From: Clostridia bacterium | GTDB lineage: Bacteria > Bacillota > Clostridia > Oscillospirales > Acutalibacteraceae | Reading direction: 5' to 3' | Assembly (NCBI GenBank): GCA_017559885.1 | Contig: JAFYQN010000160.1 | Location: forward strand, 1-28,334 | Length of the DNA stretch: 28,334 bases | Notes under the pieces: generated by a model | What the model was told of the DNA's origin: nothing | Seen by the model: the letters and a program-made list of their open reading frames with translations, nothing else | Database searches by the model: none | Program-made: the position numbers and the translations under genes | Shown: one piece after another, positions 1-28,334 of the stretch | How positions within the stretch are numbered: position 1 is the first letter of the stretch | How the letters are laid out: each line of letters starts with the position of its first letter

Positions 1-686
1 AGTTTTACAAACTCTTCTTCGCTACCTGCAATGGATAACGCAAGTCCTACCGTAGCATCAGCGCCCGACGGCAAAATTGCGCCGTAAAGCATATCGGTCA
101 TATTTACCGATTCGCCGTTTGAAAAACCGGCTACAGTTGCTTCGGCAAGATATAGTGGGTCGGTAATTTTAAAACTAAAAGTAAATGTTTCGTTATAATC
201 GGTTATATAATCAACCGCTGTAAGAATTGTCATTATTTTAGTAGTTGATGCGGGATAACAACGCACCGTAGCGTTGCGTGACGCTATAACCTCGTTGGTA
301 TCACAGTTTATAACAATAATGCAACCGCTTTCAATATCCGAAGCGATTGGGTCGGTATGCTCTGTAAACTTTGCAAAACGGTTTTCTACCTTAACTAAGT
401 CGTTTGTTGTGTTTTCGGTTTGGTGCGTTTGCGATTTTGACTCGTTATGAGCTTTTATTATTGGTGGTAAAACGATTATAAGCGTAATACAAATCACCAA
501 AAAAACCGACGTTAAACCCATGGCGACGTAAACCCATGGGCGCAACCTTATTGTTTTTTGTTTTCTTTTTTGCGGTAATTTAACCGATTCATGTTGTTCG
601 TTTACAGGTTTCGATTTATTTTCTATGCTTTTTTGAAGGGCGGAAAAATATTCGCCATAATCTTTATCATTAAATTGTTCGGACAT
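1..686 (-). CDS. D-alanyl-D-alanine carboxypeptidase (peptidase S11 family), membrane-anchored; 3' end runs off the window
   Basis: Not in the ORF track; manual translation from ATG at 686 (SD AAAGGGTGA upstream) gives MSEQFNDKDY..., a TM helix (VYVAMGLTSVFLVICITLIIVL), CYPASTTKIMT (SxxK at 237-248) and DMLYGAILPSGADAT, open to the window edge. Confidence 0.85.
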   Translation of the reverse strand, partial: MSEQFNDKDYGEYFSALQKSIENKSKPVNEQHESVKLPQKRKQKTIRLRPWVYVAMGLTSVFLVICITLIIVLPPIIKAHNESKSQTHQTENTTNDLVKVENRFAKFTEHTDPIASDIESGCIIVINCDTNEVIASRNATVRCYPASTTKIMTILTAVDYITDYNETFTFSFKITDPLYLAEATVAGFSNGESVNMTDMLYGAILPSGADATVGLALSIAGSEEEFVK

Positions 687-718
687 ATTTTTCACCCTTT
701 CTTAAAATCACATAACAA

Positions 719-742
719 CTTCCCCTTTATAAAAAGGGGAAG
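719..742 (-). terminator. Hairpin between the TPM gene and the carboxypeptidase gene, possible weak intrinsic terminator
   Basis: Perfect 10-bp stem CTTCCCCTTT/AAAGGGGAAG with ATAA loop, 7 nt after the TPM stop; the U-tract is weak (TTGTTAT). Confidence 0.55.
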
Positions 743-748
743 GGAGAT

Positions 749-1564
749 TTAAAATTTGCGACCTGCTCCGCCGCCGCCAAACGAGCCACCGCCGCCGCGG
801 AATCCACCGAAGCCACCCGATGAACCGCCACCGAAGCCGCCGTGATGGTGGAAGCCACCATAATGATTAAAACCGCCAAAGAAGCGTGGCGCGCCAAAAA
901 TAAATAATCCGCCTCTACGACCGAAAATAGTTATATATAGCGTTATCAATACTATAAGCACTATCCACGAAATCAAAATTTCAACAGCCGAAGTACTGTC
1001 ACTCGGCTGTTGGGGCAATTGGTCTATTGGGGTGTAGTTTTCAACCTCGACGTTGTACTCAACGTAAATTTCGTTTACTACTACGTCGTATATACTTGCA
1101 AGACCTGCCGAAAAATTATCGTTTTCAAAATACGATAAACCGTAGGTGTCTATGATTCTGCCTGTTTTACTGTCGGGCAAAGCCCCTTCAAGTCCGTAAC
1201 CCACGGCAATATATACCTCTCGGTCACCCTCTGAAAGTAATATAACGATACCGTTATTCTTTTCTTCGGTACCAACCTTCCACTCGCGACCAAGTTCTAA
1301 TGCATAGTCGGCAATTTCTTTGCCGTCAAGACTGTCAACCGTTACAACTACAACCTGCGCGGTTGTTTTTTCTTGTAATGCGACGCCTTTATTATAAATT
1401 GTTTCAACATCTTCCGCGGTCATAACATCCGCAAAGTCGTTTACAAAAAACTTTTCGGTAGGGGTTGGGTACTGTTCTTTTGTTTGCTTGCCGCAAGCCG
1501 CAAGCGACAATGCCATAACCACAACCAAAATTAATGCCGCTACCCTTAATATCTTATTTTTCAT
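749..1564 (-). CDS. TPM-domain (YgcG/Psb32/MOLO-1 family) lipoprotein with C-terminal TM helix and Gly-rich tail
   Basis: Motifs FVNDFADVM, QVVVVTVDSLDG, GIVILLS..DREVYIAVGYGLEGALPD; lipobox LAAC; tail GGGGSFGGGGAGRKF. ATG at 1564 preferred over the ORF-track TTG at 1573 because it lies 1 nt after the lemA stop. Confidence 0.88.
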   Translation of the reverse strand: MKNKILRVAALILVVVMALSLAACGKQTKEQYPTPTEKFFVNDFADVMTAEDVETIYNKGVALQEKTTAQVVVVTVDSLDGKEIADYALELGREWKVGTEEKNNGIVILLSEGDREVYIAVGYGLEGALPDSKTGRIIDTYGLSYFENDNFSAGLASIYDVVVNEIYVEYNVEVENYTPIDQLPQQPSDSTSAVEILISWIVLIVLITLYITIFGRRGGLFIFGAPRFFGGFNHYGGFHHHGGFGGGSSGGFGGFRGGGGSFGGGGAGRKF

Positions 1565-1565
1565 A

Positions 1566-2156
1566 TCAATCAAAACTTACCTGCGGAACCGAATTTGCCG
1601 ATTCATCCGCCTCAAAATACTCTACCTGCTCGAAACCAAAAATCTTTGCAAAAATATTGCCGGGGAATATACGAACCGACTTGTTATATTCGCTTGCCGC
1701 ATCGTTATAGTCCTTACGGGCTACCGCAATACGATTTTCGGTACCAGAAAGTTCGTCTTGCAAAGCAATATATTGCTGATCGGCTTTAAGTTCGGGATAC
1801 GCTTCGGTTACGGCGTTTACCCAAATATCAATCGCGCTGTCAAGTTGGGCGTTTGCCGCCGCTTGTTCTTCGGCATTTGATGCCGCAGCCACTTTTGAAC
1901 GCGCCTCAATTACTGCAGTGAGAGTTGATTGTTCGTAATCAGAATATCCCTTTACAGCTTCAACAAAATTAGGAATCAAGTTTGCTCTACGTTGGAGTTG
2001 ATTATCTATCTCCGAGTATGCCGCTTTTACGGTTTCTTCTTTTTCTACAAAACTTTTTTGATAAGAAATGCCTGATGCGACAACCGATACTCCGATTCCC
2101 ACAACAAGTAATGCAACTGCCGCCAATACGGCAATTATTATACCTTTCTTTTTCAT
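1566..2156 (-). CDS. lemA: LemA family protein
   Basis: N-terminal TM helix, QLQRRANLIPNFVEAVKGY, EAYPELKAD, ENRIAVARKDYN. Confidence 0.93.
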   Translation of the reverse strand: MKKKGIIIAVLAAVALLVVGIGVSVVASGISYQKSFVEKEETVKAAYSEIDNQLQRRANLIPNFVEAVKGYSDYEQSTLTAVIEARSKVAAASNAEEQAAANAQLDSAIDIWVNAVTEAYPELKADQQYIALQDELSGTENRIAVARKDYNDAASEYNKSVRIFPGNIFAKIFGFEQVEYFEADESANSVPQVSFD

Positions 2157-2158
2157 TT

Positions 2159-3328
2159 TTATAACTCCTTTACAAATTCGTCAATTCGTTTGAGCGCTTC
2201 TATGATATGCTCTGTACTGTAACAGTAAGATGCTCTTACAAAGCCCTCGCCGCCTTTACCAAACGCTGTGCCAGGTACTACTGCAACGTGTTTGCTCTCG
2301 AGCAATCGCTCGCAAAACTCTTCGCTTGTAAGACCTGTGCTTTTAATACACGGGAATGCGTAAAACGCGCCTTTTGGTTCGCGGCAGGTAAGCCCTGCTT
2401 TGTTAAATCCGTCAACAATAAGTCGGCGGCGGCGATTGTATTCTGCCTTCATATCGGCTACCGCTTCATCGCAATTTTTAAGCGCTTCTATTGCGGCATA
2501 CTGCGCCGTGGTAGGCGCGCACATTATTGCAAATTGGTGAATTTTGGTAATTTGCGATATAATTTCCTGCGGTCCGCAAGCAAACCCAAGTCGCCAACCC
2601 GTCATTGAAAAGGTTTTTGAAAAACCGTTTATAAGGATTGTGCGCTCGCGCATACCGTCAACAGCCGCTATAGAAACGTGTGGCGTTTCGGAAAAAGTGA
2701 GTTCGGAATAAATCTCGTCCGAAATAACCACAATGTTAGTATCGCGCAAAACTTTTGCCAACGCTTCAAGGTCGTCGCGTTCCATAATAGCGCCCGTTGG
2801 ATTACAGGGATATGGTAAAATGAGCGCCTTTGTTTTATCGCTTATTGCGTTTTTAAGTTGCTCGGGGGTTACCTTAAAATCGTTTTCGGCAAGCGTTTCG
2901 ATTATTACGGGTACTCCACCGCAGAGTTCGGTTATAGGTTCGTAGCACACGTACGATGGCTGAGGTATTATAACCTCGTCGCCCGGTGTGATAATTGCGC
3001 GAAGTGTTGCGTCAATCGCTTCGCTACCGCCCACCGATACAAGAACTTCGTGTAGCGGGTCGTAATTTATGTCGCATTTGCGATTTATATAGTCCGAAAT
3101 CTCGTGTCTTAACGCTTCAAGACCCGAATTAGAGGTATATTTAGTTTTTCCTTTTTCAAGCGAGATTATGCCTGCTTTTCGCACCGACCACGGTGTTTGA
3201 AAATCGGGCTCTCCAACGCCCAAAGAGATAACATCATCCATTGTTGCGGCTATGTCAAAAAACTTTCTTATACCCGACGGCTTAATGTTTTGCACGGTAT
3301 CAGACAGTATTTTTGAATAGTCTATCAT
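2159..3328 (-). CDS. PLP-dependent class I/II aminotransferase (AlaT/YugH-like)
   Basis: SLGVGEPDF, PCNPTG, SDEIY, NGFSKTFSMTGWRLG (PLP lysine); ATGA overlap with the upstream Lrp gene, as in the Bacillus yugG-yugH pair. Confidence 0.92.
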   Translation of the reverse strand: MIDYSKILSDTVQNIKPSGIRKFFDIAATMDDVISLGVGEPDFQTPWSVRKAGIISLEKGKTKYTSNSGLEALRHEISDYINRKCDINYDPLHEVLVSVGGSEAIDATLRAIITPGDEVIIPQPSYVCYEPITELCGGVPVIIETLAENDFKVTPEQLKNAISDKTKALILPYPCNPTGAIMERDDLEALAKVLRDTNIVVISDEIYSELTFSETPHVSIAAVDGMRERTILINGFSKTFSMTGWRLGFACGPQEIISQITKIHQFAIMCAPTTAQYAAIEALKNCDEAVADMKAEYNRRRRLIVDGFNKAGLTCREPKGAFYAFPCIKSTGLTSEEFCERLLESKHVAVVPGTAFGKGGEGFVRASYCYSTEHIIEALKRIDEFVKEL

Positions 3329-3807
3329 AATAGATACGTCCCCCTGTCATCGGGTTCTTTTTCAAAAAGTTTAACGTCCATTTCCTTATATCTGCGCATA
3401 ACAAAATGTGTTGCTGTCGAAGTAACCGAATCTATCGTTGCAAGTTCGCGCGCAACAAAACGAGCAATATCTTGCAAATTTTTGCCCTTTACAACAACGT
3501 TTAGGTCATAACCGCCCGACATAAGATATACCGATTCTACTTCCGGGTATGAAGACACTTTTTCGGCAACCTCTTCAAAGCCAAGGTCTGCTTTGGGTAC
3601 AACGTTAAGATTAATTATTGCTGAAACGCTTGTTGCGTCAAGTTTTTCCCAGTCGATAACGGTTTTGTATCCGCAAATAACACCGTTTTTTTCAAGTGAG
3701 TCAATTTCTGCCGCGACTGCCTCGGGGATTTGCGCTAACATTACCGCCAATTGTTCTATGGTGTAACGCGCATTGGTGCTAAGTAGTTTTAAAAGTTCGT
3801 TTCTCAT
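3325..3807 (-). CDS. Lrp/AsnC family transcriptional regulator (AlaR/YugG-like)
   Basis: N-terminal HTH (LLKLLSTNAR...LEKNGVICGY), RAM domain YLMSGGYDL, TATHFVMRRYK; SD GGAGG. Confidence 0.92.
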   Translation of the reverse strand: MRNELLKLLSTNARYTIEQLAVMLAQIPEAVAAEIDSLEKNGVICGYKTVIDWEKLDATSVSAIINLNVVPKADLGFEEVAEKVSSYPEVESVYLMSGGYDLNVVVKGKNLQDIARFVARELATIDSVTSTATHFVMRRYKEMDVKLFEKEPDDRGTYLL

Positions 3808-3848
3808 ATATAAAACCTCCCAAGGTAAAATAACTTTATATTTATATT

Positions 3849-3877
3849 ATTATAATAAAAATATATTCGTCAGTCAA
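3849..3877 (-). promoter_or_regulatory. Sigma-A-type promoter for the lrp-aminotransferase-lemA-TPM operon
   Basis: Minus strand TTGACT (3877-3872), 17 bp, TATAAT (3854-3849). Confidence 0.8.
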
Positions 3878-3892
3878 TAAAAAATAAGAATA

Positions 3893-3921
3893 TTGAAAAA
3901 TCCGTTATAATGTGTTAAAAT
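3893..3921 (+). promoter_or_regulatory. Sigma-A-type promoter for mnmE-mnmG-rsmG
   Basis: TTGAAA (3893-3898), 17 bp, TAAAAT (3916-3921), with extended -10 TG at 3913-3914. Confidence 0.75.
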
Positions 3922-3954
3922 ATTATGATTAAACTTTGGAAATGGGTGATTTTG

Positions 3955-5319
3955 ATGTCTGAACGCACCATAGCGGCTATTGCCACACCGCTTGGCGAAG
4001 GTGGTATAAGCGTTATACGAATTTCGGGTGAAGAGTCAATACGCGTTGCCGATAAATGCTTTGTTGCCTTTTCAGGAGAAAAACTTTTAGAACTTGAGGG
4101 TTATCAGGCATCATACGGTCGAGTTACCGACAAAGACGGACAAACGCTTGACGATGCGGTGGCGCTTGTTTTTCGCGCGCCTAAAAGTTATACGGGCGAA
4201 AACGTTGTAGAAATTTCGGTTCACGGCGGCACGGTAATTACCCGTCAGGTTTTGCGTCGTGTGTTAGAATGTGGCGCAACGCTTGCTACAGGCGGCGAAT
4301 TTACAAAACGCGCATTTTTAAACGGAAAATTAGACCTTACCAAAGCCGAAAGCGTTATGGGTCTTATTTCGGCGCGCAATGATGCGGCGGCAAAAATCTC
4401 TCGCGGCGCGCGCGAAGGTCGTATCAGTCGTGATACTGCCGATATACTTGATAAACTGCTTGAAACGGCGGCGTCACTTGCGGCATATGCCGATTACCCC
4501 GATGAAGATATACCTAATCTAAATCAAGAAAATTTCTCATCTCTTTTAGACGAGTGTTATACTAAATGCGAAAAACTTATATCCACCTACGATACGGGTC
4601 GCGCCATACGCGAGGGTGTAAACTGCGCGATAGTCGGCAAGCCAAACGTTGGCAAATCTACCCTTATGAATTTGCTTTGCGGCACCGACCGCTCAATTGT
4701 TACCGATATCGCAGGCACCACGCGTGACGTTGTTGAAACAAACGTAAACGTTGGCGATATTATGCTTAATCTTGCCGACACGGCAGGCATACACACAACC
4801 GATGATACGGTAGAAAAATTTGGCGTAGACAAAGCGAAAGAAAAAATTGAAAACGCAGAACTGCTTTTGGCGGTTTTTGATTCTTCTATACCACTTGACG
4901 ATGATGACAAACAGCTGCTTAGTAGCATTCGCGATAAAAAATGCATTATTATACTTAACAAAACCGACCTCTCGCCTGCTTTTGACAAAGACGATTTAGG
5001 CGATTTTGAAATTATCGAGATTTCGGCAAAAATGGGCGACGGATACCAAGAACTTTGTAGCGCTATTGCCCAAGTTTGCAAAACAAATATGCTCTCGCCC
5101 GATGACACGGTACTTATAAGCGAGCGCCAACGCGACTGTGTAAACCACGCTTTGCAGGCGGTTATTGCCGCTCGCGATACGTTGCTTTGCGGTATGACGC
5201 TCGATGCCGTTGGCGTTTGTGTTGACGACGCTATCGCGGCGCTATTAGAACTTACGGGCAAGCGAGTTACAAACGAAGTTTGCGACGAAATATTTAAAAG
5301 ATTTTGTGTAGGAAAATAA
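3955..5319 (+). CDS. mnmE: tRNA uridine-34 modification GTPase MnmE
   Basis: TIAAIATP, PKSYTGE, GEFTKRAFLNGK, G1 GKPNVGKS, G2 TTRD, G3 DTAG, G4 NKTD, C-terminal FCVGK; start moved to ATG 3955 (SD GGGTGA). Confidence 0.97.
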   Translation: MSERTIAAIATPLGEGGISVIRISGEESIRVADKCFVAFSGEKLLELEGYQASYGRVTDKDGQTLDDAVALVFRAPKSYTGENVVEISVHGGTVITRQVLRRVLECGATLATGGEFTKRAFLNGKLDLTKAESVMGLISARNDAAAKISRGAREGRISRDTADILDKLLETAASLAAYADYPDEDIPNLNQENFSSLLDECYTKCEKLISTYDTGRAIREGVNCAIVGKPNVGKSTLMNLLCGTDRSIVTDIAGTTRDVVETNVNVGDIMLNLADTAGIHTTDDTVEKFGVDKAKEKIENAELLLAVFDSSIPLDDDDKQLLSSIRDKKCIIILNKTDLSPAFDKDDLGDFEIIEISAKMGDGYQELCSAIAQVCKTNMLSPDDTVLISERQRDCVNHALQAVIAARDTLLCGMTLDAVGVCVDDAIAALLELTGKRVTNEVCDEIFKRFCVGK

Positions 5320-5322
5320 ATT

Positions 5323-5417
5323 AATGCACAATTCACAATGCATAATGCACAATAAATGTGTTTCGCCTTTCGAAACTAATATTTTTGTGCCGAATTATTC
5401 ATTATTCATCATTCATT
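5323..5417. repeat. Intergenic palindromic element with heptamer-repeat arms (REP-like)
   Basis: Left arm AATGCAC-AATTCAC-AATGCAT-AATGCAC; core hairpin GTTTCG-CCTTT-CGAAAC flanked by GCACAATAAAT/ATTTTTGTGC; right arm ATTATTC-ATTATTC-ATCATTC. Confidence 0.7.
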
Positions 5418-5436
5418 TTTATAAAAGAGGAATTTT

Positions 5437-7305
5437 ATGATTAAGGAATACATAGCAGAAAATTATGATATAGCCGTAATAGGCGGCGGTCACGCAGGTA
5501 TTGAGGCGGCTTTGGCTCCGGCAAGACTTGGATGCAAAACGGTTATGTTTACAATCAATCTTGACTGGGTTGGCAATATGCCCTGCAACCCGTCAATAGG
5601 CGGCACGGCAAAAGGTCACCTTGTGCGCGAACTTGACGCCTTGGGCGGTGAAATGGGTAAGGCGGCTGACGCTACAACTCTACAAAGTCGTATGCTTAAC
5701 CGAGGCAAAGGTCCTGCGGTTTATTCACTGCGCGCGCAGATTGACCGCCGTGAATACTGTACTTATATGAAACACGCTGTAGAGCGTCAAGAAAATCTTG
5801 ACGTAAAACAAGCCGAGATTGTTCATATCGAAAAACGTGACGACGGACTTTGGCACTGCATTACCCGTCTTGGTGCCGACTACGCTTGCAAGTGCGTTAT
5901 TCTTGCAACGGGTACCTTTTTGGGCGGCAGAATCTATATTGGCGAGGTTAATTACGAAAGCGGTCCCGACGGCAACTTCCCTGCTACTGAACTTTCAAAA
6001 TCGCTCGCAAAACTTAATATTCCTCTGCGCCGTTTTAAAACGGGCACTCCTGCGCGTGTTGACCGCGCAAGTATTGATTTTTCACAACTTGAAGTGCAAG
6101 ACGGCGACGAAACCACCACTCCGTTTAGTTTTTCAAGCACCCAAAAACCACAAAACAAAGTTGTTTGCCATATAGGTTACACTAACGACGACACCAAAAA
6201 GGTAATACTTGAAAACTTGCATCGTTCTCCTCTTTATGCAGGCGATATTGAGGGTGTTGGTCCTCGCTATTGCCCAAGCATAGAGGATAAAATCGTTCGT
6301 TTTGCCGACAAACAACGTCATCAAATGTTTGTTGAGCCCTGTGGCGAAAATACCGAAGAAATGTATCTTCAGGGTATGTCGTCTTCACTTCCCGAAGAGG
6401 TTCAACTTAAATTTTACCGCACTATAAAAGGACTTGAAAACGTAAAGGTTATGCGCGCGGCGTATGCTATTGAATATGATTGCATAGACCCGTTAGCGCT
6501 TTACGCTACGCTTGAGATAAAAGAGCACGAAGGTCTTTACGGCGCAGGTCAGTTTAACGGCTCATCGGGTTACGAGGAAGCCGCCGCGCAGGGTTTTGTA
6601 GCGGGTGTTAATGCCGCTCATAAAATTTTAGGTCGCAAACCGCTTGTACTTTCGCGTTCGTCATCATATATCGGCACGCTTATCGACGACCTTGTAACAA
6701 AGGGTTGTTCTGACCCATATCGTATGATGACTTCGCGTAGTGAGTATCGATTACTCCTTCGACAAGATAATGCCGATGAACGTTTAATGCCTACGGGATA
6801 CGCGTTAGGTCTTATAAGCGATAGCGAATATAACCGATTTTTAGAGCGCAAAGAACAAAAAGAGCAGGAAATTGAGCGAATTAACCGCACGTTTTTTGCC
6901 CCTCGCGATGACCTTAACGCCCTTTTGCAAGAAAAGGGCACCGTACCCATTACAACGGGCACGCGCCTTGCCGATTTAATCAAACGTCCGCAACTTGACT
7001 ATAAGTGTTTAGCGCCGTTTGATAAAGATAGACCCTCGCTTTCCGACGAGGTTTGCGAAAAGGTTGAAATTGCCGTTAAATACGAGGGTTATATCAGCCG
7101 TCAACAAGCGCAGGTTGACGAAATGCTTCGACTTGAAAACAAACCGATTCCACAAGATTTTGATTATTCGGCAATAAAGGGATTGCGACTTGAGGCGGTC
7201 GAAAAACTTAACAAAATTCGCCCTGAAAACATCGGTCAAGCGTCACGCATATCGGGCGTTAGTCCTGCCGACGTATCTGTACTACTTATATATCTTTCAA
7301 AATAA
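5437..7305 (+). CDS. mnmG: tRNA uridine-5-carboxymethylaminomethyl modification enzyme MnmG (GidA)
   Basis: GGGHAG FAD motif, MPCNPSIGG, GPRYCPSIEDK, AGQFNGSSGYEEAAAQG, PYRMMTSRSEYRL, SRISGVSPAD. Confidence 0.98.
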   Translation: MIKEYIAENYDIAVIGGGHAGIEAALAPARLGCKTVMFTINLDWVGNMPCNPSIGGTAKGHLVRELDALGGEMGKAADATTLQSRMLNRGKGPAVYSLRAQIDRREYCTYMKHAVERQENLDVKQAEIVHIEKRDDGLWHCITRLGADYACKCVILATGTFLGGRIYIGEVNYESGPDGNFPATELSKSLAKLNIPLRRFKTGTPARVDRASIDFSQLEVQDGDETTTPFSFSSTQKPQNKVVCHIGYTNDDTKKVILENLHRSPLYAGDIEGVGPRYCPSIEDKIVRFADKQRHQMFVEPCGENTEEMYLQGMSSSLPEEVQLKFYRTIKGLENVKVMRAAYAIEYDCIDPLALYATLEIKEHEGLYGAGQFNGSSGYEEAAAQGFVAGVNAAHKILGRKPLVLSRSSSYIGTLIDDLVTKGCSDPYRMMTSRSEYRLLLRQDNADERLMPTGYALGLISDSEYNRFLERKEQKEQEIERINRTFFAPRDDLNALLQEKGTVPITTGTRLADLIKRPQLDYKCLAPFDKDRPSLSDEVCEKVEIAVKYEGYISRQQAQVDEMLRLENKPIPQDFDYSAIKGLRLEAVEKLNKIRPENIGQASRISGVSPADVSVLLIYLSK

Positions 7306-7314
7306 GAGGTTTTT

Positions 7315-8031
7315 ATGATTGATTTTAATATTGAAAAAATCGCGCCCGTTTGCGAATCGTTTGGTTTAACGCTTGACAATAACGCAATCGCCCGACTTAA
7401 CACCTATGGCAATATGCTTGTAGAGTGGAACGAAAAAATGAACCTTACCGCCATAACCATTCCTGAAGAGGTGCTGTATAAACATTTTTTAGACTGTTTA
7501 CTCTTTTTTAAAAACGTTGACGTACCGCAAAACGCTAAGGTTATAGACGTTGGCACAGGCGCAGGTTTTCCGGGGTTAGTACTTAAAATTGCGCGCCCCG
7601 ATATAGAACTTACTTTAATGGACGGACTTAATAAACGTCTAACGTTTTTAAATGCTGTACTTACCGAATTAAATCTCACGGCAAAAACCGTTCACATGCG
7701 CGCCGAGGACGGCGGTAAAAATAAAGAGTATCGCGAAAAGTACGATATCGCTTGCGCGCGCGCCGTTGCAAATTTGCCCGTGCTTTGCGAATACTGTATA
7801 CCATTTGTAAAACTTGGAGGACAATTTGTCGCTATGAAGGGCTCTGCCGCAAGCGAAGAACTTGCCGTGGCAGGCAACGCTTATAAAATACTTGGTTGCG
7901 AAAAACCCACCATTATATGCGAAAATTTACGAGAAAATGAGGCGCGCGCCTTTATTATCTCAAAAAAGACGTCGCAAACTCCACCAAAATATCCACGTAT
8001 GGGTGGTAAAATAGCAAAAAGCGCCTTATAA
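7315..8031 (+). CDS. rsmG: 16S rRNA m7G527 methyltransferase RsmG (GidB)
   Basis: NLTAIT, HFLD, DVGTGAGFPG SAM motif, ARAVA, TPPKYPR; directly after mnmG. Confidence 0.96.
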   Translation: MIDFNIEKIAPVCESFGLTLDNNAIARLNTYGNMLVEWNEKMNLTAITIPEEVLYKHFLDCLLFFKNVDVPQNAKVIDVGTGAGFPGLVLKIARPDIELTLMDGLNKRLTFLNAVLTELNLTAKTVHMRAEDGGKNKEYREKYDIACARAVANLPVLCEYCIPFVKLGGQFVAMKGSAASEELAVAGNAYKILGCEKPTIICENLRENEARAFIISKKTSQTPPKYPRMGGKIAKSAL

Positions 8032-8047
8032 AAAGGCGCTTTTTTAT
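8016..8047 (+). terminator. Intrinsic terminator overlapping the rsmG stop codon
   Basis: Stem AGCGCCTT (8020-8027)/AAGGCGCT (8033-8040), A-run before and T-run after. Confidence 0.85.
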
Positions 8048-8079
8048 TTTTTGTGTCAAAATGCCGCGACCGTTTTTTC

Positions 8080-8108
8080 TTTACAAAACAAAAATTTTTA
8101 GATAAAAT
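8080..8108 (+). promoter_or_regulatory. Probable sigma-A-type promoter for the noc-like gene
   Basis: TTTACA (8080-8085), 17 bp, TAAAAT (8103-8108), downstream of the rsmG terminator. Confidence 0.6.
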
Positions 8109-8162
8109 TTGCTTGTAAGGAGGCGATGACCTATCCATACTTTTGCCGACAAAAAATTACTG

Positions 8163-8966
8163 ATGTTAAAACCCGACGACATTGTCCCTTGTCCTAATCA
8201 ACCGCGAAAAACCTTTGATACATACGAACTGCAGTCGCTTGCCGACTCTATCGCCGCAAACGGAATAATACAACCGCTTACCGTTCGCAAATCAGACGGC
8301 GGTAAATATTTGCTTATTGCAGGCGAACGACGTTTACGCGCGGCAAAAATGGCAGGACTTAGACGTATACCCTGCGTGTTGCACCGAACAAACGATTTAA
8401 CGGCAGCGCTTTACAGCATTACCGAAAATATGCAACGCGCCGACCTTAACTGTTTTGAAGAGGCGCTTGCAATACAAACCCTTATTTCAGAATTTAGATT
8501 AACGCAAGCCGAGGTAGCAATACAACTTGGAATGGCAAACTCTACCGTAAGCAACAAATTGCGACTGCTTAAACTTTCTCCCGAGATAAGAGAACGACTG
8601 TTATTAGCAGGTCTTACCGAGCGTCACGCGCGAGCGCTTTTACGACTTGCTCCCGAGTCGCGCGAGAGCGCCCTTGATAAAATAATTGCCGACGGACTAA
8701 ATCTTACGCAAACCGAACAACTTATACAAAGCATATTAAATCCTACGGTTGAAGAACCCGACGACGTCCAACAGGTAAAACCCATTCGTAAAGCCGCTAT
8801 CGGCGATATAAAACTTTTTTCCAACAGTTTGTCAAAACTGCTTTGCACTATGCAAAATGCAGGTATTACGGCAAAATCAAAAAAGAGTGAAAACGATAAA
8901 TATATTGAATATAAGGTGCGTATTTTTAAAAATCCACCGCAGTATGACCAACTAAAAATTTGTTAA
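8163..8966 (+). CDS. noc: ParB/Noc family CTP-binding DNA-binding protein, Noc-like by position after rsmG; true start may be ATC at 8133
   Basis: PNQPRKTFD, GIIQPLTVR, LIAGERRLRAAK (ParB box), ENMQRADL, HTH QAEVAIQLG..NSTVSNKLRLL, LTERHARALL. Confidence 0.8.
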   Translation: MLKPDDIVPCPNQPRKTFDTYELQSLADSIAANGIIQPLTVRKSDGGKYLLIAGERRLRAAKMAGLRRIPCVLHRTNDLTAALYSITENMQRADLNCFEEALAIQTLISEFRLTQAEVAIQLGMANSTVSNKLRLLKLSPEIRERLLLAGLTERHARALLRLAPESRESALDKIIADGLNLTQTEQLIQSILNPTVEEPDDVQQVKPIRKAAIGDIKLFSNSLSKLLCTMQNAGITAKSKKSENDKYIEYKVRIFKNPPQYDQLKIC

Positions 8967-9058
8967 AATCTGCGACAGATACCTTCGTCCCCTTGGTATT
9001 TGTGCGGTTTTAAATATGCCTTGGCGGTTTCTGCACTTCCGCCAATGGCGCCCACCAT
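8963..9058 (-). CDS. Candidate 31-aa small protein (MVGAIGGSAETAKAYLKPHKYQGDEGICRRF)
   Basis: ATG at 9058 preceded by GGGGATGAAT; stop overlaps the noc stop in TTAA; no homology recognised. Confidence 0.25.
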   Translation of the reverse strand: MVGAIGGSAETAKAYLKPHKYQGDEGICRRF

Positions 9059-9070
9059 ATTCATCCCCAT

Positions 9071-9107
9071 ACACAAACAACCTCTCGTAAAGAGAGGTTG
9101 TTTGTGT
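9071..9107. terminator. Bidirectional terminator/hairpin between noc and the glycosyltransferase operon
   Basis: Perfect 16-bp stem ACACAAACAACCTCTC/GAGAGGTTGTTTGTGT with GTAAA loop, touching the DUF2304 stop codon. Confidence 0.8.
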
Positions 9108-9469
9108 TATATTTCATTATTTTCTAAAATTTCTACTTCTTTTGTTTCGTTGTCTATCGCATATTTTTGCGCAAATTTGGTTTGCTTGTCCTCAAGTTTT
9201 GCAACGCGGGCATCGAGCAAAAAGATTTTAATAATCAACAAAAAGATTATTGTAACAAATATAAAGTTTGATGGAGATTCAAATCCGATGAATTCGGAAA
9301 GCCAGAATATTGGGGTTGGAAAAATGCTCATAACAAGCAAGAAAAGACTAAAAAACAGCCAATATAACGTATCGCCGATTTTAAACTGTGATTTTTTAAT
9401 TTTTCTAAACACAAAAGCCACCGTCAACACGCAACCGACAATCATTGCAATTAGTAATCCTGTGTTCAT
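9107..9469 (-). CDS. DUF2304 family small membrane protein (GacJ-like partner of polyprenyl-phosphate glycosyltransferases)
   Basis: 120 aa, three hydrophobic segments, SIFP..IFWLSEFIGFESPSNFIF, C-terminal coiled coil VAKLEDKQTKFAQKYAI; directly after the GT2. Confidence 0.82.
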   Translation of the reverse strand: MNTGLLIAMIVGCVLTVAFVFRKIKKSQFKIGDTLYWLFFSLFLLVMSIFPTPIFWLSEFIGFESPSNFIFVTIIFLLIIKIFLLDARVAKLEDKQTKFAQKYAIDNETKEVEILENNEI

Positions 9470-9472
9470 TTT

Positions 9473-10156
9473 TTACCCCTTTCTGAACCATTGTAATATG
9501 AGTATGGAAACAAACATCCTCATCATATAATTGGTTGCGTTTGAAAAGTTAAGATAACTTTGCCCTGCTACACGGTCGTGCATTTCTACCTGAATTTCAC
9601 TATACGTTGCGCCACCGCGCACAAGCAACGCTACCGTATCGGGTTCGGGTCCCAAATCGGTGGCAAAGGCAAGTTTTTTAATCATTTTTTTATCAAACAT
9701 ACGCATTCCTGACGTTGGGTCTTTTATCGTTTTACCCGTTGTCAATTTTATTGAAAGTTGTATGAGATTGCTACCCAACATACGAAGAGATACAGGTTTC
9801 TTTTTGTCAACAAAACGAGAACCTATTACTATGTTGTATCCCTTTTCCATCTCGCATGCCATATTATAAACGTAATCGGGGTCGTGTTGTCCGTCGCCGT
9901 CAAACTGTATAGCGGCATCATAACCGTTGTTATGGGCAAAAATCATACCCGTTTGCACCGCCGCGGCAAGACCAAGGTTTACTGGGTGACTTACATAATG
10001 ATAACCCTTTGCTTTGCAAATTGCTTCGGTATTGTCGGTAGAACCGTCGTTTACAATAATATAATCGTACTGTGGACAGTCTTTTTTAACGGTGTCAATT
10101 ACCCGTTCAATATTATCTTGTTCGTTGTATGCCGGAATAATAAGAAGAACGTTCAT
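9473..10156 (-). CDS. GT2 family polyprenyl-phosphate glycosyltransferase (DPM1/GacI-like)
   Basis: IIPAYNE, VNDGSTD, NLGLAAAVQTG, QFDGDGQHD (DxD), GSRF, DPTSGMR; start ATG 10156 with SD AAGGAG. Confidence 0.9.
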   Translation of the reverse strand: MNVLLIIPAYNEQDNIERVIDTVKKDCPQYDYIIVNDGSTDNTEAICKAKGYHYVSHPVNLGLAAAVQTGMIFAHNNGYDAAIQFDGDGQHDPDYVYNMACEMEKGYNIVIGSRFVDKKKPVSLRMLGSNLIQLSIKLTTGKTIKDPTSGMRMFDKKMIKKLAFATDLGPEPDTVALLVRGGATYSEIQVEMHDRVAGQSYLNFSNATNYMMRMFVSILILQWFRKG

Positions 10157-10170
10157 CTTATGGCTCCTTT

Positions 10171-11331
10171 TTATTTCACTAAACTTTCCAATTTTTTTGC
10201 AGTTGTTTCCCAGGTAAAGTCCTGTATTAAGCGTTGATAACATTTTTGTGTTGCGGCAAGGCGATAATCCTTGTCGGAAATCGCTTTTTGTAACGCCTGC
10301 GCGATTTTAGGCACCGCGTTATCGTTGATTAAAATACCCATACTATCATCGGTAATGAGTTCCTTTGCGCCGCCGACAGTTGTAGTTACAACAAAGTTTT
10401 TAAGCGCTACCGCCTCAAGAATAGAGGTGGGCAAACCTTCGGGATATACCGTAGGTAAGCAAAATATATCCGCCTCGCAAAGCAACGCTACAATGTGATT
10501 AAAATCAATTTTGCCAAGCATAATTATTCTATCGTTTTGGTCGGATACGGTTTTGATTTTTTCGCTTTGCTCTCCCTCGCCCGCAATAATTAAATATGCG
10601 TTACTGTCGCCCAAACTGTGAAACGCTTTTGCCAATTCGTAAGAGCCCTTTTCTTTAACGAGGCGACCTGTGTAGGTTATAACCGTCGCGTCTTTTGGTA
10701 TATTATACTCTTTTCTATAAGAAATTGTGTTTTCTTTTTCTAACTGTTTTATGTTATCAATGTCTATTGCGTTATAAAGCATACCCTTTGATTTAATTCC
10801 AAAATGTCCGCTCCAATCACACGCCGCTTGCGATACGCCGTAATAATCTTTACAGTATTTTTTTAGCACCCTCGTAAGACAGTGTTCGTAAATTGCGCCA
10901 AAAAAGTCCAACACTTTATTGTTGACCGACAAATGACTTGAACCGTGTTCGATGGTTATTGACGGAATATTGTTTTTATACGCAAATTTTGCCGCGTATA
11001 CGCTATGAATATAAAATCTTGCGTTTATAACCGCGATATCAAAATGCTTTTGACTAAGTTTTTTATCAAGTTCTTTAAATTCTTGGTTTTTCTTTAAGAT
11101 GGGATATCTGCCCTTCATAACGTTATAACAGGGCATACGGAAAATTTCTACCCCTTCGTTTGAAACCTCGTATCCAGGCAAATCAAAAACGTTAGAAGTA
11201 ACTATGGTTACGTCGTGACCAAAAGATACAAGTTGTTTCGCAAGATTATTTACGTATCTTTCAACGCCACCAAGGTTTGGTAAATAGTTTGCGCAAAACA
11301 AACAAATTGATTTTTTCATTTTTTCCACCAT
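10171..11331 (-). CDS. GT4 family (GT-B fold) glycosyltransferase
   Basis: YLPNLGGVERY, YTGRLVKEKG, IIAGEG, EGLPTSILEA (EX7E). Confidence 0.92.
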   Translation of the reverse strand: MVEKMKKSICLFCANYLPNLGGVERYVNNLAKQLVSFGHDVTIVTSNVFDLPGYEVSNEGVEIFRMPCYNVMKGRYPILKKNQEFKELDKKLSQKHFDIAVINARFYIHSVYAAKFAYKNNIPSITIEHGSSHLSVNNKVLDFFGAIYEHCLTRVLKKYCKDYYGVSQAACDWSGHFGIKSKGMLYNAIDIDNIKQLEKENTISYRKEYNIPKDATVITYTGRLVKEKGSYELAKAFHSLGDSNAYLIIAGEGEQSEKIKTVSDQNDRIIMLGKIDFNHIVALLCEADIFCLPTVYPEGLPTSILEAVALKNFVVTTTVGGAKELITDDSMGILINDNAVPKIAQALQKAISDKDYRLAATQKCYQRLIQDFTWETTAKKLESLVK

Positions 11332-14300
11332 TTATAACATTATTGTTACGATTTTTGAATAGATTTCAAGCATTACTACCGCCGACATTATCGCAAATAT
11401 TACACAACTGTATGCCGCCTTGTTTTTAAATATATTAAATCTTTTACCTGTAACAAGTAGCAACAGCGGCGCTAAAAGCGGTGTTAGATATCGCGGTTGA
11501 CAACCGTTTATGGTCGTAGCATTAAGCGGTGTAAAGTTTATATATAGCGCTGTAGCTATTACCGATGCCATACCAACAAAAAGCAATACCGCTAACCCTC
11601 TGATATAAAGGGGCGTTTTAAATCCGTATCGCTTGTTTGTGTCGGTCAAAGCGGTGAAACCTAATACTATTGCGGCAATAAACCAGTATTTTCCAAGTCC
11701 CAAATATCCAAAGTGAGAAATATATTCCTGCATACTGCCGATTGATAGATAGTCTAATAAAAACTTAAACAACAACTTTGCATAACCAAACGGAGCCGAG
11801 CGTATGCCTGCTAATTGAGCCGAGGGGTTTACGTCGCCGCCTCTAATATCTCCGGGTCCGCCAATTTTTGTTAGGGTTGTTATAACAAAGTATGCAACCA
11901 ACACCGAGAAAATGGTTACCAAAACGGCGTAGTAAGTACGTCGGTCGCTCTTTCTTGGCCAATTTTTCCTCATAAACAAGGTCATACCCATAAGAATAAT
12001 GTATACAAGTTTTGGCCAAGCGCCTACGGTAAACGACAATGCCATTATGATTGTGTCGGTAATTGTTATGGGTTTTTCGGGTTGTTGTAACTCGCTTACA
12101 AAATACGCCGTACCAAGCATTGTAAATGCCGTAACGCACCAGTCGTACGAGTAATTGGTTGCCAAAAATAGATTTGTTGGGAATAGACATATTACCGCAA
12201 GTATCATTTTACCCGTTTTGAGTTTCTTTATGGCAAAATAGCATACAAAGGAATACACCAACAAATACGCAAGTCTTCCGACGTTATACTTGACTGCAAA
12301 ACTTGCACCAAAAAATCTTGCCACTGCGATAAAAATTCCCGCAGGAATATGCGCGATTGATATATACGACTGTTGTTGCGCAACCAACGTTTCGTCTGCC
12401 GAATTAAGATATTCCAAATCTTCGTTGTATTTTTCGAGCGAAAAATCTACCAAACTTGTGCTTTGGCCAAGATGTTTGTCAACATTGTAGTCCGCGCCCG
12501 TTATGTACGCCGTATCCATATACGATGCCTGCACCGCCCAAGGATAGTGTGAGTCCAAATCCCACGCGATGTGTTTTATGGGTGAGCATAACAACATTAC
12601 AACGCCCAAAGTAAGCGCTATTGGTAAAAATACGTTTTCGGTCTTTTCGCGTAAATATTTACGTCCGCGTATAAAGACAACTACAAGTTCTGCAATACCT
12701 GCAAAAAATACAAATCTATATTTGTTAAAATCTCCCGGCAAGATACGGCTTATTATCATTTCAACAAGCATACCGCCAAGAATTGCCACTGCCGAAAATA
12801 CTATAAATTCGGCAATTTTTATTTTGTTTCGGGCAATTGTTCTAACTACTGCTTGGGTTGCCCACGTGCGTTTGTCAATAGCTCTTACAATAAGCGCAAT
12901 TATTACAGGGATTGCTATCGCTTTAAAATAATCGCCTGCCGTTTTTTCGACCTCAAAGGGCACCGACTCGGGTTGCGTTTCGTAAAGACCTACGTTTTTA
13001 AAGTAGATATCGTTTGTGTCGATATCAATACGCAAAAAATCGTACGAACCTTTTGGTATGTCTATAATAACGCTTGTTTCATCCTTAAATATACTGCTTG
13101 AGTAACATCTTTCCGCGCTAAATTGTCCGTCTTTGTATGCGGTATAAACTTCGATTGCAACTTCACCAACAGGTTGCTGGATAGCCACCTCTACACACTC
13201 TATTTCCCTGCCTTCGCAAGAAAAGATTATTTGTGGGTCAACGTCTGTTATTGTATATTTTCCCGATGCCTCTACCCTGCAACTGCGAAACGATTCGATT
13301 TGTGAAATCGATAAATTCTCAACAGGGTAACCAACCGGTTTTAAAACATTGCCAACGTTTTTAGGCAAAAAGATTGATACGCACACCAACAGTGACAACG
13401 CAAACGAAAGAACTGTTGCCACTATGGTATATCTTTCTTTTTTGATAACTTCGTCCAACAGGTCTACTTGTGGTTTTTTTAACTGCAATAAAAACAGTGA
13501 GAACATAACCGCAAAAAGCACTGCCATTTCACAAAGGTATGATAGCGCCGCGCCTGTAAGTCCCCAACGCGAAACCATTGCATCGGGCGCAACAAGAGCA
13601 AAAAGCATTGTCACAACATAAGCAATAAGACATAATTTTTGCTTGCGCATTGTGGTAAATAAAGTTAATGTCAAGGTGCTTGCCGCGCTTAATCCGCCTG
13701 CAAATAAAAGCGTTATAAATATTGTCTTTTTATCTGAAAGTTCGGCTTTGTATAACATTTCAAGTACGGGTATGCCCAGAAAATACCCCGCAACCATTGC
13801 CGCGATTGTTAAAACGACTACCCAACCGTAAAGTTTTGATACAATCTTTTTAAACTCGTCTATACGGTTTTCTGCCCAACTTTTAGAAAGTTTTATAAGT
13901 TGCGGACGAAAAGCAAAAATGCTTAAAAGGTTTATTGCAAACACAGGCATTACAAGATATCCGTAATGCGCTTGGTCGGTTTTGGTTAGCGCGTTTTCAA
14001 TTGCGTATTTAGGCGAATTAAAAATAAACTGATGCATAAACGACGATGCAAAAAGCGGTAACGCGCACAACAAAATACCCTTTTGCTCGGAAAGTTTAAA
14101 CGACGGTTTAAACGACCCAAAATTGTTGCTTAGCGGTATATCGTGCAATAAAATCCAAACCAAAACAACTATCGGCATGGTAAGCGTCGCGATAAAAAGT
14201 TGCTTTGTTATAACAAGCGTTATCGAAAATACAATTGCCGTAATAGCCGTTTGACACGCAAGCGACCTACCCGCAATGCTTAAATAACCGTTTCTGTGAA

Positions 14301-14709
14301 GGTTGCCTTGGAACAAATCAGAAATTGCCGCAAGCATCATATAAACCGAAATAACAAGCATAACCTTTACGGTTTCCTTATCAAAACCTTTAAAGGTAGC
14401 AAACGCGCCAAAAAATGCCCACATTGCCGCTATGGTAATAACTCTAAACATCGAAATGCTTTCAAACGACATCTCGCGTTTTGCGTCGGTTACCTGAATG
14501 TTACGCATTTCAAAAACGCAAATGGTATACATCATTTGCGCGGTTGAATACGCAAGCGAAAAAACACCTGCCGCATCGCTTCCTACGATATGACTTACGA
14601 CAATCATCAACAACAACGACACAGTAGCATTGGTTAAGCTACCCAGCATATTAAATATAAAATTTTTCTTTTCTGAAGTTTGTGGTAATCTATAAGCAAA
14701 TTTTTTCAT
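11332..14709 (-). CDS. Fusion protein: Wzx-type flippase + extracytoplasmic beta-rich domain + DUF2142 (GT-C-like) membrane domain
   Basis: Residues about 1-410 form a 12-14 TM Wzx pattern (NFIFNMLGSL, GVFSLAYS, FIFNSPKYAI, WGLTGAALS); soluble segment at about 13360-12930; C-terminal multi-TM domain with WDLDSHY, NLFLATNYSYDW, GCQPRYLTP resembling DUF2142; start ATG 14709 with SD GAGGTG. Confidence 0.75.
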   Translation of the reverse strand: MKKFAYRLPQTSEKKNFIFNMLGSLTNATVSLLLMIVVSHIVGSDAAGVFSLAYSTAQMMYTICVFEMRNIQVTDAKREMSFESISMFRVITIAAMWAFFGAFATFKGFDKETVKVMLVISVYMMLAAISDLFQGNLHRNGYLSIAGRSLACQTAITAIVFSITLVITKQLFIATLTMPIVVLVWILLHDIPLSNNFGSFKPSFKLSEQKGILLCALPLFASSFMHQFIFNSPKYAIENALTKTDQAHYGYLVMPVFAINLLSIFAFRPQLIKLSKSWAENRIDEFKKIVSKLYGWVVVLTIAAMVAGYFLGIPVLEMLYKAELSDKKTIFITLLFAGGLSAASTLTLTLFTTMRKQKLCLIAYVVTMLFALVAPDAMVSRWGLTGAALSYLCEMAVLFAVMFSLFLLQLKKPQVDLLDEVIKKERYTIVATVLSFALSLLVCVSIFLPKNVGNVLKPVGYPVENLSISQIESFRSCRVEASGKYTITDVDPQIIFSCEGREIECVEVAIQQPVGEVAIEVYTAYKDGQFSAERCYSSSIFKDETSVIIDIPKGSYDFLRIDIDTNDIYFKNVGLYETQPESVPFEVEKTAGDYFKAIAIPVIIALIVRAIDKRTWATQAVVRTIARNKIKIAEFIVFSAVAILGGMLVEMIISRILPGDFNKYRFVFFAGIAELVVVFIRGRKYLREKTENVFLPIALTLGVVMLLCSPIKHIAWDLDSHYPWAVQASYMDTAYITGADYNVDKHLGQSTSLVDFSLEKYNEDLEYLNSADETLVAQQQSYISIAHIPAGIFIAVARFFGASFAVKYNVGRLAYLLVYSFVCYFAIKKLKTGKMILAVICLFPTNLFLATNYSYDWCVTAFTMLGTAYFVSELQQPEKPITITDTIIMALSFTVGAWPKLVYIILMGMTLFMRKNWPRKSDRRTYYAVLVTIFSVLVAYFVITTLTKIGGPGDIRGGDVNPSAQLAGIRSAPFGYAKLLFKFLLDYLSIGSMQEYISHFGYLGLGKYWFIAAIVLGFTALTDTNKRYGFKTPLYIRGLAVLLFVGMASVIATALYINFTPLNATTINGCQPRYLTPLLAPLLLLVTGKRFNIFKNKAAYSCVIFAIMSAVVMLEIYSKIVTIML

Positions 14710-14745
14710 ACGCACCTCTTCTAACCGCACGCTATAATTCATTTT

Positions 14746-14774
14746 ATTATACCACATATAATTGCTTTTTTCAA
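14746..14774 (-). promoter_or_regulatory. Sigma-A-type promoter for the flippase/GT-C-GT4-GT2-DUF2304 operon
   Basis: Minus strand TTGAAA (14774-14769), 17 bp, TATAAT (14751-14746), with extended -10 TG. Confidence 0.82.
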
Positions 14775-14798
14775 TAATTAATCACAGCTTTACCTTTG

Positions 14799-14827
14799 TT
14801 GACAAAACAATCAATATTAGTTATAAT
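14799..14827 (+). promoter_or_regulatory. Perfect-consensus sigma-A promoter for the licD-cytidylyltransferase/PLP enzyme-opine dehydrogenase operon
   Basis: TTGACA (14799-14804), 17 bp, TATAAT (14822-14827). Confidence 0.88.
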
Positions 14828-14860
14828 TATTATGTATGAACTTTATTGGAGATGATTGTT

Positions 14861-15718
14861 TTGTCAGGTCAATACGAGCCCGAAGTTTTAAAAAAATTAC
14901 AACTTTGCGAACTTGAAATTTTAAAAGATTTTATAACCGTTTGCAAAGAAAACAATCTTACCTATTTTGGTTTTGGCGGTACCGGTATCGGCGCTTTGCG
15001 ACACGGCGGTTTTATACCGTGGGATGACGACATTGACCTTGCTGTTCCGCGTGACGACTATAACACCGCTATGGAAATATTCCGTCGCGATTTTGCCGAC
15101 AAATACACCGTTGTTAACGCGCAAAATTATAATGATTTTCCCGTTATGAACACCCACATTATAATCAACGACTCAAAGTTTGTTACAAAAGAAGAACTTG
15201 GCGCAAAATATCCAAAAGGTATTTTTCTTGATATATTCCCCGTCGACAACGTGCCCGACGACCCAAAGGAGCGCGACAAACATCTTAAAAAGACGTGGAT
15301 TTTAAGCAAAATATTTATTATGAAACATATCCCGTTTCCACACGTGCCTTTTAAAGGTGCAACCGCAAAACTTGCCCACTGTGTAACGGCGATGATTTGG
15401 TTGTTTTTAAACGTTTTTTGCGTTTCGCATAAATTTTTATACAAACTTTGCTTTAACCAATGCGTCAAATACAACAACACCGACACCAACTACTACGCGT
15501 ATTGTTGCGGTTCAAAGTTGTGCGGCAACGTTTTTGATAAAAAGCAACTTTACCCGTTAAAAGATATTGATTTCGAAAATATTCCAATCTCTTTTCCAAA
15601 TAATTTAGATGACATCTTAACTGCAGAATACGGCAATTTTATGCAGATACCCCCTCCCGAAAAGCAAAAAAATCACCGTCCCGAAATTTTAGTTTTTCCA
15701 AATGAACAAAACAAATAA
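14861..15718 (+). CDS. LicD family phosphotransferase (CDP-alcohol-phosphate to glycan)
   Basis: LQLCELEIL, GTGIGALRHGGFIPWDDDIDL, IFLDIFPVD, LTAEYGNFMQIPP; likely start TTG 14861 after SD GGAGATGAT (ORF track starts at 14846). Confidence 0.92.
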   Translation: MSGQYEPEVLKKLQLCELEILKDFITVCKENNLTYFGFGGTGIGALRHGGFIPWDDDIDLAVPRDDYNTAMEIFRRDFADKYTVVNAQNYNDFPVMNTHIIINDSKFVTKEELGAKYPKGIFLDIFPVDNVPDDPKERDKHLKKTWILSKIFIMKHIPFPHVPFKGATAKLAHCVTAMIWLFLNVFCVSHKFLYKLCFNQCVKYNNTDTNYYAYCCGSKLCGNVFDKKQLYPLKDIDFENIPISFPNNLDDILTAEYGNFMQIPPPEKQKNHRPEILVFPNEQNK

Positions 15719-15730
15719 AGGAGCGTCAAT

Positions 15731-17539
15731 ATGCAAGCACTTATTTTAGCGGCAGGAATGGGCAAACGCCTTAAAGAACTAACCCAAGACAACACCAAAT
15801 GTATGGTTAAAATTAACGGCGTTACGTTAATAGAGCGTATGCTTCGTCAGATAGATAAGCACAACCTTTCAAAAATTGTTATTGTTATTGGTTACGAAGG
15901 CCAAAAACTTATCGACTATATCGCTACGCTTAAAAATATTAAAACCCCTATCGTATACGTGAATAATCCTATATACGACAAAACAAACAACATCTATTCT
16001 CTTTCTCTTGCGCAGGATTATCTTTGCGAAGAAGATACCCTTTTGTTTGAATCGGATCTTATTTTTGAGGATAGCATTATCGATTTATTACTCAACGACC
16101 CTCGCCCATCGCTTGCGCTTGTTGACAAGTACGAAAGTTGGATGGATGGCACCTGTCTTAAAATTGACGAGCAAGATAATATTACCGCCTTTATTCCGGG
16201 CAAAAACTTTAAATACAGCGAAAAAGACGAGTACTACAAAACCGTAAATATTTATAAGTTTAGTAAAAACTTTTCAAAAAACAGTTATGTTCCTTTCCTT
16301 AACGCTTATATAAAGGCGCTTGGCGAAAACGAATATTATGAACAGGTTCTTCGCGTTATCACAATGCTTGATAACCCCGAAATAAAAGCAGAGCGCCTTA
16401 CAGGTCAACTTTGGTACGAAACCGATGATATTCAAGACCTTGATATCGCGTCCTCTATGTTCCACCCTGACGATGACGAAAAAGTTGCCGCTTTACAGCG
16501 CAGGTTTGGCGGATATTGGCGCTATCCTAAATTGCTTGATTTTTGCTATCTTGTAAACCCATATTTTCCACCGCAACGACTTATGGACGAAATCAAAGCG
16601 AATTTTGAAACGCTTATAACCCAGTATCCAAGCGGTATGGGTGTAAACTCACTTCTTGCGGCAAAGAATTTTGATATTCATCAGCAAAACATTGTCGTAG
16701 GTAACGGCGCCGCCGAACTTATTAAATCGTTTATGGAAATGCAAAACGGAAAAATTGGTTTTGCGCGTCCTACTTTTGAGGAATATCCAAACCGTTACAC
16801 AAAAGAAAACTCGGTTGTTTTTGTGCCAAGCAACAAGGATTTTTCATATAGCGCCGACGATTTAATGGAATTTTTTGGCGATAAAGACATTAAAACACTT
16901 GTGGTTATTAATCCCGATAACCCATCAGGCAACTATATTCCAAAGCGTGACCTTTTACGTCTTGTTGATTGGTCAAAAGAAAAGGGTGTAAAACTTGTTA
17001 TTGATGAATCGTTTGTTGATTTTTCAGTTTGTGAAGATTCTACAATCATATTGCAGGACGTTTTAGATAATAACAAACATCTCTATGTTGTAAAAAGCAT
17101 TTCAAAATCTTATGGCGTACCCGGTATTCGCCTTGGTATACTTGCAAGCGGTGACGTCGAAACCATTGCCGTTATTAAAAAAGACGTTGCAATCTGGAAC
17201 ATAAACTCCTTTGGCGAATTTTATATGCAGATTGCCGAAAAGTATAAAAAAGATTATGCCCAAGCGCTTGTTAAATTCCGCGATGAACGTAACCGTTTCT
17301 TAAACGAACTAAATGCAATCAAAGGCATTCGCGTTATTCCTTCGCAGGCAAACTACTTTATGGTAGAACTTACCGGCGGTATTACAGCAAAAGAACTTAC
17401 CAAAAAAATGCTTATAATATACGATATACTTATAAAAGACCTCTCAACAAAGGTAGATGGTCAGTATATTAGAATTGCGATTCGTTCAAAAGAAGACAAT
17501 GACCGATTAATCGACGCGTTTAAAGCAGAAATTTTTTAA
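15731..17539 (+). CDS. Bifunctional LicC/PntC-like cytidylyltransferase + HisC/CobD-like class I/II PLP enzyme
   Basis: N-terminus ALILAAGMGKRL, TNNIYSL, ESDLIF, WYETDDIQDL; C-terminus LLDFCYLVNPYFP, GNGAAELI, NPDNPSG, IDESF, SISKSYGVPGIRLG (PLP Lys). Confidence 0.85.
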   Translation: MQALILAAGMGKRLKELTQDNTKCMVKINGVTLIERMLRQIDKHNLSKIVIVIGYEGQKLIDYIATLKNIKTPIVYVNNPIYDKTNNIYSLSLAQDYLCEEDTLLFESDLIFEDSIIDLLLNDPRPSLALVDKYESWMDGTCLKIDEQDNITAFIPGKNFKYSEKDEYYKTVNIYKFSKNFSKNSYVPFLNAYIKALGENEYYEQVLRVITMLDNPEIKAERLTGQLWYETDDIQDLDIASSMFHPDDDEKVAALQRRFGGYWRYPKLLDFCYLVNPYFPPQRLMDEIKANFETLITQYPSGMGVNSLLAAKNFDIHQQNIVVGNGAAELIKSFMEMQNGKIGFARPTFEEYPNRYTKENSVVFVPSNKDFSYSADDLMEFFGDKDIKTLVVINPDNPSGNYIPKRDLLRLVDWSKEKGVKLVIDESFVDFSVCEDSTIILQDVLDNNKHLYVVKSISKSYGVPGIRLGILASGDVETIAVIKKDVAIWNINSFGEFYMQIAEKYKKDYAQALVKFRDERNRFLNELNAIKGIRVIPSQANYFMVELTGGITAKELTKKMLIIYDILIKDLSTKVDGQYIRIAIRSKEDNDRLIDAFKAEIF

Positions 17540-17557
17540 TTCCGAAGGGATAAAAAG

Positions 17558-18637
17558 ATGAACATTACTATTGTTGGCGCAGGAAATATTGGCACACAAA
17601 TCGCCGTTCACTGCGCATCAAAAGGGCATAAAGTAATAATTTATACTTCAAAGTGCGACCTGTTTTCCAAAGATTTAAAAATAGTCAACGAACTTGGCGA
17701 AACCTTTTTAAGCGGTGAAATTGATTGCGCTACTTGTGATGCACCTCACGCTTTTTGTAATGCTGACCTTGTTTTTGTAACCGTTCCTGCCTTTTATATG
17801 CAAGACACTGCCAAAGTTATGTCACCACATTTAAAACGCGGCGCCAAAATATGCTTGGTGCCTGGTACGGGAGGCGGTGAATTTGCCTTTAAAGATGCCA
17901 TAGATAACGGTTGCGTATTGTTTGGTTTGCAACGCGTGCCAAGTGTTGCGCGACTTGTAGAGTATGGCAAAACAGTGTGCGCTACGGGCTATCGCGACGA
18001 GTTGTTCGCGGCGGCAATCCCCGACTCTTTTTCGAGTGAGTGCGCCAAGATTATAGCAAGCATTTTTGATATGAAATGTAGCGAATTGCCGTCATATCTT
18101 AATATAACGCTCACGCCGTCAAATCCTATTTTGCACACAACCCGACTAAAAACTATTTTTGGCGATTACACCGATGGTAAAACATACGATAGCGTACCGC
18201 TTTTTTATGAGGGATGGACCGACGAGTCCTCTCGACTTTTGCTTGCGTGTGACGACGAAGTGCAAAATATTTGTAAAGCGCTTGATATGTTTAATTTATC
18301 TTTTGTGAAATCTTTAAAAATTCACTACGAAAGCGAAAATGCCGAGCAACTAACAAACAAAATAACAAGCATTAAAAGTTTTAAAGGACTTAAAACCCCA
18401 AGCGTTAAGACCGCAGACGGCTACGCTCCCGATTTGAACTCGCGTTATTTTACCGCAGATTTTTCTTACGGACTTGAAATTCTTATTCAGATTGCCGATT
18501 TTTTAAATTTGCCTTGTCCTTTTATGAAATCTACTATGGACTGGTACAATAAAATCGCGCTGCAAAAAAACCGTTTTTGTTTTGCCGATTACGGTATAAA
18601 TAATCTTGATGATTTTATAAATTTTTATCAACAATAA
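17558..18637 (+). CDS. NAD(P)-dependent opine (octopine/nopaline-type) dehydrogenase family protein
   Basis: Rossmann ITIVGAGNIG, SNPILHTTRL, PLFYEGW, SRYFTADFSYGL (Octopine_DH-like C-terminal motif); 359 aa. Confidence 0.8.
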   Translation: MNITIVGAGNIGTQIAVHCASKGHKVIIYTSKCDLFSKDLKIVNELGETFLSGEIDCATCDAPHAFCNADLVFVTVPAFYMQDTAKVMSPHLKRGAKICLVPGTGGGEFAFKDAIDNGCVLFGLQRVPSVARLVEYGKTVCATGYRDELFAAAIPDSFSSECAKIIASIFDMKCSELPSYLNITLTPSNPILHTTRLKTIFGDYTDGKTYDSVPLFYEGWTDESSRLLLACDDEVQNICKALDMFNLSFVKSLKIHYESENAEQLTNKITSIKSFKGLKTPSVKTADGYAPDLNSRYFTADFSYGLEILIQIADFLNLPCPFMKSTMDWYNKIALQKNRFCFADYGINNLDDFINFYQQ

Positions 18638-18677
18638 AAATTACCCCGAATCACAAACGTGACTCGGGGTGTTTTTT
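18636..18677. terminator. Bidirectional intrinsic terminator between convergent genes
   Basis: ACCCCGA-A-TCAC-AAAC-GTGA-C-TCGGGGT stem (18643-18670), A-run on the left and T-run on the right. Confidence 0.85.
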
Positions 18678-19536
18678 ATTCATCTTGAGGTTCTTCTGTC
18701 GGCTTTGTTTTTTTACCGAGATAATCCTCTTGCTTTTTTAGCGAGTTGTGCATTAGGTCGGATATTTTATCGCCAATGTCGACCGTATGACTGTTGTCTG
18801 CAGTATCTATTACGTCTATAATTTCAAAATAGATGTCGGTTCTACGGCGAAGCAAATTTTTGGGTATCTGTTTTGTGCCCCAAAGTGTGCAAACCACAAT
18901 TTTTGACTGCGATTTGGTAGCGATTTTTAACGCGCCGTTGCGTATAGGCAACAACTCACCGCTTTTGCTAACGTATCCTTCGGGGAAAATAGCTACCGAG
19001 TTGGTCTTGTCTTTAATAAGACGCGTCGCATTAATTATGGTTTTTGCCGCTTCGCGATTGTTTTCACGGTCTATTAACTGTCCGCTTAACTTATGTAACG
19101 CTTTATAAATAAAAGGATATATCTCACGAAGTTCCTTTTTTGCTATAAAGGCAATTCGTGAATCAGGCACTGCATAGTAAATTATTGCAGGGTCAAGGTC
19201 ATGTATGTGGTTACTTACCAATAAAAACGGTTCGCCCTGCGGTATTTTTTCACTACCTGTTATATGCACCTTTACTCTAAGTATGGGAAATGCCATTTCC
19301 AAAAAGCCCTTTACCAAAAGGCGAAAGAAATCGGTATCTCGCGGAGGTTTATTTAAATTTACAGTCATTATGTTAAGAGCAAATACCGCCACGTGTAAAG
19401 CAATTAACGCAACAAAGGTTGCTACCAATATAACGGGTACCAACCACCACGAATAAGACTGCCCGAAAATGTTAAACGGGATATCAAGCAACAGCGTTAT
19501 AACCGCCGCTATAATAGCGTAAATTTTAAATGTCAT
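18676..19536 (-). CDS. PlsC-family (lysophospholipid) acyltransferase with two N-terminal TM helices
   Basis: NHIHDLD (HX4D), FIAKKEL, FPEG; start ATG 19536 with SD GAGAGG. Confidence 0.85.
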   Translation of the reverse strand: MTFKIYAIIAAVITLLLDIPFNIFGQSYSWWLVPVILVATFVALIALHVAVFALNIMTVNLNKPPRDTDFFRLLVKGFLEMAFPILRVKVHITGSEKIPQGEPFLLVSNHIHDLDPAIIYYAVPDSRIAFIAKKELREIYPFIYKALHKLSGQLIDRENNREAAKTIINATRLIKDKTNSVAIFPEGYVSKSGELLPIRNGALKIATKSQSKIVVCTLWGTKQIPKNLLRRRTDIYFEIIDVIDTADNSHTVDIGDKISDLMHNSLKKQEDYLGKKTKPTEEPQDE

Positions 19537-19546
19537 TTTTTGCCTC

Positions 19547-19729
19547 TCAGTTCTGTTTTTGCACAATTTTATACTCGTCATAAAAATTATAATACGGACA
19601 ATTATAAACCTGCGACGTCAAAAATCGTGACATTTCATCTTCATCAAGACGACAGTCGCAAAAATACTCGTCGTATTCCGCGTCGTATATATAATTGGCG
19701 CAAGTTTCACAATTTGTGCTTCTTTTCAC
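19547..19729 (-). CDS. Small Cys/Tyr/acid-rich protein, DUF6472-like (60 aa)
   Basis: GTG at 19729 with SD GGAGG; NCETCANYIYDAEYDEYFCDCRLDEDEMSRFL..CPYY..DEYKIVQKQN. The longer ORF-track version merely reads through the LCP tail in another frame. Confidence 0.78.
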   Translation of the reverse strand: MKRSTNCETCANYIYDAEYDEYFCDCRLDEDEMSRFLTSQVYNCPYYNFYDEYKIVQKQN

Positions 19730-19745
19730 GACTGGTCCTCCTTTG

Positions 19746-21335
19746 TTATGCTGCCGGTTCTTGCTCTGTTGGTTGTGATTCGGGGTCTTCACTCGATGTG
19801 GATTCTTCACTGCTTGAAGATTCATCGTCCGACGAATCTTGTTCGTCAGAAGTATCATCCGAGGTTGTATCTCCCGACGAGGTTTCTTCGTCCTCGCTTG
19901 TGGTGTCATCGCTTGATGTGTCGTCACTCGAGGTATCGTCGCTTGACGTGTCGTCACTTGACGTGTCGTCAGGTTGCTCGCTCTCTATTGGTTCTTCGCT
20001 TGAATTTTGCTGTTGCGATGAGTTTGACGGATAACGTTTTCCGCCCATATCGCTATACCAATCGTTGTTTTCTATGGGATTTTCTTCAATAAACTGTTCG
20101 ATTGTTACGTCGTCATATATAACCGCGTTAATAAGTTTTTCGGCGTAATCAAGGTCGTAATAAATTACCGAGCCGTATCCCGATGGAGCCGTCATCAAAA
20201 AGTCGCTTTGGTATTCTGACGGTGGCAAACGATACTGTTCAAAAGACGGCGAGCCCAGTAGCACGCTTGTTGCAAGACTGAGTATGTCGCCATAAGAAAG
20301 TGAGGTTTCAGTGCATGGAATAAGCGCCTTGATAAGTTCGGGATATTGCGATTTGCTCATTGAGGTTGCCTTGTTAAATAGTCCTTGCATAACGTGGCGT
20401 TGACGATCGGTACGACCATAGTCGTTGTTGGTGCCCCAAACATTGCGACAATAACGCACACGCGAATAAGCAACCGCTTGAACACCGTTAAGAACGTGGT
20501 CGCCTGCGGTATGAATGTAATAATCTTTAGGGTCAAGACCCATCTCTTTACATATTTCATCCATACAGTTGTTAAGATTTGGTCGGTCGTTACCCTTCCA
20601 GGTAAGTTCATCTTGAGTTATGGTGGCAGGGATACCGCCAACCGCGTCAATTATATCTACCATTCCGTAGAAATTAACGGTTGCATACTCGGATATATCC
20701 AAACCAAACGCCTGATTTAAAGTTTTAATTGCGTGCTCGGGACCTTTTGTGTACGCCGAGTTAATCTTGCCAAAATAACTTTTTCCTTCATACTCCATAG
20801 GAACAAGGGTGTCACGCATAATAGAAAAGATTTTTATCTTTTTGGTCTTGGTATTAATACTTAAAATCATAATACTGTCGGTGTTGCCGCTAAAAATTTC
20901 TTCGTCGCGTGAGTCAACACCAAAAAGCGCTACGTTAACAACGTTTTTATCTATTATGTCGGTGTAACCAAGGTCACCTGAAATATCGCGATGATTAAGT
21001 CCAAAAAGGGCAATAATCGCCGAGAATATTGGCGATAAGATTGGCGCTATAAATATAACAAACGCAAGAATCAGCGCAATAAGCGATGTTGCAGAAATAC
21101 TTACAAAAGCGATTTTTTTACCGCTTGTAAGAGCGTTCCACCAACCCTTGATGCCGCGAGATTTTTTCTTGTATACACTATTTGAACTTATATCTTCAAA
21201 TTTAATATTGCCGTCTTGATAACTTGAATCCGAAACGATATCTTCATAAGTTTCTTCATCCTTTTTTTGCATTGCGGCGATAATATCTTCGTATTTTTCG
21301 TTAAAATTTAAATCAAAATTATCCTTTTTATCCAT
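19746..21335 (-). CDS. LCP (LytR-CpsA-Psr) family glycopolymer-peptidoglycan phosphotransferase with acidic Ser/Thr/Asp tail
   Basis: TM helix, ALFGVDSR, GNTDSIMI, SIMRDT, KINSAY, LNGVQAVAYSRVR, DYGRTDRQR. Confidence 0.93.
   Translation of the reverse strand: MDKKDNFDLNFNEKYEDIIAAMQKKDEETYEDIVSDSSYQDGNIKFEDISSNSVYKKKSRGIKGWWNALTSGKKIAFVSISATSLIALILAFVIFIAPILSPIFSAIIALFGLNHRDISGDLGYTDIIDKNVVNVALFGVDSRDEEIFSGNTDSIMILSINTKTKKIKIFSIMRDTLVPMEYEGKSYFGKINSAYTKGPEHAIKTLNQAFGLDISEYATVNFYGMVDIIDAVGGIPATITQDELTWKGNDRPNLNNCMDEICKEMGLDPKDYYIHTAGDHVLNGVQAVAYSRVRYCRNVWGTNNDYGRTDRQRHVMQGLFNKATSMSKSQYPELIKALIPCTETSLSYGDILSLATSVLLGSPSFEQYRLPPSEYQSDFLMTAPSGYGSVIYYDLDYAEKLINAVIYDDVTIEQFIEENPIENNDWYSDMGGKRYPSNSSQQQNSSEEPIESEQPDDTSSDDTSSDDTSSDDTSSDDTTSEDEETSSGDTTSDDTSDEQDSSDDESSSSEESTSSEDPESQPTEQEPAA
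19903..19971 (-). repeat. Degenerate 15-bp tandem repeat (about 4.6 copies) encoding (DDTSS)n in the LCP tail
   Basis: Plus-strand units GTGTCATCGCTTGAT, GTGTCGTCACTCGAG, GTATCGTCGCTTGAC, GTGTCGTCACTTGAC, GTGTCGTCA. Confidence 0.85.
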
Positions 21336-21350
21336 ACTGCACCACCAATT

Positions 21351-22172
21351 TTATACAAGCATTTGCTTATATATATCGCTCTTTTTTATACCGGTTGTTT
21401 TTGCCGCTTCTTTTGCCGCCAACGAAGCTGACATTCCGTCATCTGATAATTTTTTTGCAAGTTTTACCGCATCTTCTAAAGTGTAAACCTGTTCCTCTTG
21501 CTTTGCGCCCTCAATAATAAGAACATATTCTCCGCGTGGTTCTTGCGTTTCATAGTACTTTATTGCTTCGCTAAAACTTGTCCTCATTACCGTTTCGTGA
21601 ATTTTGGTTATTTCGCGAACAATTGCTATGTTACGCTCGCCAAACACCTCGTACATATCAGCAAGTGTACGAACGAGTTTGTGTGGGGCTTCATAAAATA
21701 TCATTGTGCGTTTTTCGTTTTTTACTTCTTCGAGATGCTTTTTTCTTGACGGTTTGTTTACCGATAAAAAACCTTCAAAGCAAAATCTACCGCTTGGGCA
21801 TCCCGATATCGCCAACGCCGTGGCAAAAGCCGTAGGACCCGGAACCGATTCGACAGCGATGCCCTTTTCGTGACACTCTCGAATAAGGTCTTCGCCGGGG
21901 TCAGATATGGCAGGCATACCTGCATCGGTTACAATGGCGCAGGTCTCGCCTGCAAGAAGTCGATCGACAACCACGTTGCCTCTTTCTTTTTTATTATGCT
22001 CAAAGTACGCCACCATTGGCTTTGAGATTCCTAAATGATTAAGCAATTTTACCGTAACGCGAGTGTCCTCGGCGGCAATAAAATCTACTTCACTTAAAAT
22101 TCTCTTTCCTCGAGGGGAAAAATCCTCAAGATTGCCTATGGGAGTGCCTAAAACATAAAGTTTTCCACTCAT
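21351..22172 (-). CDS. rsmI: 16S rRNA (cytidine-1402-2'-O)-methyltransferase
   Basis: LYVLGTPIGNLED, AAEDTR, DAGMPAISDPG, FYEAPHKL, RGEYVLII. Confidence 0.97.
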   Translation of the reverse strand: MSGKLYVLGTPIGNLEDFSPRGKRILSEVDFIAAEDTRVTVKLLNHLGISKPMVAYFEHNKKERGNVVVDRLLAGETCAIVTDAGMPAISDPGEDLIRECHEKGIAVESVPGPTAFATALAISGCPSGRFCFEGFLSVNKPSRKKHLEEVKNEKRTMIFYEAPHKLVRTLADMYEVFGERNIAIVREITKIHETVMRTSFSEAIKYYETQEPRGEYVLIIEGAKQEEQVYTLEDAVKLAKKLSDDGMSASLAAKEAAKTTGIKKSDIYKQMLV

Positions 22173-22906
22173 TTTAAATACGCTTCCTTATAACTTCCGT
22201 AAATATCTATCATTTCTTTAGAGAAATTTCCGTTACCGTCTTCAACGTATAACGTCGGCTCTATGGTAAGAGCCGTGTTACCGCATCGTCTGCCCTCTAA
22301 AAGCACAAGCCACGGAGACTCTCCTACGCATTTGCACACAAGTCGGAGTCTTTTGGGCTCTACCTTGTATTTACGCATAAGGTCCATCATTTCAGCCAGT
22401 CGCTCGGGGCGTTGACACATACAAAGTCTGCCGCCCGTTTGCAAAAGTTTTGCGCCAACGGCAATAATGTCTTCTAAAGTACACTCTACTTCGTGTCGCG
22501 CAACGCTTTTTACGCTGTCGGGATTTTTAATTCCCGCATCGGGCGCCTTGTATGGCGGATTGCAGGTCACTAACGTATGGCACCCAAAGGGTACTTTACC
22601 TTTTAAATCTTTTAAATCAGATAAAACAGGCGTAAACCTGTCAATACCGTAGTCGTTTTTGGTCTTGGTTGCAAGTTCAATCGCTTCGCCTGATATATCG
22701 ACACCGTATGCCGTATCGCAATTATTATCGCGCAACATCAAAAACGCAATTATGCCGCAACCGGTACCCAAGTCAACGAGTTTATCTTTTTTCTTTGGTT
22801 TTGCAAAATAGCTAAGCAATACCGCATCGGTACCAAAAGTATGATGCGGTGATACGCAAATGAATTTACCCTCGCCTATTGGTTCACGCTTTACGCTCTG
22901 GTCCAT
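22169..22906 (-). CDS. tRNA1(Val) adenine-37 N6-methyltransferase-like (YabB/TrmN6 family)
   Basis: FGTDAVLL, DLGTGCG SAM motif, CNPPY, ARHE, EPKRLR; directly upstream of rsmI as with Bacillus yabB. Confidence 0.85.
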   Translation of the reverse strand: MDQSVKREPIGEGKFICVSPHHTFGTDAVLLSYFAKPKKKDKLVDLGTGCGIIAFLMLRDNNCDTAYGVDISGEAIELATKTKNDYGIDRFTPVLSDLKDLKGKVPFGCHTLVTCNPPYKAPDAGIKNPDSVKSVARHEVECTLEDIIAVGAKLLQTGGRLCMCQRPERLAEMMDLMRKYKVEPKRLRLVCKCVGESPWLVLLEGRRCGNTALTIEPTLYVEDGNGNFSKEMIDIYGSYKEAYLK

Positions 22907-24270
22907 TTTACACCCTGTGGGGTATCTTCAAGAATAATACCCATCTCTTTAAGTTGGTCGCGAATTTGGTCGGCTGTCTTAAAATCACGCGCCTTACGAG
23001 CTTCGGTACGTTTAGCGATAAGTTCTTCAATCTCGCTGTCAAGCGCTTCGGTTTTACGGTTGTAAACAAGACCCAAAACACCTGTAAGTTCGTCAAACAC
23101 ATTAGCGCAAGCGGTAAGAGTATCTTTTCCTGCGCCATTTGCGATTGTTGTGTTGATATCGCGAACAAGCGTAAACACTGCCGCTAATGCGTCGGCTGTG
23201 TTAAGGTCGTCATCCATAGCGGTAATAAATTCTTGTTTGCGTTCTTCTATAAACGCAGGAATTTCGCCGCCGTCTGCCGCCGATTGTAAAGCAAAATCAA
23301 TATTGTTACGGCAGGTATAAAGACGCTCAAGCGCGTTTTTGCCCTGTTCGATAATATCTATAGAATAGTTAATAGGTCCGCGATACTGTGAAGAAATCAT
23401 CAAATAACGAATTGGTTCGTAACCATATTTTTCGGCAACGTCGCGAACTGTAAAGAAGTTGCCCAAAGATTTTGACATCTTATGATTGTCAACGTTGATA
23501 AAGCCGTTGTGCATCCAATAATGAGCAAAATCGCAACCGTTTGCGCACTCGCTTTGCGCGATTTCGTTTTCATGATGGGGGAAGATAAGGTCAAGACCGC
23601 CACAATGGATATCGATTGTTTTGCCAAGATATTTTTCTGCCATTGCAGAACATTCGATATGCCAACCCGGTCTACCGTCGCCCCATGGAGACTCCCAGTA
23701 TGGTTCGCCTGGTTTTGCACCTTTCCAAAGGCAGAAGTCCATTGGATCTTCTTTTATATCATCGGTAGCAATACGCGCACCTGCCTCAAGGTCTTCGAGT
23801 GGTTGGTGCGAAAGTTTGCCGTATTCGTTAAACTTTTTAGAACGGAAATAAACATCGCCGCCTGCGGTGTACGCGTAACCTTTTTCTACAAGTTCAGAAA
23901 TAATTCTTTGGATTTCGTCAATGTTTTCGGTAGCGCGAGGATGTGTTGTTGCTTCACGAACGTTAAGTCCCTTTGCATCTACCCAAAACTCTTTGATAAA
24001 TCGCTCTGCAACTTCAGGTACAGTGATACCTTCTTCGTTTGCCTTTTTGATAAGTTTGTCGTCAATGTCGGTAAAGTTTTGAACAAAGTTTACCTTGTAA
24101 CCGCGCCATTCAAGATAACGGCGCAATACGTCAAACACACAAAGAGGACGAGCGTTACCGATGTGAATATAGTTATACACTGTAGGTCCGCAAGCGTATA
24201 TTTTTACTTCACCCGGTGTAATGGGGATAAGTTCATCTTTTGTGCGTGTAAGGGTGTTAAAAATTTTCAT
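22891..24270 (-). CDS. cysS: Cysteine--tRNA ligase
   Basis: CGPTVY, HIGN (HIGH), GRPGWHIECSAM, HHENE, KMSKS. Confidence 0.98.
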   Translation of the reverse strand: MKIFNTLTRTKDELIPITPGEVKIYACGPTVYNYIHIGNARPLCVFDVLRRYLEWRGYKVNFVQNFTDIDDKLIKKANEEGITVPEVAERFIKEFWVDAKGLNVREATTHPRATENIDEIQRIISELVEKGYAYTAGGDVYFRSKKFNEYGKLSHQPLEDLEAGARIATDDIKEDPMDFCLWKGAKPGEPYWESPWGDGRPGWHIECSAMAEKYLGKTIDIHCGGLDLIFPHHENEIAQSECANGCDFAHYWMHNGFINVDNHKMSKSLGNFFTVRDVAEKYGYEPIRYLMISSQYRGPINYSIDIIEQGKNALERLYTCRNNIDFALQSAADGGEIPAFIEERKQEFITAMDDDLNTADALAAVFTLVRDINTTIANGAGKDTLTACANVFDELTGVLGLVYNRKTEALDSEIEELIAKRTEARKARDFKTADQIRDQLKEMGIILEDTPQGVKWTRA

Positions 24271-24278
24271 TTGTGTGT

Positions 24279-24908
24279 TTACTCCTTTAGTTGCTTTTCT
24301 AATTCTTTAAGTTTTTTGTTTATGTTGTCAAGTTCAAGTTGAACAGGGTCAGGTATATGAATTTGGTCAAGAGGTTTCACATCCACCTTTTTACCGTTTT
24401 GACGCACAACGCGCGCCGGTACACCCACAACGGTGGAGTTTGGTGGAACATCTTTAAGCACGACTGCGCCTGCCGCAACACGTGAATCATCGCCGATTGT
24501 GATAGGACCCAAAACCTTTGAACCCGCGCTTATCATAACACGGTTGCCTATGGTTGGGTGACGTTTACCAACGTCCTTACCCGTACCGCCCAAGGTTACA
24601 CCCTGATAAATAAGTACGTCGTCACCAATTTCGGTAGTCTCGCCAATTACTATACCCGTACCGTGGTCATTAACAAGTCGTCTGCCTATTGTAGCACCGG
24701 GATGAATTTCTATTCCCGTTTTGCGCGCCGCCTTTTGAGAAATATATCTTGCTCTGAAACTGTGACCTTTTAGATAATGCTTGTGCGCGCGACGGTACAT
24801 TCTAATGGCTTTAAGACCGGGATACAGCAGAAAAATCTCAAGCGAAGATTTTGCTGCAGGGTCTCGGTCTTTTATGGCCTGTATATCTTCTTTTAATAAA
24901 TCAAACAA
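24279..24908 (-). CDS. cysE: Serine O-acetyltransferase
   Basis: RDPAA, EIHPGA, DHGTGIVIGET, QGVTLGGTGK..GKRHPT hexapeptide beta-helix; TTG start with SD GGAG. Confidence 0.95.
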   Translation of the reverse strand: MFDLLKEDIQAIKDRDPAAKSSLEIFLLYPGLKAIRMYRRAHKHYLKGHSFRARYISQKAARKTGIEIHPGATIGRRLVNDHGTGIVIGETTEIGDDVLIYQGVTLGGTGKDVGKRHPTIGNRVMISAGSKVLGPITIGDDSRVAAGAVVLKDVPPNSTVVGVPARVVRQNGKKVDVKPLDQIHIPDPVQLELDNINKKLKELEKQLKE

Positions 24909-24956
24909 TTACATCAACTCCAATAAATCGCCCTGCTTCCTTGAAAAAAGAAAGCA

Positions 24957-25547
24957 TTATTTAGATGAATTAATATAACTCTTACATTCGTTGAGATAGA
25001 TGAGTCCTGAGATTACACAAAGAACTGCAGAAATCCAGAAGAGTATCATTATTATTATATCGCAAACACCTTGAATTTGTGTAAGTCCAAAATCTGAAAT
25101 GAGCGTATAGCAAAATAGCGCTGCTACAAGACCTAACATCTGTGACACGGTTTTAAGTTTGCCCCAAATGTTTGCCGCTACAACAAGACCTGAGTTTGCA
25201 GTTACCAGACGGAGTGACGATACCATAAACTCACGGAACAAAACAATAAATACTATGGTTGTCATTTGCCAACCGTAACTGCCACCATTAGCGGAATATA
25301 AAAACATAAAACCAAGATATGCCGCAGTAGTAAGCATTTTGTCGGCAAGCGGGTCTAAAAACTTACCAAAGTCGGTAACAAGATTGTATTTTCTTGCCAT
25401 TTTTCCGTCAATCATATCGGTAAGTGACGCCAATGCAAAAAGCACCAAAGACACAATATAATGATAAGGGAAATCAATAAGCATTGTTGCCATAAAAATT
25501 GGTGTTGCTATCATACGCGCAAGTGTTAATTTGTTTGGTGTGTTCAT
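24957..25547 (-). CDS. pgsA: CDP-diacylglycerol--glycerol-3-phosphate 3-phosphatidyltransferase
   Basis: PNKLTLAR, TDMIDGKMARK...FGKFLDPLADK, GKLKT. Confidence 0.95.
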   Translation of the reverse strand: MNTPNKLTLARMIATPIFMATMLIDFPYHYIVSLVLFALASLTDMIDGKMARKYNLVTDFGKFLDPLADKMLTTAAYLGFMFLYSANGGSYGWQMTTIVFIVLFREFMVSSLRLVTANSGLVVAANIWGKLKTVSQMLGLVAALFCYTLISDFGLTQIQGVCDIIIMILFWISAVLCVISGLIYLNECKSYINSSK

Positions 25548-26866
25548 AGTTGTTCTCCTAACAAGTCATATTCTAATACGTCGTTTATTTGTACATCGAC
25601 AAAGTCGCCTATAAGCAGTTGTTCTTTTGCCATAAAGAAGACCTTGCCGTCAATTTCGGGGGCGTCGGCAGCGCTTCTGCCGTAGTAACATTTAATGTAA
25701 TCGTCCCAACCTTCAATAAGCACTCGTTGTACCGTGCCGATTTTTGCCTCGTTTTTAAGCGACGCTATATCGAGTTGAGTCTCCATTATGTGCTCAGCGC
25801 GATCTTGTTTTACCTGCTCGGCCACTTGGTCGGGCATTTCTGCTGCGACTGTTCCCTCTTCGGCGGAATAGGTAAAACAACCAAGTCGGTCAAACTGCGC
25901 CTCGCGTACAAAGTTGTGAAGTTGTTCATACTGCTCTTCGCTTTCGCCCGGAAAACCTGTGATAAGTGTGGTGCGAAGAGTAACGTCTGGCACCGTTGCT
26001 CTTATCTTTTTAACCAAGGATAAAAGCGACTCTTTATCGCCGCGACGGTTCATTCTTTTTAAAATTTCGCCGTCGGCGTGCTGAATTGGAATATCAAGGT
26101 ATTTTACAAGTTTTGGTTCGCTTGCCATAAGTTGCAACAGGTCGTCACTTATACGTTCGGGGTAGGTGTAAAGTGTTCTTATCCACTCGATACCTTCTAT
26201 TTTACATAGTTCCGAAAGCAACTCGCAAAGTTTGCTCTCGCCGTAAATATCGGCGCCGTAAGCGGTAGTATCCTGCGCTACAACTATAAGTTCGCGAACG
26301 CCGCCTAACGCTAATTCCTTTGCCTCACGAACGCAGTCTTCTATCTTTCGACTACGCATTCTGCCACGAATTTTGGGTATGGCGCAATATGTACAACAGT
26401 TGTCGCAACCATCCGCAACCTTAAGATATGCGGTAAATGGCCATCCACTCAAGATACGCTTGCCGTTTAAGTCAAGGTCTTCTTTTGCGCCGTAACTGTT
26501 TTGGGCATTACCCTCTATTGCGTTTTTTACAATCTCGGCAATGTTACCGTTTGAACCGATACCAACACAAACGTCGGCTTCGGGAATTTCCTCGGTAACG
26601 TCGTCGCGATAGCGCTCGGCAAGACAACCCGTAACAACAATCGCTTTACAGTTGCCGTCTATTTTGTACTGCGCCGCCTCGATTATGTTTTCTATTGCTT
26701 CGCTTTTTGCGTCTTCGATAAAACCGCAGGTATTAATAATAATTGCATCGGCTTCTGCCTCAGGCACACCGATTTCATATCCTGCTTGTTTTAGTGAATA
26801 TAGCATTTGCTCGGCATCGACCTGATTTTTTGGGCAACCAAGCGATACCATACTGATTTTATACAT
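25544..26866 (-). CDS. rimO: Ribosomal protein S12 methylthiotransferase
   Basis: SLGCPKNQVD, INTCGFIEDAK, radical SAM CDNCCTYC, C-terminal TRAM APEIDG. Confidence 0.95.
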   Translation of the reverse strand: MYKISMVSLGCPKNQVDAEQMLYSLKQAGYEIGVPEAEADAIIINTCGFIEDAKSEAIENIIEAAQYKIDGNCKAIVVTGCLAERYRDDVTEEIPEADVCVGIGSNGNIAEIVKNAIEGNAQNSYGAKEDLDLNGKRILSGWPFTAYLKVADGCDNCCTYCAIPKIRGRMRSRKIEDCVREAKELALGGVRELIVVAQDTTAYGADIYGESKLCELLSELCKIEGIEWIRTLYTYPERISDDLLQLMASEPKLVKYLDIPIQHADGEILKRMNRRGDKESLLSLVKKIRATVPDVTLRTTLITGFPGESEEQYEQLHNFVREAQFDRLGCFTYSAEEGTVAAEMPDQVAEQVKQDRAEHIMETQLDIASLKNEAKIGTVQRVLIEGWDDYIKCYYGRSAADAPEIDGKVFFMAKEQLLIGDFVDVQINDVLEYDLLGEQL

Positions 26867-27492
26867 TAGTATTCCTCGTTATATTCAATTTCTTTTGTGT
26901 ATTTTTTTATCGCGTAGCTTACCGCAGAATAGGAAAAACCCTTGCGTATAAGCGCGGCATAAACTTTTTGTATGTTTTCTTTTGTGTCCATTTTTGCGCG
27001 GTACTTTTTGTCGATTACCGCCTTAATTTGAGTGCTTTCTTCAAAATCGGTTTGTTCTAAAACCGATTTTATAACCTCTTTTGGTATGCCTTTATGTAAA
27101 AGTTTGGCATACGCTTCGCGTTTTGATACATTTGCATTGCTCATTTGCTCTGCAAGACGGGTAGCAAACCGACGGTCATCGATAAGACCTAATTCTTTTA
27201 TACGAGCAACTGCCCTTGCCGCGGCGGTGTGAGATACACCGCCTGCAATAATTTTTTCGTAAAGAGTTTTTTCGCTGTAATCTGCTCGGTCTAAAAACCA
27301 TATTCCTCGCGCTTTTGCGCGTATGTAGTCCGATTCGTTAAGATGATGTTTAAGTTGTTGCTCATCTATTTCGTCTTGTTCGCGCAAGCAGATTGAATTC
27401 CAATAATCAAGGTCAAAGTTAAAATACTTTGAGTTATCAAACATAACCTTGACGGTATGTTTTTTATCCCTTTTAATTTCGACAATCTTCAT
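26866..27492 (-). CDS. recX: RecX family regulatory protein
   Basis: DYSEKTL, LGLIDDRRFA, LIRKGFSY; start overlaps the recA stop (TAATG). Confidence 0.85.
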   Translation of the reverse strand: MKIVEIKRDKKHTVKVMFDNSKYFNFDLDYWNSICLREQDEIDEQQLKHHLNESDYIRAKARGIWFLDRADYSEKTLYEKIIAGGVSHTAAARAVARIKELGLIDDRRFATRLAEQMSNANVSKREAYAKLLHKGIPKEVIKSVLEQTDFEESTQIKAVIDKKYRAKMDTKENIQKVYAALIRKGFSYSAVSYAIKKYTKEIEYNEEY

Positions 27493-28334
27493 TAATCGTC
27501 AACCGCAATATCAATGTTTATCTTTTTGTGTTTGATTTCGGTCTTGGGTTCTGCTTCAACGGGCATAATAACGGGCTCGTCATCGGTAGGAAGTTCTTTT
27601 TTGCCCTTGTTGTTCATTATTTCAGCATAACGAGCGCGAACCTTTTCCTCAACCTCTGCCGCAAATTCAGGATTGTCTTCAAAGAGTTGTTTAACGTTGT
27701 CGCGACCTTGACCGATACGGGTTTCGCCGTAATAGAACCACGCGCCTGAACGCTTGAGCACCTCGAGTTCAAGACCCATATCAACGATTTCGCCAACCTT
27801 TGAAATGCCTTTGCCGTAAATTACGTCAAATTCTGCCTCGCGGAAAGGTGGAGCAACCTTGTTTTTTACAACCTTTGCGCGTGTACGTGAACCGATAATC
27901 TCGCTACCATTTTTAAGGGTTTCAATTTTACGAACGTCGATACGTACGCTTGAATAGAATTTAAGCGCGCGACCGCCTGTGGTGGTTTCGGGGTTGCCGT
28001 ACATAACGCCAATCTTTTCACGCAACTGGTTAATAAAGATTGCGCTACCGTTTGATTTTGAGAGAGCGCCTGTAAGTTTACGCATTGCCTGTGACATAAG
28101 TCTTGCTAACTGACCTACGTGGTTGTCGCCCATTTCACCCTCGATTTCGGCGCGTGTTGTAAGAGCCGCTACCGAGTCAACAACGATAATATCAATAGCA
28201 CCAGAACGTACGAGCGCCTCGGCGATTTCAAGAGCTTGTTCGCCACTATCCGGTTGTGAAACTAAAAGACTGTCGATGTCAACGCCAAGCGCTGCCGCGT
28301 ACACAGGGTCAAGAGCGTGTTCAACGTCGATAAA
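27492..28334 (-). CDS. recA: Recombinase A; 5' end lies outside the window
   Basis: Frame open to the window edge: [67 protein letters not shown]. Confidence 0.98.

Follow-up and report, generated by a model that had tools for sequence, protein, structure and literature searches.

The two-operon locus on contig JAFYQN010000160.1 of a gut Clostridia bacterium (positions 9071-18670 of the 28,334-nt stretch analysed, called the window below) is real and conserved; its products would assemble a sugar side chain on a lipid carrier, move the chain across the membrane and link it to an acceptor outside. Probably the chain also carries an uncommon amino-alcohol phosphate on which an opine-type enzyme has acted. 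We give a probability of about 0.5 to the whole reading, namely a variable side-chain decoration locus of a wall-anchored polysaccharide, with an opine-type amino-alcohol phosphate head group. The evidence comes from gene content, protein folds, catalytic motifs, promoter conservation and the swapping of cassettes among sister species.

Two divergent operons with conserved promoters

Seven genes form two tight divergent operons, in which neighbouring genes are separated by 0-18 nt:

9071-9107, unstranded: 16-bp hairpin at the boundary of parB (+) and the DUF2304 gene (-); dG -26.3, z -7.6
9107-9469, - strand: DUF2304 small membrane protein (GacJ / Rv3632 type), predicted partner of GT2; Pfam PF10066, 3e-26
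9473-10156, - strand: GT2, 227 aa, polyprenyl-phosphate sugar synthase type (GacI / PpgS-like); PF00535, 2e-28
10171-11331, - strand: GT4 glycosyltransferase, cytoplasmic, NDP-sugar dependent; PF00534/PF13439
11332-13446, - strand: GT-C part (residues 422-1125) of the 1125-aa protein; PF09913 (DUF2142), 4e-32; AF2 pLDDT 90
13447-13467, - strand: 7-residue linker VDLLDEV, where relatives have a stop codon, a Shine-Dalgarno site and a start codon between the two genes
13468-14709, - strand: 12-helix Wzx-type MOP flippase (residues 1-414 of the 1125-aa protein); AF2 model and WzxE match
14746-14774, - strand: left-operon promoter TTGAAA-17-TG-TATAAT; 11/12 plus TG, hexamers invariant in six species
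14799-14827, + strand: right-operon promoter TTGACA-17-TATAAT; 12/12, hexamers invariant in six species
14861-15718, + strand: LicD-family phosphotransferase, motif WDDDID; PF04991, 7.5e-42
15731-17539, + strand: bifunctional enzyme, nucleotidyltransferase (PntC/LicC-like) plus fold-type-I PLP enzyme; profile and PDB matches
17558-18637, + strand: Octopine_DH-family NAD(P) enzyme, catalytic His193/Arg296/Asp301; PF02317, 2e-30
18643-18670, unstranded: bidirectional intrinsic terminator, common to a convergent acyltransferase gene; dG -21.2, z -6.5

Both promoters lie in the 150-nt divergent gap and were the top two sites among 32 promoter-like matches in the 10 kb scanned. That total is not above chance (29.7 in shuffles); the two promoters stand out because of their position in the gap and their conservation, not because of site count. 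In a six-species alignment the -35 and -10 hexamers, the Shine-Dalgarno sites and the start codons of both operons are invariant, and the spacers drift. The back-to-back, near-perfect promoters of the original prediction were thereby confirmed, as were its domain calls for all seven genes and a strong hairpin at the end of each operon.

On the + strand, the right-hand hairpin with its T6 tail has the canonical form of an intrinsic terminator. The left-hand one shares 1 nt with the DUF2304 stop codon; its T tail is confined to the + strand, where it serves parB, and on the - strand the hairpin is bare. The left operon's 3' hairpin is without a U tract on its own strand, which was counted against the best explanation.

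Several start codons were corrected. The flippase/GT-C gene starts at ATG 14709, which gives 1125 aa; a start at 14757, upstream of the -10 hexamer, was rejected. LicD starts at TTG 14861 (ATG in one sister species), and GT2 at ATG 10156, Met30 of the listed open reading frame, which yields 227 aa as in relatives (L005).

The left operon encodes a GacI/J/K/L-like set

The DUF2304 protein is 73-80% identical to its copies at the sister loci. GT2 has zero TM helices; its top PDB matches are ArnC, DPMS and GtrB, and its top NCBIfam match is PpgS, at 101 bits and thus far below the curated cut-off of 370. GT4 is TuaC-like by NCBIfam, under the cut-off, and the GT4-GT2-DUF2304 trio is found again in another locus (L075).

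The N-terminal part of the 1125-aa protein was modelled with a pLDDT of 91 and matched WzxE (9g9n) with TM scores of 0.77/0.79. Wzx was not detected by Pfam on the whole protein, and the flippase region scored 25.2 bits with PF01943, below the gathering score of 28.2. The 120 flippase homologues listed are all stand-alone, and nearly all have about 400-460 aa; together with the WzxE-like fold, they bear out the earlier guess that this protein contains a Wzx.

Residues 422-1125 comprise, in order, one TM helix, a CBM32/CBM6-like beta-sandwich, more helices and the DUF2142 GT-C core. The extracytoplasmic beta-sandwich occupies about residues 454-584 (CBM32 Z about 10-11 by VIA-align), and the GT-C fold matched ALG12 (Z 17.2), Pmt4 (14.3), AftB (13.3) and ArnT (12.3). 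The core motif W716-D717-x-D719-x-H721 conforms to a nearly invariant WDxDxH pattern. The sequence of the linker region was identical in the Logan contig of the source run. Wzx and GT-C were seen in one polypeptide in this genome only, and the one-protein arrangement is an oddity of a single genome, not a feature of the system. Of the proposal that one fused protein flips and ligates the side chain, the fusion stands, confirmed by its folds, and its generality does not. The GacI/J/K/L-like content proposed for the left arm is present, with DUF2304, GT2, a Wzx by fold and DUF2142 as a GT-C fold.

The right operon encodes a LicD line with an exchangeable head-group cassette

The LicD protein, the sole one found in this genome, is Mf1-like in the NCBIfam search (under the cut-off) and has a weak PDB match to FKRP. 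In the fusion enzyme, the nucleotidyltransferase extends from residue 1 to about 255 and the PLP domain from about 265 to 602. The former matches PntC (6pd1) with 64 bits and LicC with 42. The latter belongs to the CobD/SMUL_1544 group and has its PLP lysine within SISKSYG; it scores 163 bits with PDB 6oux, the molecule name of which agrees with the SMUL_1544 annotation (PMC7755780), and about 92 bits with verified HisC. In NCBIfam it reaches 167 bits for CobD and 144 for HisC, and since it is under the curated cut-offs for both (290.55 for CobD), it could be a transaminase. When the Octopine_DH protein was aligned to OcDH (3c7a) and CENDH (1bg6), the catalytic His, Arg and Asp were intact, and this triad is retained in 121-124 of 125 family representatives.

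Sister-species variation at the locus is the key evidence for our reading of the right arm. LicD is retained opposite Wzx in 7/7 sister-species loci examined at the same chromosomal site (six complete). In two orthologous loci (G003, G086) an OCD/mu-crystallin protein, with SbnB entry 4m54 as its top PDB match, takes the position of Octopine_DH. This family carries out C-N bond chemistry and the alkylamination of 2-oxo acids, and sponge opine dehydrogenases are among its members (PMC8446579). Whether Octopine_DH or OCD adjoins it, the fusion enzyme keeps 87-89% identity. Elsewhere in the genus, this locus combines LicD with an IspD-like cytidylyltransferase and an SDR, a CDP-polyol-like pair, in G077 and has LicD by itself in G074. 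Hence the cassette for the head group can be exchanged, whereas LicD keeps its place opposite Wzx. The two partners are not strictly interchangeable, because they are present together in three loci (L040, L103, L078).

Farther afield, the fusion enzyme is still paired with Octopine_DH in an actinobacterial setting, where Octopine_DH is down to 31% identity, and in one Bacteroidota protein cluster Octopine_DH is fused to LicD. A cultured carrier, Butyrivibrio sp. AE3009, combines LicD and the fusion enzyme with OCD. The Octopine_DH relatives of L021 and L022 lack a PLP enzyme beside them and adjoin a simple nucleotidyltransferase and a TagF-like enzyme. This arrangement resembles the pneumococcal gtp/CDP-2-glycerol genes, of which Gtp1 is a reductase.

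Distribution of the two arms

At least 565 species genomes contain a relative of the fusion enzyme. Across phyla, the protein is still 66-89% identical. Within 6 kb, Octopine_DH or OCD was found in 39/79 species loci, and LicD or a TagF-like transferase in 41/79; about half of the 79 have neither Octopine_DH nor OCD. The right arm is a portable cassette: most of the surveyed loci have no DUF2304 or DUF2142 within 6 kb. In 6/11 genus genomes the left arm is present and the fusion enzyme absent; conversely, most genomes with the fusion enzyme lack the left arm. This separate occurrence of the arms, like the half of the loci with neither partner, counts against the best explanation.

Both arms do occur together elsewhere, at the same locus in 5/121 genus genomes, and in two other families some of their parts are combined. 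The fusion enzyme lies independently with GT2-DUF2304 in L054 and L075, in the former also with a GT-C. The module is less self-contained than described: genes for the acceptor polymer lie elsewhere, and the rml genes of this genome are on another contig.

Proposed pathway and alternatives

In the pathway that we infer, from its substrates to the order of its steps and the coupling of its two arms, GT2, aided by its DUF2304 membrane partner, would make a polyprenyl-monophosphate sugar at the cytoplasmic face, and GT4 would probably add a second sugar. The PLP domain would decarboxylate O-phospho-L-serine (or O-phospho-L-threonine) to ethanolamine phosphate (or aminopropanol phosphate); SerC is encoded in this genome, so that phosphoserine is available, and no kinase gene is present at the locus. 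The fused nucleotidyltransferase would activate the amino-alcohol phosphate with CTP. At some stage, Octopine_DH would reductively condense the primary amine with a 2-oxo acid, e.g. pyruvate, to an N-(1-carboxyalkyl)amino-alcohol phosphate, and the CDP-activated form of this compound is our best reading of the head group. N-[(R)-1-carboxyethyl]ethanolamine phosphate is known from a Proteus mirabilis O-polysaccharide (PMC9630907), and CDP-ethanolamine is accepted by a LicD-family enzyme (PMC11982090). LicD would take the head group from its CDP donor and place it on a lipid-linked glycan that faces the cytoplasm; the simplest candidate is the glycan of the left arm. The Wzx domain would flip the lipid-linked glycan, and the GT-C domain, fused to Wzx and carrying the CBM-like module, would transfer it to an acceptor polymer outside the membrane. 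The original prediction is supported in that the right arm is a CDP-donor and LicD line, with an amino-acid-derived head group as its likeliest product.

The head group might instead be a plain amino-alcohol or polyol phosphate, with Octopine_DH or OCD as an ordinary reductase or dehydrogenase that supplies or recycles a precursor and no N-carboxyalkyl group on the glycan. Its role would be like that of Gtp1, which converts dihydroxyacetone to glycerol, or like that of an amino-acid dehydrogenase. The L021 and L022 neighbourhoods favour this reading, the N-terminal domain of Octopine_DH matches the folds of glycerol-3-phosphate dehydrogenase and ketopantoate reductase as well, and the half of the fusion-enzyme loci that have neither partner imply that the fusion enzyme alone is enough for some product. 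We nevertheless consider a plain head group unlikely: almost the whole family retains the Arg with which opine dehydrogenases bind the carboxylate, together with their His-Asp pair, no Gtp3-type kinase or phosphotransferase is encoded at the locus, and known members of the replacement family at the same position all act on 2-oxo/amino-acid C-N bonds (PMC8446579). Still less probable is that the PLP domain is a HisC-like transaminase making an amino-alcohol phosphate from a keto-phosphate, e.g. serinol phosphate from dihydroxyacetone phosphate, with the other steps as in the best explanation. Serinol phosphate is made by such a transamination in Campylobacter jejuni. HisC and CobD are sister families, the PLP domain is under both of their cut-offs, and the analogous PntC fusion has a transaminase (PMC6697681); but the domain matches the decarboxylase-like 6oux by about 70 bits more than it does verified HisC structures, and its score for the CobD model exceeds that for the HisC model by 23 bits.

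A further possibility, somewhat doubtful in our view, is that the arms serve separate polymers. LicD would then decorate an Und-PP-linked main chain, or a teichoic acid, that is synthesised by genes elsewhere, and the left arm would add only a neutral sugar side chain; their adjacency would then reflect shared regulation or a shared variable region. The substrates of the pneumococcal LicD enzymes are Und-PP-linked teichoic acid precursors, the fusion, opine-type and LicD genes are mostly found in Wzx/Wzy- or TagF-type loci without DUF2304/DUF2142, and the left arm also occurs without the fusion enzyme. Against this, LicD lies directly opposite Wzx across conserved divergent promoters in all seven sister loci, with any cassette, no second LicD was found in this genome, and the fusion enzyme has joined GT2-DUF2304 independently in L054 and L075.

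Relation to known systems

The Streptococcus pyogenes GacI/GacJ/GacK/GacL and mycobacterial PpgS/Rv3632/Rv3779 lines consist of a TM-less GT2, a DUF2304 protein, a Wzx-type flippase and a lipid-monophosphate GT-C. The locus shares with them the TM-less GT2 with DUF2304, the Wzx-type flippase and the extracellular GT-C, and differs by its extra GT4, its flippase and GT-C in one polypeptide, its CBM32/6-like module and the LicD operon opposite. In the Lactococcus lactis Wps (PSP), Csd three-component glycosylation and enterococcal EPA systems, an Und-P-sugar made by a GacI/J-like pair is extended by cytoplasmic GTs, flipped and transferred by a GT-C onto rhamnan, and phosphodiester and teichoic-acid-like decorations occur. 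L. lactis was the sole control genome matching both DUF2142 and LicD. To call the locus a candidate new system was too strong, since Und-P-sugar/flippase/GT-C side-chain pathways, LicD decorations and, in L. lactis Wps, the extension of Und-P-linked oligosaccharide side chains before flipping are already known. No nucleotidyltransferase/PLP fusion or opine-type dehydrogenase is known from the Wps, Csd or EPA loci.

In the LicC/LicD phosphocholine pathway and in Mf1 of Mycoplasma fermentans, which also takes CDP-ethanolamine (PMC11982090), a CDP-activated alcohol phosphate is likewise moved by a LicD-family enzyme. Unlike the LicC/LicD pathway, the locus has no choline kinase or transporter, and the alcohol phosphate would be made in the cell by the cytidylyltransferase-fused PLP enzyme. 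The same logic is seen in the PntC-AEPT fusion of phosphonoglycan pathways (Tde1415, PDB 6PD1/6PD2), in which an amine-forming PLP enzyme is joined to a LicC-like cytidylyltransferase that activates 2-aminoethylphosphonate, in loci with LicD-like transferases (PMC6697681). Comparing the two fusions, the match between N-terminal domains reaches 8e-17, whereas the domain order is reversed and the PLP domain here is class I/II, CobD-like, and not a class V AEP transaminase. There are no Ppm or Ppd genes in the window, which argues for a phosphate ester as product, not a phosphonate.

The best structural relatives of the PLP domain are CobD (L-threonine-O-3-phosphate decarboxylase) and SMUL_1544 of Sulfurospirillum multivorans, with which its PLP-lysine, Asp and Asn motifs align; unlike CobD, it is fused to a nucleotidyltransferase, lies outside a cobamide context and scores well below the equivalog cut-off. 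Octopine_DH shares its fold and catalytic residues with Pecten OcDH and Arthrobacter CENDH, and the replacement enzyme at sister loci is SbnB-like, in the OCD/mu-crystallin family with sponge tauropine dehydrogenase; the proposed product has its sulfonate analogue in tauropine. In contrast to opine dehydrogenases and SbnB, the proposed amine here is a phosphorylated or CDP-linked amino alcohol, not an amino acid, and the genes lie in surface-glycan operons. The Proteus mirabilis compound is exactly the predicted type of head group (PMC9630907); it belongs to a Gram-negative O antigen, and the likeness is a chemical one. The locus would represent a decoration pathway that is uncharacterised, yet widespread in gut and rumen bacteria.

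Organization and transcription signals of the locus

The locus lies on contig C146 of a 1.44-Mb metagenome-assembled genome (210 contigs, 86% complete); among the matches listed, the closest named relatives of this genome were Acutalibacteraceae or 'uncultured Ruminococcus' from animal gut. The seven genes are held in two divergent, closely packed operons with intergenic gaps of 0-18 nt, flanked by mnmE-mnmG-rsmG-parB on one side and by genes for a PlsC-like acyltransferase, an LCP ligase, rsmI, cysS and recA on the other. The acyltransferase gene and the gene for the 529-aa LCP ligase are directly downstream (18676-21335, minus strand) and are syntenic in all sister loci; in relatives, a 61-aa DUF6472 gene separates the two.

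A promoter scan of 10 kb returned 32 promoter-like sites for 29.7 expected, so that the number of sites by itself carries no meaning. The two best sites (scores of 12/12, and of 11/12 with a TG extension) stand back to back within the 150 nt that separate the operons. An alignment of this gap from six species of the genus showed no change in the -35 and -10 hexamers, the Shine-Dalgarno site or the start codon on either side, while the spacers varied, which is good evidence that the promoters are real. Hairpins were found at both operon ends, with a dG of -26.3 kcal/mol on the left (z -7.6) and of -21.2 kcal/mol on the right (z -6.5). The divergent two-operon arrangement of seven genes, as originally predicted from the sequence, was confirmed, and both terminal hairpins are strong. 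The right hairpin has the canonical form of a bidirectional terminator; the U tract of the left one serves the parB transcript only.

Three gene starts were corrected from the gap alignment and the promoter positions; the start listed for the first is upstream of the gene's own -10 hexamer:

14709, minus strand: ATG start of the large gene, encoding the 1125-aa Wzx-GT-C protein (previously listed at 14757)
14861, plus strand: TTG start of the LicD gene
10156, minus strand: ATG start of the GT2 gene

An open reading frame of 176 aa (9000-9530, plus strand), antisense to the DUF2304 gene and without family match, was taken as spurious.

Flippase and GT-C transferase in a single polypeptide

Residues 1-414 of the 1125-aa protein match stand-alone proteins of about 415 aa. 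Their AF2 model (pLDDT 91) has the twelve-helix MOP fold and is closest to WzxE (9g9n, TM 0.77/0.79), ahead of MurJ and MATE proteins. A Pfam search with the whole protein gave no flippase match, and the N-terminal part alone and a fold search were needed; scanned alone, this part scored 25.2 bits with Polysacc_synt, below the gathering threshold of 28.2. The Wzx part is a divergent member of the MOP superfamily.

Over their full length, residues 422-1125 can be aligned with stand-alone DUF2142 proteins of about 710 aa (PF09913, 4e-32). In the model (pLDDT 90), one helix is followed by a CBM32/CBM6-like beta-sandwich and then by a membrane domain. Foldseek searches of the PDB with the 704-residue model gave no clear GT-C match, and the wide mode of VIA-align did: the membrane domain matched ALG12 (Z 17.2), Pmt4 (14.3), Pmt1/2 (14.1), AftB (13.3) and ArnT (12.3), with AglB also among the best. 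All top matches of this modelled structure belong to the GT-C enzymes that work with polyprenyl-phosphate sugars. Among 46 homologs, a WDxDxH motif shows almost no variation, and the helix order of the model would place it in the first extracytoplasmic loop.

In the five sister loci that hold both, Wzx and GT-C each have a gene of their own (a sixth contig breaks off within Wzx), and no other protein of 1125 aa was found in a database search. The fusion of the two appears confined to the window genome. We considered that the fusion could be a sequencing artefact. At the junction, the stop codon, GGAGG site and ATG of the relatives are all replaced by an unrelated 21-nt linker, which is not a one-base error, and a second assembler rebuilt the same junction sequence from the source run. 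The artefact was rejected on these grounds; the junction was found in the source run and in none of the other samples.

The GT-C region (11332-13446) is by far the most variable of the locus, with 46-53% identity where it was detected in the four sister loci compared (L005, L015, L017 and L018). Two loci, L017 and L106, have a different DUF2142 protein of 650 aa in its place, while the fusion enzyme, the 602-aa nucleotidyltransferase/PLP protein, is 87-89% identical. Relative to L005, identity is only about 30-34% in the CBM-like domain and N-terminal helices, against 56% in the GT-C core. This pattern of sequence divergence suggests exchange of, or diversifying pressure on, the exposed part.

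GT2, DUF2304 and GT4 proteins

Searches with profiles and folds upheld the families assigned from the sequence for DUF2304, GT2, GT4, LicD and Octopine_DH. The GT2 protein (227 aa, PF00535) has no membrane helices, and its best PDB matches were ArnC, DPMS and GtrB; the small membrane protein DUF2304 (PF10066, 3e-26) is encoded 3 nt away. In the GacI/PpgS design, the DUF2304 partner supplies the membrane contact for a GT2 devoid of transmembrane segments. Both features of a GacI/GacJ-type pair, a short GT2 of this kind related to polyprenyl-phosphate glycosyltransferases and an adjoining DUF2304, were found, and judged by sequence the pair is of the GacI/PpgS type. Its predicted function is the synthesis of Und-P-sugar from an NDP-sugar, boosted by the DUF2304 partner. 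With the GT4 also confirmed by profile searches, and with the flippase and GT-C folds recognized, the description of the left arm as a GacI/J/K/L-like line with an extra GT4 held.

LicD, the fusion enzyme and Octopine_DH

The LicD protein, the only one found in the window genome, scored 144 bits for a Pfam threshold of 22.6 and has the DxD motif as WDDDID; it is predicted to take a CDP-alcohol donor.

The 602-aa protein combines a nucleotidyltransferase and a class I/II PLP enzyme in one chain. The former domain is nearer to the AEP-activating PntC (6pd1, 8e-17) than to LicC. The PLP domain gave 163 bits with 6oux, 100 with CobD (1lc5) and 92 with the verified HisC 8bj1; 6oux, named 'threonine phosphate decarboxylase-like enzyme', is its best structural relative by a margin of about 55-70 bits. 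In NCBIfam it scored 166.9 bits with TIGR01140 (CobD), 23 bits above TIGR01141 (HisC) and short of the equivalog cut-off of 290.55. It falls below the curated cut-offs of both CobD and HisC and was therefore not filed as CobD, and a CobD role in cobamide synthesis was considered and rejected in view of the fusion partner and the glycan context. By these scores the domain is closer to decarboxylases than to HisC transaminases. We take 6oux to be SMUL_1544, from the matching molecule name. The SMUL_1544 enzyme forms the ethanolamine phosphate of norcobamides by decarboxylation of L-serine O-phosphate. Since SerC is encoded in the window genome and no kinase is encoded at the locus, phosphoserine is the simplest substrate.

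Octopine_DH (PF02317) scored 106 bits for a threshold of 30, and its NAD_Gly3P_dh_N Rossmann domain 39 bits. In alignments with OcDH and CENDH, His193, Arg296 and Asp301 fall on the catalytic His, the carboxylate-binding Arg and the Asp, and the triad is retained in 121-124 of 125 representatives of the family. The enzyme is predicted to condense an amine reductively with a 2-oxo acid, a prediction that has indirect support from the displacement observed at sister loci (see below).

Versions of the locus in sister species

Four versions of the locus between parB and the acyltransferase gene were found, counting the window and at least seven further species of its genus (G-numbers, genomes of the genus; L-numbers, fetched loci).

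Head-group genes at the orthologous locus
Version 1: LicD, fusion enzyme and Octopine_DH; window, G008, G071, L005
Version 2: LicD, fusion enzyme and a 313-aa OCD/mu-crystallin protein exactly in the position of Octopine_DH; G003, G086
Version 3: LicD, with an IspD-like cytidylyltransferase and an SDR nearby, a CDP-polyol-like (CDP-ribitol-like) pair; G077 (L107:6544-8275)
Version 4: LicD alone; G074 (L106)

Fusion enzyme and Octopine_DH genes are absent from the locus of G077 and G074, and these variants are natural head-group swaps inside one genus. The OCD gene directly follows the fusion gene at the following places:

L015:8939-9880 (G003), minus strand: OCD gene
L016 (G086), L019:11697-12659, L058 and L089: OCD gene

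For the 313-aa OCD protein, the nearest match was the SbnB entry 4m54, with pyrroline-2-carboxylate reductase, archaeal alanine dehydrogenase, ketimine reductase and CmnK next in order. Its family performs C-N bond chemistry and the alkylamination of 2-oxo acids, and sponge opine dehydrogenases are among its members (PMC8446579). Across the alternation, the fusion enzyme remained 87-89% and LicD 70-74% identical. The presence of OCD in place of Octopine_DH, in orthologous and in unrelated loci, is a non-orthologous displacement between two unrelated imine-reducing families, whose common ground is the reduction of the imine formed by an amine and a 2-oxo acid.

In a sample of 121 genomes of the genus, the orthologous flippase was present in 11, the fusion enzyme in seven and both in five, so the two arms do co-occur elsewhere. 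Two further loci are independent, partial unions of the arms:

L054: TagF-like enzyme, fusion enzyme, GT2, DUF2304, GT-C
L075: LicD, Octopine_DH, fusion enzyme, GT4, GT2, DUF2304

The fusion enzyme outside the genus

Relatives of the fusion enzyme are encoded in at least 565 species genomes; the carriers among the matches listed were mostly gut or rumen Clostridia, with some Treponemataceae, Coriobacteriales and Selenomonadales. Neighbourhoods were counted within a radius of 6 kb in 79 fetched loci with the fusion enzyme, from the best 80 of these genomes. Octopine_DH was present in 29/79 loci, OCD in 13/79 and either one in 39/79 (three had both), and about half had neither. LicD was found in 27/79, a TagF-like transferase in 15/79 and either in 41/79; DUF2142 was found in only 4/79. 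The association with Octopine_DH was kept down to 31% Octopine_DH identity, in an actinobacterial context, and the association with OCD was seen again, with a TagF-like enzyme, at a second locus in the genus of the window. In addition, an ESM Atlas cluster holds 71 Bacteroidota proteins of about 597 aa with Octopine_DH and LicD in a single chain. Some Octopine_DH relatives adjoin a plain nucleotidyltransferase and a TagF-like enzyme, a layout that resembles the pneumococcal CDP-2-glycerol genes.

Other gene arrangements were observed in the fetched loci. A 597-aa protein of a capsule-like locus (L024:6001-7794) combines Octopine_DH with an Asp/Glu racemase domain, its neighbours being a sulfotransferase, a HAD hydrolase, an IspD-like cytidylyltransferase and a MurJ-like flippase. 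A 922-aa protein with YidC-like 60KD_IMP and LtaS-type sulfatase domains (L019:13916-16684) is encoded immediately behind the genes for the fusion enzyme, OCD and the TagF-like protein. In the vicinity of the fusion gene, L040:13917-18182 and L086:3578-7873 share a conserved trio: a 301-306-aa nucleotidyltransferase near the N-terminal half of the fusion enzyme (E 1e-64), a protein of about 525 aa, and one of about 585 aa matching the fusion enzyme at about 1e-31. The trio may be a second cassette, perhaps with a phosphonate product. In several Saccharofermentans/Clostridiales genomes (L053, L062, L067, L072, L074 and L076), proteins of about 870-930 aa flank the fusion gene, with a TagF-like match nearby and without Octopine_DH, OCD or LicD.

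Proposed pathway

The right arm would make a CDP-activated amino-alcohol phosphate, likeliest CDP-ethanolamine from phosphoserine; the opine-type enzyme would N-carboxyalkylate the amine, and transfer of the head group by LicD would take place on the cytoplasmic side. CDP donors are confined to the cytoplasm and the LicD gene is always opposite the flippase gene across the conserved promoters, which makes a lipid-linked glycan the simplest acceptor, in the simplest case the mono- or disaccharide that GT2/DUF2304 and GT4 would produce. The decorated glycan would then be flipped and handed by the GT-C domain to a wall polymer, which the rml genes and the neighbouring LCP ligase suggest contains rhamnose. 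It is from synteny only that we infer that the two arms are coupled. As precedents, N-[(R)-1-carboxyethyl]ethanolamine phosphate is known in Proteus mirabilis (PMC9630907), an enzyme of the LicD family uses CDP-ethanolamine (PMC11982090), and the fusion logic of PntC-AEPT (PMC6697681) is mirrored by the fusion enzyme.

As an interpretation, the original prediction was supported in part. The left arm is an already known type of pathway (GacIJKL, PpgS/Rv3779, lactococcal Wps/Csd), and decoration by LicD is known too. New are the head-group cassette with its alternating opine-type partners and the flippase/GT-C in a single polypeptide; literature searches (LicD with octopine; opine dehydrogenase with polysaccharide loci; CDP-ethanolamine/CobD/LicD) returned no description of the cassette. 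We tentatively propose, with a probability of about 0.4, that gut and rumen Firmicutes, some Actinobacteria, spirochaetes and Bacteroidota place 'opine phosphates', that is N-(1-carboxyalkyl)amino-alcohol phosphodiesters, on wall or capsular glycans by a dedicated and undescribed cassette. This cassette would consist of a phosphoserine/phosphothreonine decarboxylase fused to a cytidylyltransferase and either of two unrelated imine-reducing enzymes, installation being by LicD or TagF-like transferases. If so, the Wzx-GT-C fusion would be a Rosetta-stone sign that flipping and extracellular transfer of opine-phosphate side chains are physically coupled.

Phosphocholine, phosphoethanolamine and other zwitterionic or charged phosphodiesters influence how bacterial glycans are recognized by host lectins, pentraxins, antibodies and phages. 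If the proposal is true, a whole class of such head groups, made without imported precursor in hundreds of gut and rumen species, has been overlooked; among the cultured carriers are Butyrivibrio sp. AE3009, Anaerotaenia torta DSM 100431 and Lachnospira eligens, the last with the fusion enzyme only. In that case, the chemically known N-(1-carboxyethyl)ethanolamine phosphate of Proteus would gain its genes, and many proteins now annotated as 'aminotransferase class I/II' a function. With four head-group versions at one chromosomal locus, a single genus offers a natural test of head-group exchange on surface glycans.

What the first reader, a model, noticed from the sequence alone, without database searches (positions are those of the whole stretch)
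14861..18637. LicD + cytidylyltransferase/PLP enzyme + opine dehydrogenase: predicted route to an opine-phosphate glycan substituent
Seen: a three-gene operon with no LicA kinase or LicB transporter and no PEP mutase, so neither choline salvage nor phosphonate synthesis is encoded here. Known: HisC/CobD-fold enzymes can decarboxylate phospho-amino acids or aminate DHAP (Campylobacter capsule enzymes Cj1436/Cj1437 give ethanolamine-P and serinol-P); LicC-type domains make CDP-aminoalcohols; opine dehydrogenases reductively condense an amine with pyruvate or 2-oxoglutarate. Inferred pathway: phosphoserine to ethanolamine-P (or DHAP to serinol-P), then CDP activation, N-carboxyethylation and LicD transfer. 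From recall, 2-[(R)-1-carboxyethylamino]ethyl phosphate is a described substituent of a Proteus mirabilis O-antigen, and I know of no established biosynthetic route for it; this triad is a plausible one. The product would be a zwitterionic, phosphocholine-like surface group with possible immune or phage-receptor relevance.
Basis: partly seen in the sequence, partly recalled or inferred. Interest (0 to 1): 0.88.

Follow-up and report, generated by a model that had tools for sequence, protein, structure and literature searches.

The report
Opine-type tailoring of phospho-aminoethyl glycan decoration
A gut Clostridia-like bacterium carries a compact three-gene operon, widespread in gut and rumen microbes but never studied, that most likely makes CDP-activated phosphoethanolamine, adds a carboxyalkyl group to its amine with an opine-dehydrogenase-type enzyme, and attaches the product to a cell-wall sugar polymer.

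Summary
The operon is licD (14846-15718), a LicC-like cytidylyltransferase fused to a CobD-like PLP enzyme (15731-17539), and an Octopine_DH-family dehydrogenase (17558-18637). It has a perfect sigma-70 promoter and a strong terminator.

The dehydrogenase looks like a true opine dehydrogenase. Its four nearest solved structures are all opine dehydrogenases (Z 28-37). The catalytic His/Arg/Asp triad is invariant in 84 of 84 relatives.

Relatives occur in at least 308 species genomes. In 53 of 84 loci the fusion gene lies next to the dehydrogenase. Elsewhere the same orthologous dehydrogenase sits beside other supply modules:
- a choline/ethanolamine-kinase fusion with a permease;
- an aminoethylphosphonate-type ABC importer;
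- a complete aminoethylphosphonate synthesis operon.

All of these routes supply a 2-aminoethyl-phosph(on)ate, so that is the likely amine substrate. Natural dehydrogenase::LicD and cytidylyltransferase::dehydrogenase fusions tie the steps together.

The 2-oxo acid, the order of steps and the Proteus link remain untested. The only Proteus homologue I found lies in a siderophore cluster. I could not obtain pneumococcal Gtp1-3 sequences to test that rival. No paper in the library describes the cassette. This scan has already noted it several times on other DNA.

The parts
14799..14827 (+). sigma-70-type promoter of the three-gene operon (TTGACA-17-TATAAT)
   Evidence: 12 of 12 consensus matches. 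It lies back to back with an 11/12 promoter on the minus strand (14774-14746) for the Wzx/DUF2142 gene.
14846..15718 (+). licD: LicD-family phospho-head-group transferase (alternative starts ATG 14852, TTG 14861)
   Evidence: PF04991, E 7.5e-42, profile positions 1-227 of 227. It is the only LicD in the genome.
15731..16480 (+). N-terminal LicC/PntC-like cytidylyltransferase domain of the fusion (residues 1-250)
   Evidence: PF12804 and PF00483. Matches PDB 6pd1 (PntC fusion, 8e-17) and 1jyk (LicC, 4.5e-10). Signature LAAGMGKRL...TKCMV.
16520..17539 (+). C-terminal CobD/HisC-fold PLP domain of the fusion (residues 264-602), probable phosphoserine decarboxylase
   Evidence: TIGR01140 CobD, 167 bits. 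Best PDB match is 6oux, 'threonine phosphate decarboxylase-like enzyme', E 7e-47. The Schiff-base lysine in SISKSYGVPGIRLG aligns with the CobD and 6oux lysines.
17558..18637 (+). opine-dehydrogenase-family NAD(P)H enzyme
   Evidence: PF02317, E 2e-30. H193/R296/D301 align with OcDH H212/R324/D329 and are invariant in 84 of 84 sequences. The model has pLDDT 92, and the nearest structures are CENDH, OcDH, pseudopaline DH and staphylopine DH at Z 28-37.
18643..18670 (.). hairpin terminator shared with the convergent acyltransferase gene
   Evidence: 12-pair stem with 7 G-C pairs and T-runs on both sides.
9473..14757 (-). probable acceptor-glycan machinery (inferred): GT2, GT4 and a 1141-aa membrane protein with a DUF2142 domain, divergently transcribed
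   Evidence: PF00535, PF00534/PF13439 and PF09913. The link to the operon rests only on adjacency and the shared promoter region.
19746..21335 (-). LCP-family glycopolymer-to-peptidoglycan ligase (context)
   Evidence: PF03816, E 6.7e-35; TIGR00350 over its cut-off.

Best explanation
The operon makes and transfers an N-carboxyalkylated 2-aminoethyl phosphate head group.

Step 1 (inferred from homology): the PLP domain decarboxylates L-serine O-phosphate, made by the genome's own SerC, to ethanolamine phosphate.

Step 2 (inferred): the fused LicC/PntC-like domain uses CTP to make CDP-ethanolamine. The order of steps 1 and 2 could be reversed, as I recall for FrbH, which would give CDP-serine first.

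Step 3 (inferred from fold, catalytic residues and gene context): the opine-dehydrogenase-family enzyme reductively condenses the free amine with a 2-oxo acid and NAD(P)H. The 2-oxo acid could be pyruvate, glyoxylate or 2-oxoglutarate. The amine could be on ethanolamine phosphate, on its CDP form, or possibly on the already transferred group. The result is an N-(1-carboxyalkyl)aminoethyl phosphate.

Step 4 (inferred): LicD transfers the phospho-head group from the CDP donor to a wall glycopolymer. That polymer is built by the adjacent glycosyltransferases and anchored by the LCP ligase.

Directly shown here: the domain identities, the conserved catalytic residues, the operon signals and the conserved gene neighbourhoods. 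No chemistry is shown.
For: - Domains and motifs.
- The dehydrogenase belongs structurally and by sequence with true opine dehydrogenases. The top four structural matches have Z 28-37, against 24 or less for ketopantoate reductases. The catalytic His, Asp and 2-oxo-acid-binding Arg are invariant in 84 of 84 sequences.
- Two further invariant arginines, R126 and R196, replace Thr and Ile of octopine dehydrogenase. They could bind a phosph(on)ate (inference).
- The fusion is adjacent to the dehydrogenase in 53 of 84 loci.
- The same orthologous dehydrogenase sits in four supply contexts, and these are interleaved on the tree, with at least 11 forced changes of context. The other three contexts are: LicD plus a cytidylyltransferase::choline/ethanolamine-kinase fusion plus an APC permease (Blautia wexlerae); LicD plus a PhnS2/PhnU2-like importer whose permease is fused to a nucleotidyltransferase; and a full LicD-ODH-Ppd-AEPT-Ppm-PntC operon.
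- The only feature the four routes share is a primary amine on a 2-aminoethyl-phosph(on)ate.
- Natural fusions exist: ODH::LicD and NTP::ODH.
- SerC is present. No kinase or PEP mutase was found in the genome.
Against: - There are no biochemical data for any member.
- The PLP domain scores below the CobD equivalog cut-off (167 against 290 bits) and could be an aminotransferase.
- 19 of 84 loci have the dehydrogenase without recognisable partners within 10 kb, some among housekeeping genes.
- The 2-oxo acid and the exact amine substrate are unknown.
- I could not obtain pneumococcal Gtp1-3 sequences, so I cannot exclude that a homologous set has been assigned a different chemistry (CDP-2-glycerol).
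- The genome is 86% complete, so the absence of a kinase or PEP mutase is not proven.
Confidence: 0.5

Rival explanations
1. The PLP domain is an aminotransferase rather than a decarboxylase. It would aminate dihydroxyacetone phosphate to serinol phosphate (Cj1437-like), so the head group would be CDP-serinol, with or without opine-type tailoring.
For: HisC-type aminotransferase models score nearly as well as CobD (144 against 167 bits). Sequence alone does not separate the two activities within this fold.
Against: The best solved match by a wide margin is a CobD-type decarboxylase-like enzyme (6oux, 164 bits, against 110 or less for the others). The alternative supply modules found with the same dehydrogenase deliver two-carbon aminoethyl compounds, not serinol: an AEP pathway, an AEP-type importer and a choline/ethanolamine-type kinase.
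Confidence: 0.15
2. The Octopine_DH-family protein is a plain ketoreductase. In this reading it would resemble pneumococcal Gtp1, which I recall as a dihydroxyacetone reductase of the CDP-2-glycerol pathway. The cassette would then deliver unmodified phosphoethanolamine or a glycerol-type phosphate.
For: In the pneumococcus the order wchX-gtp1-gtp2-gtp3 places a 'glycerol-2-phosphate dehydrogenase', a nucleotidyl transferase and a phosphotransferase next to a phosphotransferase gene. This resembles the LicD-ODH-NTP order in L115 and the kinase context in L032. The wider fold superfamily includes ketoreductases. An earlier first-reader note (e1-4095484) asserts that the domain families are the same.
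Against: The 2-oxo-acid-binding Arg and the His-Asp dyad of opine dehydrogenases are invariant, and all four nearest structures make C-N bonds. The operon here has no kinase, and its PLP lysine is intact, which a glycerol route does not need. No streptococcal protein appears among the 120 best homologues of either dehydrogenase query. The Gtp domain families could not be verified because Wang 2010 is not held.
Confidence: 0.12
3. The dehydrogenase is not part of the head-group pathway. It would make a soluble opine-like metabolite (osmolyte, redox sink or metallophore part) and merely share an operon with the glycan genes.
For: About a fifth of relatives are solitary or in unrelated contexts. 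Distant family members in Proteus and rhizobia sit in siderophore-type or PALP-linked clusters.
Against: The dehydrogenase is tightly coupled within operons to cytidylyltransferase and LicD genes in most loci across phyla. Physical fusions to LicD and to a nucleotidyltransferase exist. No exporter or metallophore genes lie in this window.
Confidence: 0.08

Closest known systems
Lic phosphocholine pathway (LicA kinase, LicC cytidylyltransferase, LicD transferase) of Streptococcus pneumoniae and Haemophilus
   Same: Both use a CDP-activated amino-alcohol phosphate made by a LicC-type enzyme and transferred to a glycan by LicD. The N-terminal domain matches LicC (1jyk) and LicD matches over its full length.
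   Different: This operon has no kinase and no choline uptake. The phospho-amine is probably made de novo by a fused PLP enzyme. There is an extra dehydrogenase step that needs a free amine, which choline lacks.
Phosphonyl tailoring pathway (Ppm, Ppd, AEPT, PntC plus LicD-like transferases; Rice et al. 2019, PMC6697681)
   Same: Both use a PntC/LicC-type cytidylyltransferase fused to a partner enzyme (6pd1), and both pass CMP/CDP-activated 2-aminoethyl-P head groups to LicD-like enzymes. Orthologues of this dehydrogenase sit inside complete Ppm operons (L051).
   Different: This genome has no PEP mutase, so the head group is a phosphate ester, not a phosphonate. That paper does not describe a dehydrogenase step.
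FrbH of FR-900098 biosynthesis (Streptomyces rubellomurinus)
   Same: The architecture is the same: a nucleotidyltransferase fused to a PLP decarboxylase acting on an amino-phosph(on)o acid. The cytidylyltransfer activity is cited in PMC6697681; the decarboxylase half is from my recall of Johannes et al. 2010.
   Different: FrbH belongs to secondary metabolism and acts on 2-amino-4-phosphonobutyrate. FrbH has no LicD or opine-dehydrogenase partners.
CobD and SMUL_1544-type threonine/serine phosphate decarboxylases (PDB 1lc5, 6oux)
   Same: Same fold and same PLP lysine motif. 6oux is the best solved match (E 7e-47). Its molecule name equals the SMUL_1544 annotation, and SMUL_1544 governs norcobamide synthesis (title cited). 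Norcobamides carry an ethanolamine phosphate linker (my knowledge).
   Different: The domain here is below the CobD equivalog cut-off, is fused to a cytidylyltransferase, and lies in a glycan context rather than a cobamide context.
Opine dehydrogenases: octopine DH (3c7a), CENDH (1bg6), pseudopaline and staphylopine DH (6c4n, 6gmz)
   Same: Same fold (Z 28-37) and same catalytic His/Arg/Asp triad.
   Different: Identity is only 10-24%. The known enzymes use amino acids or nicotianamine-like amines. Here the context points to a phospho- or phosphono-amine, possibly nucleotide-linked, and two family-specific invariant arginines are present.
N-[(R)-1-carboxyethyl]ethanolamine phosphate substituent of Proteus mirabilis O-polysaccharide
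   Same: It is the predicted product class. The substituent is documented in PMC9630907.
   Different: No genes are assigned to it (PMC5560731). The Proteus homologue I found lies in a siderophore-type cluster. No O14 genome was available, so the link is untested.

Membership tests
Opine dehydrogenase family (Pfam Octopine_DH, PF02317) | N-terminal Rossmann NAD(P)-binding domain with a glycine-rich loop, plus the C-terminal helical Octopine_DH domain | tested here: met
   PF02317 E 2.2e-30 and PF01210 E 8e-10. G7, G9 and N10 are conserved in 82 of 84 sequences. Z is 36.9 to CENDH and 31.6 to OcDH over 331-348 residues.
Opine dehydrogenase family (Pfam Octopine_DH, PF02317) | Catalytic His-Asp dyad and the Arg that binds the 2-oxo acid carboxylate (OcDH H212, D329, R324; residue roles from my knowledge of Smits et al. 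2008) | tested here: met
   These residues align with H193, D301 and R296, which are invariant in 84 of 84 sequences.
Opine dehydrogenase family (Pfam Octopine_DH, PF02317) | NAD(P)H-dependent reductive condensation of an amine with a 2-oxo acid | not testable with these tools
   This needs an enzyme assay.
LicD phosphotransferase family (PF04991) | Full-length match to the LicD domain over the curated cut-off | tested here: met
   144.4 bits against a cut-off of 22.6, profile positions 1-227 of 227.
LicD phosphotransferase family (PF04991) | Transfer of a phospho-alcohol from a CDP donor to a glycan | not testable with these tools
   Only context supports it: glycosyltransferases, a flippase-like membrane protein and an LCP ligase lie nearby.
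LicC/PntC-type cytidylyltransferases | GXG(T/S)RX4-8PK signature (PMC6697681) | tested here: met
   The sequence G9-M-G-K-R13...T22-K23 keeps the Gly loop, the Arg and the terminal Lys, with K in place of T/S and T in place of P. LAAGMG(K/R)RL occurs in 47 hits across the 52 fusion loci. PDB matches are 6pd1 (8e-17) and 1jyk (4.5e-10).
CobD threonine-phosphate decarboxylase (TIGR01140 equivalog) | Score over the equivalog cut-off | tested here: not met
   166.9 bits against a cut-off of 290.55. It is a relative, not an equivalog.
CobD threonine-phosphate decarboxylase (TIGR01140 equivalog) | PLP Schiff-base lysine in the S-x-(S/T)-K motif | tested here: met
   SISKSYGVPGIRLG aligns with CobD SLTKFYAIPGLRLG and 6oux SLSKDFGIAGVRLG. 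The motif is found in 48 of 52 fusion loci.
Pneumococcal CDP-2-glycerol pathway (WchX, Gtp1, Gtp2, Gtp3) | Homology of the dehydrogenase to Gtp1 and of the PLP domain to Gtp3 | not testable with these tools
   No pneumococcal type 23F or 15 sequence could be fetched, and Wang 2010 is not held. Published product names are 'glycerol-2-phosphate dehydrogenase', 'nucleotidyl transferase' and 'phosphotransferase'. No streptococcal hits appear.
Pneumococcal CDP-2-glycerol pathway (WchX, Gtp1, Gtp2, Gtp3) | A phosphotransferase or kinase step that creates the phosphate ester | tested here: not met
   There is no kinase domain in the operon or window and no choline-kinase family gene in the genome.

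The most novel reading that the evidence does not exclude
The cassette encodes the first biosynthetic route to 'phospho-opine' glycan decorations. In this reading, an opine dehydrogenase accepts ethanolamine phosphate or aminoethylphosphonate, free or CDP/CMP-linked, as its amine. This would be a new substrate class for the family. It would give many gut and rumen bacteria an N-carboxyalkyl-aminoethyl-phosph(on)ate surface group, the class known chemically from a Proteus O-antigen but without assigned genes.
Probability: 0.45. Interest if true: 0.75.

Novelty: new variant of a known kind. Interest (0 to 1): 0.6.

Why it matters
Small charged head groups on wall polymers, such as phosphocholine, phosphoethanolamine and aminoethylphosphonate, shape immune recognition, phage adsorption and resistance to cationic peptides.

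If the prediction holds, a very common gene set encodes a further, chemically distinct head group that turns a cationic amine into a carboxylate-bearing secondary amine. The fusion protein alone has more than 8000 relatives in the protein database. The dehydrogenase occurs in at least 308 species genomes across Bacillota, Spirochaetota, Saccharibacteria and other phyla.

The prediction would also assign genes to a substituent class so far known only from structural chemistry. It would extend opine dehydrogenase chemistry to phospho(no)-amines.

The module varies between close relatives: only 2 of 24 congeners carry the dehydrogenase. It also crosses phylum boundaries on the tree. Both patterns are typical of surface-variation genes.

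Tried and rejected
1. Pneumococcal Gtp1-3 comparison. Wang 2010 (PMC2950487) is not held and the Bentley 2006 supplements are not held. Two 400-genome samples of the class around an Erysipelotrichaceae genome gave no Streptococcus handle. The last homologue search, with the L115 dehydrogenase, listed no streptococcal protein. This rival stays unresolved.

2. Proteus link. A plasmid-collection tblastn found two P. mirabilis chromosomes mis-filed as plasmids. Their Octopine_DH gene lies in a cluster of IucA/IucC, TonB receptor, PLP decarboxylase, PALP enzyme and MFS transporter. That is siderophore-type and irrelevant to the O-antigen. Rhizobial plasmid hits are PALP plus ODH pairs of another subfamily.

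3. Phosphonate reading for this genome. Rejected: no PEP mutase was found, though the genome is only 86% complete.

4. Choline salvage for this genome. Rejected: no choline kinase was found.

5. Copies at 22% identity in two complete Bacilli-class genomes (L108-L110) have none of the partner genes. They belong to another subfamily and were set aside.

6. Model coordinates are not exposed, so I could not check whether R126 and R196 line the active site.

7. Literature searches for opine or octopine dehydrogenase together with LicD, phosphoethanolamine, cytidylyltransferase or AEP found nothing.

Full report
**Observation.** The window is chromosomal DNA near the replication origin (mnmE, mnmG, rsmG, parB). 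It comes from a 1.44-Mb, 86%-complete metagenome-assembled genome of a Clostridia-like bacterium.
- LicD, 14846-15718: PF04991, E 7.5e-42, full profile length.
- A 602-aa fusion, 15731-17539: a nucleotidyltransferase domain (PF12804/PF00483) joined to a class I/II PLP-fold domain. The best NCBIfam hit is CobD threonine-phosphate decarboxylase, 167 bits, below its 290-bit cut-off.
- An Octopine_DH-family protein, 17558-18637: PF02317, E 2.2e-30.

A perfect TTGACA-17-TATAAT promoter lies at 14799-14827. A strong hairpin with T-runs on both strands lies at 18643-18670. The three genes therefore form a clean transcription unit.

**The enzymes.**
- The cytidylyltransferase domain carries a LicC/PntC-type signature (LAAGMGKRL...TK). 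It matches the PntC fusion 6pd1 and LicC 1jyk.
- The PLP domain keeps the Schiff-base lysine in SISKSYGVPGIRLG, which aligns with the lysines of CobD and 6oux. 6oux is by far its best solved match (E 7e-47).
- The 6oux molecule name, 'threonine phosphate decarboxylase-like enzyme', equals the annotation of SMUL_1544. That gene governs norcobamide synthesis (title cited). I recall that this enzyme decarboxylates serine phosphate to ethanolamine phosphate, but I could not read that paper.
- The genome encodes SerC, the source of phosphoserine.
- In the dehydrogenase, OcDH residues H212, R324 and D329 align with H193, R296 and D301. These three are invariant in all 84 relatives examined.
- An AlphaFold model (pLDDT 92) is closest to CENDH (Z 36.9), octopine dehydrogenase (31.6), pseudopaline dehydrogenase (30.1) and staphylopine dehydrogenase (28.1). 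Ketopantoate reductases follow at Z 24 or less. All four nearest structures catalyse amine plus 2-oxo acid condensation.
- Two more invariant arginines, R126 and R196, stand where octopine dehydrogenase has Thr and Ile. They could bind an anionic phosph(on)ate.

**Distribution and context.**
- The fusion protein has more than 8000 database relatives, typically 72-90% identical.
- The dehydrogenase has relatives in 308 species genomes. These include Lachnospiraceae, Oscillospiraceae, Christensenellaceae, Erysipelotrichaceae, Spirochaetota, Saccharibacteria, Melainabacteria and Planctomycetota.
- In 84 loci, the fusion is adjacent to the dehydrogenase in 53, usually within 50 bp. LicD lies within 10 kb in 32 of those 53.
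- The association persists at 33% dehydrogenase identity (L116).

The other loci are the most informative part. The same dehydrogenase recurs with three further supply modules:
- *Kinase type.* In Blautia wexlerae the order is Wzx, LicD, nucleotidyltransferase, dehydrogenase, a cytidylyltransferase::choline/ethanolamine-kinase fusion, then an APC permease.
- *Importer type.* In L115 the order is TagF-like, Wzx, LicD, dehydrogenase, nucleotidyltransferase, then an ABC importer. The importer's binding protein and permease are most similar to the putative 2-aminoethylphosphonate transporter PhnS2/PhnU2. Its permease is fused to a second nucleotidyltransferase.
- *AEP synthesis type.* In L051 the dehydrogenase lies inside a complete operon: LicD, dehydrogenase, phosphonopyruvate decarboxylase, class-V aminotransferase, cytidylyltransferase::PEP mutase, PntC-like transferase. 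L081 has the same PEP-mutase motif.

On a maximum-likelihood tree of the dehydrogenases these contexts are interleaved. Well-supported branches force at least 11 changes of the 'fusion' label, and the five kinase-type rows are all separate. One orthologous enzyme therefore serves interchangeable supply modules. What those modules share is a 2-aminoethyl-phosphate or 2-aminoethyl-phosphonate with a free primary amine. Natural fusions reinforce the link: a 71-member cluster of Octopine_DH::LicD proteins and a 626-aa nucleotidyltransferase::Octopine_DH protein.

About a fifth of the loci show the dehydrogenase alone or beside other wall genes. The association is strong but not universal.

Within the window's own genus only 2 of 24 other species have a homologue. 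The tree crosses phylum boundaries. Both patterns fit a mobile, variable surface-decoration module.

**Mechanism.** I propose four steps:
1. The PLP domain decarboxylates phosphoserine to ethanolamine phosphate.
2. The fused domain activates it with CTP. The order of steps 1 and 2 may be reversed, as I recall for FrbH; its cytidylyltransfer to an amino-phosphonate acid is cited in PMC6697681.
3. The dehydrogenase reductively alkylates the amine with a 2-oxo acid.
4. LicD transfers the phospho-head group to a polymer made by the neighbouring GT2, GT4 and DUF2142-containing membrane protein, and the LCP enzyme anchors it.

All four steps are inferences from homology and context.

**Rivals.**
- *Serinol phosphate through transamination.* This cannot be excluded by sequence, but it fits the alternative aminoethyl supply modules poorly.
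- *A Gtp1-like ketoreductase reading.* It conflicts with the invariant opine-type triad and with the absence of any kinase. I could not fetch the pneumococcal sequences or the primary paper, so it remains open at low probability.
- *An unrelated soluble-opine role.* The fusions and operon coupling argue against it.

**Comparison with what is known.** The cassette works like the Lic and Pnt head-group pathways, with two differences: a de novo PLP-dependent supply step fused to the activating enzyme, and an added opine-type tailoring step.

The predicted product class, N-(1-carboxyethyl)ethanolamine phosphate, is documented on a Proteus mirabilis O-polysaccharide (PMC9630907). No genes are assigned to it (PMC5560731). 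The only Proteus homologue I could reach is in a siderophore-type cluster, so that link is untested.

Full-text searches found no paper that joins opine or octopine dehydrogenase with LicD, phosphoethanolamine, cytidylyltransferase or aminoethylphosphonate.

Earlier agents of this scan reached similar readings for the same cassette on other DNA, including Akkermansia, Bacteroidales and a phosphonate operon. I re-derived the AEP-operon context and the LicD fusion independently.

**Verdict.** This is a real, widespread and uncharacterised variant of CDP/CMP head-group decoration. There is good comparative support for an opine-type modification of a 2-aminoethyl-phosph(on)ate. The exact product is unknown, and there is no biochemistry yet.

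Noticed in passing
window 11332-14757 (-): A single 1141-aa ORF has a DUF2142 domain at residues 784-1095 behind a long polytopic N-terminal part. It is divergently transcribed from the licD operon and shares its promoter region. Another first-reader note reads it as a Wzx::DUF2142 fusion.
   Followed up: no
L016 and L021 (dehydrogenase at 10001-11077 in both): The dehydrogenases of a Clostridia MAG (L016) and of the cultured spirochaete Bullifex porci (L021) are nearly identical, with branch lengths of about 0.03. This points to very recent transfer between phyla, or to a mis-binned contig.
   Followed up: no
L117 (NZ_OL790811.1 837437-866501): Two 4.08-Mb Proteus mirabilis chromosomes are filed as plasmids in the plasmid collection. 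They carry an Octopine_DH-family gene in a cluster of IucA/IucC, TonB receptor, Orn/Arg-type decarboxylase, PALP enzyme and MFS transporter, which is a siderophore-type locus.
   Followed up: partly
L075 11101-15374: Directly after the LicD, fusion and dehydrogenase triad come a second nucleotidyltransferase with a roughly 75-aa N-terminal extension, an Amidohydro_3 enzyme and a cytidylyltransferase::choline-kinase fusion. One locus may therefore encode two head-group routes. L063 and L071 look alike in the tblastn map.
   Followed up: partly
L035 5402-9500 and L076: Here the dehydrogenase follows a sulfatase-family membrane protein (LtaS/Ept-like) and a 677-aa YidC (60KD_IMP)::TagF-like fusion. 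This is an unusual architecture.
   Followed up: no
G001:C50:5814-6281 (L104): Erysipelotrichaceae bacterium NK3D112 has a second Octopine_DH-family copy interrupted by one in-frame TAG.
   Followed up: no
L004/L019 9085-10359: In a Saccharibacteria-labelled MAG the triad is followed directly by a DUF1015 gene. Its role is unknown.
   Followed up: no
L115 12714-15311: An 865-aa protein fuses a PhnU2-like double ABC permease to a nucleotidyltransferase, so the importer is physically coupled to the activating enzyme.
   Followed up: partly
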